A DNA stretch of 64,000 bases from a plasmid. How positions within the stretch are numbered: position 1 is the stretch's first letter; every line of letters begins with the position of its first letter. The stretch lies in sequence record NZ_CP118990.1; one strand, written 5' to 3'. Of this stretch, positions 1-64,000 are shown piece after piece. The position numbers were made by a program, and so were the translations under genes. A model generated the notes under the pieces. The model saw nothing but the letters and a program-made list of their open reading frames with translations, was not told where the DNA came from and did not search any database.

Positions 1-388
1 GGCCGTGGAGCTCTATGAGCCGTTCCATGAACCTCTCCGGCGAGCTGGTGGCCGTATCATCGGGTGTAACATCTTCGATGTCACCCCGGATGATGTCGCC
101 AATGTAGATGTCGTGCTCATGAACCCGCCATTCTCTGGCGCTCAGGATGTGAAGCACGTTGAGTATGTCCTTTCTATTGTGCCTGATCGTGTGGAGGTCC
201 ACGCCATCATGTCAGGGGCGGTAAAGGACAACACAAGCCGGATCTATACGGGTTTTCGAACCTTGCTGGATGCGTTTGGAATAAAGCCGGAAGACCTGCC
301 TGCTGGAACCTTCAAGGACTCCGGCACTCAAGTTAAAAGCTGTATCGTTCGGATACCTAGCCGCCGCAAAGCTACGCTGGCTGCATAA
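1..388 (+). CDS. DNA methyltransferase, C-terminal fragment (amino-MTase class); gene starts upstream of the window
   Basis: Frame is open to the window edge. VVLMNPPF matches motif IV (N/D-PP-F/Y) of N6-adenine/N4-cytosine MTases. Confidence 0.5.
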   Translation, partial: AVELYEPFHEPLRRAGGRIIGCNIFDVTPDDVANVDVVLMNPPFSGAQDVKHVEYVLSIVPDRVEVHAIMSGAVKDNTSRIYTGFRTLLDAFGIKPEDLPAGTFKDSGTQVKSCIVRIPSRRKATLAA

Positions 389-470
389 GTGTCGTTGAAA
401 CAAAACCCTCACCGGGGTGCTTACCCGGAAGGGGAGGGCACCCTGCTTATTGATAATCAGGAGGCCCTCT

Positions 471-2921
471 ATGCAACATTCACTGAACTTTGACGTACCG
501 GCACAACCTCACCCAGTCCTTCTTCGGGGGGACAAGTGGGATTCGGTATGGTCAACACTGGCGGATAACGAGGATCTGAACTTCGTGGACGCGAGTCGAG
601 GTACCAGTCTTGCATCGTTGATCACCTCGTCCGTAGAAGCGATTCATACCGCTTTACTGGACGGCTGGACAATGATGGTAGGGTACTCTAGTGGCAAAGA
701 CTCTGAAACGGTGTTGCACTTGTTCCTGATGGCCCTTATCCGGGCTGTTCGGACAGGACAAACCATCAGTCAGCACCACTTTATTCTTCATACTGACACG
801 CTAATCGAGAGCCCAGAGGTTCGCTGGTTGGCGGATATGAAACTGGCTGCCCTGGAACGCTTCATCGCGAAGGAGAACCTTCCGTTGACTATCGTTCTGG
901 CAAAGCCAGGGATCACTCAAAGTTGGACTGGCCGCATCTTAACTGGGCGCGGATTGCCAACTTTTTCCAACAGTAGCGCCAGGCAGTGTAGTGCTGATTT
1001 GAAAATTTCGTCTGCCAAAAGGGCCAAGGCAGCCTACATGCGAGACCTTCCCAAGGAGGTGCGTGAGAGGGTTTGCCTGATGCTCGGTAGTCGTGATGCT
1101 GAGAGCAGCATTCGTGCGGCCAACATTGCCAAACAGCAAGGAAACTCCACTCGTGTCGTAAAGACAAAGGAGGGAGGTGAGTTGTATGTGGTGAAGCAAT
1201 GGCTGGCAAGCGACGTGTGGGAGTTGCTACTGTCCTCAGGAATGGGGGCGGCTTACCCTTTGCCAAGTTACTTGGAGAGCAACACCGAAACGGCGGAACT
1301 CTACAAGGCGGCGACAGGGGAATGTGTCTGGTCGGCCAATGATAAGAAGAAAAGCGACGCCTGTGGCGCCCGCTTTGGTTGTTGGGCCTGCCAGGCTGTT
1401 GGGTTAGACAAGTCGATGGAGACCCTACTCGCCACCGATCCTGAAAAACACAACTACATGAAGGGCCTGAATAGCATCCAGCGGTACCTTGCTAAGCGGC
1501 GTTACGCCTGGGAGGATCGTCATCCGGTCGGGAGAACGATCTATGCGGGCGGGTACATCAAAATTCAGCCAGACGTCTACCACCCCAAGTTCATCGAGAG
1601 GTTGCTCCATGTTTGTTGCAGCATGGACTTTATAGAGCAGCAGAGAGCCGAAAAGCAGGCTGATATGCTGGCTATGGGCCTGATCGAGGATAACGAGTGG
1701 AATCGTCGTATGGCTGAACCGCAGTTCCGGATCGTGTCGGAACAAGCGTTGGTGCACATCGACTTTATGTGGTCGTTCCATCACTTCAACGACAAACCGT
1801 TCCGGGCCCTGGAGATTTATCACAGGGTCTGGTCCTTTGGTGAGTTGGATTTGTTGGAGGATGAAGCTGAGTGTGAAACCTTTCCCCAGACGCCGATCCC
1901 CAAGCCCCTGTGGCTAAAGGTGGCCCGTTGGGGAGATGGCTCGCTCTCTGACGGCCTGGCCGATCCTATGGCGGAAATGACCTACTTTGACGGTGGCGAT
2001 GACCCAGCAGCAGTGCGGGTAATCAATACCGCGGACGGGAAAAGGCGGGTTGTTTGTTTCGCAGAAGATGACGAGGTGACGGTCGATCCGGATTCCGCCG
2101 CGTTCATTATCTGGGAGGAGTACCCGCGATTGCGTGAATCTGTACTGGCAGGACAATACACCCCCGGCAGTGCAGCGCAGTTCTACCTCAGGTTTGGAGT
2201 AATCCAGCTTGCGAAGGGGAAGGGCGCTCTGTATCACAGAATGATGCAGCGCGGCCAGACCTACCATCAAATGGGCCTCACCGGGTACCAGACGATGGAA
2301 GGCCTCCAGCAGCGCAAGGATGTCAAGGTGCTCAGCGATGCTAAGTACCGGGATCTGGTGAAACGAAAAATCAAAGGGAAACTGGCAACGGTGCGCTGGT
2401 GGCTGAATCTGGATCTCGCGTTCAGATACCACCTCCACCACAAAACGCCGATAGGCCTGTTCATCCAGGCTCGTCTTGATGCGGAAGCTCAGGCGGAGGC
2501 ACAGCAGCACCAAGCTCGTTGGTTTAACAACGTATCCGGTGCAATGCTTGGCTACTCCAGTGCTTTTGGCATGAGTGTCATGGAAGGGAGGGAAGGTGCC
2601 GGTAATACGGACATCCGTCGCTACATGATCGCCACACGAAGGAAGGCCTATAAGGCTCTCAACGAGCTTCTGGAACATGCTGGCATTGATTGGGCTGGCA
2701 AGGTTATCCATGAGCTTGTGAAAGAGTATGAAGGCATCCTGGCTGCGCTTAACGAGGGTTCAGCGTTAGCGCTGAGTCTGGACTGGTTGAATTTACTGTC
2801 AAAGCGTCATCCTGAGGCTCTGCATCGGCATGTCAGAACGATGATCAAGGCAATCCATCGCCAAGAGCATCTGCATGGTAAGCCGCACAGGGGACAGGTT
2901 GGCCTGTCTTTGGCCGCATAA
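471..2921 (+). CDS. PP-loop ATPase / PAPS-reductase-like protein (DndC-like), about 817 aa with a long unique C-terminal extension
   Basis: YSSGKDSETV PP-loop (SGGxDS-like) motif near the N-terminus and a Cys cluster CGARFGCWAC. AGGAGG RBS 7 nt before ATG 471; the ORF track starts earlier at 417. Confidence 0.5.
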   Translation: MQHSLNFDVPAQPHPVLLRGDKWDSVWSTLADNEDLNFVDASRGTSLASLITSSVEAIHTALLDGWTMMVGYSSGKDSETVLHLFLMALIRAVRTGQTISQHHFILHTDTLIESPEVRWLADMKLAALERFIAKENLPLTIVLAKPGITQSWTGRILTGRGLPTFSNSSARQCSADLKISSAKRAKAAYMRDLPKEVRERVCLMLGSRDAESSIRAANIAKQQGNSTRVVKTKEGGELYVVKQWLASDVWELLLSSGMGAAYPLPSYLESNTETAELYKAATGECVWSANDKKKSDACGARFGCWACQAVGLDKSMETLLATDPEKHNYMKGLNSIQRYLAKRRYAWEDRHPVGRTIYAGGYIKIQPDVYHPKFIERLLHVCCSMDFIEQQRAEKQADMLAMGLIEDNEWNRRMAEPQFRIVSEQALVHIDFMWSFHHFNDKPFRALEIYHRVWSFGELDLLEDEAECETFPQTPIPKPLWLKVARWGDGSLSDGLADPMAEMTYFDGGDDPAAVRVINTADGKRRVVCFAEDDEVTVDPDSAAFIIWEEYPRLRESVLAGQYTPGSAAQFYLRFGVIQLAKGKGALYHRMMQRGQTYHQMGLTGYQTMEGLQQRKDVKVLSDAKYRDLVKRKIKGKLATVRWWLNLDLAFRYHLHHKTPIGLFIQARLDAEAQAEAQQHQARWFNNVSGAMLGYSSAFGMSVMEGREGAGNTDIRRYMIATRRKAYKALNELLEHAGIDWAGKVIHELVKEYEGILAALNEGSALALSLDWLNLLSKRHPEALHRHVRTMIKAIHRQEHLHGKPHRGQVGLSLAA

Positions 2922-2924
2922 CAT

Positions 2925-2951
2925 GGACCTCCCTTCGGGGAGGTTTTTTTT
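2925..2951 (+). terminator. Rho-independent terminator after the PP-loop gene
   Basis: ACCTCCCttcgGGGAGGT stem followed by T8. Confidence 0.6.
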
Positions 2952-3126
2952 GCGCCCCAAAAAGGCATTTACAGCGTTTTACAAAAAGACCTGGGGCACA
3001 TAATATTTTCCCATTGTCAGCGCTTGCTGGCTCAATGGTAGCTGGCCCAAAACAGCAAAACTTCCTCAATCCGGAGAGCCCTCTCTGGGGGCGATCCAAA
3101 TCCCCCCCCATCAAGGAGAATGCCTC

Positions 3127-3324
3127 ATGGAAAAATTGAACTCACTCGTTTCTCAACTTGAGAACGTCCAGACCGAACTTGATGATGAAATCATCGAAGA
3201 GGTCATCAACGTCATTCAAACCCGAGAGCAAGGCTTGGCGCTGGAATTAGTTGGCTCGTTACCCGCGAACCATCCCTTCACGCCGTTTGTTGTCGCCCTC
3301 GCGCACAAGATCAACAATAAGTGA
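3127..3324 (+). CDS. hypothetical small protein (65 aa)
   Basis: AAGGAGA RBS 6 nt upstream of the ATG; compact ORF between terminators. Confidence 0.4.
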   Translation: MEKLNSLVSQLENVQTELDDEIIEEVINVIQTREQGLALELVGSLPANHPFTPFVVALAHKINNK

Positions 3325-3384
3325 CTGCTTGGCACCTCTCTAGCAAAATGCCGTGAGAGCACCAACCCACCTATCTCACTTTTA

Positions 3385-3413
3385 CCCACCGGGTACATCA
3401 TGCCCCGGTCGGG
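3385..3413 (+). promoter_or_regulatory. Conserved upstream hairpin motif copy 1 (CCGGG-tacatcatg-CCCGG)
   Basis: One of three related hairpins with a GGGTACATCAT loop, each 30-45 nt upstream of a gene start (3448, 4021, 5077). Confidence 0.45.
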
Positions 3414-3447
3414 CTTGGCGTACCTCCAACATCCAATTGGAGTCAAT

Positions 3448-3735
3448 ATGTCCGATATAGCCACACGCAGCCCTGGTCCTGGCTACCTCAAAATTAAGGA
3501 TTTTGGTTGTGACAAGCTCTTTCAATCTGTCGATGAGCTCAAAGGCGTATTGTCTGAACAGTACAAAGGCAAACACGTCACCATCGTTTACCCGTTGAAA
3601 AGCGGGATTCATAGAATGCTACTCGTCAGCATCAACGCAGAAGGTTGCGTCAATGAGACCTATGGGCAACAGAGGCCGATCGACTTCGCTGCTATCAACG
3701 CTGAACGTCAACTTGCAGAGGTGGTACTCGTATGA
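3448..3735 (+). CDS. hypothetical protein (about 95 aa)
   Basis: GGAG RBS before ATG 3448. The earlier ATG at 3400 lies inside the hairpin motif. Confidence 0.4.
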   Translation: MSDIATRSPGPGYLKIKDFGCDKLFQSVDELKGVLSEQYKGKHVTIVYPLKSGIHRMLLVSINAEGCVNETYGQQRPIDFAAINAERQLAEVVLV

Positions 3736-3950
3736 GTTATCGTCAGGTAGTGCTCGATTCTGATGAATGGCATAGCATGTGGGCCGAGCTGGCGTCTGAG
3801 GAGATCAACTCTGGCGATCCAGCGTGTGTCCATCCAGAAACTCAGGAAGCCTGGCAGTACATGGGTACCAGTAATGGCGTCCATTCGTTCCGTCATCGCA
3901 ATCATCCGGTAACTGGCACAAGAGAATATCGCCACGTTCCAATGAAGTAA
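3732..3950 (+). CDS. hypothetical protein (72 aa)
   Basis: ATGA stop/start overlap with the previous ORF. Confidence 0.35.
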   Translation: MSYRQVVLDSDEWHSMWAELASEEINSGDPACVHPETQEAWQYMGTSNGVHSFRHRNHPVTGTREYRHVPMK

Positions 3951-3958
3951 TCCATTAA

Positions 3959-3987
3959 CCCCACCGGGGACATCCGTCCCCGAGGGG
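3959..3987 (+). promoter_or_regulatory. Conserved upstream hairpin motif copy 2 (CGGGGA-catccg-TCCCCG)
   Basis: Related to the motif at 3385; positioned before the gene at 4021. Confidence 0.4.
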
Positions 3988-4020
3988 AGGGTGTCTCCCA
4001 CTGAAAATCAGGAGATACCT

Positions 4021-4866
4021 ATGATTAAGCAACATTTTCAAAATGAACTGGTCAAGCACGGCTACCCCGCAGATCTGACTATCGAATACAGTCTGGGATA
4101 CTGTCAGGGAGATGGCATGGCCTTCTACGGAAGCCTGGGTGTTGATGACGTTCAGGCACTGATGAAGCGTTTGTTCGGTACCGAGCAGGGCTCAGCCGAT
4201 GCAGTTCGCCGAGTGAAGAACCTGATGGCGCAAAAGGACATCGATCACATGATTAATGTTCTTCGCGATTACGGTAACTGTGACCTATCTATAACTCGAA
4301 ACAGCTTCGGTCAGCATTACAGTCACTGGAATACGATGAGAATCGATAGCAACGTGGACTTCACCGGGGTTTTCCCTGATGAAGAGACCATGCTGGGAAC
4401 TGGCATTGAGGGTATCAACCCTGAGATGTTGGAACGCTGGCAAGGTATCTGGGATCGCTTCATTGACGCGCTCCAGGACGACGTAAAGAGCTTATCCAAG
4501 AGGCTTGAAGCTGATGGATATAAGCTGATCGAAGCTACCCCGTATGAAGAGACAGTTGTTTGGCAACGAACTACTGAAAGCTACCAGGTACGTGTCATCG
4601 AGCTCCCTGAACACGAGTTTGACATGGATGACTGGGATGCAGATTGTCGAGACCAGACCATTCGCGATCTCCTGGATGGGAGTCAGCGAGTGCTGGGCCT
4701 ACGTGTTGAGGTTCGTGATCATGATGGCGATTACATCTTGGCTGACAACAGCATGTATGGTCTGACCCTATCCATCGATGATAAGAAGTACGATGGATAC
4801 AGACGTGAGATGCTCCGGGATGTGATAACGCAGGTCAGATTACTTAACGACCTTAAAGCGGCATGA
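4021..4866 (+). CDS. hypothetical acidic protein (about 281 aa)
   Basis: CAGGAGA RBS before ATG 4021; long clean ORF. Confidence 0.5.
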   Translation: MIKQHFQNELVKHGYPADLTIEYSLGYCQGDGMAFYGSLGVDDVQALMKRLFGTEQGSADAVRRVKNLMAQKDIDHMINVLRDYGNCDLSITRNSFGQHYSHWNTMRIDSNVDFTGVFPDEETMLGTGIEGINPEMLERWQGIWDRFIDALQDDVKSLSKRLEADGYKLIEATPYEETVVWQRTTESYQVRVIELPEHEFDMDDWDADCRDQTIRDLLDGSQRVLGLRVEVRDHDGDYILADNSMYGLTLSIDDKKYDGYRREMLRDVITQVRLLNDLKAA

Positions 4867-4872
4867 TGAAGG

Positions 4873-4896
4873 CAGGGGGAAACCCCCTGCTTTCCA
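4873..4896 (+). terminator. hairpin terminator
   Basis: GCAGGGGGaaaCCCCCTGC followed by a T-rich run. Confidence 0.5.
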
Positions 4897-5014
4897 GGTG
4901 GCATAAAATTTCACATGTGAAATTTTTGTGTTACTCGGAAAGCAAGATTTTGCTCTCTGCTGAGAGTAAATCGTGAGATAGCTGGTCTCCCAAAACAAAC
5001 AGCAATTTTATTAA

Positions 5015-5047
5015 CCCCTGCGGGTACATCATCCCGCTCGGGATCGG
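5015..5047 (+). promoter_or_regulatory. Conserved upstream hairpin motif copy 3 (GCGGG-tacatcatc-CCGC)
   Basis: Same GGGTACATCAT loop as the copy at 3385. Confidence 0.45.
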
Positions 5048-5076
5048 TGTACCCACCACAAAATGGAGTACACCTT

Positions 5077-5457
5077 ATGAACAAAGTTATTTTGGACCCT
5101 ACCCACATCCGTCAACAAGCTATCGATGATGAGCTGCTGGTGGACCATTCAGCGTTAGCTGAAAAAGCTGGTTTCCTAACTGGTGTGGCCGTCACTAAGG
5201 CGGTCTACCTCGGTGTTATCGGACTCAGCAGTAAAAACGTAGACGACCATCAGCTTCTGTTTTTGCAAGTCTGTTCAGCACAAACAAAGGTTGCGCTCAC
5301 CGACTACAAGCAGTGGCAGCGGATACGCTTTTACTACCCCATACCAACTTCTGACGGATTTTTCATTCCGAAGGAAGTGGTCATTAAATGCGATGTTAAT
5401 CACTCATTCGTCACGATCATGTTGGCCTCGGAAGAGGGCACTCAACTGTTTCTGTGA
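5077..5457 (+). CDS. hypothetical protein (about 126 aa)
   Basis: GGAG RBS before ATG 5077. Confidence 0.4.
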   Translation: MNKVILDPTHIRQQAIDDELLVDHSALAEKAGFLTGVAVTKAVYLGVIGLSSKNVDDHQLLFLQVCSAQTKVALTDYKQWQRIRFYYPIPTSDGFFIPKEVVIKCDVNHSFVTIMLASEEGTQLFL

Positions 5458-5467
5458 TGATCCTAAT

Positions 5468-5530
5468 CGGCCTCCCTTCGGGGGCTGATTTTTAAACCCC
5501 TGCCGGGGAGAGCTCCCCGGTTGGGGTGCC
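5468..5530 (+). terminator. Tandem hairpins / terminator region containing a TTTTTAAACCCC motif
   Basis: CCTCCCttcgGGGG and CCGGGGagagctCCCCGG hairpins. The TTTTTAAACCC motif recurs at 7585. Confidence 0.4.
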
Positions 5531-5629
5531 TCCTTGGCGTATCTGCCCGGTGTCGGGGTTTCCTTAAACCCCTTGCAACGGGGGGATTAAGGAAGCCTCG
5601 ATGCCGGGGTTATCGCTAAGGAGAAACCT

Positions 5630-7321
5630 ATGTCTTATTACAAAGCTGATACCGTTCGTAATGCAGCAGTCGGAAATTGGTTGTTCATCCTGGCGGCCCT
5701 GGCGCCCCATCTTGAACCCTCGCTCCGTAAGCCAGGTCGTCATGTTAGTTGCCCAATTCATGGGGGGCGTGATGGCTTTCGGTTGTTCAAAGATGTCCAT
5801 CAAACAGGAGGCGGTGTATGTAACACATGCGGTGCTTTCCATGATGGTTTTGAGCTGCTGATGTGGGTCAACAATCTTGACTTTAAGCAGTGTCTGATTG
5901 AAGTAGGTGAGTACCTGGGTGTCGAGAAAGAAGATAACCAGACTCAACAGCCGTCGGTGAAACCAGCGCAAGTTCCTGTACAGGCAAGTCCTGTTCAGCA
6001 AGGACCTGTAATGGTGAATAACAAACTTCGCGAGGGTAAACCTCACAAGGTTGTCAGCGGCACTCTTATTGCTCACGGCCAAGCGCCGTTTGACCATAAA
6101 GAGGAGAACGAGCTCAATTACTTCGCAGTGCTCCGTACCAAGTCCAATCATGAGCGGACTTGTTGGGGAGTGGATCTTGAGCGGGCCATTAGTGAATGTG
6201 GTGTTGAACTGGGCGAAGACATCATCATGACAAACCTCGGGCGCGAGCCTGTCACTGTCCTCATCCAAGTCAAGGATGAACAGGGGAATGTCGTGAAGGA
6301 ACAACCCATGCAAACCCACCGTAACACCTGGGTGGTAGAACGCAGTAATGCGACGGTGACAGCGCTTCGCGCTCGCTCAAACGGCGGTGTAGAACCTGTA
6401 GTCGGAAGTGAAGTGGCCATGTCTGTGGCCGCAGAACAACCGGTCGTGCCGGAAGCCCCAGCTGCAATAACCAACCAGAAGGTTGTTCCGATGTTCCGTG
6501 AACAACCGAAACCCTGGTTACTCGAACTTCAAGAGGAAATGGCGAAGCGTATGGAGCGTGAACGCGCCTACAGCGCTCGTCTTCGCGAGAAGATTGAGAA
6601 AATCTGGGAGGGGTGTGTTCCATATTCCTGCCGGATTACTGAGCCAATGAGGCTCTACCTCCAAAGCCGTGAACTCGTGTTCAACGTGGATGAGGTAGAG
6701 AAATCAGACTGCTTGCGGTTCCATCCAGAAATGGCCTACTACGACGAAGATGGCAATGAGGTCGGGAAGTTCCCGGCCATCGTTTGCGCCATCCGAGACG
6801 TTGACGGTAATTTGGTTACGCTCCACCGTACCTACCTGAGCAAAAGCGGTAAAAAGGCCAAGGTAGTTAACGCCAAAAAGATGATGCCAATTCCCGATGG
6901 ATTGGATGTCAATGGCGCGGCGGTGAGACTGGGTGAACCGACAGAAGGGATTCTGGGTCTGGCCGAAGGGCTCGAAACAGCGCTCTCGGCTTATCGAGTG
7001 ACTCAGATACCCGTCTGGTCAACGGTGAACGCAACCCTGATGGAGTCTGTCGAGATTCCGGCCGGTGTGCACACCGTCTTGATCTGGGCTGATAAAGACA
7101 AGTCGGTAACCGGCGAGAAGTCAGCAAACGTGCTGAAAGCCAAGCTGGAAAAGCTGGGCATTCAGGTTTACGTGCTGCTGCCTAAACTCCCGATCCCGGC
7201 AAAGGCGAAAGGCGTTGACTGGAATGACGTTCTGATGAGCCAGGGGACTCTCGGTTTCCCGAATGCTCGCTATCTGCGCGATTTTATTGCCAGAAGGAGA
7301 GCTGAATATGGCCGTTCTTAA
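5630..7321 (+). CDS. DNA primase: N-terminal zinc-binding domain plus C-terminal Toprim domain (TraC/P4-type)
   Basis: N-terminal C-x-H...C-x2-C (CPIHGG...CNTCG). The C-terminus has a Toprim-like GILGLAEGLETALS...LIWADKDKSVTGEKSAN. TAAGGAGA RBS. Confidence 0.6.
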   Translation: MSYYKADTVRNAAVGNWLFILAALAPHLEPSLRKPGRHVSCPIHGGRDGFRLFKDVHQTGGGVCNTCGAFHDGFELLMWVNNLDFKQCLIEVGEYLGVEKEDNQTQQPSVKPAQVPVQASPVQQGPVMVNNKLREGKPHKVVSGTLIAHGQAPFDHKEENELNYFAVLRTKSNHERTCWGVDLERAISECGVELGEDIIMTNLGREPVTVLIQVKDEQGNVVKEQPMQTHRNTWVVERSNATVTALRARSNGGVEPVVGSEVAMSVAAEQPVVPEAPAAITNQKVVPMFREQPKPWLLELQEEMAKRMERERAYSARLREKIEKIWEGCVPYSCRITEPMRLYLQSRELVFNVDEVEKSDCLRFHPEMAYYDEDGNEVGKFPAIVCAIRDVDGNLVTLHRTYLSKSGKKAKVVNAKKMMPIPDGLDVNGAAVRLGEPTEGILGLAEGLETALSAYRVTQIPVWSTVNATLMESVEIPAGVHTVLIWADKDKSVTGEKSANVLKAKLEKLGIQVYVLLPKLPIPAKAKGVDWNDVLMSQGTLGFPNARYLRDFIARRRAEYGRS

Positions 7322-7586
7322 TGCTGCGAAAGTTAACACTACGCCTGGCAATGACGCTGTGTGCCCCTTCTCACCCCCTTTGGGGTGGGAAGGTGACTCG
7401 GCGGCCTATATGGTATTGATGCGTTCTCGGTACACCGACTTGATGCACGGGCAGCGAATGTTGTTCATCAGCTCCTTCTCCAGAAGAGGGAACCTGGTGG
7501 AGATAGTCGGACCCTATGCAGAAGAGGCAACCAGGATCATTGAAGCCATGCACAACAAGCCAAAGGCCCTCAAGGCCTCGGCTTAA
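7308..7586 (+). CDS. hypothetical protein
   Basis: AGGAGA RBS before ATG 7308 (the internal Met of the ORF-track ORF starting at 7263). Confidence 0.35.
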   Translation: MAVLNAAKVNTTPGNDAVCPFSPPLGWEGDSAAYMVLMRSRYTDLMHGQRMLFISSFSRRGNLVEIVGPYAEEATRIIEAMHNKPKALKASA

Positions 7587-7651
7587 TTTTTAAACCCTTA
7601 GGGGGGCAAAGACCCCTGAGGGGGTCATGCGCCCTCCAATTTTTGGAGAGA

Positions 7652-7903
7652 ATGATGAAGAAGTTTTTGCGCATGAAAATGTGGTGGGTGCTGTTATTGG
7701 CCCCTGGCAAGAAGACACTAATGGCTATCGGCGACGACCTGCGTAAGGTCGGGGTCAACGCTCTGAGTGTCGGCATTGTCGGCGTGGTTGTCACTGGTGA
7801 TACAATAACCGGTGACGAAGCCTTGCTCGTACTGCTGGGTGGGGTTATCCTTTGGTTAACAGGGGTAATCCTGACCGGTATGGGCAATAGGGAGGATGAA
7901 TGA
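7652..7903 (+). CDS. small membrane protein (2 TM)
   Basis: Hydrophobic segments; GGAG RBS. Confidence 0.35.
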   Translation: MMKKFLRMKMWWVLLLAPGKKTLMAIGDDLRKVGVNALSVGIVGVVVTGDTITGDEALLVLLGGVILWLTGVILTGMGNREDE

Positions 7904-8019
7904 GCAGCATCGCCATCTTGGTCGGTCTGTTTGGATTCTTAATATTGTTTGCGATTGGAAGTGCATACCTTTTCCATGAGCGCGAAAAGCAAAAAAAGCA
8001 TCCTCACGGCCATCCGTGA
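7900..8019 (+). CDS. possible 39-aa hydrophobic peptide (MSSIAILVGLFGFLILFAIGSAYLFHEREKQKKHPHGHP)
   Basis: ATGA overlap with the previous gene; a terminator follows. Too short for the ORF track. Confidence 0.2.
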   Translation: MSSIAILVGLFGFLILFAIGSAYLFHEREKQKKHPHGHP

Positions 8020-8030
8020 ATCACGATGAT

Positions 8031-8066
8031 AAAAAGGGGTCAGCATAAGCTGACCCCTTTTTTTAT
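8031..8066 (+). terminator. Rho-independent terminator
   Basis: GGGGTCAGCataaGCTGACCCC followed by T7. Confidence 0.65.
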
Positions 8067-8155
8067 GCTCCAAATCCTGGGGGAAGGCACCAGCCCATGG
8101 TTACCCTTCATGAACACCTGATGGGATTTGTTTGGTCTCAGCGAACTAATCTTGG

Positions 8156-8185
8156 TGTGGGATGAAAATATTTTCATCCCACACT
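8156..8185. repeat. Perfect palindrome GTGTGGGATGAAAATATTTTCATCCCACAC
   Basis: Read directly. The same GGATGAAA..TTTCATCC palindrome family occurs three times in 14283-14608. Confidence 0.6.
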
Positions 8186-8354
8186 TGGGATTAAACTAGG
8201 TAGACATATTTGACTGGTAAGCAAGCCGGGGTTAAAGTGGACATATATGACAGTGCTAATCCGTAAGAAGTATCAAGGAACGGCAATGTATTGCCCTGCA
8301 TGAGTTGTTGTCCGCTTCCATACTTCGGCGATGCGGCTCCCGAGCTTGGAGATG

Positions 8355-8644
8355 AAATGGCCGCCGATGTGATAGCTGCTTTAAAGCGTATATCTTCAAG
8401 TAGTCAGGCAGATAAAGGGGTAATCATGACAGTAGAGCAGCTTTTGAAGATGGCCCCAGATGCCGCGATGGCTTGGGTGCAGGAGAACCGTGCAACATTT
8501 GAGCTCGTGCCTTTAACCCCTTCTGATGAAATGATCAAAGCCGCAGCGGGGCCCGATTATAGCCAAGAAGATCGTGAGTTGGTTACTCGGGAATGGGTAG
8601 ACATGATCGAGACGCACCGCCACGGCTATTCCATCGTGGCCTAA
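8355..8644 (+). CDS. hypothetical protein
   Basis: ORF with a GGAG-ATG at 8355. The ORF-track start is 8291. Confidence 0.3.
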
Positions 8645-8659
8645 ATCAGAGGGAAAGCT

Positions 8660-8887
8660 ATGAAATTGGTACGCATCACTCTCCCTGGTTACATGCTGAA
8701 AGGCGAAGCTGAATGCCTGCACTGTGATTACGTGAAGCCATACAGTATGAATCGTGAGGGAATGGCTCGTGGAACAGCGCTTGATAAGGCCCGTGCGGCT
8801 GTAGCGGCCCTCTGCTGCCCGTCATGCGGTACGAGCGATGATGGTTGTATAGCCGTACTGAGCCCCGGCCAGACCGGCGATAAGTAA
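8660..8887 (+). CDS. hypothetical Cys-containing small protein
   Basis: ORF with an RBS (GAGGGAAAGCT). Confidence 0.3.
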   Translation: MKLVRITLPGYMLKGEAECLHCDYVKPYSMNREGMARGTALDKARAAVAALCCPSCGTSDDGCIAVLSPGQTGDK

Positions 8888-8900
8888 GAGGATAAACGGC

Positions 8901-9149
8901 ATGGAACACACAGAAGGCCCTTGGGTCGTCAACGAAAAGCATCCTGCTCGTAGCAGCGACGCTGAGGTTATCATCGAGCAGAAGGGGGGCAGTGCCCCTA
9001 TCGCGATCTGCCCACCTATTTATGGTGGCCAGCAGAAAGCTAACGCCCGGCGCATCGTGGTCTGTCAGAAAATCTGCCGAGGTTACTCGACTGATGAACT
9101 CGAACAGAGAGGGCTCGTTGCCCTCGTCGGCGACGAGCTGCTGAAATAG
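8901..9149 (+). CDS. hypothetical protein
   Basis: ORF with an RBS (AGAGGATAAACGGC). Confidence 0.3.
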   Translation: MEHTEGPWVVNEKHPARSSDAEVIIEQKGGSAPIAICPPIYGGQQKANARRIVVCQKICRGYSTDELEQRGLVALVGDELLK

Positions 9150-9299
9150 GATGGACTGCTCAAGAGCATCAGGGAGCGAATCCGCGACTGGACTTCGATG
9201 ACCCCAGCCGACATGAAAGCCGCTCTGTCCGACATTGAGGACGAGATCTCCGCAGCCGAACTGCTGTGAGCGCGATAAGAGTTAAGGGAAAGACAGACC

Positions 9300-9620
9300 A
9301 TGGAAATGACTTTTACAGCCCTGATAGCCCTTGGCGTGAGCTGGTCAGCCGGTGCCGTTCTTGAGGTGTCATCGCATGACGCGGATGTGCGGAAGATGGT
9401 TCTTGATGATATAGCCGAGGACGGCGACAAGGAATTTATTGATGCTCTCGGCGCTGGTCTGCCAAAGTCGGGCCTTATCAAGGTTCATGCCGAACTGGTC
9501 GGCTGGCCGAGCGAGTATGAGGCGGGCGAGTACAGGCTAATCAGCGCCACGACAGTATTGGCTCCTGAGCTGGCTAATGTCATGGCGGCTGATGTGATCG
9601 CCGCAGCAAGCAACTGCTAG
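9300..9620 (+). CDS. hypothetical protein
   Basis: ORF with an RBS (GGGAAAG). Confidence 0.3.
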   Translation: MEMTFTALIALGVSWSAGAVLEVSSHDADVRKMVLDDIAEDGDKEFIDALGAGLPKSGLIKVHAELVGWPSEYEAGEYRLISATTVLAPELANVMAADVIAAASNC

Positions 9621-9790
9621 GGTGTTCATGCTCCGTCATGCGGCTAGCCGGTTGCTGGATCTGGAGTCAACTGAACTGACAGAGGGGGCCGATGGCCGCC
9701 CCGATCCGGTGAAGCTCAAAGAGGCCCAGGCAGTCGCCAAACGCCTTGAAGCGATGGCCGATAGGCTGGAATCCAAGGGATAGAGGAACA

Positions 9791-10087
9791 ATGGGAACAC
9801 TGATTTTTTACTCTAATGACCCCGCGATATTGCCACGGGTTTCCTCGAACGCCCGCGGGGCGGAGAGTTGGAGCGGACTTAGAGTTGATCAGCTTTCCGA
9901 AGAGCAAATAGAGCAGCTCTTTCGATACTGCCGCACGGAAGGATACCGGCAGGGGTGGAATGACGCTGTTGGTCGGCGCATGGGTGACAGCAGGAAGGGG
10001 CCATTCCATCCAGAACTACTGGGTGGGAAACCCAGTAAGTTGTGGCAGGAAAGCTATGACGATGGAACGGAGGAGAGGGGCGCATAG
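9791..10087 (+). CDS. hypothetical protein
   Basis: ORF; internal ATG with an AGAGGAA RBS. Confidence 0.3.
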   Translation: MGTLIFYSNDPAILPRVSSNARGAESWSGLRVDQLSEEQIEQLFRYCRTEGYRQGWNDAVGRRMGDSRKGPFHPELLGGKPSKLWQESYDDGTEERGA

Positions 10088-10191
10088 CCAATTCCCCACA
10101 GGCTCTCCATCCACATGCTGGCTGGGATGAACTGTGAATATATTCGCGTTCCTTTGGAAGATAATTATGACGAGAGGTAAGCCAGACACCT

Positions 10192-10554
10192 ATGACTAGC
10201 ACTAGCAAAGCTAACGGACCATTCCACCAGATCATTCGGGGGAAAGGTTGGACGCTGGTTGAGGTCGGCCTGCGCTGGGGGATTAAAGAACGGCAGATGA
10301 GCCGCATCGCAAACTCGGCAAAGCAAAGAGACCTTGATGCCGCCAACGGTCTACCGTTGAATGACAAAAATGCCTCAAAGATGGTGGGCGAGCCCATGCA
10401 CCAGCACATCCGGGGTAAAGGCTGGACGTTGACCGAGGTAGGAGAACGATGGGGCGTCGCTAAACGGCAAATGAGCCGCATCGTGAAGGCGGGCAAGCCA
10501 AAAGATCTTGATGCCGCAACCGGCTTGCCTCACCAAGACAAGTCAGCCAAGTGA
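10192..10554 (+). CDS. hypothetical protein made of two tandem about 55-aa repeats (possible HTH DNA-binding)
   Basis: IRGKGWTLVEVGLRWGIKERQMSRIANSAKQRDLDAANGLP is repeated as IRGKGWTLTEVGERWGVAKRQMSRIVKAGKPKDLDAATGLP. Confidence 0.4.
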   Translation: MTSTSKANGPFHQIIRGKGWTLVEVGLRWGIKERQMSRIANSAKQRDLDAANGLPLNDKNASKMVGEPMHQHIRGKGWTLTEVGERWGVAKRQMSRIVKAGKPKDLDAATGLPHQDKSAK

Positions 10555-10741
10555 TGGTCTCTAGGAGGTGTGGTGCGGGCATAGCCCATGCAGCCCCAGC
10601 CGAACCGGCTGGGGCTGGGTTTTATTGCGTTTTGCATATGCAGTTGCATTTTGAGATGCAGTGGTACCATTGAATAAAACATTAAGGGGGATTTGACGGT
10701 GAGACCGATCAACACCCTACAACACTAACGAGGTAAGTATC

Positions 10742-11467
10742 ATGATGACATTGACCACTGTCGCCAAAAAGACATCCAACAACTCAGCCCTGGTATTCTG
10801 GCGCGTAGGTACGAAACGCAAGGGCATTCTGGACGTTCGCACGGACTTCGAGCATGAGGAATCTGACCTCCTCGCAGAGTTGATCGCGATTCGACACCTG
10901 GCATTGGATAAGCAGGTATTCTGCCGGGAGCCAGGCGCCGGAGCTGGTTACAAGCTGGTGGTTTCGAAAGGTGCGATCAAGAAACTAGCGTTGGGGAAAT
11001 CAAGTAAGGCATTCGCCGCTAAGTTTGCATCCTTCCTGACTGGCAGGATGCAGGGGGCCACTATTGAAGTGGCCCAAGGCATGGATTACATGGATGAGCC
11101 CGGTGAGAGTAACATCGAACTCCTTGATGTGGACAAGCAGGCATTCACTCAAACCTATGATGAGATCAATACACCTGCTATTGGCCCAGTGCTTGTAACT
11201 CAACATGCCCTCAGCCAATATCAAGCTAGGATCACATCTGGTGACCCCAAGAAACCTTGGGCTTCGCTTGTCGGCCGCCTCAAGCACCCGGAGCTACAGT
11301 TGCAACCATTCGATGAGAGGGTGGCCCGCCACAAAGCAATGAGGTATGGCCGCGTGGATAACGTGGAAGTCTGGGGGCACCGGGATTCTAAATTCAAATA
11401 TCTGATGGTCATCAATGACGATAATAAGAAGCGGGTATTGGTAACTGTATTTGAACGAAAGGAATAG
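10742..11467 (+). CDS. hypothetical protein (241 aa); its last 26 codons lie in direct repeat 1
   Basis: Clean ORF. The C-terminus YLMVINDDNKKRVLVTVFERKE looks like a RelE/ParE terminal strand, but the call is uncertain. Confidence 0.4.
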   Translation: MMTLTTVAKKTSNNSALVFWRVGTKRKGILDVRTDFEHEESDLLAELIAIRHLALDKQVFCREPGAGAGYKLVVSKGAIKKLALGKSSKAFAAKFASFLTGRMQGATIEVAQGMDYMDEPGESNIELLDVDKQAFTQTYDEINTPAIGPVLVTQHALSQYQARITSGDPKKPWASLVGRLKHPELQLQPFDERVARHKAMRYGRVDNVEVWGHRDSKFKYLMVINDDNKKRVLVTVFERKE

Positions 11468-11552
11468 TTGAGTAATTTGTCATATAGATCTTATTCTGCA
11501 AGGTGTAAAAAATCGGTGCCGACTAGGCAGTTATCGGACAGATCGCCTTGAA
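11389..11552. repeat. Direct repeat copy 1 (164 bp, identical to 14609-14772)
   Basis: Perfect 164-bp match read in the sequence. Confidence 0.9.
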
Positions 11553-11900
11553 TGTGGATAGTCGATGAACGATCTCCGGGTTGATAGGAGCGACGCAGGG
11601 TCTTGCCATCAACGGCAATCAATGCCCCATCCATCTGCTGCTGGATGGCCTGGGTCCAGCGAATGAATGCTGCCTGAAACTGCTCTGGCTGGATGCGGGA
11701 GATGATCCTGGCGATGGTGTCATGCACAGGAATACCATTTAGAAACAGTCCCTTATCTTGAAGCCATGCCAGATGGACCTCGCCAAAGTCTTCGATGTCC
11801 TCCCACCCCTGAGCGCCACCAATCACAGCGCAAACGGTCAGAAACAGGACATCGTAAAAGGGATAAGAGATTTTTGGATGATGTCACACTGGTGGTTTCA
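11553..11900 (-). pseudogene. ISAs1-family (H-repeat) transposase N-terminal remnant, fused to direct repeat 1
   Basis: GAQGWEDIEDFG...GIPVHDTIARI...AVDGKTLRRSY aligns with the intact ISAs1 Tnp at 62383 (GAEGWNDIETYG...GIPRRHTVARI...AFDGKVLRGSF). GTG start; stop 5 codons upstream; 3' part absent. Confidence 0.7.
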
Positions 11901-12437
11901 GAAGGGGATACGACGCAGATAGACCACATTGTCGTTGCTCCAACCGGAATATTTGTCGTCGAGACAAAGTTCTATAAAGGCCGGATTTATGGCAAGGAAT
12001 CAGACAAGCAGTGGACCCAGAAAATCTTCAAGAACACCTATAAGTTCCAGAACCCGTTTCGTCAGAACTACAAGCATGTGAAGGCTATTGAGGCACTTCT
12101 TCCCAACATTGGGTTGGCAAACATTCATTCCGTGGTTGTCATGCTCGGGGAATGTGAGTGGGCAAGCAAAGATCGACCAGCAGCTCTCTTCACTTCCGGG
12201 TGGAAAGCGGCGGACTACATTAACGACATGATTGCCAGTGGACAGAAGGTGCTCGATGTCGAAGAGGCCTCTGCGAGGCTCCAGAGTCTCAGGCTAAATG
12301 TTTCTCGAAAGGCTGGGCGCGGTGGTAGGACTATTGCAGAGGCAGTTAAAGAAGGTATTAATGTTCGTGTAATACAAGAATCTAATGGTGATATTGTTTC
12401 GGGTTTTCCAACAAACGTACCAAGGAATCCAAAATGA
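11766..12437 (+). CDS. NERD (nuclease-related domain) protein; 5' end replaced by the IS remnant
   Basis: DHIVVAPTGIFVVETKFYKG...QNPFRQNYKHVKAIEALLP NERD core. The N-terminal 40 codons overlap ISAs1-derived sequence. Confidence 0.5.
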   Translation: MPDGPRQSLRCPPTPERHQSQRKRSETGHRKRDKRFLDDVTLVVSEGDTTQIDHIVVAPTGIFVVETKFYKGRIYGKESDKQWTQKIFKNTYKFQNPFRQNYKHVKAIEALLPNIGLANIHSVVVMLGECEWASKDRPAALFTSGWKAADYINDMIASGQKVLDVEEASARLQSLRLNVSRKAGRGGRTIAEAVKEGINVRVIQESNGDIVSGFPTNVPRNPK

Positions 12438-12709
12438 AAAATGAATATAGAGAAATTGAATCCACGCTAGATCTTTTGCTTATGGTGCTGTCTGATTCGT
12501 TTTCTGAATCTGAAAGTATAGAAGTGCAAGAATTTATTGATGTGGGTGAGTATGGAATCGCACTAGAAACTATCATTGACATTATTAATGAAGAGTCAAA
12601 GAACATAACAAATGAAGCTGAGTTTCTGATTGAAAAAGCAGGGAGGATAATGAATATGGATACTGCATCCATTGTGGATAAGATTTCAAAACATATAGAT
12701 AAAGAATAA
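12434..12709 (+). CDS. small acidic protein, immunity-protein-like (91 aa)
   Basis: pI-acidic, low GC; adjacent to the Rhs tip and small membrane proteins. Confidence 0.35.
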   Translation: MKNEYREIESTLDLLLMVLSDSFSESESIEVQEFIDVGEYGIALETIIDIINEESKNITNEAEFLIEKAGRIMNMDTASIVDKISKHIDKE

Positions 12710-12710
12710 G

Positions 12711-12953
12711 ATGAAAAAAATCGGTTTAAAATATAGAGCAGTATATCTGCTTGGATTTCCGTTAGCTGGAGTCCTTATAGGGATTGCAGTGTTCGCTTTA
12801 TTCAACTATGTGAATGGGCCTCTAAGTAAATTCGCCTTATATCTGTCCGTTGGTGTTTGGGGGGGGTATGGAGTGTTCTCAGGAACCTATGGATACTTAA
12901 ATCTAAGGAAAATATTAAAGTTAAAGAGAGCTAATGAGGAATCCAAGGATTAA
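12711..12953 (+). CDS. small membrane protein (2 TM), immunity-like
   Basis: Hydrophobic helices; low-GC island. Confidence 0.3.
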   Translation: MKKIGLKYRAVYLLGFPLAGVLIGIAVFALFNYVNGPLSKFALYLSVGVWGGYGVFSGTYGYLNLRKILKLKRANEESKD

Positions 12954-13000
12954 TTACGGCTCACATGGTTCTGCTATTGGCGTAGCTTTGGGGACGGTTT

Positions 13001-13300
13001 ATGGAAATCAATAACTGGTTTGATTTTATTATATACACAATTTATTTCTTTGGGGTTGTGATAGTTATCCTTCCTACTGGGGTTATCTTTCTTTGGTTGA
13101 CATTGAAAAATCTTGTCAAAATGAGAACCCCGAGATACGAAATAAAGCACTACAAGTATTTCTCTGCAAGAAATATATTTGAAGTGTGTGTTGCAGGTGT
13201 TTTTTCTGTGGCTTTTTCTGTTTGGTATCTGTTTTTTGCCAAAGGGGGAAATCTGTTTCTTTATCCGTCAGAGGTAATGAGATTTTTTTCAGGCGGATGA
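13001..13300 (+). CDS. small membrane protein, immunity-like
   Basis: Hydrophobic helices. Confidence 0.3.
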   Translation: MEINNWFDFIIYTIYFFGVVIVILPTGVIFLWLTLKNLVKMRTPRYEIKHYKYFSARNIFEVCVAGVFSVAFSVWYLFFAKGGNLFLYPSEVMRFFSGG

Positions 13301-13348
13301 TAGTGTGGATCAGGCTCTGGCGTTGGCCCGGCCGCCGTCAGCGGCCAA

Positions 13349-13759
13349 GTGGTTTGGAAGGCGAGCTACAGCCCGTTCGGTAAGGCCAGCGTCACCACCC
13401 AGGGGCCAACCTTCAACCTGCGATTCCCAGGACAGTATTACGACGCGGAGACCGGGCTCCATTACAACTGGCATCGCTACTATGACCCAGCACTTGGCCG
13501 TTACTTACAATCAGACCGCCTTGGCCTGTTCGATGGGGTGGATACCTATGGGTATGTTCGCGCAAACCCTTTATCTGCCGGAGCGGCGGCTGGTGCGGGT
13601 ATAGCCAGCCTGCTTGGTCAAAGTGCTGGTCTATATGTTTCAGGAAAGGATGTTACTGATTACTGTAATTATGATTTTTCCGCTGTGGCTGGAGCTGCGC
13701 TGGGAGGGGCTTTAGGAGGACCTCTAGGAAGTACAATAGGGCGTTATATTAGCCCTTAG
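13349..13759 (+). CDS. Orphan Rhs C-terminal fragment: last YD repeats, RHS core-end motif, and a short glycine-zipper toxin tip
   Basis: [51 protein letters not shown] matches the RHS repeat-associated core (RYYDPxxGRYxxxDPIGLxGGxNxYxYVxNNP). Then a Gly-rich [11 protein letters not shown]...[13 protein letters not shown] tail. Confidence 0.65.
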
Positions 13760-13823
13760 CGCTTTACAATCATTGGACGTCCATTAAGTTCATCAGGGAT
13801 AAATAAAATTCCGGGAAATACTG

Positions 13824-14153
13824 TTGGCTCTGTGGTTGAAGGTGTTACCGTTGGCTCGGGTGAATTATTTGGTAAGGGGTTTTAATATGATGTGGATTGT
13901 TACGGCCATGTACTTTGTTGTTGTATCAGGTCTTTTATTAGTAGGGTTCGTTGTTTATGGGAAAACTCTATTTTTCCTGGGTAGGTCCGGTGCCTTTGCT
14001 AAATATGTGGGGGGGGGGGTATTGTTTACGTGTTGTTTGCGTGTGTATTGGTTGCACCGTTATTTATTGCTCCCGTGTTTATCAATGGGTGGCGTGAAGC
14101 TTTTAATTCTAATGTGGTTTATGCAGTTTATTTTATGGTGCTTTTTGTTTTAG
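13824..14153 (+). CDS. small polytopic membrane protein, candidate immunity protein for the Rhs tip
   Basis: Immediately downstream of the Rhs CT; 3 hydrophobic helices. Confidence 0.35.
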   Translation: MALWLKVLPLARVNYLVRGFNMMWIVTAMYFVVVSGLLLVGFVVYGKTLFFLGRSGAFAKYVGGGVLFTCCLRVYWLHRYLLLPCLSMGGVKLLILMWFMQFILWCFLF

Positions 14154-14282
14154 CAGCATTACCGGGTGGGCTGTATTTCAAAAAGAATTTCTTATCTCGT
14201 CTGAGAAGGCTTGGCTACTTTAAGAAAAGGCAGTATTGAGAACGGCTTGAAATATTGCCACCAGCGGTTAAGCCTGCTGGTG

Positions 14283-14608
14283 GCGTAGGGAAGGTGCGAA
14301 TAAGTCACCAAACATAAAAATGTGTGGGATGAAAATAAAGTTTCATCCTTGCAAATAAAGTGTCATCCCAACGGGATGAAAGCATTGATTTTGCTGGGCT
14401 GTAGCCGTTCTTACTGCTCAAATCACTGACTTTAGGATGAAACTTTAACCATCGTAGCGGGCTGGATCGCAACGTAATTTCTGGGTTTCAAGGCGGCGAA
14501 AGGATGAAACTTTATTTTCATCCAACAAAATGCGCCCTTGTAAGTATTTGAATTTAATGAACTAAATTTTTCTGTTTCGTTGTGGAGGGTGCTTATTCGC
14601 ACCCTCCA
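14283..14608. repeat. Non-coding palindromic module (MITE-like) with three GGATGAAA-N-TTTCATCC palindromes and a terminal inverted repeat GGTGCGAATAAG / CTTATTCGCACC
   Basis: Palindromes at 14329-14350, 14363-14381 and 14501-14522. The right end forms a GGAGGGTGCttattcGCACCCTCC hairpin. Confidence 0.5.
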
Positions 14609-14772
14609 TAAATTCAAATATCTGATGGTCATCAATGACGATAATAAGAAGCGGGTATTGGTAACTGTATTTGAACGAAAGGAATAGTTGAGTAATTTGT
14701 CATATAGATCTTATTCTGCAAGGTGTAAAAAATCGGTGCCGACTAGGCAGTTATCGGACAGATCGCCTTGAA
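14609..14772. repeat. Direct repeat copy 2 (164 bp)
   Basis: Identical to 11389-11552. Confidence 0.9.
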
Positions 14773-15253
14773 AAAGCAGAGTAGAGATCTCTTGCTCTGT
14801 AATTAAATTATTGCTTTTAAGAACATTTATTAAGGCTGTATCAGCAATATCGTGGAATCCCTCAATAAGGTCTTCCACCATTGCGGCAGCCTTTCGTTCT
14901 TCTTCGCTTTTCCCCATCGACCCGTCGCAGAGCCAATCTTCCACATTGCCGTATTGGGCAACGTAACTGAGTTGTTCGCACTCATGCGCAATCAGCCCAG
15001 TAACTCTCTCCATGAGTAGGTCATCGTAGGTGGGGAGTACCAGCACTGCGCCATGGCCTGGGATGTTGCGTTGGACCGTCGCCTCACTCTGAGGGCTACT
15101 TTTGAGCCATGAGAAGGCCCAAAGACCAGAACCGATCTTTTCAAGAAATATGCCTCGCTCGGAGAAGAAATCGGAGACATTTTTGAAGATGGTGCCACCT
15201 GGAGCGGCCATCGAATAGATGGATGCCATTAGCTCATCCTGACTCATGTACAT
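14711..15253 (-). CDS. hypothetical protein (180 aa), convergent partner of the gene at 10742
   Basis: Clean ORF. Its last 19 codons (QGDLSDNCLVGTDFLHLAE) are duplicated in repeat copy 1, where they are fused to the ISAs1 remnant. Confidence 0.45.
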   Translation of the reverse strand: MYMSQDELMASIYSMAAPGGTIFKNVSDFFSERGIFLEKIGSGLWAFSWLKSSPQSEATVQRNIPGHGAVLVLPTYDDLLMERVTGLIAHECEQLSYVAQYGNVEDWLCDGSMGKSEEERKAAAMVEDLIEGFHDIADTALINVLKSNNLITEQEISTLLFQGDLSDNCLVGTDFLHLAE

Positions 15254-15496
15254 TCACACACACCTCTTGACTTGTTAATTTGTTTGTATAAGCGACCATC
15301 ACCGGGTCGATAATAAATCACGATCCTTGTACTAGACTTGTATAAGCAAAGATTGTACCAGTAGTACGGATTTCGAGTTAGGTTGCACAGTAAACTACCC
15401 GACAGACTATGACTGATAAAATTAAACTGCATCAGATTTTAGTCTATTCGATTGTAGACTGCTGAAAAGAGGATTAGCTCAAAGTGCGGGGGGAAC

Positions 15497-15543
15497 TTAA
15501 ATGGCTCATTGCGCTGAGTGTTTCTACACAATGAGCCATTTAA
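15497..15543. promoter_or_regulatory. 15-bp perfect inverted repeat TTAAATGGCTCATTG...CAATGAGCCATTTAA with a 17-nt loop, downstream of csf2
   Basis: Read directly. It is preceded by GCGGGGGGAACTTAAATGG, which resembles the CRISPR repeat 3' part. Confidence 0.4.
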
Positions 15544-15644
15544 TTGACCCTCTACAAGGGGAGGGAGTGACTGTTGGGGCTTTGAAGAGGCACCTAAGAC
15601 AATAGGCGTAAACCGCCAACTATTGGGCGGAAGCGACACGTCTG

Positions 15645-16676
15645 TCAGGCGTCTTTCTTTACCTTGTGGAAGGAGCTGGTGACGTCGTTGCGCCAAGCGT
15701 CATAGGCTAGGTGCAGCACTTCTCCCTCAACCCGGAACCCTTCACCATCAAATTCGATCTTACCAATAGTCACTGGGCTCAGTGCCTTCGGCGGCCAAGT
15801 CTTCACATCCCAAGAGCCGGATACCAAACCGCAGTTATGAGCTTGGTGTCCGCCCATGCGGGGGGAACGAGCGAATTCTAACAAAGCAGCAATGAAAAAG
15901 CCCAGTTCGATCTGACTGACTGACTTGAGGGACATGCGGTGCTCCATCACTGTACCGGCGCAGATCGCCTCGTATTGGTCGATGGGGCGACGTATAGACT
16001 CCCGAGCCTCCCCCTTCTGATCTTTGCGATCTTGGATTTGTGCGTCCAATGCCGCGAGCTGGTCAAACAACACCCTTTTCTCGTCGTTCGGAGCCGTTTT
16101 CAACTGTTTTTTCAGCTCTTTTTGCTTGTCCTTCAATACTCCGACGTCGGCGGAGGCAAGGGTCTGCTCTTCCAAAATGGTTTGGAGCCGGTTTCTTTCC
16201 GACTGATCCAGTGTTTCGAGGAGCTCCGGGGAGCGTTCAAACATGATGGTGCGAGCACCACCACCAAACATGGCCGTTGCATTGGCCGTGATGGGGAAGC
16301 CGTTCCCTATGTTAGCTTTTGATGGAAGCCCCCATATGCCGAAGAGACTCAGCATCGGGTTGCCTTCGCGCAAGTGTCGATCAGAGTTCACCTCGTCGTC
16401 GGCAGGGGCAGAAATATCTCCCACAATGTCTACCCCTTGGGCCAACATGAAATGCTCTGCCAGGTCAAATGGTGGGCGTTGATTGTCTTCATTGAACATC
16501 AACACAACCCGGTGCGCAGCATGGCGCAATGAACCACGGGTAGTCGTTGCAGGCCAATAAGCTGGGGCATCGAACCCGCCATTACGTGGCAGGCGGCCCT
16601 GGGTGTTTTTTATGGTGACGGTCAAGGGCTCAACTGCGGTCAGGTGGCCGTCGAAAACAAAGGTACTTTGAGTCAT
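15645..16676 (-). CDS. csf2: Type IV-A Cas7 (Csf2)
   Basis: 343 aa. Last gene of the dinG-containing cas operon. Gly-rich FGGGARTI loop; size and position fit Csf2. Confidence 0.6.
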   Translation of the reverse strand: MTQSTFVFDGHLTAVEPLTVTIKNTQGRLPRNGGFDAPAYWPATTTRGSLRHAAHRVVLMFNEDNQRPPFDLAEHFMLAQGVDIVGDISAPADDEVNSDRHLREGNPMLSLFGIWGLPSKANIGNGFPITANATAMFGGGARTIMFERSPELLETLDQSERNRLQTILEEQTLASADVGVLKDKQKELKKQLKTAPNDEKRVLFDQLAALDAQIQDRKDQKGEARESIRRPIDQYEAICAGTVMEHRMSLKSVSQIELGFFIAALLEFARSPRMGGHQAHNCGLVSGSWDVKTWPPKALSPVTIGKIEFDGEGFRVEGEVLHLAYDAWRNDVTSSFHKVKKDA

Positions 16677-16694
16677 GGAAATTCCTTGTTGATG

Positions 16695-17393
16695 TTAAAT
16701 CAGCTGGTGAAGCATTTCAGAACGGACCCTTTGGGGGGCGACAATGGGCATTTTTTCTTTTGAGTAATACGGAGGGAGCAGTGGCGATAGGCCTGGTACC
16801 CCATCGATCCCGGATGATACCGGGAGTGGTCGATTAGCCTTATCCAACAGGATAAGGCTGGCATCTTCCTGCATGGGGGTGATGATCAGATTATCAAAGG
16901 CTCCCATCTGGCAGTTCTGAGCGTCGTAACCTAAGCCCAGAACGAAAAAATCCAGCAACCCCTTTATCAGGTAGGGATTCCCCAATCCATCGAACACTGC
17001 AAAAGGGGCTTGGTAAGCGGGCATCTCCCGCAAGCGTCGTTTGGTCGGTCCTCCCTTGAGCTTGATCTTCACATAGCGTCCTTTGCCGTTGGGGGCAAAC
17101 ATCGCCGGAGATAGTTTCTCGGGAGTATGCCGATCTGCTCTGACGTAGCTGCCGACAGTCAAGCCAACGGCCATCGTGACACCGAATCTCATTGCCGAGG
17201 CATGGAAGACACCAAGTTGGTCGTTATAGAGAAGGTAGTTGCTCATTTCCTGCAAGAGTTCTTCCCTGCTGGCAAGTGGGGAGCGCTGGCTCAGAGCCTC
17301 AAAAACCAAAGCATCAAGAGTTGGGGGGTAGTCAGTTAATACCACCGGGGTCTTTAACGACATGACCAGGCGAAAGGGTTCAAATTCGAACAT
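16695..17393 (-). CDS. csf3: Type IV-A Cas5 (Csf3)
   Basis: 232 aa. Stop/start overlap with dinG; size and position fit Csf3. Confidence 0.55.
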   Translation of the reverse strand: MFEFEPFRLVMSLKTPVVLTDYPPTLDALVFEALSQRSPLASREELLQEMSNYLLYNDQLGVFHASAMRFGVTMAVGLTVGSYVRADRHTPEKLSPAMFAPNGKGRYVKIKLKGGPTKRRLREMPAYQAPFAVFDGLGNPYLIKGLLDFFVLGLGYDAQNCQMGAFDNLIITPMQEDASLILLDKANRPLPVSSGIDGVPGLSPLLPPYYSKEKMPIVAPQRVRSEMLHQLI

Positions 17394-19342
17394 CAGAAGT
17401 AAACCTCCAATGGAGTTGCAGGTGATTGCTCGCCGTCAGTTAACAGCCCTTTGGCCTGCCGGTACTGTTGCAGAAACCGAACGGGAATGATGTTTCGCAG
17501 GATGGCGTGTTTGGACGACAAATCGTGAGACAGTGGGAAACGGGGATCGAGAATATCGACTTCAATGCAATCGTCAGGTGAACGGATCCCGCGGCCAATG
17601 GCTTGTCGCATCAACCGAATAACGGCGTTTTGAGTACGCATATACTCCTGCTTGTAGAGCTGTTTACTCAGGTCAGTCTTCTTGGTCTTCTTGTAGAAAC
17701 TTACCAACGCTTCGACTTCGGAAGTGCGTGGTTGGCCGTAGGCAATTCGAGTGATCATCAGGCGATCGAATCCAACTGAGCCAGCGTCATCGGTGATATT
17801 GAGCCCGGTATGGCCCGCAGCGGTGATCATTACTCCCCGGCCATGATGTCTGCATACCTTCTTGAACTCTTCAATCAATGATTTGAGTGGGGTGCCACGC
17901 TGGTGGACCAGCACCTGCCGATGCTCAATTTGAGCCAAAACTGCGGCCAATTTACGGCTCTCTTCATGTGAAGCTGTCAGCACAACCACCCGTCCGCATC
18001 GGTTGGTGATCTGATGTGCGACTGCTTGCAACCATTTTTCAGAAAGGGCAGGGGCATTCCCCTCAGAGGACGGTCTTGAGTAGATAGCCGGGAACGAGGG
18101 GCCCGCCAGAGTCAGGGTCATGCTCCCATATTTTTTCGGGGAGAAAAGGGCAATGGCGCCGAGCATGGTGTCATCAATACCAAGTTCCATTCGCAACGAA
18201 GTGGTACCATTCACTGGCTCAGGCGTGATACTCAGTGTGCCGGAGGTGAGGAGAACAGACTCAAAAGCTGAGGTCGCGTATTTCCCGAAGAACCGAACAA
18301 ACCACGGGGAGAGTGAGACGATGGCCGGTTCCCGGCGTATCAGTGAAACGCCGATCCCCATGGACGAGGTTTGCATCATCAGGAGCTGCTGCTGCAAAGA
18401 TGTTGAGACATCCTTATCCAGGTTATTCAACCGGCAAATCTTCTCGATCTTTCCAATGGTGGCCCGCGCCAGTTCCGCCAGCTCGGTATCCCAGGCATAT
18501 TGCTGCATCCCCAGCCGCTCTTGGATTGTCTTAATTGAATTAGCAAGAGGGGCTAATTGCCGAGCTGATAGTTGCTCGCCCAACTGGGAGGCGACACGAA
18601 CAAGATTCAGGCGCCGCTGAGTCCATTCTTGCAACCGATTCACCAGGGCATCAGCTTCATCAACAATCAGCACTGTCGGCCGTGACTTATCGGCCAAAAG
18701 CGCATTATTTCGCAGCATGTCTACTGCGATCATGGCATGAGTTGTGACCACGATGTCGCATTTAGATTCAGCCTGTTGCTGTTCGTCAAATGCCTCATTT
18801 TCACACTCAGCCGTCAGGCAAATTTGAGAGGCCAACAAGTCGCAGGGGAGTCCGCCAAACTCATCCTCAAATTCTGCAATCGTCCCTGACCAGTCACGCA
18901 AAGTAGCCACTTCGCGCTCCTCTAGGGCTGACAGAGAGCGGTTGGTGAGGGCAATATTGATCCGCTTTGGCGATACGAAATTGACCCGTCCGAGAAGACG
19001 GCCGATAGACAACGGTCTATGTCCATAATGACGGGCGACTTTGGTCAGCAGCACACTGTCTTTTTCGAGAAGTTGTTGCATCAGTGCGTGGCTGTGTGTT
19101 GCGACGATAACCCGAGGGCGACGTGGGTCGCAGAGTGCAAACTGCATGGCTGGCAAGAGATAGCCCAGCGACTTTCCGAGGCCGGTGTCAGCGTGAAGAA
19201 GCGATATTTTCCCGGTGTCAGCCAGCACTTGCTCAATCATTAGCGCATATTGGGTCTGCTCATCCCGAGCGATGAGGCCGCCAGCGGCCATCAGCTCTCC
19301 GAACTTGGCTGTGTGGATCCCGTCCTCTGGCAAGGGGCTCAT
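17393..19342 (-). CDS. dinG: CRISPR-associated DinG-family helicase (Csf4)
   Basis: Walker A HADTGLGKSLGYLLPA and DEAD box VLIVDEADALV, typical of Rad3/XPD/DinG SF2 helicases. 649 aa. Confidence 0.8.
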   Translation of the reverse strand: MSPLPEDGIHTAKFGELMAAGGLIARDEQTQYALMIEQVLADTGKISLLHADTGLGKSLGYLLPAMQFALCDPRRPRVIVATHSHALMQQLLEKDSVLLTKVARHYGHRPLSIGRLLGRVNFVSPKRINIALTNRSLSALEEREVATLRDWSGTIAEFEDEFGGLPCDLLASQICLTAECENEAFDEQQQAESKCDIVVTTHAMIAVDMLRNNALLADKSRPTVLIVDEADALVNRLQEWTQRRLNLVRVASQLGEQLSARQLAPLANSIKTIQERLGMQQYAWDTELAELARATIGKIEKICRLNNLDKDVSTSLQQQLLMMQTSSMGIGVSLIRREPAIVSLSPWFVRFFGKYATSAFESVLLTSGTLSITPEPVNGTTSLRMELGIDDTMLGAIALFSPKKYGSMTLTLAGPSFPAIYSRPSSEGNAPALSEKWLQAVAHQITNRCGRVVVLTASHEESRKLAAVLAQIEHRQVLVHQRGTPLKSLIEEFKKVCRHHGRGVMITAAGHTGLNITDDAGSVGFDRLMITRIAYGQPRTSEVEALVSFYKKTKKTDLSKQLYKQEYMRTQNAVIRLMRQAIGRGIRSPDDCIEVDILDPRFPLSHDLSSKHAILRNIIPVRFLQQYRQAKGLLTDGEQSPATPLEVYF

Positions 19343-19911
19343 AACACCTCCAGGTTCGACAACTGGCCGTAGCCAAATACCCGCTTACGGCCAATGCCAT
19401 AAACAACAGCCTGCTCGGCCAGCGCAACATCCTTGATCTCAGCAACGACACTGACCGGGTTGCACTGGAGGGTGAAGCTCTGTTTTTTCTTGAGGTAGCG
19501 CTCCAGGTAGGGGCTGTTGGCTGAGTGGCTCTGGAGCGAGAGTCCTGCCCCTTCGCACTGCCTGGCTAGAACATCAGGCAAGATGGCCATCGGCAGATTC
19601 ATCGACCGTTTTTTGGTGGTGCCTGGGATCGGATGCTTGATTGGGAAGCAGAAGTTGAGGTTGAACATGACTGCATCTGCCACGTTCAGTTCAAGTTGTA
19701 CGGCTTGTTCGCCAGCTAGGCCAAGTTGCGTTGCCGATCGCAAGTAGATAACGGTTGTGTTGGGCTCATGAGGGTGAGCAATCCGCCGCCAGCTATAGGG
19801 GACTTTACAGCGCAATGTCTCCTGTACCAAATAATCAAGACGCTGGTGGACCAGATACGGAAGAGACGGGTCAGTTTCACGCAGTTTGAGGGTGTTTTCA
19901 TAGTAAATCAT
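19339..19911 (-). CDS. cas6: Cas6 endoribonuclease (Csf5 / Cas6e-like)
   Basis: 190 aa. C-terminal Gly-rich loop GIGRKRVFGYGQL (GxGxxxxxGxG signature of Cas6). Overlaps dinG and csf1. Confidence 0.65.
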   Translation of the reverse strand: MIYYENTLKLRETDPSLPYLVHQRLDYLVQETLRCKVPYSWRRIAHPHEPNTTVIYLRSATQLGLAGEQAVQLELNVADAVMFNLNFCFPIKHPIPGTTKKRSMNLPMAILPDVLARQCEGAGLSLQSHSANSPYLERYLKKKQSFTLQCNPVSVVAEIKDVALAEQAVVYGIGRKRVFGYGQLSNLEVL

Positions 19912-20744
19912 TGGAGCTTGTCCGCGATGTGAATCAGCTTGAGGCGCTGGTGGGGGTCCGCCGGTAAAGTGCGAAATATCGTGCCGAACGATGGTTTTTT
20001 GCTGATCTGTTCACTGGCCTGCTGGGGGGTAATGCGTCCGTTCGAGAGGCCAACGACTAACTTATTGAAGGCGTTGCGTTCCTGACTTGTTAGTGTGTTG
20101 AGCCCCCCTGATAGCCGCATGGCCGCATCCAGATTAACCGTGCATTCGACTCGGGTAACTGAATCCATACCGGCGTCACTACAGCAGTAGAGCGCCTGCG
20201 GTGACAGAGATATGGTCAACCCTCGCATAAGCGCCGCGGTTTTACGTCCGAAAGATTCGATGTATAGCAGAGGGAATTTTGCATTCTCTGCGATCCATGG
20301 CAGGTGACCACCAACGGTAATCTTCACCACATCGACGTGCTCTAAAAATGATGCAGGGAACTTGTCATACACCCCTGGTGGGGCTAGGAGCGTTGAACGC
20401 TGAGGCTTACCTGGGACATCTGCAATTTCGTGCACCCAACCGACACCACTCATCATTCCAAAGCGCTGGCCCACCTTCTTGTCGCTTTTCCCGGCAGTTC
20501 GCTCATTACCCATGATGTTGGGGTCGGTCACAAACATGGCCTGGCAAGGAGCACAGTGGTTGAACGGCGTTTTATAGCTATCCAGACCTTGATAACCCAC
20601 ACGGTCAAACGAGCTTGCAGGGCGCTTGCAGCAAGAACATGCCGCACCAGTCTTTACAGCTTCTCCCAAGGCTGGAGCCAAAATATGGGTGAGGTTGGCA
20701 TAAAGAAGATCAATTGGATGTTGCACGTCACCTCCGAGAAACAT
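19908..20744 (-). CDS. csf1: Type IV-A Cas8-like large subunit (Csf1) with a zinc finger
   Basis: 278 aa. First gene of the operon. CSCCKRP...HCAPC treble-clef-like Cys cluster. Confidence 0.55.
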   Translation of the reverse strand: MFLGGDVQHPIDLLYANLTHILAPALGEAVKTGAACSCCKRPASSFDRVGYQGLDSYKTPFNHCAPCQAMFVTDPNIMGNERTAGKSDKKVGQRFGMMSGVGWVHEIADVPGKPQRSTLLAPPGVYDKFPASFLEHVDVVKITVGGHLPWIAENAKFPLLYIESFGRKTAALMRGLTISLSPQALYCCSDAGMDSVTRVECTVNLDAAMRLSGGLNTLTSQERNAFNKLVVGLSNGRITPQQASEQISKKPSFGTIFRTLPADPHQRLKLIHIADKLQ

Positions 20745-20864
20745 TCTGAAACAGTTTCACATAAGATAATAGATTTCTTTTTTTTGTAAAGAGGCAGGTC
20801 CTTGATAATCGACCGTTTTTAGTGGCCTGGTAGAAACGGGTGCTGTATAAGCTAAAACCTCGGT

Positions 20865-20891
20865 ATGCCGCCCTTTGGCGGGGGTTAGCGG
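20865..20891 (+). repeat. Degenerate CRISPR-repeat-like sequence A (TGCCGCCCTTTGGCGGGGGTTAGCGG) in the cas promoter region
   Basis: Shares the hairpin plus GGGGGTTAACGG 3' part with the array repeats at 23890-24584; same orientation. Confidence 0.5.
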
Positions 20892-20936
20892 TTTGAGCCA
20901 GCGCAAAAACAAGCCAGAGCAGAGCCATGCTGGAGT

Positions 20937-20963
20937 GCCTCCCAGTGGCGGGGGTTAACAGAT
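20937..20963 (+). repeat. Degenerate CRISPR-repeat-like sequence B (GTGCCTCCCAGTGGCGGGGGTTAACAG)
   Basis: As for A. The two are separated by a 45-nt spacer-like segment. Confidence 0.45.
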
Positions 20964-21088
20964 GAATGGCAACCTCTGGGGTTGAACGGAGGTAAAGCTC
21001 CGGGGGCCATAGCCCCTATGTTGGGAGCGCCATGTTCAGTGACATTTTACCAACGGAACAAAGTTCTGGTGTTATTTCAGGGGGAAGT

Positions 21089-21751
21089 ATGAAGGGTAAT
21101 ATAATTTCATGGAAAGATGAAAAAGGCTTCGGCTTTATAAAAAATGATGAGAATGGCGAACATATATTTTTTCATATATCGAGCGTTATAAAAGGGACGA
21201 GGCAGCCTATTGTTGGTGATGCAGTTACATTTGATGTAGGGGTTGATTCCAGCAACCGAAAAAAAGCAAAAGATATTTTTATTGAAGGGGTGTCATTTAC
21301 CAATATCCCAAGGCGAGTATTTACGGAAAAGGTTAAGCGCGACCGTTTCGATTATTATTGTTACGTCGCGATAGTGTTATCAGTGGCAATAACACTCGCT
21401 GTGTATATTAAAATGGGGCAGCCTCGACTGGCATTATTTCCCGCCGCCGTTGCTATAATGCTGTTTTTGTATATCTCCGTCCGTACTAAAAAACCTGCAA
21501 ATGACATATTCTCATGCGGGAAATGCTCATCAGTGGTTAGACATGACGCAAGAACCATTCGGGCATGGAATAAGGGTGCGTGTAAATTATATTGCAGAAC
21601 CTGCAATCAGAACTGGCATCGTGAAAAGCCACAAAGGGATAGCACTAAAAAATATAATCGCCCTCAGAAGTCTGGATGTCTAGGGGTATTATTATTTATA
21701 ACATTCGTGCCGGTATTTTTAATTTCAAGCATCATCACCTTACTGGTGTAG
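21089..21751 (+). CDS. Cold-shock-domain protein fused to a 2-TM membrane domain and a C-terminal Cys4 zinc ribbon (CSD-DUF1294-like)
   Basis: GNIISWKDEKGFGFIKNDENGEHIFFHISSV is a CspA-type S1-like domain. Two hydrophobic helices follow. CGKCSSV...CKLYCRTC Cys cluster. Confidence 0.6.
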   Translation: MKGNIISWKDEKGFGFIKNDENGEHIFFHISSVIKGTRQPIVGDAVTFDVGVDSSNRKKAKDIFIEGVSFTNIPRRVFTEKVKRDRFDYYCYVAIVLSVAITLAVYIKMGQPRLALFPAAVAIMLFLYISVRTKKPANDIFSCGKCSSVVRHDARTIRAWNKGACKLYCRTCNQNWHREKPQRDSTKKYNRPQKSGCLGVLLFITFVPVFLISSIITLLV

Positions 21752-21786
21752 AAAGAAATGTTGAAGCCTTGTTGCCTGGACTATTA

Positions 21787-21822
21787 ACTGAATGAGCCTC
21801 ATCATAATCATGGGTGAGGCTT
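21787..21822 (+). terminator. Rho-independent terminator
   Basis: GCCTCAtcataatcatggGTGAGGC followed by T6. Confidence 0.65.
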
Positions 21823-21907
21823 TTTTAATGGCCCGATAAAGGGCGAAAAGTGTCGCTCTCAAATTGCCACGCACTGACCGCGTTTCCCAAGTCGATGACA
21901 CTGAATA

Positions 21908-22017
21908 GTGTACAAACTTTATTATGCAAGTGACTGATCTGTAGTGTCCGTTGTGTACAAACTTTACTGTCCGAGTCACCGCTACGCCGTGTTTGCTGCG
22001 TACAAACTTCATTGTCA
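21908..22017. promoter_or_regulatory. Three iteron-like direct repeats GTGTACAAACTTTAYTRTC spaced 46 and 44 bp apart
   Basis: Copies at 21908-21927, 21954-21973 and 21998-22017. Followed by an inverted repeat at 22099-22132 and an AT-rich stretch before the phosphatase gene. Confidence 0.55.
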
Positions 22018-22098
22018 CTGTACTGCTTGCGCAGCCTAACGGCGCCTGCGGCCACAGTACAGACAACCCCGCATTGCGTACTTCTCCATGCCCTCCTT

Positions 22099-22132
22099 CA
22101 CACACAGAGGCTCAAGCGTGTCTCTGTGTGTC
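22099..22132. promoter_or_regulatory. Inverted repeat CACACACAGAG-N12-CTCTGTGTGTC
   Basis: Read directly; upstream of the phosphatase-recombinase operon. Confidence 0.45.
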
Positions 22133-22222
22133 TCTACTTATTAAAATGATTCTTTGAAAAAGTAGTGTTTATAAAATAGGATAGTTGGCAGGAAAGTCCT
22201 TCATTTTTCACGGAGAGAACGC

Positions 22223-22753
22223 ATGAGAGAGGTGCACTTCATTAGCCAGGTCGAGGCCGAAAAACTGGCGCCGGTTGCCGGTGCGGCGATGATCTCGATC
22301 ACCGACCCGGACAAACCGGAGGCGGCCCTGGGAGATTGGCAACTCTTGTATCGGGACAGCTTTTACGATGGTGGCTACAGTGAGGACACCATCCGTACCA
22401 TGAAAGGGTCTTTTCGGATGAGCTACGCATCCTACATTGACTCCCATCAGGCGAAGAACCTATCCAACTACATCGATGAGCTGGTGCAGAGCGGCATCAG
22501 CCAGATCTTTGTTCACTGCTACTACGGGGAATCCCGAAGTGGCGCGATTGCTTTGTATCTGTGCAACAAACATGGATTCACCTCGAACAAGCCCATCACC
22601 AAGCCTAACAGGACGGTCTACGATCTCCTCTGCTCCCCTTTGAAATATGAAGCACTGATACAGAGTTACGAAACACAAGATGCTGCGCCTACCGAGAGTA
22701 TCTACACCAAGATATGGGATTTATTGCTCGTGGCTATCGGTGTTAGGAGGTAA
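22223..22753 (+). CDS. Cys-based phosphatase (CX5R P-loop; dual-specificity / PTP-like), 176 aa
   Basis: VHCYYGESRSG matches the HCxxGxxRS/T active-site signature. Confidence 0.6.
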   Translation: MREVHFISQVEAEKLAPVAGAAMISITDPDKPEAALGDWQLLYRDSFYDGGYSEDTIRTMKGSFRMSYASYIDSHQAKNLSNYIDELVQSGISQIFVHCYYGESRSGAIALYLCNKHGFTSNKPITKPNRTVYDLLCSPLKYEALIQSYETQDAAPTESIYTKIWDLLLVAIGVRR

Positions 22754-22755
22754 CT

Positions 22756-23760
22756 TTGCACCAACGGAACAACCGCGACACCACTGAACTTTCACACGCG
22801 AAAGTCATTGTCTTGCCAGAACAAACCTCAGGTGGAGGCCTCCCGCAAGTCACCGGGGGGCTCAGAAGCGCACAAGATAATCCGGCAGTTGCATACCTGA
22901 TCAGCCTTGGCTCCAGGCGCAGTCGGCAAACCATGGGCTCATTTCTCAGCATTGTTGCTCGGATGATCGGGTACCAAAACCTGCGTGATTGCGCGTGGGA
23001 GTCGATGCGGCGGCATCATGTCCAAGCTGTGATCCAAATGCTCAGTGACTCTGACCGAGCGCCAGCTACGATCAATACCTACCTGGCAGCGCTGAAAGGA
23101 GTTGCCCTGGAAGCGTGGACAATGAAGCTGATTGATACCGACAGTTACCAGCATATCAAGCAGGTGCGTTCGGTGAGAGGCTCTCGTTTACCCAACGGGC
23201 GGGCCCTCGAAAAGCACGAGGTCAGAGCCCTTTATTTCACATGTGAAAACGATCGGAGCTCCAAAGGGCTGCGTGACGCAGCCATCCTTGCTGTTTTAGT
23301 CGGGTGCGGACTTCGGCGCTCAGAGGTTGTCGCCCTCGATATGGAATGTGTCATCACCAGGGATCAGGCACTTCGTGTGCTCGGTAAGGGCAATAAAGAA
23401 CGCATCGCCTATGTGCCTGACGGGGCATGGCAGCGGCTTATGCGGTGGGTGGAGGAGGTTCGTGGTGATCAGCCGGGATCGCTGTTTCAGCGGATCAGGC
23501 GGTTTGATGATGTCACCGCCGACAGAATGACTGACCAGGCTATCTATCACATTCTTGAAACGAGAAGGATTGAGGCGGGGCTGGAAAAATTCGCTCCTCA
23601 TGATCTCCGCAGAACCTTTGCATCGGCCATGCTGGATAATGGCGAGGACATCATCACGGTCAAGGATGCGATGGGCCATGCCAGTGTCACGACCACGCAG
23701 AAGTATGATCGTCGGGGAGATGAGCGATTGAAACAGGCCAGTCGGCGACTCGATTTTTGA
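22756..23760 (+). CDS. Tyrosine site-specific recombinase (phage integrase / XerCD family)
   Basis: C-terminal HDLRRTFASAMLDNGEDIITVKDAMGHASVTTTQKYDRR carries the catalytic R...HxxR...Y region. Start is 3 nt after the phosphatase stop. Confidence 0.8.
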   Translation: MHQRNNRDTTELSHAKVIVLPEQTSGGGLPQVTGGLRSAQDNPAVAYLISLGSRRSRQTMGSFLSIVARMIGYQNLRDCAWESMRRHHVQAVIQMLSDSDRAPATINTYLAALKGVALEAWTMKLIDTDSYQHIKQVRSVRGSRLPNGRALEKHEVRALYFTCENDRSSKGLRDAAILAVLVGCGLRRSEVVALDMECVITRDQALRVLGKGNKERIAYVPDGAWQRLMRWVEEVRGDQPGSLFQRIRRFDDVTADRMTDQAIYHILETRRIEAGLEKFAPHDLRRTFASAMLDNGEDIITVKDAMGHASVTTTQKYDRRGDERLKQASRRLDF

Positions 23761-23862
23761 GTCGGAAGACCAATGTTAATCAGTTGCGCACTCAGAATTT
23801 AAGAGGTAAATTTCAGCCACCAATCCTCAAGTGTGCGAACATCGCTGAACGTGACCTAATCT

Positions 23863-23886
23863 TGATGGTAATTGTTGACTTGGTAA
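23863..23886 (+). promoter_or_regulatory. Candidate sigma70 promoter in the CRISPR leader (TTGATG-17-AAGTAT)
   Basis: Hexamers read directly. The leader 23761-23889 is AT-richer than its surroundings. Confidence 0.35.
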
Positions 23887-23889
23887 GTA

Positions 23890-24584
23890 TCGCCCCCCCG
23901 CAGGTGGGGGTTAACGGGCGTGTAAAGCGTCCAACGTGACTTACAGAAAATCGCCCCCCCGCAGGTGGGGGTTAACGGAGTGGATGCATTTGCTGACTTC
24001 CACCGATGAATCGTCCCCCGTGCCTGGGGGTTAACGGTACTCGGCCTGGCACAACATGGACCTCACCCGATTTCTCCCCCGCAGCTGGGGGTTAACGCCG
24101 CGAGGGGAGCTGTTGCTATAGCGGGAATGAATCCCCCACCGCAGGCGGGGGTTAACGGCGTCAGCACATCACACAGCTATTGAGCACCAGATCGATCCCC
24201 CGCAGGCGGGGGTTAACGGTTTTCGATGATGTCGGTGGCGTTTGCCATCATATCGCCCCCCGCAGGCGGGGGTTAACGGACGCTGATAACGCATATCGAC
24301 GACGGATTTGAATCACCCCCCCGCAGGCGGGGGTTAACGGCCCGCGGGATAGAGAAGTGGTGCCATCAGCGCATCTCTCCCCCGAGCCTGGGGGTTAACG
24401 GTGCCCTTTTTGTGCACAAACAAAAAAATCAAAATCCATCCCCCTGTTACGGGGGTTAACGAAGCGGGACGTCGTGGTGCTGTGCTGCGGCTGCATCTCC
24501 CCCCAGCAGGCGGGGGTTAACGTTAGCTTCACACCAGGCCTTGATAGCATCGCCGATCTATCCCTCGCGACTGGGGGTTATCGG
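23890..24584 (+). CRISPR. CRISPR array: 12 repeats of about 28 nt (consensus about TCGCCCCCCGCAGGCGGGGGTTAACGG) and 11 spacers of 32-37 nt. The degenerate terminal repeat is at the 3' end.
   Basis: Period about 61 bp. Spacers are unique. The conserved GGGGGTTAACGG 3' handle and C5-7/G5 stem resemble type I-E/IV-A repeat architecture. The last repeat is TCCCTCGCGACTGGGGGTTATCGG. Confidence 0.85.
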
Positions 24585-24772
24585 GAGGAAGCATGGCACA
24601 ACAGAACGTTTTCCTTCTTCGATTGAGGGTTATGCGCGAAATGGCCGCCGACACCGACTCGGTGATCTCTGCCGTCACGGCCGAGCTGCCAGTCGGTTTC
24701 CCTGAGCACATTAGCAAGGCCATTTTTTCTGGGTTGTCGGCTCAAGCAGCCAAGCTTCTGAGAGGGTGAGAA

Positions 24773-25270
24773 ATGGCTGAAATGAGCAATTTTGGGGAAA
24801 GCTTCAAGCTTTATTCCGACGGGCAACGAGATCCTGTCAAGCGCACAGGCCTGAACGTCCAGTACACAGAGACTCGGGCCAACTACCCGACAATCAGCAT
24901 CGAGATCGCTCCCATCCGGGCGGCAGGAGCAAAAGCAGACTGGGAGCAGAAGATCACAGTACAACTGACCAGGGCAGAGCTGACCGCGTTCTGCGGTGTG
25001 ATGTTTGGGCTCAGGAAGGATGCCACAGGGTCATACCATGGTGACGCCAACAACAAGAGCTTCGCGACATACTGCAACGGCAAGTCCGGCGTCGCCATCC
25101 TTCTCATGGCACGAGGGAACCAGTACCAGCACCTCATTACACCCGATGACCGAATGGAGCTAGCTGTATTCGCGATAAGGAGGTTGGCTGAGGCATGGAA
25201 GGTCACCCCTTCTGATGCGATTGCGATGCTCCGTCAAGGGGCGTGGATGAGCAAGAATCAGGTAAATTAG
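24773..25270 (+). CDS. hypothetical protein (165 aa)
   Basis: ORF with a GAGGGTGAGAA RBS; a terminator follows at 25289-25313. Confidence 0.4.
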   Translation: MAEMSNFGESFKLYSDGQRDPVKRTGLNVQYTETRANYPTISIEIAPIRAAGAKADWEQKITVQLTRAELTAFCGVMFGLRKDATGSYHGDANNKSFATYCNGKSGVAILLMARGNQYQHLITPDDRMELAVFAIRRLAEAWKVTPSDAIAMLRQGAWMSKNQVN

Positions 25271-25288
25271 AATGGGTTAGATAATGAA

Positions 25289-25313
25289 AATCCCGCTTGA
25301 GCGGGCTTTTCGA
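25289..25313 (+). terminator. Rho-independent terminator
   Basis: CCCGCTtgaGCGGG followed by CTTTTCG. Confidence 0.5.
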
Positions 25314-25526
25314 AATTTGGGGTGGCCCTGCATGACAGGGCCAGTACGAACCTAGTGTCATCACCAGTAAGGTAGCTGGGAGAGGACGGAGCCTAGAAGT
25401 AGAGATCCCGCTAGGTCCTCTTATTTTCAATTGGCTACTCTTGTCTGCTCTTGATTTGCACTTGTTTAATACTGATTCCGCCGCGGTTACTCTCCTCCTG
25501 CACCTGACCAAACGGAGAGAAATTAT

Positions 25527-26070
25527 GCGCTATCACTCACCTCTGCACGACCCGCTGACTCAAGATGAACTCAATGCACTTAGAGCCTCACTCTCTGCAA
25601 AAGAGTTCCAGCATGACTTATTCCGAGCATTCCTGTTCGTATGCGAGACAGGGTTGAGTTGGGAGGATGTTTACCTCCTAAAGTGGACGCAAATCGATAG
25701 GGAAAACCACCTGCTGGTTCACGACTATGAACGAATCAATGGACATCAAACCCAACGCCTTTCGCAGTTCGCATTGAATGTTTTGCCCGAGCAGAGCAGC
25801 AGCAAGGTCTTTCCTGATCTACATTTCGAGCTCATTCAAGACCGATATGGGGAATGGTGCTCGTCTGACCTATGGGTCTGGGGGAAGAGATCAAATATCA
25901 AGCGCGGGTTTTGTCTTGAGGCTGCTGGGGCCACCTTCGTTACCAAAATGACAGCTCAACACGTTGATGAGCATGAGCTCGCAAAAATGCTGAACATTAC
26001 CGAGCTCGACTTACGTTGGATTTACCCAATACGTTCATTTAACCCGATTGACCTAATGTTCCTCTCCTAA
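25527..26070 (+). CDS. hypothetical protein with a degenerate integrase-like segment
   Basis: LFRAFLFVCETGLSWEDVYLLKWTQID resembles recombinase box I, but it lacks the Arg and the C-terminal catalytic motifs. Confidence 0.3.
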
Positions 26071-26107
26071 ACGTTGTCCTGAGCGAACAAGGAAACCTGA
26101 TCGCATC

Positions 26108-27220
26108 ATGCCGCTAAAGTGCTTGCACCACCACACCACCATCTTCGCCTTTGATTTCGATGCAGCAGGTTGGGAGAAACTGAAAGCCAGCAACCGAGCA
26201 GATGCCGGCCTCATAATGACATGCTGCCAGGCCCGAGCGGTCCCGAAGGTATCCAAGCTCGGCACCCGGTTCTTTGCACATCACAAGAGTGGCGAATGTA
26301 CCAGCACACCGGAGACAGCGGAGCACCTATGGGCCAAGACCATCGTCTGTCAGGCTGCCCGAGCGGCAGGGTGGACAGCCGATACGGAGGTAAGGGGCCA
26401 AACTCCGGCCGGTGAAGACTGGGTGGCCGATGTGCTATCCACCAAAGGCAGCGCTAAGGTCGCCATCGAGATCCAGTGGTCACGCCAAGGCACCGAAGAG
26501 ACCCAGCGCCGTCAGCGTCGCTATGCCGACTCTGGAGTGCGAGCATTATGGCTACTGCGTCACCCTGACCTGCTGGTGGAGCGGGGCACGCCATCGTTCT
26601 TGTTGGATGTCCGAGCGAGTGAGTCAGCAGCCTTCGTGCGACTCCCATCAAGCCAATTCGATCCGCGCTGGGTCACCAACCGCAACAAGAGCGAAGCGGA
26701 ATATTGGCAGCAAACCATCGCGCTGGAGACGTTCGTCCGTGGAGCCCTGACCGGCTCATTAAAGTTCGCCCCGGCGATTGACCAGCCCATACCGGTGACC
26801 ATCAGTGCCACAAAGATCCGGTGCTGGCGCTGTAAGCGTGAGACCTGGACGGTACAAGGGCTTACCCTGGAGGTCAGTACGCGGTTCGCGGGTCACCCAG
26901 ACCTGCACACGAGCCTTGAAGAGCTCGATAGCGGGGAGGAGACTGCACCGTGGCTGGCTAACTTGTTCCCGGCCGCACTGTTGAAGCAACACGGGATAGG
27001 CGTGATCAAGCCGCGCTTTAGCCGCACAGCAGGATGCAGCTATCTATCGAACGGCTGTACACACTGCGACGCCCTCCAGGGTCGCCACTTTGACCACGAC
27101 GATTACCAGGAAGCGACCGACGTCTGCCAGTATGAAGTCACCCTGAGTAGTGAGTTGCTAGAGCAACTGGCTACCGTGGGCAACGATATTGCCTATCGCT
27201 GGTGGTTTGCAGAGAGGTAA
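26108..27220 (+). CDS. CoiA-like nuclease-family protein with a C-terminal zinc ribbon
   Basis: AIEIQWSRQG...RRYADSGVRALWL fits the CoiA-like (PD-(D/E)xK) signature. CWRCKRE...CTHCD Cys pairs. Confidence 0.45.
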   Translation: MPLKCLHHHTTIFAFDFDAAGWEKLKASNRADAGLIMTCCQARAVPKVSKLGTRFFAHHKSGECTSTPETAEHLWAKTIVCQAARAAGWTADTEVRGQTPAGEDWVADVLSTKGSAKVAIEIQWSRQGTEETQRRQRRYADSGVRALWLLRHPDLLVERGTPSFLLDVRASESAAFVRLPSSQFDPRWVTNRNKSEAEYWQQTIALETFVRGALTGSLKFAPAIDQPIPVTISATKIRCWRCKRETWTVQGLTLEVSTRFAGHPDLHTSLEELDSGEETAPWLANLFPAALLKQHGIGVIKPRFSRTAGCSYLSNGCTHCDALQGRHFDHDDYQEATDVCQYEVTLSSELLEQLATVGNDIAYRWWFAER

Positions 27221-27237
27221 ACGTGGCCGGTTTCTTC

Positions 27238-27527
27238 ATAAATTAGACCATCATGCAGCGAGGGGTAGAAAGCCCCACACCAACCCCCGAGGCCTACCTT
27301 TTACCCCGGCGCCGCTCCACTGAGCGCGTCTCTTCTTTCTCTCTCTTTTTCTCTCTTTCTCAATCTAATCTCCCGCGAGCGCGGGCCTAGCACAGGGGCT
27401 GAGCTCGTTCGGGGGTAAGGCTCACCGGGTCCAACATTGTCACGATAAAACATCGGGCTCACCCTCCCCCGACGCCGCGCAGCGGCGGCGATCATCTCTT
27501 ATACCCCTCGTTGCATGATGGTCTAAT
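27238..27527. repeat. 290-bp segment bounded by 25-bp inverted repeats (ATTAGACCATCATGCAGCGAGGGG / CCCCTCGTTGCATGATGGTCTAAT). The interior holds a polypyrimidine mirror tract and GC hairpins.
   Basis: Read directly; one mismatch between the arms. It lies immediately upstream of the Tus-like gene. Confidence 0.6.
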
Positions 27528-27582
27528 ATTGCCTATTCTCTAACCAATATTCTATCGGTACAAACCCCAGGTAAGGACCTCC

Positions 27583-28464
27583 ATGCAGACTAACTTCATC
27601 TCCGAACAGTACACAGCCATCACCCGTGACCTCGATCGCCTCGCAACTCTCATCCGGCGCCTGCCCCATCGCGACGCCCGTGTCGCGGCCATCACACCCA
27701 CGGCCAAAGGCTCCGAAAGCGAGCCTACAACCAACATTGTTGTCCTGGAACAAACCGGGAGCGATGCCCTGGCGCTCGCCGCCGACTGCTACCGGGATCT
27801 CCACATCATCCCCCAGCTCTCCCAGAAGTCGGCCCGCCGAACCGTCGGCGTATTGTGGCTCTCCCCTTCCCAGAGCGGCGCGGCCGCCACTGACGAGCTC
27901 CGGCAGCTGGTGGACCGCATCAACACCGCCAAGGCCGGTATCGAGACGTTCATCGTCTCCAACTACGGCACCCGCCAGGAGCGTTTTGAGGCACTCCGGG
28001 CCGAATGCCCCGGCGTGATGACCCTGCACCTGTACCGGCAGATCCGGTGCTATGCCGAGGGGGACGTGGATTCTATCCGGTTCACCTGGCAGCAGAAGGA
28101 CTCGCTCAAACGGCCCGACAAAGATGAGCTGATGCGCCGGATCCGGGTTGAACTGGAGAAAGCAGGGCCAGATTTTCGGCCGCAGCTGGAGGAGCTGCTC
28201 GACAAGATTTCCGGCACCCCCGAGGCAGCGCTGCGCGAGCGCCGGGAGGTAAAGGTGCAGCCGGTGGCAAACATCATGGCCGCGGGGGCACTGAGAACGG
28301 TGACGGCACCGATGCCTCTGATCCTGCTCCAGGATGCTGATGCCAAGATCAAGATGCTCAAGTCGTTTGACCCGAAGGCAGGGCGCAAAACGCGGAACGA
28401 CCGGGTGGAATCCCGTGTTATCGGGACATTTTGCGGGGTCGCCATCGAGGCATTTCCGTTGTGA
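27583..28464 (+). CDS. Tus-like DNA replication terminus site-binding protein homologue
   Basis: Similar to E. coli Tus: GVMTLHLYRQI vs GLITLNAYRTL, IRFTWQQKD vs LRFGWANKH, VKVQPVANI vs VKVQPIARV, APMPLILLQD vs CPTPLIALIN. Confidence 0.6.
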   Translation: MQTNFISEQYTAITRDLDRLATLIRRLPHRDARVAAITPTAKGSESEPTTNIVVLEQTGSDALALAADCYRDLHIIPQLSQKSARRTVGVLWLSPSQSGAAATDELRQLVDRINTAKAGIETFIVSNYGTRQERFEALRAECPGVMTLHLYRQIRCYAEGDVDSIRFTWQQKDSLKRPDKDELMRRIRVELEKAGPDFRPQLEELLDKISGTPEAALRERREVKVQPVANIMAAGALRTVTAPMPLILLQDADAKIKMLKSFDPKAGRKTRNDRVESRVIGTFCGVAIEAFPL

Positions 28465-28602
28465 TGACATGACGGGATAAGCAAGGTGGGCCGTTGAAAA
28501 CGGCCATATCCGGGGTTTGGGGAGCAATGGAACCAAAAACCAACGTAAGCTCTGAATCCCACCGTAAAGGGGCTTTCCGATCTCCAGCTCACCCGCCAGG
28601 CA

Positions 28603-29004
28603 TTACTCTCTGATCAGTGCCTCGATGATCGGGCAGATCGTTCCGCCGTCTCCCGCATCACATTGCTGCACCAGTTCGCCTAACAGTTGCTGCATGACGA
28701 CCAAGTCGGCCATCTTCTGCTCGATCAACGCGAGCTTGCGTGCAGCCCGTGCTCGCGTTTCGGCACAGGCGCACGACTCATCCAGCGTCAGCAGTCCACC
28801 GACTTCCGAGAGCGTGAAACCCAGCGCCTGAGCCCGCTTGATGAAACGCAGTCGCTTCACCATGTCCACCGGATAGCGCCGATGGCCACCCAAGGGTTTG
28901 GCTGGTTCATCCAGCAGCCCGCGTCGCTGGTAGTAGCGGATCGTCTCGACGTTCACCCCGGCGGCGTCTGCCAGCTTGCCAATGGTCAGCTCTGTGGCCA
29001 TCAC
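28603..29004 (-). CDS. merR: MerR-family mercury-responsive regulator (copy 1, divergent from merT)
   Basis: N-terminal [28 protein letters not shown]. Cys residues C...CDAGDGGTICP. Divergent from merT and merP. Confidence 0.8.
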   Translation of the reverse strand: MMATELTIGKLADAAGVNVETIRYYQRRGLLDEPAKPLGGHRRYPVDMVKRLRFIKRAQALGFTLSEVGGLLTLDESCACAETRARAARKLALIEQKMADLVVMQQLLGELVQQCDAGDGGTICPIIEALIRE

Positions 29005-29069
29005 TTTCTCCTTGATTCCGTACTTTGGTACGGAGTTTAGAATAGCACCTAGGCAATCAGGCTCAGGAG

Positions 29070-29426
29070 ATGGGAATGGGGATGCAACTCACCGGGAAAG
29101 GCTCGCTGGTCGCGAGTTCGCTGACCGCCATCGGTGCGTCGGTGTGCTGTGTCGGGCCACTGGTGCTGTTGGCACTCGGTGTCGGCGGTACGTGGGTGGG
29201 CGCTCTGACCATGATGGAGCCACTACGCCCCCTCTTCATCGGGTTGACTCTACTGTTCCTGGGATTGGCATTCCGCAAGCTCTACCTGGTGCCACAGGTT
29301 TGTACGCCAGGTACACCCTGCGCCGATCCGCGCACGCTCGTGCGACAGCGACTCGTGTTCTGGATCGTCAGCGTGCTGCTGCTCGGCCTATTGGCCGTGC
29401 CGTGGCTCGCCCCGCTGTTCTACTGA
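29070..29426 (+). CDS. merT: Mercuric transport protein MerT (copy 1)
   Basis: 3-TM protein with a CCxGP (VCCVGPLVLLALG) first-helix Cys pair and a second Cys pair in the loop. Confidence 0.8.
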   Translation: MGMGMQLTGKGSLVASSLTAIGASVCCVGPLVLLALGVGGTWVGALTMMEPLRPLFIGLTLLFLGLAFRKLYLVPQVCTPGTPCADPRTLVRQRLVFWIVSVLLLGLLAVPWLAPLFY

Positions 29427-29438
29427 AGGAGATTAACC

Positions 29439-29714
29439 ATGCGCAAACTGCTGATCGCCGTGCTTTTCGCCTTGCCCTTCGTGGCGCTGGCGGCTCCCCC
29501 GAAAACCGTCACGCTCGACGTGCAGAACATGACGTGCGGACTCTGTCCGATCACGGTCAAGAAGTCGCTGGAGAAGGTGTCCGGCGTGAGTGACGTCCAG
29601 GTCAATTTCGACCAGAAGACGGCGACCGTCACCTACGATCCCGATAAGGCCCAGCCCGAGGCACTGACTGAGGCGACCGCGAACGCGGGATACCCCTCCA
29701 CAGTGCAGAAGTGA
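29439..29714 (+). CDS. merP: Periplasmic mercury-binding protein MerP (copy 1)
   Basis: Signal peptide plus HMA motif GMTCGLCP. Confidence 0.85.
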   Translation: MRKLLIAVLFALPFVALAAPPKTVTLDVQNMTCGLCPITVKKSLEKVSGVSDVQVNFDQKTATVTYDPDKAQPEALTEATANAGYPSTVQK

Positions 29715-29721
29715 GGTCACG

Positions 29722-29934
29722 ATGAGCGCCATTGTCCTTGAGTCCGTGCTGACTTGCCCGCGCTGCGGCTTCGCCAAGCCGGAAACCATGCCCACGGACG
29801 CCTGCCAGTTCTATTACGAGTGCAGCAACTGCAAGGCGCTGCTGCGCCCCAACCCAGGGGATTGCTGCGTTTTCTGTTCGTTCGGCTCGGTGAAGTGCCC
29901 GCCGATCCAGCAGCAGCTTGGGTGTTGCTCATAG
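29722..29934 (+). CDS. Cysteine-rich 70-aa protein (10 Cys) at the position where merA is expected
   Basis: CPRCG..C..C..C..CCVFCSFGSVKCP. It ends 7 nt before the transposon IR. Confidence 0.4.
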   Translation: MSAIVLESVLTCPRCGFAKPETMPTDACQFYYECSNCKALLRPNPGDCCVFCSFGSVKCPPIQQQLGCCS

Positions 29935-29946
29935 CGTTTAGGGGGA

Positions 29947-32940
29947 TCACAGGTCGTCGTCTGGATTACGCAGTGGCCGCAGCTCGCCGCGCGCAACTTC
30001 TTCCGGTACCGCAAAGGAATACCGCCCGAGCATGTTGATGTGCTCGTAGATCAGCGGCGATAGCCGGGCCAAATCCTCTTCCAGCACTGGATAGCCGTGC
30101 TGCTTGAGCCGTTCCACGGCCGCCGTCATGTAGAGGGTGTTCCACAGCACGATGATGTTCACCACCAGGCCCAGAGCACCGAGCTGGTCTTCCTGGCCTT
30201 CGCGGTAGCGCTGGCGGAGCTCGCCGCGTTTGCCGTGGAACACGGCGCGGGCCAGGCTGTGCCCGCCTTCGCCTCGGTTCAACTGGGTCAGGGTGGCGCG
30301 GCGCTTGGACTCGTCGTCGATATAGGTCAACGTGTGCAGAGTCTTTTCGATCCGCCCGAATTCGGCCAGCGCCTGGGCCAGCCGGGTGGGTCTATCTCCC
30401 GTTTGCAGCGTGCGCATGATGCCAGTCGCCGGCACCCGGCCGAGTTTGAGCGAGCCGGCCAGGCGCAGCAGGTCGTCCCAGTGCTCGGCGATCAGGTCGA
30501 GTTTGACCGACTGGCGGGCCAGCCCGTTGAGCTTGCCGTAGTCCGCGTCCGGGCGCGTGCGCCAGAAGCGGGTACCGCCGACATCGGCCAGCCGCGGACT
30601 GAAGTGGTAGCCAAGTAGGCGGAAGAGCCCGAACACCACATCGCTGTAGGCCCCGGTGTCGGTCATGATTTGCGTCGGCTGCAACTCGGTCTGCTGTTCC
30701 AGCACGACCGCCAGCAACACCAGGCTGTCGCGCAGCGTGCCGGGCACGGTGATGGCGTTGAGGCCGGAGAATTGGTCGGAAATCAGGTTGTACCAGGTGA
30801 CACCCCGGCCGGTGCCGAAATACTTCGGATTGGGGCCGGCATGCACGGTGCGCACCGGTATGACGAAGCGCATGCCATCGGCGGAGGCGACCTCGCCGCC
30901 ACCCCAGACTTGGGCCAGTTCCAGTTGGCTTTGCGCTCCGACCAGGATGGCGTTAGCCGCTGACAGGGTGTCGTCGCGGATATAATTCTGGCTGACCCAG
31001 GACAGCCGGTCACGGCGCAGCGCCGGGTTGTCGGTGCGGATCAAGGGCTCCAGGCCGGTGTTGCAGGCCCCGCCCAACAGCACCGCGCAGAGGCTGGTGA
31101 CCAGGTTGTCGGCGCGTGCATTGCGTTCGGAGACATGGGTGAAGGCCTCGGAAAAGCCAGTGCGGGCGGCGATTTCCAAGAGGATTTCCGGCAGATCGAC
31201 ACGCGGCATCAGGTCAGACACGGCCGCCCGCAGTTGCAGCAACGAGCAGGGCTCGTCCAGCTTGTCCAGCGCCCCGAGCGACAGTTCGGTCTTGCCCTCG
31301 GTGTTCTCGCTCAGTTGAATCGCCGGGTTGTCGGGCAGGCGCGCGGCTACTGCCAGCCAGGTTGCATCCAGCTCGACGGACAAGGCGTCCAGGGTGGTTT
31401 TGGCGTCGATGGTCACGCCCAGTGACCGGCAGATGATCGGTCGCGCCGCCAGCCATTCGGCACCGTCGAGCAGGCCAAGGCGCGGGTCGGCATAGCGCCA
31501 ACTGGGCGAGACGAAGACATCGCGGCGGCGCAGGGCCGTGCGCAGCGCATCGAGCGTGCAGAACACATAGGCACCCATGTCGAGGGAGCCATCTTCGCGG
31601 GTGATGTGCTTCTGCCAAGCCTTGGCCACGATCTCCTGCGGCGCGTCATCCTCTGGCTTCCGGCGCGGCAGGTTCAGTTGCAGCCACTCCAGACTAGCCG
31701 CCACGCCCTTGCCGGCCGGGCTGAAGCCGAAGCGGATGTGCTTGAGCAGGTCGGGCAGGAAGCGGCGCACGCTGCGGTAGCGCGCTTCCAATGCAAGAAA
31801 ATAGACGTCATCTACCGGGCGGATCAGCGCGTTGACCTCTTCCAGGGCCTTTTCCAGGGTGGTCCTCGGCAGGTCGTTGAACAGCCGGGCGCGCACGTTG
31901 TCATCGCTGATCGAGCTGTCCAGCACGACCTTGCACGCGGCGGCGAGCGTCGCGGCCGACCGATCCAGGTCTTTCAGGCTGCGCATGCGGGCTTTCTTGT
32001 CGGCCTTCTCCGCGTTGCTGAACAGGTCGCGCAGCAAGGCCTCCAGGACTTCCAGTGCGTCGTCGTGCGCAGTCGCCTCCAGGCAGAGTGCGAAGGCCAC
32101 CAGTGTCGCCATCCGCCGCGACGCCGGCAGCCGATTAATCGCGGTGACCTTGGCCGTGTTGGCGAAGCGGGCCAGGGCGGCGATACGGCTGGGAGGGATG
32201 TGCGCCGCCGCCGGCAAGGTGATGCCGATGCCGCGCACGTCATCGAGCCGGCGCAGTGCCCGAATCAACGCGGGGCCACTGACCATGACCGGGCCGGAGC
32301 GCAATTGATCCAGCCGGGAGCTGCGGTTGCCTTCGGCCACCGTCAGCAAGTCTTGCAGTTGCAATCGCTGTTCCTCAGTCACGCTGCGGCCCAGCGTAAA
32401 CCAGAGGCGTTCTTCGACCCGACTGCGCAACTGGGCGATAAAGCGCTCTAGTTGAGACACACCAGGCAGGAGGACTTTCTGTGTGAACAGCCACGAGGTG
32501 GCTCGCTCAAACAGCACTCCCGGCCGGTCGGTGCCCGTCCAGCAGAGGGCATACAGCCAGCGGCTCAAGCGAAAGCCGATGCCCGGATCGGTGAAATGAC
32601 GATAGCCAAAGCGGTTCTGAATATCGGTGGCATGTATCCAGCGGCGATGATCGCTATAGCGCTGGAGGCAGTCGGGGTCTGGAATCGCCAGTTGTCGGCA
32701 AAGCACCTGCAGGACTTCCACCGGCACGGCGGCGGGCTTGTCCGGCAGAACGCCAACGAAGCGGACGGTGGTCAGCAGAACGGCATAACCCAGACGGTTA
32801 TGGTTACCCCGCAGCACCTGGATGGCTTCACGGTCTTCATCGCTCAGGTGGAAGTAACGTTCCAGCTCTTCACGGCTGGGCGAATCAACATAGCGGCCAA
32901 AACCGTCGCGTTGCTCTTGAGTCAGAAAACCGACCGGCAT
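29947..32940 (-). CDS. tnpA: Tn3-family transposase TnpA (997 aa)
   Basis: Length and the C-terminal DDE region ...VNIIVLWNTLYM... are typical of Tn3-family TnpA. Confidence 0.85.
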   Translation of the reverse strand: MPVGFLTQEQRDGFGRYVDSPSREELERYFHLSDEDREAIQVLRGNHNRLGYAVLLTTVRFVGVLPDKPAAVPVEVLQVLCRQLAIPDPDCLQRYSDHRRWIHATDIQNRFGYRHFTDPGIGFRLSRWLYALCWTGTDRPGVLFERATSWLFTQKVLLPGVSQLERFIAQLRSRVEERLWFTLGRSVTEEQRLQLQDLLTVAEGNRSSRLDQLRSGPVMVSGPALIRALRRLDDVRGIGITLPAAAHIPPSRIAALARFANTAKVTAINRLPASRRMATLVAFALCLEATAHDDALEVLEALLRDLFSNAEKADKKARMRSLKDLDRSAATLAAACKVVLDSSISDDNVRARLFNDLPRTTLEKALEEVNALIRPVDDVYFLALEARYRSVRRFLPDLLKHIRFGFSPAGKGVAASLEWLQLNLPRRKPEDDAPQEIVAKAWQKHITREDGSLDMGAYVFCTLDALRTALRRRDVFVSPSWRYADPRLGLLDGAEWLAARPIICRSLGVTIDAKTTLDALSVELDATWLAVAARLPDNPAIQLSENTEGKTELSLGALDKLDEPCSLLQLRAAVSDLMPRVDLPEILLEIAARTGFSEAFTHVSERNARADNLVTSLCAVLLGGACNTGLEPLIRTDNPALRRDRLSWVSQNYIRDDTLSAANAILVGAQSQLELAQVWGGGEVASADGMRFVIPVRTVHAGPNPKYFGTGRGVTWYNLISDQFSGLNAITVPGTLRDSLVLLAVVLEQQTELQPTQIMTDTGAYSDVVFGLFRLLGYHFSPRLADVGGTRFWRTRPDADYGKLNGLARQSVKLDLIAEHWDDLLRLAGSLKLGRVPATGIMRTLQTGDRPTRLAQALAEFGRIEKTLHTLTYIDDESKRRATLTQLNRGEGGHSLARAVFHGKRGELRQRYREGQEDQLGALGLVVNIIVLWNTLYMTAAVERLKQHGYPVLEEDLARLSPLIYEHINMLGRYSFAVPEEVARGELRPLRNPDDDL

Positions 32941-32943
32941 TGA

Positions 32944-33354
32944 TCACAGCACCTCGACGCAGAACACGGCGGGCGTGACGATCCGCGTGCGTTCGATGTG
33001 CCCGCGTTGCAGCAGGCCGGCGCGGCGATCACCGGTTATCAGGTAGTCCGCATCGCCCGCCAAGGCCATGGCCAGCAAAAACGAGTCATCCGGATCATCG
33101 GCTTCGACCTCGATGGTCAGGCGCTCCAGTACCACAGCCCGTTGCAGGTTATTGATCATGGCGCCCACCTTGGCGGGCTGTAGGATGGCCTGAAGCTTGG
33201 GATAGCGGCTGGCTCGACGAATTTCATCGAGTTGCATCCGCGAGGTCACCACCTCGAAACGCGCCGCCCGCCAGGCACGGTAGATCGCATCGGGCGCGCC
33301 ATGTGGCGAGATCAGGGCGCTGAACAGGATGTTGGTATCCAACACGACCCGCAT
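32944..33354 (-). CDS. PIN-domain toxin (VapC-like) of a transposon-borne toxin-antitoxin pair
   Basis: VLDTNIL...D..D acidic residues of the PIN fold. Its start abuts the antitoxin stop. Confidence 0.65.
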   Translation of the reverse strand: MRVVLDTNILFSALISPHGAPDAIYRAWRAARFEVVTSRMQLDEIRRASRYPKLQAILQPAKVGAMINNLQRAVVLERLTIEVEADDPDDSFLLAMALAGDADYLITGDRRAGLLQRGHIERTRIVTPAVFCVEVL

Positions 33355-33593
33355 CAGCGCTTACGTGCCCAGTCGAGCGCTTCGTCAACCGCGTTGGTCA
33401 ATTCTGCCTCACTCAGATGGGCGTTAGCGGCCTTGGCCTGCTCAGCGCTCAGCTCCAGGATGTGTGCCCGTACCGCTTCTTCGATGAAGCGCGACAGGTC
33501 GCCCTTACGGCCGCCGCCCTGGCTGGCCAGAAACATCCGAAGCGACTGGTCGGTGTCGGCCGAGACGGCGACATTCCAGCGAATGGTATTCAT
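33354..33593 (-). CDS. Ribbon-helix-helix antitoxin
   Basis: 79 aa, upstream of and overlapping the PIN gene. Lies between tnpA and the res/tnpR region, as in toxin-antitoxin-carrying Tn3-family elements. Confidence 0.55.
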   Translation of the reverse strand: MNTIRWNVAVSADTDQSLRMFLASQGGGRKGDLSRFIEEAVRAHILELSAEQAKAANAHLSEAELTNAVDEALDWARKR

Positions 33594-33690
33594 AGCGTTC
33601 TCCGCTAATAGGTGTTTGTGTGTTTATACGCCAATCACAAAGGGCGATGCAATGGTTCGACAAAACGAACGTATATGTGACAGGTACGAC

Positions 33691-34305
33691 ATGCTGATAG
33701 GCTACATGCGGGTATCGAAGGCGGACGGCTCCCAGGCTACCGATTTGCAGCGCGACGCGCTGATTGCCGCCGGGGTCGATCCAGTACATCTTTACGAGGA
33801 CCAGGCATCCGGCATGCGCGAGGATCGGCCCGGCTTGACGAGCTGCCTGAAGGCGTTGCGAACTGGCGACACACTGGTCGTGTGGAAACTGGATCGGCTC
33901 GGACGCGACCTGCGACATCTCATCAACACCGTGCACGACCTGACTGGGCGCGGCATCGGCTTGAAGGTATTAACCGGGCACGGCGCGGCCATCGACACCA
34001 CGACCGCCGCCGGCAAGCTGGTCTTTGGCATCTTCGCCGCCCTGGCCGAGTTCGAGCGCGAGTTGATCGCGGAGCGCACGATTGCCGGCCTAGCCTCGGC
34101 CCGCGCGCGCGGGCGGAAAGGCGGCCGGCCGTTCAAGATGACCGCCGCCAAGCTGCGGCTGGCGATGGCGGCAATGGGTCAGCCAGAGACCAAGGTCGGC
34201 GACCTGTGCCAGGAACTTGGCGTCACGCGGCAGACCCTGTATCGGCATGTTTCACCCAAGGGTGAGCTACGTCCAGATGGCGAGAAGCTACTCAGCCGAA
34301 TTTGA
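33691..34305 (+). CDS. tnpR: Serine recombinase / resolvase TnpR
   Basis: MLIGYMRVSKADGSQATDLQRDAL contains the catalytic Ser region; C-terminal HTH. Confidence 0.85.
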   Translation: MLIGYMRVSKADGSQATDLQRDALIAAGVDPVHLYEDQASGMREDRPGLTSCLKALRTGDTLVVWKLDRLGRDLRHLINTVHDLTGRGIGLKVLTGHGAAIDTTTAAGKLVFGIFAALAEFERELIAERTIAGLASARARGRKGGRPFKMTAAKLRLAMAAMGQPETKVGDLCQELGVTRQTLYRHVSPKGELRPDGEKLLSRI

Positions 34306-34357
34306 TGCCGGCATGAGGCAACGTAGCGACAGCGTGGTTTGTCTCAATGGGAAGCGC

Positions 34358-34594
34358 TCATGATCGACCTCTGAAGGCCCGCAGCAGCCGCGTCACAGAC
34401 AGGACAAACAAGCCGGTCAGCGTGAGGGCTGCAATACCCCAGTGCTCGCCGATGAACGCGCCGGCCGTCGTGCCGGCCAGCACAATGGCGAGAATCGGCA
34501 AATGACAGGGACAGGTGAGCACCGCCAGCGCACCCCACAGGTAGCCGGTGAACGGCTTGTGTGTCTCGGTCGGCAAGCGCTCGGGGCTGTTCAT
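34358..34594 (-). CDS. merE: MerE
   Basis: 78 aa with [14 protein letters not shown], characteristic of MerE. Confidence 0.85.
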
Positions 34595-34956
34595 GGCAGA
34601 CTCTCCGCTTGCTGGGCCGGCGCGGTCGGCATCGCGGCCAACTGCACTTCCAGATCGGCCAACGCTTCGCGTCGGCGTTCGACGAACTGACTCAGCACGG
34701 CAAGCTGTGCGGCTGTTTCATCGCAGTCCGCCGCATCCAGCGCCCGGCACAACCGCGCCAATGCGTCCAGGCCGATGCCCGCCTCAAAAGCGGCCCGCAC
34801 AAAGCACAGCCGCTGCAAGGCGGCGTCATCGAACAAGCCGTAGCCGCCCGTGGTGCAGGCGACTGGCCGCAGCAATCCGCGCAGCAGGTAGTCGCGCACG
34901 ATATGCACGCTCACCCCGGCCTCAAGGGCCAGTCGGGACACTGTGTAGGCGTTCAT
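34591..34956 (-). CDS. merD: MerD co-regulator
   Basis: MerR-like [32 protein letters not shown]; 121 aa. Confidence 0.85.
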
Positions 34957-34973
34957 CGAACACCTCCTTTTCC

Positions 34974-36722
<1,749 letters not shown>

Positions 36723-36730
36723 TCAGTGCC

Positions 36731-37006
36731 TCACTTCTTGACGCTGGACGGATAGCCTGCGTCTTCGGTGGCCTTGGTCAGCTTCTGCACGCTGGTCTTG
36801 GCATCATCGAAGGTGACAACCGCTTCGCGTGTCTCGAAGGTCACGTTAACTTTGCTGACGCCTTCGACCTTGGAAATCGCCTTCTTGACGGTGATCGGAC
36901 AAGCGGAGCAGGTCATGCCCGGTACGGACAGCGTGACGGTCTGGGTGGCGGCCCACACGGGGGCAACAACGGCAGCGATGGCGAGAGAGGCAAACAGTTT
37001 TTTCAT
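36731..37006 (-). CDS. merP: MerP (copy 2)
   Basis: GMTCSACP HMA motif; signal peptide. Confidence 0.9.
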   Translation of the reverse strand: MKKLFASLAIAAVVAPVWAATQTVTLSVPGMTCSACPITVKKAISKVEGVSKVNVTFETREAVVTFDDAKTSVQKLTKATEDAGYPSSVKK

Positions 37007-37021
37007 GATGAACTCCTGTGA

Positions 37022-37372
37022 TTAATAGAAAAATGGCATGACGTAGGGAAATCCGAGCGCGACCAGAACCAGCGCGGCCACGACCCAGAAAATGAGCTTG
37101 TAAGTAGCGCGCACTTGGGGAATCGCACACACATCCCCTGGTTTGCAGGCTTGCGCCGGTCGGTAGATGCGCCGCCAGGCGAAAAACAGCGCCACCAACG
37201 CCGCGCCGATGAAGATCGGGCGATAAGGTTCCAACACCGTCAAGTTGCCGATCCAAGCGCCGCTGAACCCCAGGGCGATCAGAACCAGCGGCCCCAGGCA
37301 GCAAGCCGAGGCGAGGATGGCGGCTAGCCCGCCAGTGAAGAGCGCCCCGCGCCCGTTTTGAGGTTCAGACAT
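37022..37372 (-). CDS. merT: MerT (copy 2)
   Basis: [15 protein letters not shown]; 116 aa. Confidence 0.9.
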
Positions 37373-37443
37373 ACGCTTGTCCTTTCAAATCTGGATTGGA
37401 TAGCTTAAGCTTACTTCCGTACCAATGTACGGAGTCAAGCGAT

Positions 37444-37878
37444 ATGGAAAAAAATTTGGAGAATCTGACTATTGGCGTTTTCGCCAAGGCGGCCGGGGTC
37501 AACGTGGAAACAATCCGGTTCTATCAGCGCAAGGGCTTGTTGCCGGAGCCGGACAAGCCCTATGGCAGCATCCGCCGCTATGGCGAGGCGGATGTGACGC
37601 GGGTGCGCTTCGTGAAATCAGCCCAGCGGCTCGGATTCAGCCTCGACGAGATCGCAGAGCTGCTGAGGCTGGATGACGGCACCCACTGCGAGGAAGCCAG
37701 CAGCCTGGCCGAGCACAAGCTTCAGGACGTGCGCGAAAAAATGACCGACCTGGCGCGCATGGAAACCGTGCTATCCGAACTTGTGTTCGCCTGCCATGCG
37801 CGGCAAGGGAACGTTTCTTGCCCGCTGATTGCTTCGCTGCAAGGGGAGAAAGAGCCGCGTGGTGCCGACGCGGTGTAG
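37444..37878 (+). CDS. merR: MerR (copy 2, Tn21/Tn501 type)
   Basis: [33 protein letters not shown]. The ORF-track start at 37396 is upstream of the true ATG at 37444. Confidence 0.9.
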
Positions 37879-38057
37879 CCGAGGGTAGTTACGCCTTAGC
37901 GTGCTTTATTTTCCGTTTTCTGAGACGACCCCTATTTGTCCACCCTGTGGATGAATAGCTTTTTTTTTGGGAGGACACTGTGATGCTAGCTTTTGTTTTC
38001 ACCTAAATCCTGTTTGCTGCATAAAAAATTTCAAGAGCTAAACAGGAGTAAATAAAA

Positions 38058-39533
38058 ATGAGTTTAATTATTAAAGCGAGAAACATACGCTTGGATTATG
38101 CTGGGCGTGATGTTTTGGATATTGATGAATTGGAAATTCACTCTTATGACCGTATTGGTCTTGTGGGTGATAACGGAGCAGGAAAGAGTAGTTTACTCAA
38201 AGTACTTAATGGCGAAATTGTTTTAGCCGAAGCGACATTACAGCGTTTTGGTGATTTTGCACATATCAGCCAACTGGGCGGAATCGAAATAGAAACGGTC
38301 GAAGACCGGGCAATGTTATCTCGCCTTGGTGTTTCCAATGTACAAAACGACACAATGAGTGGCGGAGAGGAAACTCGTGCAAAAATTGCTGCCGCATTTT
38401 CCCAACAAGTACATGGCATTCTAGCGGATGAACCAACCAGCCACCTTGATCTCAATGGAATAGATCTACTTATTGGTCAACTTAAAGCATTTGATGGAGC
38501 ATTACTTGTTATCAGTCATGACCGATATTTTCTTGATATGGTTGTAGACAAGATATGGGAGTTAAAAGACGGTAAAATTACGGAATATTGGGGTGGTTAC
38601 TCGGATTACTTGCGTCAAAAAGAAGAAGAGCGACAACACCAAGCCGTAGAATATGAGCTGATGATGAAGGAACGGGAGCGATTAGAATCTGCTGTGCAAG
38701 AAAAACGCCAGCAAGCTAATCGATTAGACAATAAGAAAAAAGGAGAAAAATCCAAAAACTCTACCGAAAGTGCTGGACGACTTGGGCATGCAAAAATGAC
38801 TGGCACCAAGCAAAGAAAACTGTATCAGGCAGCTAAGAGTATGGAAAAGCGTTTGGCTGCATTAGAAGATATTCAAGCACCAGAGCATTTGCGTTCTATT
38901 CGTTTTCGTCAAAGTTCAGCCCTAGAACTGCACAATAAGTTCCCGATTACGGCAGATGGTCTGAGCTTAAAATTTGGTAGCCGTACTATCTTTGATGACG
39001 CTAACTTTATAATACCGCTTGGCGCTAAAGTCGCTATAACTGGATCGAATGGAACAGGGAAAACGTCCTTGTTAAAAATGATATCAGAACGTGCTGATGG
39101 ATTAACCATATCTCCAAAAGCTGAAATTGGCTACTTTACACAAACAGGATATAAATTTAACACGCATAAATCTGTGCTCTCCTTTATGCAGGAAGAGTGC
39201 GAGTACACAGTTGCGGAAATTCGTGCAGTATTGGCTTCAATGGGGATCGGAGCGAATGATATTCAAAAAAACTTATCCGACTTATCGGGAGGTGAAATCA
39301 TCAAACTGCTTTTATCCAAAATGCTTTTAGGAAAATATAATATTTTGCTTATGGATGAACCAGGAAACTATCTTGACCTAAAAAGTATTGCCGCATTAGA
39401 AACAATGATGAAGTCCTATGCAGGAACTATTATCTTCGTATCTCATGACAAGCAATTGGTCGATAATATTGCTGACATTATCTACGAGATCAAAGACCAC
39501 AAAATCATCAAGACTTTTGAGAGAGATTGTTAA
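38058..39533 (+). CDS. msr(E): ABC-F ribosomal protection protein Msr(E) (macrolide resistance)
   Basis: 491 aa. Two ABC cassettes ([16 protein letters not shown]) with an interdomain linker. Low-GC module; sequence recognised as Msr(E). Confidence 0.85.
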
Positions 39534-39588
39534 TGATAGCCAATCTAATCCGAACATTAATTATTGAACTCTTTAAAGGAAATTAAAA

Positions 39589-40473
39589 ATGACAATTCAA
39601 GATATTCAATCACTTGCTGAAGCACACGGCTTGTTGCTTACGGACAAAATGAATTTCAATGAAATGGGCATTGATTTTAAGGTCGTTTTTGCTCTTGATA
39701 CAAAGGGGCAACAATGGTTGCTGCGTATTCCTCGTCGTGATGGCATGAGGGAACAAATCAAGAAAGAAAAACGCATTTTAGAATTGGTAAAAAAACATCT
39801 TTCTGTAGAGGTTCCTGATTGGAGAATTTCATCTACAGAATTAGTGGCTTATCCCATACTTAAAGATAATCCTGTTTTAAATTTGGATGCTGAAACCTAT
39901 GAAATAATTTGGAATATGGACAAAGATAGCCCGAAATACATAACATCTTTGGCAAAAACCTTATTTGAAATCCATAGTATTCCTGAAAAAGAAGTTCGGG
40001 AAAATGATTTGAAAATTATGAAACCTTCAGATTTAAGACCTGAAATAGCAAACAATTTGCAGTTAGTAAAATCTGAAATTGGTATAAGTGAGCAATTGGA
40101 AACCCGCTACAGAAAATGGTTGGATAATGATATTCTATGGGCAGATTTCACCCAATTTATACATGGCGATTTATATGCTGGGCATGTACTAGCTTCAAAG
40201 GATGGAGCTGTTTCAGGCGTTATTGATTGGTCAACAGCCCATATAGATGACCCAGCGATTGATTTTGCTGGGCATGTAACTTTGTTTGGAGAAGAAAGCC
40301 TCAAAACTCTAATCATCGAGTATGAAAAACTAGGGGGTAAAGTTTGGAATAAACTATATGAACAGACTTTAGAAAGAGCAGCGGCCTCTCCTTTGATGTA
40401 TGGTTTATTTGCCTTAGAAACTCAAAATGAAAGCCTTATCGTTGGAGCAAAAGCTCAGTTGGGAGTTATATAA
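39589..40473 (+). CDS. mph(E): Macrolide 2'-phosphotransferase Mph(E)
   Basis: 294 aa with an APH-type kinase fold (HGDLYAGHVL, VIDWSTAHIDD). Lies immediately after msr(E), as in the known module. Confidence 0.85.
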   Translation: MTIQDIQSLAEAHGLLLTDKMNFNEMGIDFKVVFALDTKGQQWLLRIPRRDGMREQIKKEKRILELVKKHLSVEVPDWRISSTELVAYPILKDNPVLNLDAETYEIIWNMDKDSPKYITSLAKTLFEIHSIPEKEVRENDLKIMKPSDLRPEIANNLQLVKSEIGISEQLETRYRKWLDNDILWADFTQFIHGDLYAGHVLASKDGAVSGVIDWSTAHIDDPAIDFAGHVTLFGEESLKTLIIEYEKLGGKVWNKLYEQTLERAAASPLMYGLFALETQNESLIVGAKAQLGVI

Positions 40474-40662
40474 TTTAAAAATATGATTGCTGAGAACTGC
40501 CTTGTTTTGAAACTTGGTTGGCTTTAATTAGTTTTTAGTATTCTTTATAGAAAATGCCTCGATCAAGGGGCATTTCTAACAATCATTTAACATAAAATTT
40601 CTTATGTGAAGTAACCTGAATGCAGCGGTGCCCCATTGGGGGCGCGTTGAGATAAGCCTCTT

Positions 40663-41274
40663 TTAGATAACTTTAGCAACTCGATAGACAGTTGCAACTC
40701 CACAATTCACTGCTTTGGCAATTTCTTCCTTAGTCATATTGCCAACTACTAGCAATTCTTTTATTCGTTTATGTTTAGCCTCATTTGCCTTCTTGCCTGT
40801 TGGTTTGTAACCCGAACGTGCCAGGCCCTGCTTAATACGTTCTATACGTTTCTCATTGTCTAGGCGGGCCATTGTTGCCAGAAGATCAATCAACATATTG
40901 TTGATGAGTTCCAAGATTGAATGAGTAATGCTGTCACTGGTTTGAATCATTTGGTAGGTAGTAGGAAGATCTGCTACGACTAAACGAAGTCCCTTCTCCT
41001 GGATCCTGCGCTTCAGCTCTTGAAAATCTCGTTGGGTTAGGCGTGATAAGCGGTCAATACTTTCAACTAACAATGTGTCACCTTGATTTGCTTCTGACAG
41101 TAGCTTATTCAATTCAGGTCGGTCTAACTTCGTACCACTATAGTTTTCCACGTACACAATGGTTTCACCCAAATTCAAGTTTTGGTTTAGATCCTGAAGA
41201 ATCTGCAAAGCCCTTTCTGCATCTTGATCTTTAGTTGAAGCTCGTAGATAAATACGTGTATTCATTTCTATCAT
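40663..41274 (-). CDS. Serine recombinase (resolvase/invertase family)
   Basis: IYLRASTKDQD catalytic Ser region; C-terminal HTH. Confidence 0.75.
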   Translation of the reverse strand: MIEMNTRIYLRASTKDQDAERALQILQDLNQNLNLGETIVYVENYSGTKLDRPELNKLLSEANQGDTLLVESIDRLSRLTQRDFQELKRRIQEKGLRLVVADLPTTYQMIQTSDSITHSILELINNMLIDLLATMARLDNEKRIERIKQGLARSGYKPTGKKANEAKHKRIKELLVVGNMTKEEIAKAVNCGVATVYRVAKVI

Positions 41275-41482
41275 TTAATCTTAATTCTATTAGATTAATG
41301 ATAATACTATCATTTAATTATTGCATTAAGTCTAATGATAGATATTGTATGCGATTTGGCTCGCTATCATTCAGGTATAGTCTTTTGATAAAAAAAGCAT
41401 GACTAAAAGCCATGCCTTGGGAATTCGTATAACGCCCATTATGTTAATTTTAGTTTTCCTTAATACGACAAAAATATCTACT

Positions 41483-42106
41483 TCATTTCACGAGAATTTC
41501 TTTTGCTAAAAGTTCTTCTTTCGTTACACCGAAATATCTTATTTCTAATTTAGGCCTGCCTAACATCTTTAAAAGATTGTTTTCATCATTTATATTTTTT
41601 ATAGCTTTGCTTACACAATCAATTACGTCATTAGTTTTAGAAATAGCTTCTTTTTCAGATACTTGATCGCTTACTTTTCGAGATATTAAGTCATCAAAAT
41701 ATATCCTATATTCTTCACAAACTAGATAAAAATAAGGGTCTAATCTATCTAAATCATATTCAGATTCAAAGGGTTTACGATCTAATAAATCTTTTTCAGG
41801 ATAAATAATCAATTGTCCTGCATCGAACCAAAACTCCACAGAAAAATTATCAAACTCAATTCCATTTAAATCATTACTAAAATTTTGAAAATACTGTAAT
41901 AAAAGATTTTCTATATCCTCTAAAAACTCTTTATTCTTAATATCAAATATTAAAGATTCATTAGAAATAGCTTTGATACAATCTTCTTGAATATCTAACC
42001 CCTTTAAAGTCATTTTTACTCCATTTAAATTTTTAGGTTTTGGTGCATTAAGAATTTTGATTAACTTAACATAATGGGTATTAAGTGTAGTGTGTTTGTC
42101 TATCAA
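41483..42106 (-). CDS. hypothetical low-GC protein (207 aa)
   Basis: ORF only. Confidence 0.35.
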   Translation of the reverse strand: MIDKHTTLNTHYVKLIKILNAPKPKNLNGVKMTLKGLDIQEDCIKAISNESLIFDIKNKEFLEDIENLLLQYFQNFSNDLNGIEFDNFSVEFWFDAGQLIIYPEKDLLDRKPFESEYDLDRLDPYFYLVCEEYRIYFDDLISRKVSDQVSEKEAISKTNDVIDCVSKAIKNINDENNLLKMLGRPKLEIRYFGVTKEELLAKEILVK

Positions 42107-42356
42107 TAAGAGATTTATCTAATTTAATTCAAGCCCCCGGCGCAGGTGGTAACCTGACAAGCCACAAAAACGCCCGCAAACCCTTGTCAGGGGATGTAAG
42201 CCGGAACCCCAGAAATTTCCGTCACCCTAGTTGGGTGGGCTCAACACTCGTGTCACCAGCTACCTTCTGGAGAATCGAGCTCGGCCATCCCTCCCTGGAC
42301 GGGCATCGCTCGACGATGTTCAACGGCTCCCTCACGGGGCCGTCGTTTTGTGGGGG

Positions 42357-43609
42357 CTATTCCATCCACAAGTCGTCGAGGTTCTTGAAGTTCCAGAGCG
42401 TCGGGTCTTCGGGGCCAGTGATACTGTCCTTGCAACTCGTGGCCGCCAGGTCGATGGTCTGCATCGGGATCGGCTCTCTCGAGCGTAGCGAGAAGAACAC
42501 GCGAACCTTGGGAGTCAGCAGTGATTCCATTCCCGGCTCAACGACAACGGCCAGACGCTGAGAGGACAGGCGAACCAAGGAGCCGACGGGGTAGATGCCC
42601 ACGGCCTTGACGAAGGCGTGGAAGATGCGTTTGTCGAAATGGCCCTCCCACTTGGCCATCTGCCGCATCGCCGCGGACGGGTCCCACGGCTTTTTGTAGG
42701 CTCGCTCCGACGTCACGGCATCATAGACGTCGCAGATTGCGCCCATGCGGGCCAGGAGTGAAATGGCGTCACCGGCCAAGCGATCCGGGTAGCCGGTTCC
42801 GTCGATCTTCTCGTGATGGTGCAGGGCAATGTCCACCACCCCGGGCTCGGCCCCGCCTGCGCGCAGCATCTTTGCGCCCTCCACAGGGTGGCGCTTCATG
42901 ATGGCGAACTCGGCATCGGTGAGCTTGCCTGGTTTGTTAAGCACTTCCAGCGGCATCGCGGCCTTGCCTAGGTCGTGCATCAGTCCGCCGATGCCAGCCA
43001 GGCGCGTTTGCTCCTCGTCTAGATCGAGATGCCGGGCCAGCGATAGCATCAGGGCGCAGACGGCAACCGAGTGCAGGTAGGTGTAATCGTCGTGCGTTTT
43101 GATGCGTGCGACGCTGATGAGGGCATGAGGTTGGCGCAGCACCGAGGCAGCGATTTCTCCGACCAGCGGCAACGTCGTGCTTGGGTCGACGGCCTTGCCA
43201 AGCCGGGCTTCCTGGAACATGTCCATGACTTGGGACTTGGCCGCAAGACAGAGTTTCCGTGCATAACACATTTCGCTCTCCATTGAGGTTGCGCCGTCAC
43301 TTTTCTTGCTTAGTGGACTAGACGGCAGAGATTGCTCCTCCGACAATTCTCTGGGCTCTGGGCTCTGGGCTCTGGGCTCTGGGCTCTGGGCTCTGGGCTC
43401 TCTGGGCTCTCTGGGCTCTCTGGGTCGACTTGGCTTTTGGCCAAGTCGACCCAGACCTCCCCGACGCCACATTCTCGAATGGCAGAGAGATCCTGAGGCT
43501 CGGTCAGCAGGAAGCTGCCGCGCCAGAATGGGTGTCGAAACCAAGAGCCGGCGAGCTTGTGGATGTACATGCCGAGACGAAGCTCGGATACGGGAATGCG
43601 TTTTACCAA
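42357..43609 (-). pseudogene. HD-GYP c-di-GMP phosphodiesterase gene split by a frameshift inside a heptanucleotide tandem repeat
   Basis: N-terminal domain ORF 43609-43310 (DUF3391-like MVKRIPVSELRLGMYIHKL). HD-GYP ORF 43544-42357 (HDLGK...HHHEKIDGTGYP). The two frames overlap across the (CTGGGCT)7(CTCTGGGCT)2 tract at 43349-43426. Confidence 0.7.
43349..43426. repeat. Tandem repeat (CTGGGCT)x7 followed by 9-mer variants, encoding a PEPRAQS/SPE peptide repeat in every frame
   Basis: Read directly. Confidence 0.9.
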
Positions 43610-43726
43610 CTTATTTTCCTTTCTGAGTTGGGTGGTTAGGCGTGCGCCGAGGCTGGCACCCAGCGGTAGAGCGGAGGTAAGGTCACGCCAAGATTCTTGG
43701 ATCAGCCGGAACCGCCGAAATTTCCG

Positions 43727-44119
43727 TCAGCCGATCAACATGGCTTTGTCTCGCGCTCGGTCGATGCGTTCCTGCATCGCCTGCATGACTTCTTCGTGGG
43801 TGTACGACTTGGCGTTGGGGTCGTCGGCCTCTCGGAGAGCTTCCTCGACCTCGCGGGTCATCCGCGCATATTCTTCCGGCCACAGCGCTTGCTCCATGCG
43901 CAGCGACGCCTGCCCAAGCAGGTGCAGCAGGCCGAACAGCCGCATGTCATTGGTGGCGACGACGTGCTCTCGAATCCGCTCCTGGATCACCTCGCAGGCC
44001 CGATGCGCCTCTGGCGTCGCCGTGCCCTCGTAGCCGGCTGGGAGTTCTGCTTCTTCAGCGATTCGCGCCCAAGCGATAGCCAGCGCCTCGATGGTGGACA
44101 GGTTCATTTGCTCATCCAC
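43727..44119 (-). CDS. hypothetical protein (130 aa)
   Basis: ORF inside the transposon; overlaps the next gene. Confidence 0.35.
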   Translation of the reverse strand: MDEQMNLSTIEALAIAWARIAEEAELPAGYEGTATPEAHRACEVIQERIREHVVATNDMRLFGLLHLLGQASLRMEQALWPEEYARMTREVEEALREADDPNAKSYTHEEVMQAMQERIDRARDKAMLIG

Positions 44120-44430
44120 TTGCGCAGCAGACGCTTTTTCAGGGAGGCGCGCTCTTGCGGATTGCGTCCCTTGTGGTTGGCAATGCGATCCGCCGTGGCG
44201 GCCTGGCGCTTGATGGGCCAGTAGGAGCGGCCATCCTTACCCATCGACCAGACGTTGCTGACCTGGTTTTCCAGTAGAGGCAGATGGGCGCATAGAGCTT
44301 CCGGCGACGCGCTGGCCAGCGCGGTGCGCTCGTGGGTTCGCCAGCGCTGATGCCAGAGTTTCTTGTCCTCGCGCTCGCTACGGCAGGTCGTGTGCCCAAC
44401 GATGGGCGTTTTGCGGCGGCTGCGGCTCAT
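44104..44430 (-). CDS. hypothetical basic protein (108 aa)
   Basis: ORF; overlaps its downstream neighbour. Confidence 0.35.
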   Translation of the reverse strand: MSRSRRKTPIVGHTTCRSEREDKKLWHQRWRTHERTALASASPEALCAHLPLLENQVSNVWSMGKDGRSYWPIKRQAATADRIANHKGRNPQERASLKKRLLRKWMSK

Positions 44431-44803
44431 GATGTGGTTGTCTCCAAGAACATTCAGGACAGGCTTTCTGGGTAGAGCGCCGTCAACCGGGACAGGGTTT
44501 CTTGCACTTGTTCCAGCGAGGTCATCAGATGATCAACCTGATCCTGAAGATCCACGGCGAGATCAAATAGCTCAGCCACTCGGCTGCGTGATCCCTCGTT
44601 GAACGCGGCCATTGCCAGTTGATGCAGCTTCAACAGGTCGGTGCGCAGTTGCGGAGGTGCGCCGTCTGCGCTGTCATTCAAATCGCCGCGCAGCACGTCC
44701 ACGGCATCGACTGCACGCAGCAGTGCCGTGGTATCGAAATTCTCGGGAGTCAGTTCGTCCCATTCGTCGTCGGTGATGCGGGCTGCCATCAGGAGAGCTC
44801 CGA

Positions 44804-45139
44804 TTAAGCGGTTGCGAGCGTTAGATGCCCGATCGGCTCGGCTGCTGGCCGTACCTTGATTTCGATGTCGTAGCCGAGGCGATTCAGACAATCCATCAGC
44901 TTGCGTTCGGATAGATTGGTGAAGTCGCCGCGCATCATGCCCGACACCTTCGGTTGCGGGATGCCCATGCGTTTGGCCGCCGCTTGTTGAGTCAGCCCAA
45001 GGGCGCGCATGGCCCTCCTGATCTCGACCACCAGGCCGGTCTTGATCTTGAGCTTTTCAGCGTCAGGCAGTCCAAGGTCGGCAAAGACGTTGCCCGAGCT
45101 GCGCTGAACCTCGACGCCTTCAATGATTCGTTTTTGCAT
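44804..45139 (-). CDS. XRE-family HTH antitoxin (HigA-like)
   Basis: HTH LGLTQQAAAKRMGIPQPKVSGMMRG. Located downstream of the toxin gene, in HigBA order. Confidence 0.6.
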   Translation of the reverse strand: MQKRIIEGVEVQRSSGNVFADLGLPDAEKLKIKTGLVVEIRRAMRALGLTQQAAAKRMGIPQPKVSGMMRGDFTNLSERKLMDCLNRLGYDIEIKVRPAAEPIGHLTLATA

Positions 45140-45140
45140 T

Positions 45141-45497
45141 TCATAGCTCCTGTGCCAATACCTCGGCCACCTTCAGCCGAGCGCGGATGATGTCCATGTC
45201 GGCCTTTGGCGTGGCGATTCCGCTCTTGCTCTTCTTCTGGAAGCAGTGCAGGACGAACACCGCTTCCGCAAACTTGACCGTGTATACCGCTCGATAGGTG
45301 CCGCCGGCATCGTCTTCGACGACCTTCAGCACGCCGGCACCACCGAACCCCTTGAGCTCCTTTGCTGCGTCATCCTGATCGCCTATCTGCGCCAACGAGA
45401 GCGCGTAACCGAAACGGCGACGCACGTCGGACGGCAACGCCATCAAATCCTTGTGGCTGCTCGCGATCCATTCGAGCGGTTTTTCTTTGTTTGTCAT
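45141..45497 (-). CDS. RelE/ParE-superfamily toxin (HigB-like, about 118 aa)
   Basis: Size, position before the HTH antitoxin, and a basic C-terminal region. Confidence 0.5.
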   Translation of the reverse strand: MTNKEKPLEWIASSHKDLMALPSDVRRRFGYALSLAQIGDQDDAAKELKGFGGAGVLKVVEDDAGGTYRAVYTVKFAEAVFVLHCFQKKSKSGIATPKADMDIIRARLKVAEVLAQEL

Positions 45498-45688
45498 GAC
45501 GGAATTTTATACCTGTTCAGGTAATGATGTAAACGCGGCAACCTCAAGGAGGTGTCGTAAAACATTTGTTTTGCGACAGGCTGTCAGCCGCCGCTGTGCT
45601 ACCTGTGCAACACCCCCTCAAAAATGTACGGAAAACTCTATCGCTATTCACTATTATGCGGAAACCTGTTTTTGATGGTTATCCGCCT

Positions 45689-46291
45689 ATGTTGGTTGGC
45701 TACATGCGCGTGTCGTCGGACTCCGACCGCCAGAGCACGGACTTGCAGCGCGACGCGCTGCTCGCCGCCGGCGTCGATCCGCGTCACCTGTTTGAGGATC
45801 GTGCCTCTGGCGCGAAGGATGACCGTGCCGGCTTGGCGCGGGCGCTTGAGTTCGTTCGAGCCGGCGATGTGCTGGTGGTGTGGAAACTCGACCGGCTCGG
45901 TCGCTCGCTGTCGCACCTGCTCGCCATTGTGACTTCGCTCAAGGACAAGCGGGTGGCGTTCCGCTCGCTGACAGAGAACCTGGACACTACGACGCCCTCG
46001 GGCGAATTCCTGTTCCAGGTGTTCGGTGCGCTCGCGCAGTACGAGCGCGCCTTGATTCAGGAGCGCGTCGTCGCGGGCTTGGCCGCCGCACGCAAACGCG
46101 GCCGGATCGGCGGCCGGCCGCAGGCGATCACTGGTGAGAAGCTGGACGCCATCGTCGCCGCGCTCGATGGCGGCATGTCTAAGGCGGCGGTGTGCCGCAA
46201 CTTCAATGTCAAGCGCACTACGTTGATCGAAACATTGACGCGAGCAGGTTGGCGTGGTGCGGGAAGGACGGTCGATGAGCAACAAGAATAA
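45689..46291 (+). CDS. tnpR: Resolvase TnpR
   Basis: MLVGYMRVSSDSDRQSTDLQRDAL; overlaps the tnpA start. Confidence 0.85.
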   Translation: MLVGYMRVSSDSDRQSTDLQRDALLAAGVDPRHLFEDRASGAKDDRAGLARALEFVRAGDVLVVWKLDRLGRSLSHLLAIVTSLKDKRVAFRSLTENLDTTTPSGEFLFQVFGALAQYERALIQERVVAGLAAARKRGRIGGRPQAITGEKLDAIVAALDGGMSKAAVCRNFNVKRTTLIETLTRAGWRGAGRTVDEQQE

Positions 46292-49200
46292 GCTACTCAC
46301 CGTCTTTTCTGACGCAGAGCAGGAAGCCTTGTACGGCCTACCGGACTTCGACGATGCTCAGCGGCTGGAATACCTGGCGTTGACCGAATCTGAACTGGCG
46401 TTCGCCAGCAGCCGGCCTAGCCTGCAGGCCCAAGTCTATTGCGTCTTGCAGATCGGCTACTTCAAGGCCAAGCATGCTTTCTTCCGCTTCGATTGGCATG
46501 AGGTCGAGGACGATTGCGCCTTCGTGCTGAGTCGCTATTTCCACGGCGAAGCGTTCGAACGCAAGGCGATCACCAAGCATGAGCACTACAGCCAGAGGGG
46601 TCAGATCGCCGAACTGTTCGGCTACCGGTCGTGGGCGGCTAGCTTCCTGCCGCAACTGGCACAGCAGGCTGAACAGATCGTGCGGCGCGACGTAATGCCA
46701 GGATTCGTGGCCGCCGAACTGATCGTTTGGCTCAGCGAGCACAAAATCATCCGGCCCGGCCACACCACCTTACAAGAGCTGGTCAGTGAAGCCCTGTCCA
46801 CCGAACGCAGGCGCTTGGGCGGCTTGCTGGCAGAAGTGTTGGACGAATCGGCCAAAGCTGCGCTGGGCCAGCTCCTGGTGCGTGACGACACCCTGTCTCA
46901 ACTGGCAGCGCTCAAGCAGGACGCTAAAGATTTTGGCTGGCGTCAGATGGCAGGGGAGCGCGAGAAGCGCGCCACGCTGAAGTCCTTGCACGGGATCGCC
47001 AAGGCGCTGCTGCCCAAGCTCGGCATCTCGCAGCAGAACCTGCTGTACTACGCGAGCCTGGCGAACTTCTATACCGTCCATGACCTGCGCCACCTGAAGG
47101 CGGAGCAGACCCGGCTCTACCTGCTGTGCTATGCCTGGGTACGTTACCGGCAGCTCACCGACAACCTGGTCGACGCGATGGCCTTCCACATGAAAAAACT
47201 TGAGGACGAGAGCCGCACGGGTGCGAAACAGTCCTTTGTCGCCGAACAGCTGCGACGCCATCAGGAAACGCCGCAGGTTGGCCGCCTGCTGTCGCTGTAC
47301 GTGGACGACAGCGTGGCCGATCCGACGCCGTTCGGCGAGGTGCGCCAACGCGCCTACAAAATCATGTCCAGGGAATTGCTGCAAAACACGGCGCAGCGCA
47401 TGAGCGTCAAGCCACTGAACAAACTGGCGCTGCACTGGCAGGCGGTGGACGGCCTGGCCGAACGCATTCGACGCCATCTACGGCCGCTGTACGTCGCGCT
47501 CGACTTCGCCGGCACGGCCCCCGATAACCCATGGCTCGCGGCGCTGACTTGGGCCAAGAGCGTGTTCGCCAAGCAGCAGCGCCTATCACAACGGCCACTC
47601 GACGAATGTCCGGCGGCAACGCTGCCGAAACGCTTGCGTCCGTACCTGCTGATGTTCGATGCCGAAGGCACGCCGACAGGCCTGCATGCCGATCGTTACG
47701 AATTCTGGCTTTACCGTCAGGTCAGGAAACGCTTCCAGGCGGGCGAGCTCTACATTGACGATAGCTTGCAGCACCGGCATTTGTCCGACGAGTTGGTTTC
47801 GATGGACGAGAAAGCCGCCGTGCTCGCGCAGATGGACATCCCCTTCCTGCGGCAGCCGGTCAGTGCCCAGCTCGATGCACTGGCGACCGAGTTGCGTGCG
47901 CAATGGGTGGCGTTCAATCGCGAGCTGAAACAGGGCAAGCTGACGCACCTGGAATACGACAAGGACACGCAGAGACTGACCTGGCGCAAGCCCAAGGGGG
48001 AGAACCAGAAGGCGCGCGAGCAAGCTCTCTACGAGCAACTGCCATACTGCGATGTCGCCGACGTGTTTCGCTTCGTCAACGGCCAGTGCCAGTTCCTGTC
48101 GGCGCTGACACCATTGCAGCCACGCTATGCGAAGAAGGTAGCCGACGCCGACAGTCTGATGGCGGTGATCATTGCCCAAGCCATGAACCACGGCAACCAG
48201 GTTATGGCACGTACCAGCGACATCCCGTACCACGTCCTGGAGAGTACCTACCAGCAGTACCTGCGCCAGGCGACGCTACATGTGGCCAACGATTGCATCA
48301 GCAACGCCATCGCCGCACTGCCGATCTTCCCGCATTACTCGTTCGACCTCGATTCGTTGTACGGTGCCGTTGATGGGCAGAAATTCGGCGTCGAGCGACC
48401 AACTGTGAAGGCGCGCTACTCGCGCAAATATTTCGGCCGCGGCAAGGGCGTCGTCGCCTACACGCTGCTGTGCAATCACGTGCCGTTGAACGGCTACCTG
48501 ATAGGCGCACACGAGTACGAGGCTCACCACGTGTTCGACATCTGGTACCGCAACACGTCGGACATCGTGCCGAGCGCGATCACCGGCGACATGCACAGCA
48601 TCAACAAGGCCAACTTCGCCATCCTGCACTGGTTCGGACTTCGTTTCGAGCCGCGCTTCACCGACCTCGACGACCAGTTGCAGGAGCTGTATTGCGCCGA
48701 TGATCTGGCATTGTACGAGAAATGCCTGATCCGGCCGGCTGGCCAGATCGACCGGCAACTCATCGTCGGTGAGAAGGCGAACATCGACCGAATCGTCGCC
48801 ACACTGGGCCTGAAGGAAATGACGCAGGGCACGCTGATCCGCAAGCTGTGCACCTATACGGCGCCGAACCCGACGCGGCGCGCAATCTTCGAGTTCGACA
48901 AGCTCATCCGCAGTATCTACACACTGCGCTACCTGCGCGACCCGCAACTGGAGCGTAATGTTCACCGCTCGCAGAACCGCATTGAGTCCTATCACCAGCT
49001 ACGCTCGACCATCGCCCAAGTCGGTGGGAAGAAGGAATTGACCGGCCGCACCGACATCGAAATCGAGATCAGCAACCAGTGCGCCAGGCTGATCGGCAAC
49101 GCGATCATCTTCTACAACTCGGCGATCCTGTCCCTGCTGCTGACGAAGTACGAGGCAGCTGGCAATGCCAAGGCGCTGGCGTTGATCACGCAGATGTCGC

Positions 49201-49304
49201 CAGCGGCCTGGCGGCACATCCTGCTGAACGGGCATTACACCTTCCAGACTGACGGCAAGTTCATCGACCTGGATGCGCTCGTGGCGGGACTGGAGCTGGG
49301 CTGA
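46275..49304 (+). CDS. tnpA: Tn3-family transposase TnpA (about 1010 aa)
   Basis: Length and the C-terminal DDE region are typical of Tn3-family TnpA. The stop lies inside the terminal IR. Confidence 0.85.
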   Translation: MSNKNKLLTVFSDAEQEALYGLPDFDDAQRLEYLALTESELAFASSRPSLQAQVYCVLQIGYFKAKHAFFRFDWHEVEDDCAFVLSRYFHGEAFERKAITKHEHYSQRGQIAELFGYRSWAASFLPQLAQQAEQIVRRDVMPGFVAAELIVWLSEHKIIRPGHTTLQELVSEALSTERRRLGGLLAEVLDESAKAALGQLLVRDDTLSQLAALKQDAKDFGWRQMAGEREKRATLKSLHGIAKALLPKLGISQQNLLYYASLANFYTVHDLRHLKAEQTRLYLLCYAWVRYRQLTDNLVDAMAFHMKKLEDESRTGAKQSFVAEQLRRHQETPQVGRLLSLYVDDSVADPTPFGEVRQRAYKIMSRELLQNTAQRMSVKPLNKLALHWQAVDGLAERIRRHLRPLYVALDFAGTAPDNPWLAALTWAKSVFAKQQRLSQRPLDECPAATLPKRLRPYLLMFDAEGTPTGLHADRYEFWLYRQVRKRFQAGELYIDDSLQHRHLSDELVSMDEKAAVLAQMDIPFLRQPVSAQLDALATELRAQWVAFNRELKQGKLTHLEYDKDTQRLTWRKPKGENQKAREQALYEQLPYCDVADVFRFVNGQCQFLSALTPLQPRYAKKVADADSLMAVIIAQAMNHGNQVMARTSDIPYHVLESTYQQYLRQATLHVANDCISNAIAALPIFPHYSFDLDSLYGAVDGQKFGVERPTVKARYSRKYFGRGKGVVAYTLLCNHVPLNGYLIGAHEYEAHHVFDIWYRNTSDIVPSAITGDMHSINKANFAILHWFGLRFEPRFTDLDDQLQELYCADDLALYEKCLIRPAGQIDRQLIVGEKANIDRIVATLGLKEMTQGTLIRKLCTYTAPNPTRRAIFEFDKLIRSIYTLRYLRDPQLERNVHRSQNRIESYHQLRSTIAQVGGKKELTGRTDIEIEISNQCARLIGNAIIFYNSAILSLLLTKYEAAGNAKALALITQMSPAAWRHILLNGHYTFQTDGKFIDLDALVAGLELG

Positions 49305-49338
49305 CGGAAATTTCTGGGATTCCGGCGTACAACCCCTA

Positions 49339-50334
49339 TTTTGAAATTTTGGCGTACTTGCTTACCGTACTGGCGGAAATATTGAGATCGTCGGCGATGG
49401 TGCTATGCGGGTATCCGGCAGCCTTCATGCTCTGAATGGCTTCCCACAACTCCCAGTTAGTCCGGCTTGTTCCCATGGGCCTCCCGCCCCCCTTGGAAAC
49501 CTTGCCCCCCTTGGCCCCTCTGGTTGCCTGAATGGCGCGGAACTCGGACGGGGTGAAATGTCGCCATACCCAACGGGCGATGCTCTTGGCCGTGGCCTTC
49601 GTCTCGGACACGGGCAACGGACCGCCCTGCTCCAGCCCAAACGCATTGGCACTGTCACAGGCAGCTCTGACAGCCTCAGCCCATGCGTCGTACCCATTGG
49701 GTCGCCAATACTCTCTGACGGCGCTGTAAGCCCACTCCCGCACGTTGTCGAACAGGGTGACGTTACGCCCTAGCCCGCTCGCCTCCTTGCGGCTGCGGCG
49801 ACTGTAGGCGGCGAGATCTTTATCCGGGCAGAACTCGGCCAGATAGTCGAGAGAATAGGGCTCAATGGGGTGCCAGACCGTCCACCAATCGCTGTGTGTG
49901 GGGTTCTTGGTGATGAGGCCTGTGAACCGCATGTCAGCCCCTAACCGATGCGCCATAACGTGTTCTATGGCGGCCAGATAGCGCAATGGCTTTCGCCTTG
50001 CTGCGCTGGTGCGGGCCACAGGGGTAGCCAGCATGTAACCGATGTGGGCACGGCCTCGATGACAGACCCCGTTCTCGTCCAGCCCTTCATCCAGGTTGAT
50101 GGCGATCCAGTGTGGAGCTGGCAGTCCAGCGGACTCCCATGCGGCGTATCCATCTGGTCGGTCGATATCGAATACCAGGCAGGCGACGTGCGGCGGCGGG
50201 TTGTGCTGGATGTGGCGATAGGCCAGCGCGGTAGCCTTCGGGCGGATCAACAGGCCCTGTGACGGGTCATCAGTACAGTAGGGGCGATGAGGCAGACGTT
50301 CGACAAACGAGGCGCGAGAGGCTGTTTTCGTCAA
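49339..50334 (-). CDS. rep: Plasmid replication initiator (Replicase/PriCT-type Rep with a C-terminal HTH)
   Basis: 332 aa with a C-terminal STIADDLNISASTVSKYAKI HTH. Its stop codon directly abuts the transposon IR. Confidence 0.5.
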
Positions 50335-50516
50335 TGATGCCCGCGCTTATTGGCGGGGCAGGGTTGTTTAGCGTGATCCATGTGTTATTATTTTCCTGTT
50401 CTTAGTGAACGACCCCGAACTCTCTTACCGACTCCGCCAAGATGAAGATAAGAGATTCGGGGTTTGTCTTTTCTGGCCAGTACGTTACCGCAGGCGGTCA
50501 CACCTTACAACGTCCG

Positions 50517-50804
50517 CTAATCAAGACGTGACATGGCATCCAGATATACCTCTTCCCGTTCGCGCCTCCCCACTGCGACCACGAATACCACCACCCGATC
50601 ATCCTGTACCTGGTAAACCAACCGATACCCCGCGCCACGCAATTTGATCTTGTAGCAATCAGACATCCCATTCAGCCTGTTTGCCTCAATCCTGGGGCGC
50701 TCGATCACCTCTGAAAGTTTCTTTTTGAACTGCTGGCGAACGGTATCGCCCAACTTTTTCCACTCTTTCCACGCTCGCGGATCAAACTCGAGTTCAAAGG
50801 TCAT
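50517..50804 (-). CDS. relE: RelE/ParE toxin
   Basis: 95 aa; KLRGAGYRLVYQVQDDRVVVFVVAVGRRE is a typical RelE C-terminus. Confidence 0.8.
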   Translation of the reverse strand: MTFELEFDPRAWKEWKKLGDTVRQQFKKKLSEVIERPRIEANRLNGMSDCYKIKLRGAGYRLVYQVQDDRVVVFVVAVGRREREEVYLDAMSRLD

Positions 50805-51036
50805 CCAGCGATACCTTGATGCCTTTCTGCGGGCTGGCCAAGCGCTCTCGCACGATGGCTAACAGTGCCTCTTCGTCCTCCGTCACCACGGTAGTGCGAA
50901 ACGGGCTCCGCCCCTGAGAGGCCACATACTCCAGGGTTTGCCGGATAATATCCGAGGGGGTCACCCCCAATTTGTCCAGCACCGCAAATGAACGTGCCTT
51001 CAGTTCATCATCAATGCGCAGGTTAATCGTGCCCAT
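50794..51036 (-). CDS. relB: RelB/DinJ antitoxin
   Basis: INLRIDDELKARSFAVLDKLGVTPSDIIRQ ribbon-helix-helix; overlaps relE. Confidence 0.75.
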   Translation of the reverse strand: MGTINLRIDDELKARSFAVLDKLGVTPSDIIRQTLEYVASQGRSPFRTTVVTEDEEALLAIVRERLASPQKGIKVSLDDL

Positions 51037-51214
51037 AACCGCCTCACTTTGTAATTTCAAACGCCATTACATTGTAATACTGGCAATACCGTTGCACAAC
51101 CAGAACTAGGGAGTGCAGGCCGGACGAACTCATGGAGTCTGGAACTTATTTTGATTGCTCATTGCATGTGCTTTTCTGTATTTTTACAAAACCACAAATA
51201 ATGAGAATTCAACC

Positions 51215-51844
51215 ATGATCATCGGACTGCTCAACCAGAAGGGCGGCGTTGGCAAGACCACCCTCAGCGTGAACCTGGCGGCTAGCTTGGCCCGCCGCGG
51301 CTTTCGGGTTCTTCTGATCGATGCCGATCCACAAGGCTCCGCCCTGGACTGGGCCGCAGCTCGTGATGGCGAGCCCCTGTTCTCGGTCGTCGGCCTCCCC
51401 AGAGCCACCGTGCATAAGGAGATCGGACAACTCGGCCAGGGCTATGACCACATTGTCATCGACGGACCACCACGGGTAACCGACCTCGCTCGCTCCGCGA
51501 TCATGGCCGCTGATGTGGTGCTGATCCCGGTACAACCCAGCCCCTACGACATCTGGGCAGCAGACGAGGTGGTGAAGCTGATTGAAGAGGCTCGCATCTA
51601 CAAGGAAGGACTGAAAGCCGCTTTTGTGGTTAATCGTAAAATCGCAAATACAGCCATAGGGCGGGATGTTGGTGCAGCTCTGGCCGCCTACCCCATACCT
51701 GTCCTAACCGCCAGTATCACCCAGCGCGTAGTGTTCGCAGAGGCCGCAGCCCAAGGCCGCGCTGTTCATGAAACTGATGAGACCGGTCCAGCCGCCGCAG
51801 AGATCGATGCCGTCATGGCAGAATTGATGGAGATTGCACGATGA
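51215..51844 (+). CDS. parA: ParA-family partition ATPase
   Basis: Deviant Walker A LLNQKGGVGKTT. Confidence 0.85.
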   Translation: MIIGLLNQKGGVGKTTLSVNLAASLARRGFRVLLIDADPQGSALDWAAARDGEPLFSVVGLPRATVHKEIGQLGQGYDHIVIDGPPRVTDLARSAIMAADVVLIPVQPSPYDIWAADEVVKLIEEARIYKEGLKAAFVVNRKIANTAIGRDVGAALAAYPIPVLTASITQRVVFAEAAAQGRAVHETDETGPAAAEIDAVMAELMEIAR

Positions 51845-52074
51845 GCAAGAAGGTCACCATCGGCGCCAAGCCGACCAGCAAGAGTGCGCAGGCCTCCGCC
51901 GATGAGTGGGTAGAGAACCGCAGCACCGGCAATGCACCTGAGCCGATGAAGCGGCTCACCATCGACATCCCCGAAAGCCTGCACCGCGCAATCAAGATGC
52001 AATGTGCATCGCGCGGAGCCAAGATCGCGGACGAGGTGCGCGAACTGCTTTTGAAGAAATACGGAAATCTGTAA
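51841..52074 (+). CDS. ParG/CopG-like ribbon-helix-helix partition protein
   Basis: 77 aa; overlaps the parA stop; RHH signature LTIDIPESLHRAIK. Confidence 0.55.
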   Translation: MSKKVTIGAKPTSKSAQASADEWVENRSTGNAPEPMKRLTIDIPESLHRAIKMQCASRGAKIADEVRELLLKKYGNL

Positions 52075-52123
52075 TTGCGATTTTGATAGGCAGCAAAAAG
52101 GGGCGGCGGATTTACCGTAACGC

Positions 52124-53513
52124 CCCTTCATGTACAGGACCTTAAGCGGCGAGTCCATTTAAAACGCCTTCCAAGGTCCTGTTCTGTATCGACTTTCTCT
52201 GCTTGGTTCGGCAGGCGTTCTTGGCCAAATAATCGGCAGCCCATTCCAATCTTTCCCTTATTTCTGTCAGCGCCCTATGGGCCACTGCTTCCAATAGCGG
52301 TAGCCACCACGTCGCACTGTTCTTCGACGCTTTCAGCATCGATAGCGCCCCACTCATCACACTCTGCGCGACCCGTCTCTTCATCACCAGCGACAGCAGG
52401 CTCGTCCACACCAACCCCTCGGCAATCGCTTTCTCGCCCGTCACAAACCCCTTGAGCCGGTTGTGCGATTTCCACTCTTTAAATAACAACTCCACCTGCC
52501 AACGGCAGCGATACAGGCTCATCACCTGCTCTGCTGACCATGCTGCTCGCGGTAGGTTCGTCATCCACAGACAGAACCGCTTTTCCTCAGCAAACCAGCG
52601 CCGGATCAACCGGTACTCGACCTGGCCGGACTTCACCACCATATCCAGTACCTCGGCCCGACAGCGTCGCCGTCCGGCCTCTCTCAGAGATAGTCCCGCC
52701 AGCTTGGGTACTTCCCGTCCATCACCGCGCCAGGCTTGGATTATCTTGGGGTTCAGGCTTTTCGTGCCGCGCACCAGATAAAATCCGCCAGCGTCGTTCA
52801 CCTGCTCAAACCAAGCCCTGTCAATGTAACCTGCGTCAGCCAGCAGCAGGCAGTTGGTCAGCGTGTGGGCTTCAGGCAGAAATTGCCGTTCCCCTGCGGT
52901 ATCGGCAGACACACTCATGCACAACGGGCTCTGCTCCGACAGTGACATGGTCATATGGCACTCGATAGCTGCCGGACTGATGGTCTTGAACCGGCCGGGA
53001 AAATCAGCAGCAAGGCGCCGATGCACCGCAAAGGAGGTGCCATCGTGCAGTAACACCTGCTTGAACGCGCCGAGGGAGGCTGCTTTGAGTTGATGGTCGA
53101 TACGCAAGGCGATGGCCCGCTCGACCAGGGCTTTCATAAACAGGGCAAAGCTCTCTTTGCGCAGCTGATTGTGAAACGGTTTGTAAGAAACCTGATGGGT
53201 GTTTACCAGTTGCAAGGCATTGAAATGGCGGTGTAAACCGGCAATGTCATTGACCTGGTCGCCTCCCATGGCCCGCAGCAGTGCAGGTACGAGCATGGCT
53301 GGGGTAATGGCACGCTGACGCAGACAAAACTTGCAGAGCCGAGCAATGCGCTCGAGTGCGGCGGGAGCCAAGAGTTGCTCCAGATAGTAATTAGCGTTGA
53401 TAATAGTCATAGGCTTCGCGCGTGTTGATTTTGTTTGGCGATAAAATCAGATCACAAACGAAGCCTTTTTTATATCTATTTCAATTGGTTGCCGCTAAAG
53501 ATCCTGTACATGA
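52124..53513 (-). mobile_element. IS4-family insertion sequence, copy A (Tnp 52142-53410, 422 aa)
   Basis: Terminal IRs TCATGTACAGGACCTTAAGCGGC / GCCGCTAAAGATCCTGTACATGA. DDE transposase. Confidence 0.7.
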
Positions 53514-53727
53514 GTGAGGGTTATGGTGGCTATATGCTGGATATTGCTATTCAGATGACAGCCATATGGGGAAGATTACAGGCGCCTGAAATAACAGCAG
53601 AGTATGGAGTGACTACCACGGCTGGAGGTTGGCACGGGCTGATCCCCTCTCCCTTTGGGAGAGGGTTAGGGTGAGGGGAGCTGGCTGACCGGGTGTAGCA
53701 ACCAGGCGGCATTACACCGCTGAATCT

Positions 53728-54129
53728 TCAGTTATTGAAATTCCACGCGATCGGCAGTTCGACGTCGAAGATAAGTGCATCCCCGTCGAGGCGAAAGGCC
53801 AGGCTGGTCTGGTGCTGGTCGTATTCGTTGATAATCAGGCAGCTCTCGGCGAAGTTGGACTCGTAGTTGATATGGGCCACTCCTTCACGGCCGTCAGCGA
53901 GTTCGATGCTGAGCACCCGCAGCGGGTTCTCCTGACTGAGGTTGACCCGGGTGTCCCCCACGTCCACCAGCCGTTCCAGCAGAGGGAAGAAATCTTGTCT
54001 GTGGGTCGTTATGGCCTGGGTGATGGCCTGCTCCAGCTCAGCCTGGGTGGCGAAGGGGCCGCCGAGTGGGTAGCGGGTCTGGATCCTTTCCTGAGTCATT
54101 GCGTTTCCTCCTGAACTGAGATGTGGCAA
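53728..54129 (-). CDS. hypothetical protein (133 aa) trapped between the two IS copies
   Basis: ORF with a GAGGAAACGCAATG RBS. Confidence 0.4.
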   Translation of the reverse strand: MPHLSSGGNAMTQERIQTRYPLGGPFATQAELEQAITQAITTHRQDFFPLLERLVDVGDTRVNLSQENPLRVLSIELADGREGVAHINYESNFAESCLIINEYDQHQTSLAFRLDGDALIFDVELPIAWNFNN

Positions 54130-54153
54130 CAGTTTGGCCGCTGCAGTGACCTG

Positions 54154-55550
54154 TCATGTACAGGATCTTTAGCTACAACCAATTGAAATAGATAGAAAAA
54201 AGGCTTCGTTTGTGATCTGATTTAATCGCAAAAAAAAACCGACACGCCCGAAGCCATGACTATTATCAATGCAACCCAGTACCTCAAGCAACTTCTTAGC
54301 TCTTCTGAACTCAACCGGATCGGTAAATTTACCGGTTTTTGTCAGCGACTCCGGGATATCCAGCCTGCGAGACTACTCCCGGCTCTGCTCTCAGGGCTTG
54401 GTTGCGACAAGGTGGATGGTATTGCTGGTTTGCATCGCCATTTCAATGCGTTGCAGCTCCATGATACTGACCAAATAGCGTATAAACCCTTTCACAACCA
54501 GTTACGCAAGCAGGGTTTTCCCTTGTTCATGCGCGCACTGGTTGAACGAGCCATCGCCTTACGCCTCAAGGAGTGTCTACCGGACGCCCACGGACTGGCA
54601 GGCTTTGAGCAGGTACTGCTGCAGGACGGGTCGTCATTCGCGTTACATCCGCAATTGGCAGAACATTTCCCGGGCCGATTCAATAAGCACAGCCCCGCTG
54701 CGGTAGAGTGTCATATGACCATGTCCTTGCTGGACCAGTCGCCGATATCGATGAGTATCACGGCGGATACCGAATCGGAGCGCAAGCATCTTCCGGCCGA
54801 AAATTCGTTAAATAACAAACTGTTATTGGCGGATGCCGGTTACATCAGCCGCGAGTACTTTGCTGATGTGACCAAAGCCAAAGGAAGCTATCTGGTCAGA
54901 GGGAGTCAAAATCTCAATCCCAAAGTACAGGCAGCTTACCGACAGGACGGCAGGGAAATGCCCAAGTTACTCGGAAAAAAGCTCAAGGATATCGATCGGA
55001 GAAGCTGCAGAGCCGAGGTTCTGGATCTGGATGTGAGTTCGGGAAAGTATAAATATCGACTCATAAGACGTTGGTTTGCAGAGGAAAAACGGTTCTGTAT
55101 ATGGATGACCAATCTTCCGCGTGAGCGATGGCCAGCCGAGAAGGTGATGGCATTGTATCGTTGCCGTTGGCAGATCGAACTGTTGTTCAAAGAGCTGAAA
55201 TCACATAACCGGTTGAAGGCGTTCGCGACACGACAAAAAGCGATAGCGGAAGGCTTGATCTGGGCTAGTTTGCTGGCCTTGCTGGTCAAACGTCGGCTGG
55301 CGCTGACGCTGATTGGCAGCGCGGAGTTATCGATGCTGAAGATTGCCAAAAACAGCGCGCTTTGGTTAATGCCGATATTGGCGAGCATCATCCATGGTGC
55401 GTGGCAGGAAATAACAGAGAAGTTGGAGTGGGCAATGGTGTATTTATCCAAAAACGGCAAAAAGAGTAGGCAGAGAAAATCCAAGCAAAACAACACGTTA
55501 GACGGTATTATTAATTCGCTTGCCGCTTAAGGTTCTGTACATGAACGCCC
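54154..55550 (+). mobile_element. IS4-family insertion sequence, copy B (Tnp 54256-55530, 424 aa), inverted relative to copy A and about 65% aa identical
   Basis: Ends TCATGTACAGGATCTTTAGC / GCCGCTTAAGGTTCTGTACATGA. Inner ends of A and B are reverse complements. Confidence 0.7.
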
Positions 55551-55613
55551 CTTATGCGCAATTTTTTGGGGGCGACAATTCAATAATAAAGATAATTCCC
55601 TTCATCCATATGT

Positions 55614-56234
55614 TTAATATTCATCATCTGTATCGCTGTAAAACCAACCCTCGTTTTCACTACGGAAACAACTTTCAGAATAATCACTCGCCTCATCAAA
55701 AATTTCCTTTCTCACCTCCTCCCTGGCCTTAAATTCATCAGAGCTTAATTCATTCTCACTCCAACTATATTCCTTGGCGAGGCGTTCAATTTCTAGCAAG
55801 GCATTTACCTGAATGAATACTGAAATGACTTCTGGCAATCTTGTTTTTTCTTGATGAGTTAAACGACGAAGCCTAGGTCTAACGATACTTTTATCATACA
55901 AAATTATTTCATTTCTCTCGAAATGAAATAATTCTACATACTTATCTTTTTGATCTGAACGAGTTGTTCTATCGAAGGCAACAATACTACCAAACCCATA
56001 TCCTTCATCGATAAAACCAAACCACAAAATTTTTATATAAAATCTATAATCCATATCACTAAGTGAGTGATTATGGGAGCGCTTCAGCAATTGCTCCTTA
56101 ATACATTCAGTAGTCAATTCCAAATCATCAGGATCATCTTTATCCATAGATAACTTAAGCTTAGCTGCCATACCATAATTACTGAGTTCCTTTTTCATAA
56201 AACCTCCATGACTACAACGGATGCAACATATCAC
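55614..56234 (-). CDS. hypothetical low-GC protein
   Basis: ORF only. Confidence 0.3.
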   Translation of the reverse strand: MICCIRCSHGGFMKKELSNYGMAAKLKLSMDKDDPDDLELTTECIKEQLLKRSHNHSLSDMDYRFYIKILWFGFIDEGYGFGSIVAFDRTTRSDQKDKYVELFHFERNEIILYDKSIVRPRLRRLTHQEKTRLPEVISVFIQVNALLEIERLAKEYSWSENELSSDEFKAREEVRKEIFDEASDYSESCFRSENEGWFYSDTDDEY

Positions 56235-56478
56235 AAGCAGAACATCAAGAGAAAAATGAACTCATGCCATATGTGACAAGATATGAAAAATGCGTTCTAA
56301 AACGATAGTTTGAGTTACGCTATTTGTGTTCAAGAGCCTATGGCGACCACCAGGCGGCGCCGATCATTACCAGTTGCACTAGAGTGGAACAGAGTGATGG
56401 TTTACATGGGGTATGCTCAGACACAAGGAATAGTGCAGAGCAGCATTAGATATAAGGTTCCACTAAAACATAGATCAA

Positions 56479-56736
56479 TTAATTTTGGTTATCACAATTA
56501 TATGTTGTGATTAATGACTCACCATTTACCACCACGGTCACTCCACCCTTGTCGATGATTTTTTTAAGATGGCGTAATGAATCCTGTAACTCAGACAAAA
56601 GCTTAACTGCATCCTTTTGCCGAAGAACATATTTGTCATTGCTTTCTAATTTTCCGTAGTCTAGGGCCAGATCAACCATGCGCTTACTGATTCCACGTTG
56701 TGTCATTCGCTGCTTGAAGTGATGCGTACATTCCAT
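56479..56736 (-). CDS. DUF4258-like small protein (putative toxin-like RNase fold)
   Basis: HFKQRMTQRGISKRMVDLALDYGK resembles the DUF4258 HAxERMxERGI pattern. No obvious antitoxin partner. Confidence 0.35.
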   Translation of the reverse strand: MECTHHFKQRMTQRGISKRMVDLALDYGKLESNDKYVLRQKDAVKLLSELQDSLRHLKKIIDKGGVTVVVNGESLITTYNCDNQN

Positions 56737-56792
56737 GTTCTAACCCTCCAGTAATACACTCTCACCATTTTTGACCAACCCTCTAGTTACTG

Positions 56793-57377
56793 TTATTTCG
56801 TAACTGGAAGTTGCTCTCGAATTGCCAATGCACTCTCCCGTTCGGCCACTAAGGCTTCGCGTTTAGCCAACACCGCTTCGCGATCCATCACTACAGCCTC
56901 ACGTTTTTTCAACGCTTCCATACGGTGATAGTCAGCACTCATTGCCTCAATCTCCTTAGTTAGTTTCTTGATGTCCCCCTTCTGCCTGTTCAGATACTTT
57001 TTAACTTCCCTCCAATCAATGCCTTCCCGAACGCAAAACGCCTCCTGTTCTCGTTCCTCATCCGCTTCCCTTTCCAGAAGCTTATTCATTAAGTCACGAG
57101 CGTACTGCGCTGCGTTGCGGCTGGCCTCGCGTCTGACCTCTTGAAACTCATTCCAATCCATACCTCGTTCAGCACACCACGCCTTATCAAGAGCTTCTCG
57201 CTCTGCCTCCAATTCACGCCATTTAGCTTCACGCTCGGCCAATTCGGCTGCCTTGCGAGCACGATAGTCGGCGGAGCGCTCTGCGGAGGTTTTGGCGATC
57301 CCTGTACTGGGGCGGCCGCGCTTTTTCATCTCTTCCATTCCATGCTCTCTTTTGTACTGCGTGTCATCTTGATTCAA
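56793..57377 (-). CDS. Coiled-coil protein with an N-terminal KRGRP motif (KfrA-like?)
   Basis: Highly charged heptad-like E/R/K/A repeats. Confidence 0.3.
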   Translation of the reverse strand: MNQDDTQYKREHGMEEMKKRGRPSTGIAKTSAERSADYRARKAAELAEREAKWRELEAEREALDKAWCAERGMDWNEFQEVRREASRNAAQYARDLMNKLLEREADEEREQEAFCVREGIDWREVKKYLNRQKGDIKKLTKEIEAMSADYHRMEALKKREAVVMDREAVLAKREALVAERESALAIREQLPVTK

Positions 57378-57826
57378 AGAATAATCGCTCCGTCACTATA
57401 ATGCAATTGGTGACGACACAAAAAAGTAGATAATTTTTAACCGCAAAAGATCCCGTTTGAGGAGTAAACGAGGTGCGCCTAACGCCTTTTATGTTCAATA
57501 GCCGATTTCGCATACCAAAACGGCAACTCCAGTCAAAACCAGCCTCCTGTATCGCGTTTTGGTTCATTGCAACACCCAAGGCAGTGCATTTGCTGCCTGA
57601 AAGTTTGCAACGCTTCTGAGGCGGTTTTAGGGCCGGATCCTGCAGGGTGTTTCTGGATCTGGCCACACTCCCGAACGGGGACGACTAGCGCAGTCTGTCG
57701 CGCCCCCTTCGGGAGTCGCCAAGCGCAGCGCGGCAGGCAGTTAGACCCGCATCCAGCGCAGCAGCAGGGCCAGCGCCGCAATCCATGCCGCCACATCCCA
57801 CGAAGGCCCGGCTAAGACGCTGTAAA

Positions 57827-57865
57827 GGGGGAGCCCGCAGAATTCGGAAAAAATCGTACGCTAAG
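57827..57865 (+). repeat. Tn21/Tn501-type terminal inverted repeat GGGGGAGCCCGCAGAATTCGGAAAAAATCGTACGCTAAG
   Basis: Near-identical to the Tn501 IR; adjacent to the tnpA C-terminal remnant. Confidence 0.8.
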
Positions 57866-58481
57866 GTTTTCCGGGCATCCGTAGGGGCCGAAACTTCCCG
57901 TCTTCCAGTCTGCGGCTCTGCCGCCAGACGTAATCGCCGGTTAGGTTGATGTGCTCCCAGCCCAGCGGCGACAGGAATTGCAGCAGCTCGCCGTCCACCG
58001 GCTTGCCGGCCTCGACCAACCCCTGGGTGGCGCGCTCCAGGTACACCGTGTTCCACAGCACGATAGCCGCCGTCACCAGGTTGAGGCCGCTGGCCCGGTA
58101 GCGCTGCTGCTCACGGATCAGCGCACGCTCGAACTCGGCGAAGGCCCCCATCACCGACAGCATCAGGTTGGCCATCGGCGAGTCCTCGCCGGTGAATACC
58201 AGCCCCTCCTTCAAGAACTCGATGCGTACGCCGCGCTGGGTCAGCTTCTGTACAAGGCGGCGCAGGTCGTCGAGGTTGCGGGCCAGACGATCCATGCTGT
58301 GCACCACCACGGTGTCGCCCTCGCGGACGAAGCTCAGTAGCGCTTCGAGCTGGGGGCGCTGGGTGTCCTTTCCCGAGGCTTTGTCGGTGAACACCTTGCT
58401 CACCTGGGTCTGTTCCAGCTGGCGTTCCGGGTTCTGGTCGAAGCTGCTGACCCGGACGTAGCCGATGCGGTGCCCCTGCAC
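57861..58481 (-). pseudogene. In-frame tnpR::tnpA deletion fusion: Tn21-type resolvase N-terminal 125 aa joined to a TnpA C-terminal about 80 aa
   Basis: [24 protein letters not shown]... (resolvase) then ...[14 protein letters not shown]...[10 protein letters not shown] (TnpA C-terminus, compare 29947-32940). Confidence 0.7.
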
Positions 58482-58817
58482 GATGTCTCCTTGGTTGAAG
58501 GCGGCTTAAGTGCTCCTTCTGTTCCGTTGTGCCTCAAACCCCGTTTCTGTCAGGCTGAAATCTATGACCTTCGCGGGCATGTGTCAAAAAATGCGAAAGA
58601 TGACTCTATTCTGACGAAGCGGCGCGGCCTTGCCTGACATCCAGTTAGGGTATAGCCTAGATTGACATGCGCGATGCAACCCTTAACTTGCTTGCACCTA
58701 TCGTTTCCATGCTAAATAGCTGTTCCGAATAGTAGATCACCGGAGGAAGGGAACTCAGTCCAGTTTGTGCGATCTGATTAGTCGCTAAACAAAACAAGCC
58801 ACACCCAAAGGACTGAG

Positions 58818-59852
58818 TTGATGCCTATCCTACCACCTCTGCCACGACCACAACGGCGCCGCATTCACAAAATCATCCATGCCACCCGTGATAAAGGACA
58901 TGCTCGTCGCTTGATGGCCATCTTGCTGTTACATGAAGGACGCACGATCACCGATGTTCATCACCTTACCGGCGCTGCGCGCTCGACCATCGGTCGTTGG
59001 CTTCGGTGGTATCGAGATGAAGGCATAGATGCGCTAGAAGCCTTACCGGCTGGCCGTGCCCCAGTCTTACCTATCGCCAAGATTGTCACCTTACTGGTGC
59101 TGCTCATGCAGTTTTCTCCGCAAGATTTTGGTTATCAGCGCAGCCGTTGGTGTACTGAACTATTGGCTATAAAAATCAATCGGTTAACAGGGCTCAATGT
59201 GGCAGCCTCCACGCTCCGCCGATGGTTACCTCGTATGGGCATTGTCTGGCGCAGGCCCGTGCCGACCTTGCGGATAAAAGACCCAGCCTATCAGGAAAAA
59301 ATGGCGAATATCGACGCCGCGCTGGCCCGCTGTGATGCCGATAATCCGGTGTTTTATGAGGATGAAGTCGATATAGACCTCAATCCCAAATTAGGAGCCG
59401 ACTGGATGTTCAGAGCGCAGCAAAAGCGGGTTGTCACACCGGGGCAGAATGCCAAGCATTATCTGGCAGGCGTTCTCCACGCAGGCAACGGAAGGGTACT
59501 TTACGTCAGCGGGATCAAGAAAAACTCATCGCTGTTTATTGCCATGCTGGAAAAGCTGCGCCACCACTACCGACGAGCCAAAACCATCACGTTGATCCTC
59601 GATAACTACATCATTCACAAAAGCAAACAGACCGAGCGATGGTTGAAGAAGAATCCCAAGTTCTGCCTGGTGTTCCAGCCAGTTTACAGCCCTTGGGTTA
59701 ATCACATAGAACGGCTATGGCACAAGTTACATGAAACCATCACGCGCAATCATCAATGCAGAGGGATGGCAAACCTGCTGGCCCGAGTGAAACACTTCAT
59801 GGATACCGTGTCTCCTTTCCCGGGGAATGGCTATGGCACAGCGAAGGTGTAG
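58818..59852 (+). CDS. IS630-family transposase (HTH + DDE)
   Basis: 344 aa with an N-terminal HTH and DDE residues (D...D...E) typical of IS630/Tc1. The IS ends are not resolved. Confidence 0.6.
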   Translation: MMPILPPLPRPQRRRIHKIIHATRDKGHARRLMAILLLHEGRTITDVHHLTGAARSTIGRWLRWYRDEGIDALEALPAGRAPVLPIAKIVTLLVLLMQFSPQDFGYQRSRWCTELLAIKINRLTGLNVAASTLRRWLPRMGIVWRRPVPTLRIKDPAYQEKMANIDAALARCDADNPVFYEDEVDIDLNPKLGADWMFRAQQKRVVTPGQNAKHYLAGVLHAGNGRVLYVSGIKKNSSLFIAMLEKLRHHYRRAKTITLILDNYIIHKSKQTERWLKKNPKFCLVFQPVYSPWVNHIERLWHKLHETITRNHQCRGMANLLARVKHFMDTVSPFPGNGYGTAKV

Positions 59853-60164
59853 CACTATTGGGATCAGTTATTTAGCTTTATCGTAACGCTCAAGAAATTG
59901 GGCTTAATGCCGAAAACAATAAAATAAAACAGCCAACCCTTGAGGTTCTTATGCGCCAGAATTTACCAGTGACGGGTCGAAACTTAGAACTCCCAAAAGA
60001 TGCCAATATTCTTGCGACTACCTCCCCTCAAAGCCATATCACGTACGTTAATCCTGACTTCATTAAAATCAGTGGTTTCACTGAGGAAGAACTATTAGGC
60101 CAGCCTCACAACATCGTAAGACACCCAGATATGCCGCCTGCTGCATTTGAGCATATGTGGAGTC

Positions 60165-61254
60165 GCGAATTCAACTCCGAAGTGCAACACCCGCCAAATC
60201 AAGCAACCTGTCGTAGTTCATCAAACACGATCTGCGGTTGCCTGAAATCCAAACATTTGCGCGGTCTAAGGTTGAGTCGCCGCTCGAAGGCCGACAACTC
60301 ATCCGGGCTGAGCTGGCTCAGGTCGCTGCCCTTGGGCACATACTGCCGCAACAAGCCATTGCTGTTCTCGTTCAGACCTCGCTCCCACGCGCTGTATGGA
60401 TGCGCGAAGTAAAACTGGGCATTTAGCACCTTGGCTACTCGCTCATGTTCCACAAATTCACTGCCATTGTCCGCGGTGATTGTATGAACATGTGCCTTGT
60501 AGGGCTCTAGCATGCAGATGATGGCATCGGCCACTGCAGCTGCCGTCTTGGCAGGCACATACTGCACTAGGTAGAGTCGGCTCTTACGCTCGGCCAGTGT
60601 CACGATGGCACCACTACCTTGTTTGCCCGAAACGGTATCCACCTCCCAGTCACCCAATCGGCTACGAGAGTCGACTATCGCTGGGCGCTCATCGATCGAT
60701 ACCGGGTTGGGGATCACGCAGCGCTTGGCATTCTGTCCCTTACGGTAACGTTTGTGGCCTTGCCGCAAGTGACGGAACAGCTTGCCACCGTTGGCCTTAT
60801 CCTGCGCCACATAGCGGTAGATCCACTCATGACTGACAGGGCAACCAATGCGCCTGCAGACCGAGCTTATCTGCTCCGGACTCCAGTCTGCGGCCAACGC
60901 CATGGTCACGAAAATAAGGGTATCTTCCGGGACACGATATTTGCTGCTGGAACATCGTCGCAGGGTGGCCGATTGATGAGCCTCTGCTGGTTGATAACCT
61001 TGCGCACACCGGTTGCGACGGAGTTCGCGACTAATGGTGGATGGATGCACACCCACCTTGCGGGCAATCATTGCTTGGCTCAAGCCATGGTCATGAAGGC
61101 AGGCGATCTGGTATCGTTGTCCTTCGGTCAACTGATGGTATCTCATGGTGTTCCGCTTTGTTTCTTTGGCGAGAAGAAGCGTACCAGAACCGGCAGTTGG
61201 CCTCTTCTCTCCTATGCACCATGGGTGTTGCAGTTATTATCTGAATTCGCGGTA
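60165..61254 (-). mobile_element. IS30-family insertion sequence (Tnp 60199-61146, 315 aa)
   Basis: IRs CGCGAATTCAACTCCGAAGTGCAACACCC / CGCGAATTCAGATAATAACTGCAACACCC (reverse complement). N-terminal HTH plus DDE. Confidence 0.7.
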
Positions 61255-62316
61255 CATTAAAATCTGGCCGCTCATGGATGGGGCTAGTAAAAAATCGCTG
61301 TAAAAATGGCGACCACTATTGGGTAAGTGCTTATGTAACGCCAATAGCTAAGAATGGTTCGATTGTTGAATACCAGTCTGTAAGGACCAAGCCTGAACCT
61401 GAGCAGGTTTTGGCTGCGGAAAAATTATATGCTCAATTGAGAAGCGGGAAGGCCGCGAGGCCGAAATTGGCTGCTAGCTTTTCCGTGAAAATACTCTTGC
61501 TCATATGGGGTAGTATTATATCAAGCGCAATGGCTGCCGGCATGCTTACTGATACATCAATAAGCAGCTTATTGTTAGCCACTTTAATGTCAGGAAGCTT
61601 AAGCTCTGTTAGTGTTTTGGCTATTCTCTCTCCTCTTGGAAGACTGGTTGAAAGAGCCAGGAATATTTCCAATAACCCATTAAGTCAATCCCTCTACACT
61701 GGGCGCACCGATGAGTTTGGCCAAATAGAGTTTGCTTTACGAATGATGCAAGCTGAAACAGGCGCCATAGTAGGTCGCATAGGTGATGCATCAAATCGGC
61801 TTAGCGAACACACCCGAGGCCTACTAAAGGATATTGAGTCAAGCAATGTACTTACAGTTGAGCAGCAGGCAGAGACAGATCAAATAGCAACGGCAGTAAA
61901 CCAAATGGTGGCAAGCATTCAAGAGGTTGCGAGCAATGCACAGCATGCTGCAGATGCGGCCGGAAGAGCAGACACTGAGACGGCATCTGGCCAGCGTCTG
62001 GTAGCCCACACAAGCCAGTCAATCACTGCCCTTGAAGGTGAAATTAGGCAAGCCGCTCAGGTTATTCATGAGCTTGAAGGTCAAAGTAACGAGATATCAA
62101 AAGTTCTTGACGTTATACGAGGGATCGCCGAGCAAACGAATTTGTTGGCACTCAACGCAGCAATTGAGGCCGCGCGTGCTGGTGAGCAGGGGCGTGGTTT
62201 TGCTGTTGTCGCCGATGAGGTTCGCAGTCTTGCTGCTCGCACACAGCAATCGACAACGGATATTCAAAGCATGATCAGCGCTCTACAAGAGCGAGCGCAA
62301 TCCGCTGTTACAGTCA

Positions 62317-63524
62317 GGGCGGGATCGCACTTTGTTAATGAAATTTGAACAGGCAGATCGTCTGTGATCTAATCGCGTCTCCATGCAGGAGGCACGCGCT
62401 ATGACGTTGATTGAACACCTTACCCTTGTCGAAGAAACTCGCTCTGAGATCAATCGTAAACATAACCTGGTTGATGTCATGTTCCTTGTCATCAGTGCCA
62501 TCATGAGTGGTGCCGAGGGCTGGAATGACATCGAAACCTATGGCGATTCAAAGATCGATTGGCTGCGTCAGCATCGCCCCTTTGCCAACGGCATCCCGCG
62601 GCGTCACACGGTTGCCCGCATTCTGCGCTGCATTGTCATCGATACCTTGCTTGAAGCGTTGCTGTGCTGGGTCAATGAACAGCGCACTCATCAGGGCAAA
62701 CCCATCATTGCCTTTGATGGCAAGGTGTTACGCGGCTCCTTTCGGGGAAATGCCAAGGATGCGCTTCAGTTGGTCACGGCTTACGATACCGAAAATGGGC
62801 TGGTGTTAAGCCAGAAAGCAACCCCTAACAAGAAGGGGGAAATCGAAACCGTCAAAGATATGCTGGACATTCTTGAGCTAAAAGGAGCCGTTGTCACACT
62901 CGATGCGTTGCATTGTCAGCGTGAGACACTGGAGAAAATCAGCGAGAAGAAGGCTCATGTAGTGGTACAGGTCAAGAATAATCAACCGAAGCTGTATCAA
63001 GCGGTTCAATCGCAATTCCAGTCACTGTTTGACGCCCAGAAAGAGAAGATTGTCGTCGAGCACAAAGAGAGTGGACATGGCCGCCAGGAAGAGCGTTATG
63101 TGTTTCAATTAAAAGCCAAATTACCGCCAGAGTTGACGGAGAAATGGCCGACAATCCGCAGCATCATTGCCGTTGAGCGTCACCGCAGCGCCAACGGAAA
63201 AGGAACGGTAGATACCTCTTACTATGTCAGCTCGTTATCCCCCAAGCACAAGCTGCTAGGGCACTATATACGGCAGCACTGGCGGATAGAGAACAGCCAG
63301 CATTACATTCTTGATGTGGTGTTCAACGAGGATGCTTCCAGGATAGCGATGGAGGATGCGGTCGAGAATATGGCGCTATTCCGGCGGTTCGTATTGAATA
63401 TCGTAAAACAGAGCAATTGTGGTGCTCGAAGTCAGAGAAACAAGCTAAAAAGAGCCGGCTGGAATGACGACTATCGGGCTCAGTTATTCTTTGGTTAAAA
63501 TATCAACAAAGTGTGCTCCCGCCC
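62317..63524 (+). mobile_element. ISAs1-family (H-repeat) insertion sequence (Tnp 62383-63498, 371 aa) with a 13-bp target-site duplication (TSD) GCTGTTACAGTCA
   Basis: IRs GGGCGGGATCGCACTTTGTT / AACAAAGTGTGCTCCCGCCC. Flanking duplication at 62304-62316 and 63526-63538. Confidence 0.8.
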
Positions 63525-64000
63525 TGCTGTTACAGTCATGGAGCAAAGTAGTCGGCAAGCGCACACGAGTGTAGCTCACGCAGAGGAAGCAGCTACAGCT
63601 CTTGATGGAATTGGCCAACGCGTTAACGAAATTACCGACATGAACGCGCAAATAGCGACTGCGGTCGAGCAGCAGGGAGCAGTAAGTGAAGACATAAACC
63701 GCAGTATTATCAATATACGCGATGCTGCTGATACCAATGTACAGACCGGGCAGAATAATTTGCAAAGTGCGAAATCTGTCGCTCAGTTAACTAGCGCTCT
63801 GAGCGAACTGGCAAAACAGTTTTGGGAAAAACGAGGATAACGCTTTTCAGTATCTCGACAGGGATAACTTACTTTACCATCGGTTATCCCTTTTAGCCGC
63901 ACAAATTTTAGCCATGGCTTTTCAGGAAGTCAGGGCTATCAGAATGGCCTTAGAAAGCCTAGTCAAAGAGCTGTCACGAGAACACCGTTAGCTTAGCGTA

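Follow-up and report, generated by a model that had tools for sequence, protein, structure and literature searches.

The TerB site of Escherichia coli doubles as the operator of tus, and in Bacillus subtilis the IRI/IRII inverted-repeat region upstream of rtp comprises two opposed terminators through which rtp is autoregulated. Horiuchi and Hidaka reportedly described, in 1988, a 20-bp inverted-repeat core in plasmid R6K. Opposed ter sites are present on both R1 and R6K (PMC10331603), and the 'mobile', plasmid-borne tus genes of Gammaproteobacteria have been proposed by Galli et al. (2019) as the source of domesticated chromosomal fork traps (PMC6549158, PMC10331603). The tus gene that lies beside the origin of the second chromosome of Pseudoalteromonas belongs to the same class of plasmid-type tus (PMC10331603). 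In a 2023 review, however, the cognate ter site of plasmid-derived tus is marked with a question mark (PMC10331603), and we found no description of the target sequence of a plasmid Tus in the literature that was searched. Searches for a study of Tus or Ter in IncC or IncA/C plasmids gave annotation-level mentions only, the gene being annotated merely as 'terminus site-binding protein'. IncC, IncA and their relatives are major carriers of multidrug resistance, and the termination of their replication is apparently unstudied.

In this paper we analyse a stretch of 64,000 nucleotides of plasmid sequence NZ_CP118990.1, here called the window, in which a tus gene is preceded by a pair of inverted repeat arms. 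This module probably serves a large conjugative resistance plasmid of the MOBH type (pAsa4, IncA, IncC lineage) as a self-contained cassette for replication termination, consisting of the plasmid's own Tus and two inverted variant Ter sites, 228 bp apart, upstream of tus.

The tus gene, assigned from profile matches and a structure model, is an open reading frame of 293 amino acids at 27583-28464 on the plus strand, with a Shine-Dalgarno sequence, AAGGA, at 27573-27577. Its product matches the Pfam family PF05472 with 140.3 bits against a cut-off of 22 (E 8.6e-41) and the NCBIfam model NF002810 with 397.2 bits, above the 323-bit cut-off; with the enterobacterial equivalog TIGR02648 it scores 86.7, below the threshold of 178.3. 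The E. coli Tus-Ter structure 1ECR was matched at E 2e-16 (phmmer), and the alignment of the two proteins spans residues 30-253. The initial annotation had pointed to blocks collinear with E. coli Tus, including VKVQPxA and PxPLIxL, and the alignment confirms both, with VKVQPVANI of the plasmid protein paired with VKVQPIARV of E. coli Tus and PMPLILL paired with PTPLIAL. The AlphaFold model of the plasmid protein (pLDDT 93.2, pTM 0.84) was matched by Foldseek to 1ECR at E 2.8e-21, with TM scores of 0.86/0.83 and an rmsd of 2.8 over 308 columns, and the best non-Tus match after 1ECR was at E 0.35. Failure to predict a Tus fold had been named beforehand as a reason to give up the assignment; both fold and family were found, and the 293-aa open reading frame is a genuine Tus on both counts.

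Residues of the cytosine-6 pocket are retained in part, in that I79, F140 and G149 of E. coli Tus correspond to the identical I75, F135 and G144 of the plasmid protein and L150 is replaced by V145. The DNA-contact residue K89 of E. coli Tus is also conserved in the alignment. H144 of the E. coli pocket, however, is replaced by R139 in the plasmid Tus (several other plasmid clades have His at this position), and R198 of E. coli Tus lies within an E. coli-specific insertion, a segment that is missing from the plasmid protein, so the cytosine lock may not operate here.

Upstream of tus, a repeat finder located two arms of 29 nt with 93% complementarity, 228 nt apart, in a unit of 286 bp, which bears out the earlier report that a near-perfect inverted repeat bounds about 290 bp at this place. 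The arm farther from tus, a candidate Ter site on the minus strand supported by the repeat finder and by conservation of its core, lies at 27242-27270 (the distal arm), and the arm adjoining tus, a candidate Ter site and presumed operator identified by its core and orientation, lies at 27499-27527 on the plus strand (the proximal arm). The 24-mer ATTAGACCATCATGCAGCGAGGGG occurs on the plus strand at 27242-27265 and, with one mismatch, as its inverse at 27504-27527; a search of the 64 kb that tolerated up to 3 mismatches gave no third copy, and 100 shuffles gave none at all. Both arms contain the non-palindromic 15-bp core TGCATGATGGTCTAA, which is read from the minus strand in the distal arm (plus-strand coordinates 27243-27257) and from the tus-sense strand in the proximal arm (27512-27526). 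This core is unchanged in 28 arms, 14 of them distal, from 14 lineages whose Tus identity drops to 44%.

The arm pair is found once per plasmid, beside tus, in about 1,000 plasmids of the IncC, IncA and pAsa4 types; counted as single sites, the arms occupy 2,083 places in 1,075 records, two per plasmid. Whole-plasmid scans of pUMNK88 and pAsa4 at up to 2 mismatches gave no further arm site. The left-hand neighbour genes vary between plasmid groups and the arm module stays with tus throughout. Moritella tus loci have a single upstream site, the proximal one, and in the tus clades of IncT and of the Kluyvera/Klebsiella type no upstream site was recognised.

Judged by their sequence, the arms are variant Ter-like sites that fall outside the E. 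coli consensus class. Compared without gaps, arm GCATGATGGTCTAA agrees with the E. coli consensus GNRNGTTGTAAYKA at 7 of the 12 positions that the consensus specifies, and CTAA comes into register only once a 1-nt gap is introduced. Arms of more distant plasmids, GTATGTTGGTCTA and GTATGTTGGCATA, form a bridge from TGCATGATGGTCTAA to the core of E. coli Ter, GTATGTTGTAACTA. In a Moellerella plasmid (AGTATGTTGGTCTAG) and in pPp47 (GTATGTTGGCATA) the arms contain both GTATGTTG, which is identical in E. coli Ter, and GGTCTA, which also occurs in the arms of the window. The first G of the 15-nt core aligns with G6 of TerB, and the G at position 6 is invariant across the plasmid arms and E. coli Ter sites compared. 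The initial annotation had likened the AATTAG that begins the repeat to the start of the Ter consensus; homology instead places AATTAG at the CTAA(A/T) end, at Ter positions 17-22, on the other strand.

This alignment also orients the sites. In the window and 20 other loci, the polarity of the proximal arm towards tus is that of TerB in K-12, with the G6 end away from the gene, and in the distal arm the G6 end, the predicted fork-blocking face, points right into the spacer. The arms are thus opposed, with their G6 ends facing inward as oriented by homology to TerB, and with that polarity both blocking faces are predicted to point inward, forming a trap. We infer that Tus binds the arms, that forks are arrested in a polar manner, that tus is autoregulated and that the system is separated from that of the host. 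Each arm would be bound by a Tus monomer, and a fork arriving from either side would, by homology to TerB, cross the first arm via its permissive face and halt at the blocking face of the second. The variant core would keep the plasmid Tus-Ter pair apart from the host system, and a cassette of this variant type would allow a trap in hosts without Tus.

The proximal arm has a further likely role. A putative tus promoter is located at 27511-27539 on the plus strand, with a -35 hexamer TTGCAT at 27511-27516, inside the proximal arm, a gap of 17 nt and a -10 hexamer TATTCT at 27534-27539. Of the 16 loci that have this type of arm, 15 retain the pattern of (T/C)TGCAT, a 17-18-nt spacer and TAnnnT. 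A strict sigma-70 consensus scan called no promoter at tus, and the putative hexamers match at 7 of 12 positions; the sole basis of the promoter assignment is the positional conservation of these weak hexamers. A single-stranded promoter hairpin of the kind found in the leading region of conjugative plasmids was considered and rejected, because pairing is confined to the 29-nt arms, which do not include the -10 hexamer. Because the proximal arm overlaps this promoter, Tus bound there, over the -35 hexamer and the promoter spacer, is expected to act as its own repressor, in the manner of TerB-tus of E. coli.

The same overlap raises the possibility that the arms are operators alone, and that Tus, or two Tus with looping of the intervening DNA, controls transcription of tus with no arrest of forks. 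The arm that covers the promoter-like hexamers, the established operator function of TerB and the retention of the proximal site alone in Moritella are all in keeping with this reading. It does not, however, account well for the distal arm, which is some 260 bp upstream, has no divergent gene to control (the left neighbours are co-oriented with tus and end just before the arm, or are variable) and matches the proximal arm in the invariance of its 15-bp core. To our knowledge, moreover, the Tus fold has no activity other than the polar arrest of forks, and two plasmid lineages show a reversal of GC skew at or near the module. We therefore regard a purely regulatory role as unlikely.

In the complete IncC and pAsa4 plasmids, the GC skew switches sign at oriV and again, independently of gene orientation, at or near the module. 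In pUMNK88 (IncC), the cumulative GC skew has its minimum at 4,864 (repA is at 1139-2239) and its maximum at 144,968, and the arms lie at 145,165-145,388. In 1-kb windows the skew of this plasmid is +0.068 on the long replication arm versus -0.020 over the region from tus to traG (p 1.5e-4), with genes on the same strand in both. The skew of pAsa4 is the mirror image, -0.050 versus +0.036 (p 8.7e-5, 1-kb windows). In the window, the skew stays positive from 1 to 26 kb, a stretch that contains a block of genes on the minus strand, and reverses at 26-28 kb. The turning point in pAsa4 and in the window lies about 1.2 kb outside the module, at a CoiA-like gene. Skew at the third codon position, calculated per open reading frame, has the predicted direction but falls short of significance (p 0.066 and 0.15, n=8). 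In pPp47, where uniform gene orientation and about 70 kb of accessory DNA confound the comparison, the skew tracks gene orientation and not the prediction.

The initial annotation had asked whether the terminator pair is diametrically opposite the origin. It is not: only about 12% of the circle separates the module from oriV, the distance to repA/oriV being about 18 of 160.6 kb for pUMNK88 and, for pAsa4, about 19 of 166.7 kb. At 18-19 kb from oriV, the fork that travels the short way would arrive first, reach the distal arm and wait there for the fork that travels the long way, and termination would always take place at a single asymmetric location, as it does in R6K. The short-way fork would meet tus, kfrA, uvrD and traFHG head-on. 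The cassette reading predicts bidirectional replication with fixed termination about 12% of the circle from oriV, a prediction relevant to how stable the plasmid is, how its multimers are controlled and how replication conflicts with transcription.

We think it very improbable that the arms are bound by another plasmid protein, such as the KfrA-like DNA-binding protein encoded beside tus in related plasmids or a partition or recombination factor, and that Tus acts elsewhere. A gene for a 'DNA-binding protein' does follow tus in IncA, IncC and pAsa4; yet the module remains beside tus in V. harveyi, in pPp47 and in this window, where the gene 3' of tus differs. The arm sequence, furthermore, differs from one Tus clade to another, with variants that approach the E. 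coli Ter core step by step, the position and polarity of the proximal arm are those of TerB, and the complete plasmids scanned at up to 2 mismatches, pUMNK88 and pAsa4, contain no other candidate Ter.

The spacer, which would form the interior of the putative trap, occupies the 228 bp at 27271-27498. Its identity between plasmid groups is about 50%, except for a conserved tract. A consensus scan found no promoter-like site inside it, and an Rfam scan of 26900-28700 gave chance-level matches only (E > 2). A structured RNA in the spacer was dropped from consideration because, apart from the tract, the spacer is unconserved between plasmid groups. A weak hairpin followed by a T-run lies at 27313-27336.

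Of all the readings we weighed, the least credible is that the repeat-bounded unit is a mobile element (MITE) or an invertible promoter segment lying beside tus by chance: it can draw on terminal inverted repeats around a short non-coding unit, on the inversion of the entire spacer in Xenorhabdus hominickii, on a tyrosine recombinase gene at 22756-23760, 3.5 kb upstream in the window, and another about 1.4 kb upstream in IncC, and on the identity between the window and IncA, which is 91% for the spacer against 69% for the tus coding sequence, but the multicopy MITE envisaged in the initial annotation is rejected on copy number (about 1,075 plasmids carry a single pair each, in every case at tus), on the lack of a target-site duplication (the flanks, TCATAA and ATTGCC, are not duplicated) and on the pattern of invariant arms around a divergent interior, the opposite of a young MITE family, and the invertible switch is rejected since 968 of 972 IncC plasmids are collinear in one orientation and no promoter-like site was found within the spacer; the inversion in X. 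hominickii is a single old one.

The conserved part of the spacer is a G-free polypyrimidine tract at 27329-27374 on the plus strand, its other strand being purine-rich, which was recognised from its sequence and from comparison across clades. The CT-rich mirror repeat reported earlier within the segment was recovered here as a perfect 17-nt mirror repeat, TCTCTCTTTTTCTCTCT, at 27340-27356. The tract has a shared core, TCTCTTTTTCTC, with T-runs at intervals of 9-11 bp, and among IncC plasmids its length changes by 10-bp steps. It was found, in either orientation, in 5 of 6 arm-bearing clades, between which Tus is as low as 33% identical, and on this evidence the polypurine/polypyrimidine tract appears to be a conserved third component of the cassette. 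We also considered, and rejected, that the tract loads Rho or supplies the U-tract of a terminator protecting Ter against transcription from upstream; its orientation with respect to tus and to the gene upstream is reversed in X. hominickii, pPp47 and L029, and because its orientation flips in this way a strand-specific RNA role is unlikely. If the tract is a functional part, it may be a zone of bent or triplex-forming DNA that helps to place or facilitate the fusion of forks, or a binding site for a partner protein.

A broader and more speculative proposal may also be made, to which we give a rather low probability. The combination of tus, two opposed Ter sites and tract may be an ancestral, portable fork trap from which chromosomal traps were domesticated, with the proximal arm giving rise to a TerB-type site; the tract might then be a functional third part, and stalled forks may promote recombination and the entry of transposons. 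Resistance transposons and IS elements lie 0.05-1 kb 3' of tus in several lineages, and a transposon follows tus in the window. Forks held at the cassette, if they are so held, would explain both these insertions and the swapping of spacers between lineages. The hypothesis that Tus came from plasmids is hereby made directly testable, and the plasmid provides mechanistic studies, and the making of tools, with another Tus-Ter pair that is probably orthogonal to the first.

Compared with known systems, the module has much in common with Tus-TerB of E. coli. The protein and its fold are homologous, and a Ter-like site is located upstream of tus on the sense strand, with G6 distal to the gene, where it overlaps the promoter region; G6 and a G-ATG-TG core pattern are common to both. 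The two differ, however, in that protein identity is about 24%, the core is TGCATGATGGTCTAA here and AGTATGTTGTAACTAA in E. coli, the site is 56 bp from the ATG here and 11 bp in E. coli, and the second opposed site is 228 bp away rather than hundreds of kilobases. In the plasmid protein, also, the pocket His144 has become Arg and the Arg198 loop is missing.

A layout of two opposed terminators, here candidate ones, directly upstream of the gene for a terminator protein is likewise found at rtp of B. subtilis, but RTP is an unrelated protein (a winged-helix dimer) with unrelated sites on a chromosome, and the resemblance is convergent. With R6K and R1/R100 the module shares an opposed pair of terminator sites, here candidate ones, in a short plasmid segment, asymmetric to the origin, and both forks are stopped at one fixed point in those plasmids, as is predicted here. 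In the related plasmid pPp47, the module is 1-2 kb from an iteron origin, an arrangement like that of R1. The fork trap after the manner of R6K or R1 that was first suggested for this locus holds as far as the closely spaced, opposed candidate terminator sites are concerned; it does not hold for the source of the protein, since R6K and R1 combine E. coli-type Ter sites with the Tus of the host, whereas this plasmid encodes its own Tus and carries a divergent site. A tract conserved between the sites is a further difference of this plasmid group. Finally, the tus of the window belongs with the plasmid-borne tus genes of Gammaproteobacteria; where the gene alone was reported by Galli et al. and for Pseudoalteromonas, a candidate site pair and its consensus are identified here, and our analysis contributes the 15-bp candidate site, the graded site variants that link it to E. 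coli Ter and the compact architecture of the cassette.

The open reading frame downstream of the repeat pair (27583-28464, plus strand) encodes a genuine Tus of 293 aa. Its Pfam match is PF05472 (E 8.6e-41), its score of 397 bits clears the cut-off of 323 for the NCBIfam equivalog NF002810, phmmer aligns it to E. coli Tus (1ECR) in collinear blocks with an E value of 2e-16, and an AlphaFold model (pLDDT 93.2), built from 37 homologues, superposes on 1ECR with a TM score of 0.86 and an rmsd of 2.8. All of these agree with the initial annotation, which had described a Tus-like protein sharing collinear blocks with the E. coli one, and structure comparison of the model found no near match among folds other than Tus. 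The E. coli residues associated with the flipped cytosine 6 are identical at I79, F140 and G149, with Val in place of L150. E. coli H144 is Arg in the window Tus and His in several other plasmid clades, and Arg198 of the E. coli protein sits in a loop that the window Tus lacks.

Just 5' of tus, ATTAGACCATCATGCAGCGAGGGG lies at 27242-27265 and its inverse copy, with 1 mismatch, at 27504-27527; allowing up to 3 mismatches, there are 2 matches in 64 kb and 0 in 100 shuffles. The repeats lengthen to arms of 29 nt (distal, 27242-27270; proximal, on the tus side, 27499-27527) that are 93% complementary and have 228 nt in between. Within this spacer, 27329-27374 is a pyrimidine tract free of G, and a perfect 17-nt mirror repeat lies inside it. 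The inverted repeats and mirror repeat said to accompany the 293-aa reading frame within 27238-28464 are all present as described.

In E. coli Ter, the end bearing G6 is the fork-blocking face. In all loci, as in TerB, the proximal arm is on the sense strand and its G6 end is the one farther from tus; the distal arm is inverted, so that both G6 ends point into the spacer. If the E. coli polarity applies, a fork from either side would pass the first arm and halt at the second, and the resulting trap would have a 228-bp interior. Under either polarity an inverted pair would block a fork from either side, so that replication of the plasmid would have to involve two forks, both ending there. A semi-conserved stretch, TATACCCC, is found 5-12 nt past the G6 end of both arms (27258-27270 and 27499-27511 in the window) and in all compared arms; it lies on the predicted blocking side, outside the segment that matches the E. 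coli Ter core. A putative tus promoter begins inside the proximal arm, with TTGCAT at 27511-27516 followed after 17 nt by TATTCT at 27534-27539. A strict promoter scan called no promoter here, the TTGCAT/TATTCT match being weak; of the 16 loci that have the window arm type, 15 retain the pattern [T/C]TGCAT, a 17-18-nt spacer and TAnnnT. Because the arrangement is analogous to TerB and tus, we infer that Tus would repress its own gene.

Sequence comparison also points to homology between the arms and Ter. The K-12 TerB site on the tus-sense strand is AATAAGTATGTTGTAACTAAAGT, 11 bp ahead of the ATG. The arms of Proteus penneri plasmid pPp47 (TTTGTATGTTGGCATATTT) and of a Moellerella contig (ATAGTATGTTGGTCTAG) both contain GTATGTTG, an exact match to Ter positions 6-13, and the Moellerella arm has GGTCTA in common with the window arm, TTGCATGATGGTCTAA; the series thus links the E. 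coli core to the window core by few substitutions, with the position-6 G unchanged throughout. Against the E. coli consensus, GNRNGTTGTAAYKA, the window arm agrees at 7 of 12 specified positions, and by this measure it is a variant site and not an E. coli-type Ter. The AATTAG that had been likened to the start of the Ter consensus is misplaced in that comparison, the resemblance sitting at the opposite end of the site and on the other strand. Four Moritella loci have a single proximal site at -80 and a weaker inverted look-alike (GCATGTTGGT/GTATGTTGGT) about 160 bp beyond the tus stop, about 1030 bp after the tus start; this look-alike would face outward, which does not suit a trap, and could be a pseudo-site or have arisen by chance.

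The arm-spacer-arm-tus order is common to IncA, pAsa4 and IncC plasmids, and the left-hand neighbour genes of the module vary between plasmid groups. For comparison we used 22 further tus loci from genomes and several from plasmids. Loci with a Tus at least 56% identical to that of the window all have an arm pair, and pairs also accompany the more remote proteins of a Vibrio harveyi plasmid (44%), contig L029 (40%, with the pair 1.2 kb upstream of tus), Moellerella (37%) and pPp47 (33%). All 28 arms compared, from 14 lineages, share the block TGCATGATGGTCTAA unchanged; the spacers that they enclose are about 50% identical, near random. From these alignments, the arms appear to behave as protein-binding sites that travel with tus. 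The window Tus as query found ~1,300 plasmids; with a distant Paraferrimonas Tus as tblastn query, homologues turned up in 2,774 of the 72,556 plasmid records, most of these conjugative, and plasmid-borne tus thus appears to be more widely spread than the first search indicated.

A mobile element of the MITE type, which the initial annotation had named as the reading that would displace a fork trap, would also be bounded by inverted repeats. The unit, however, is not multicopy: the 2,083 matches to the arm sequence are spread over 1,075 plasmids, two in each; pUMNK88 (160,573 bp) and pAsa4 (166,749 bp), scanned whole, have core sites with up to 2 mismatches only at the two arms. There is no target-site duplication around the repeat-bounded unit, and the arrangement beside tus is kept, so a MITE is rejected. 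A flipping switch is rejected because the module is collinear, in a single orientation, in 968 of 972 IncC plasmids. Homology between the window and IncA starts precisely at the left arm, and the spacer (27271-27498) is 91% identical to that of IncA, as against 63% for the tus leader and 69% for the coding sequence; lineages seem to have swapped the interior of the module, the breakpoints falling at the arms.

The tract lies between the arms in 5 of 6 arm-bearing clades, with a shared core TCTCTTTTTCTC, T-runs each 9-11 bp and one strand without G. Its orientation relative to tus differs among lineages, and in a Xenorhabdus hominickii contig (L015 1273-1450) the entire spacer is inverted relative to the IncC and Photorhabdus versions while arms and gene are unchanged; an action of the tract at the level of DNA, or a symmetrical one, is therefore probable. 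The IncC module (region matching L004 2890-3140) is 241, 251, 261 or 271 bp long, depending on how many copies of a 10-bp unit, CTCTCTTTTT, the tract contains, and each step is about one helical turn. Possible roles of the tract include bending, triplex formation, a primase-free zone and a partner-protein site.

A trap diametrically opposite the origin, a placement raised in the initial annotation, is not what is found. In pUMNK88 (IncC), with repA at 1139-2239 and the arms at 145,165-145,388, the two routes from the origin measure ~18 kb and ~142 kb; in pAsa4 the RepA orthologue (42,884-43,963; 73% identical to IncC RepA) is ~19 kb from the arms at ~62,450-62,720. Along pUMNK88 the cumulative GC-skew curve is lowest at 4,864 and peaks at 144,968, ~200 bp away from the distal arm, and mean skew in 1-kb windows is +0.068 on the long arm versus -0.020 from tus to traG (p 1.5e-4), the genes of both sides being on the same strand. 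The pAsa4 skew is the mirror image (-0.050 versus +0.036, p 8.7e-5), turning at 63,960, which is ~1.2 kb beyond the module. Plus-strand skew of the window stays positive over 1-26 kb, including the minus-strand genes at 14.7-20.7 kb, and flips at 26-28 kb. Third-codon-position skew points the same way without reaching significance (p 0.066 and 0.15, n = 8). In pAsa4, an 11-kb segment from traL to traA (136,897-148,370), between two inverted ISAs1 copies, runs opposite to the flanking DNA in both gene orientation and GC skew, pointing to an IS-mediated inversion in the recent past. In pPp47, skew tracks gene orientation, and the arm pair is 1-2 kb from the origin, just past repA (L044 900-2124 and L011, record 141,635-141,815); the origin has many ACTGCATCAACGGCGACCTTT iterons and a DnaA box. 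This plasmid thus has an R1-like layout with the putative trap beside its origin, whereas in IncC and pAsa4 the two are ~19 kb apart.

The plasmid is a pAsa4-like one of Aeromonas, kin of IncA and IncC, and the window is its backbone. Genes 5' of the module encode a primase-like protein, a helicase, a full tyrosine recombinase (22756-23760) and a CoiA-nuclease-like protein; a 209-aa reading frame (25441-26070), which matches phage integrase only faintly (E 0.1), is possibly what is left of a recombinase. The CoiA-type gene (26108-27220; 370 aa, PF06054 at E 4e-7, Cys-rich C-terminal half) is an insertion between backbone and distal arm in pAsa4-type plasmids only, and its GC skew fits the short replication arm, not its own side. 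On the 3' side, a mercury and macrolide resistance island extends to position ~50 kb; it begins with a Tn3-family transposon end, GGGGTTTGGGG...ACGTAAG (28512-28549), 48 bp after the stop codon of tus. Transposons or insertion sequences also lie 0.1-1 kb 3' of tus in a Vibrio rumoiensis IncC plasmid, an IncT plasmid and pPp47 (loci L006 2482-3870, L008 2495-3715 and L011 2318-2807 hold such elements past tus). It is possible that insertions favour the terminus as a hot spot. Among the transposases of the accessory region are a methyl-accepting chemotaxis-type protein (HAMP and MCP signal domains, 61278-62348) and an HD-domain protein (HD_5/HD, 42357-43544), possibly of HD-GYP type.

The module is most likely a compact, asymmetrically placed fork trap made of a plasmid-encoded Tus and an opposed pair of variant Ter sites, which supports the fork-trap reading of the initial annotation, and the proximal site is predicted, by analogy, to serve also as the tus operator. 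Plasmid tus genes are already known and annotated, and have been proposed as the origin of chromosomal fork traps (PMC6549158). For the site recognised by IncA/C-type Tus we found no defining paper in open-access text, and for a plasmid-derived tus of Pseudoalteromonas the ter site is given as implied only (PMC10331603). The classical opposed ter sites of R6K and R1 use the Tus of the host (PMC10331603); the window plasmid has opposed candidate sites and, unlike them, encodes its own Tus.
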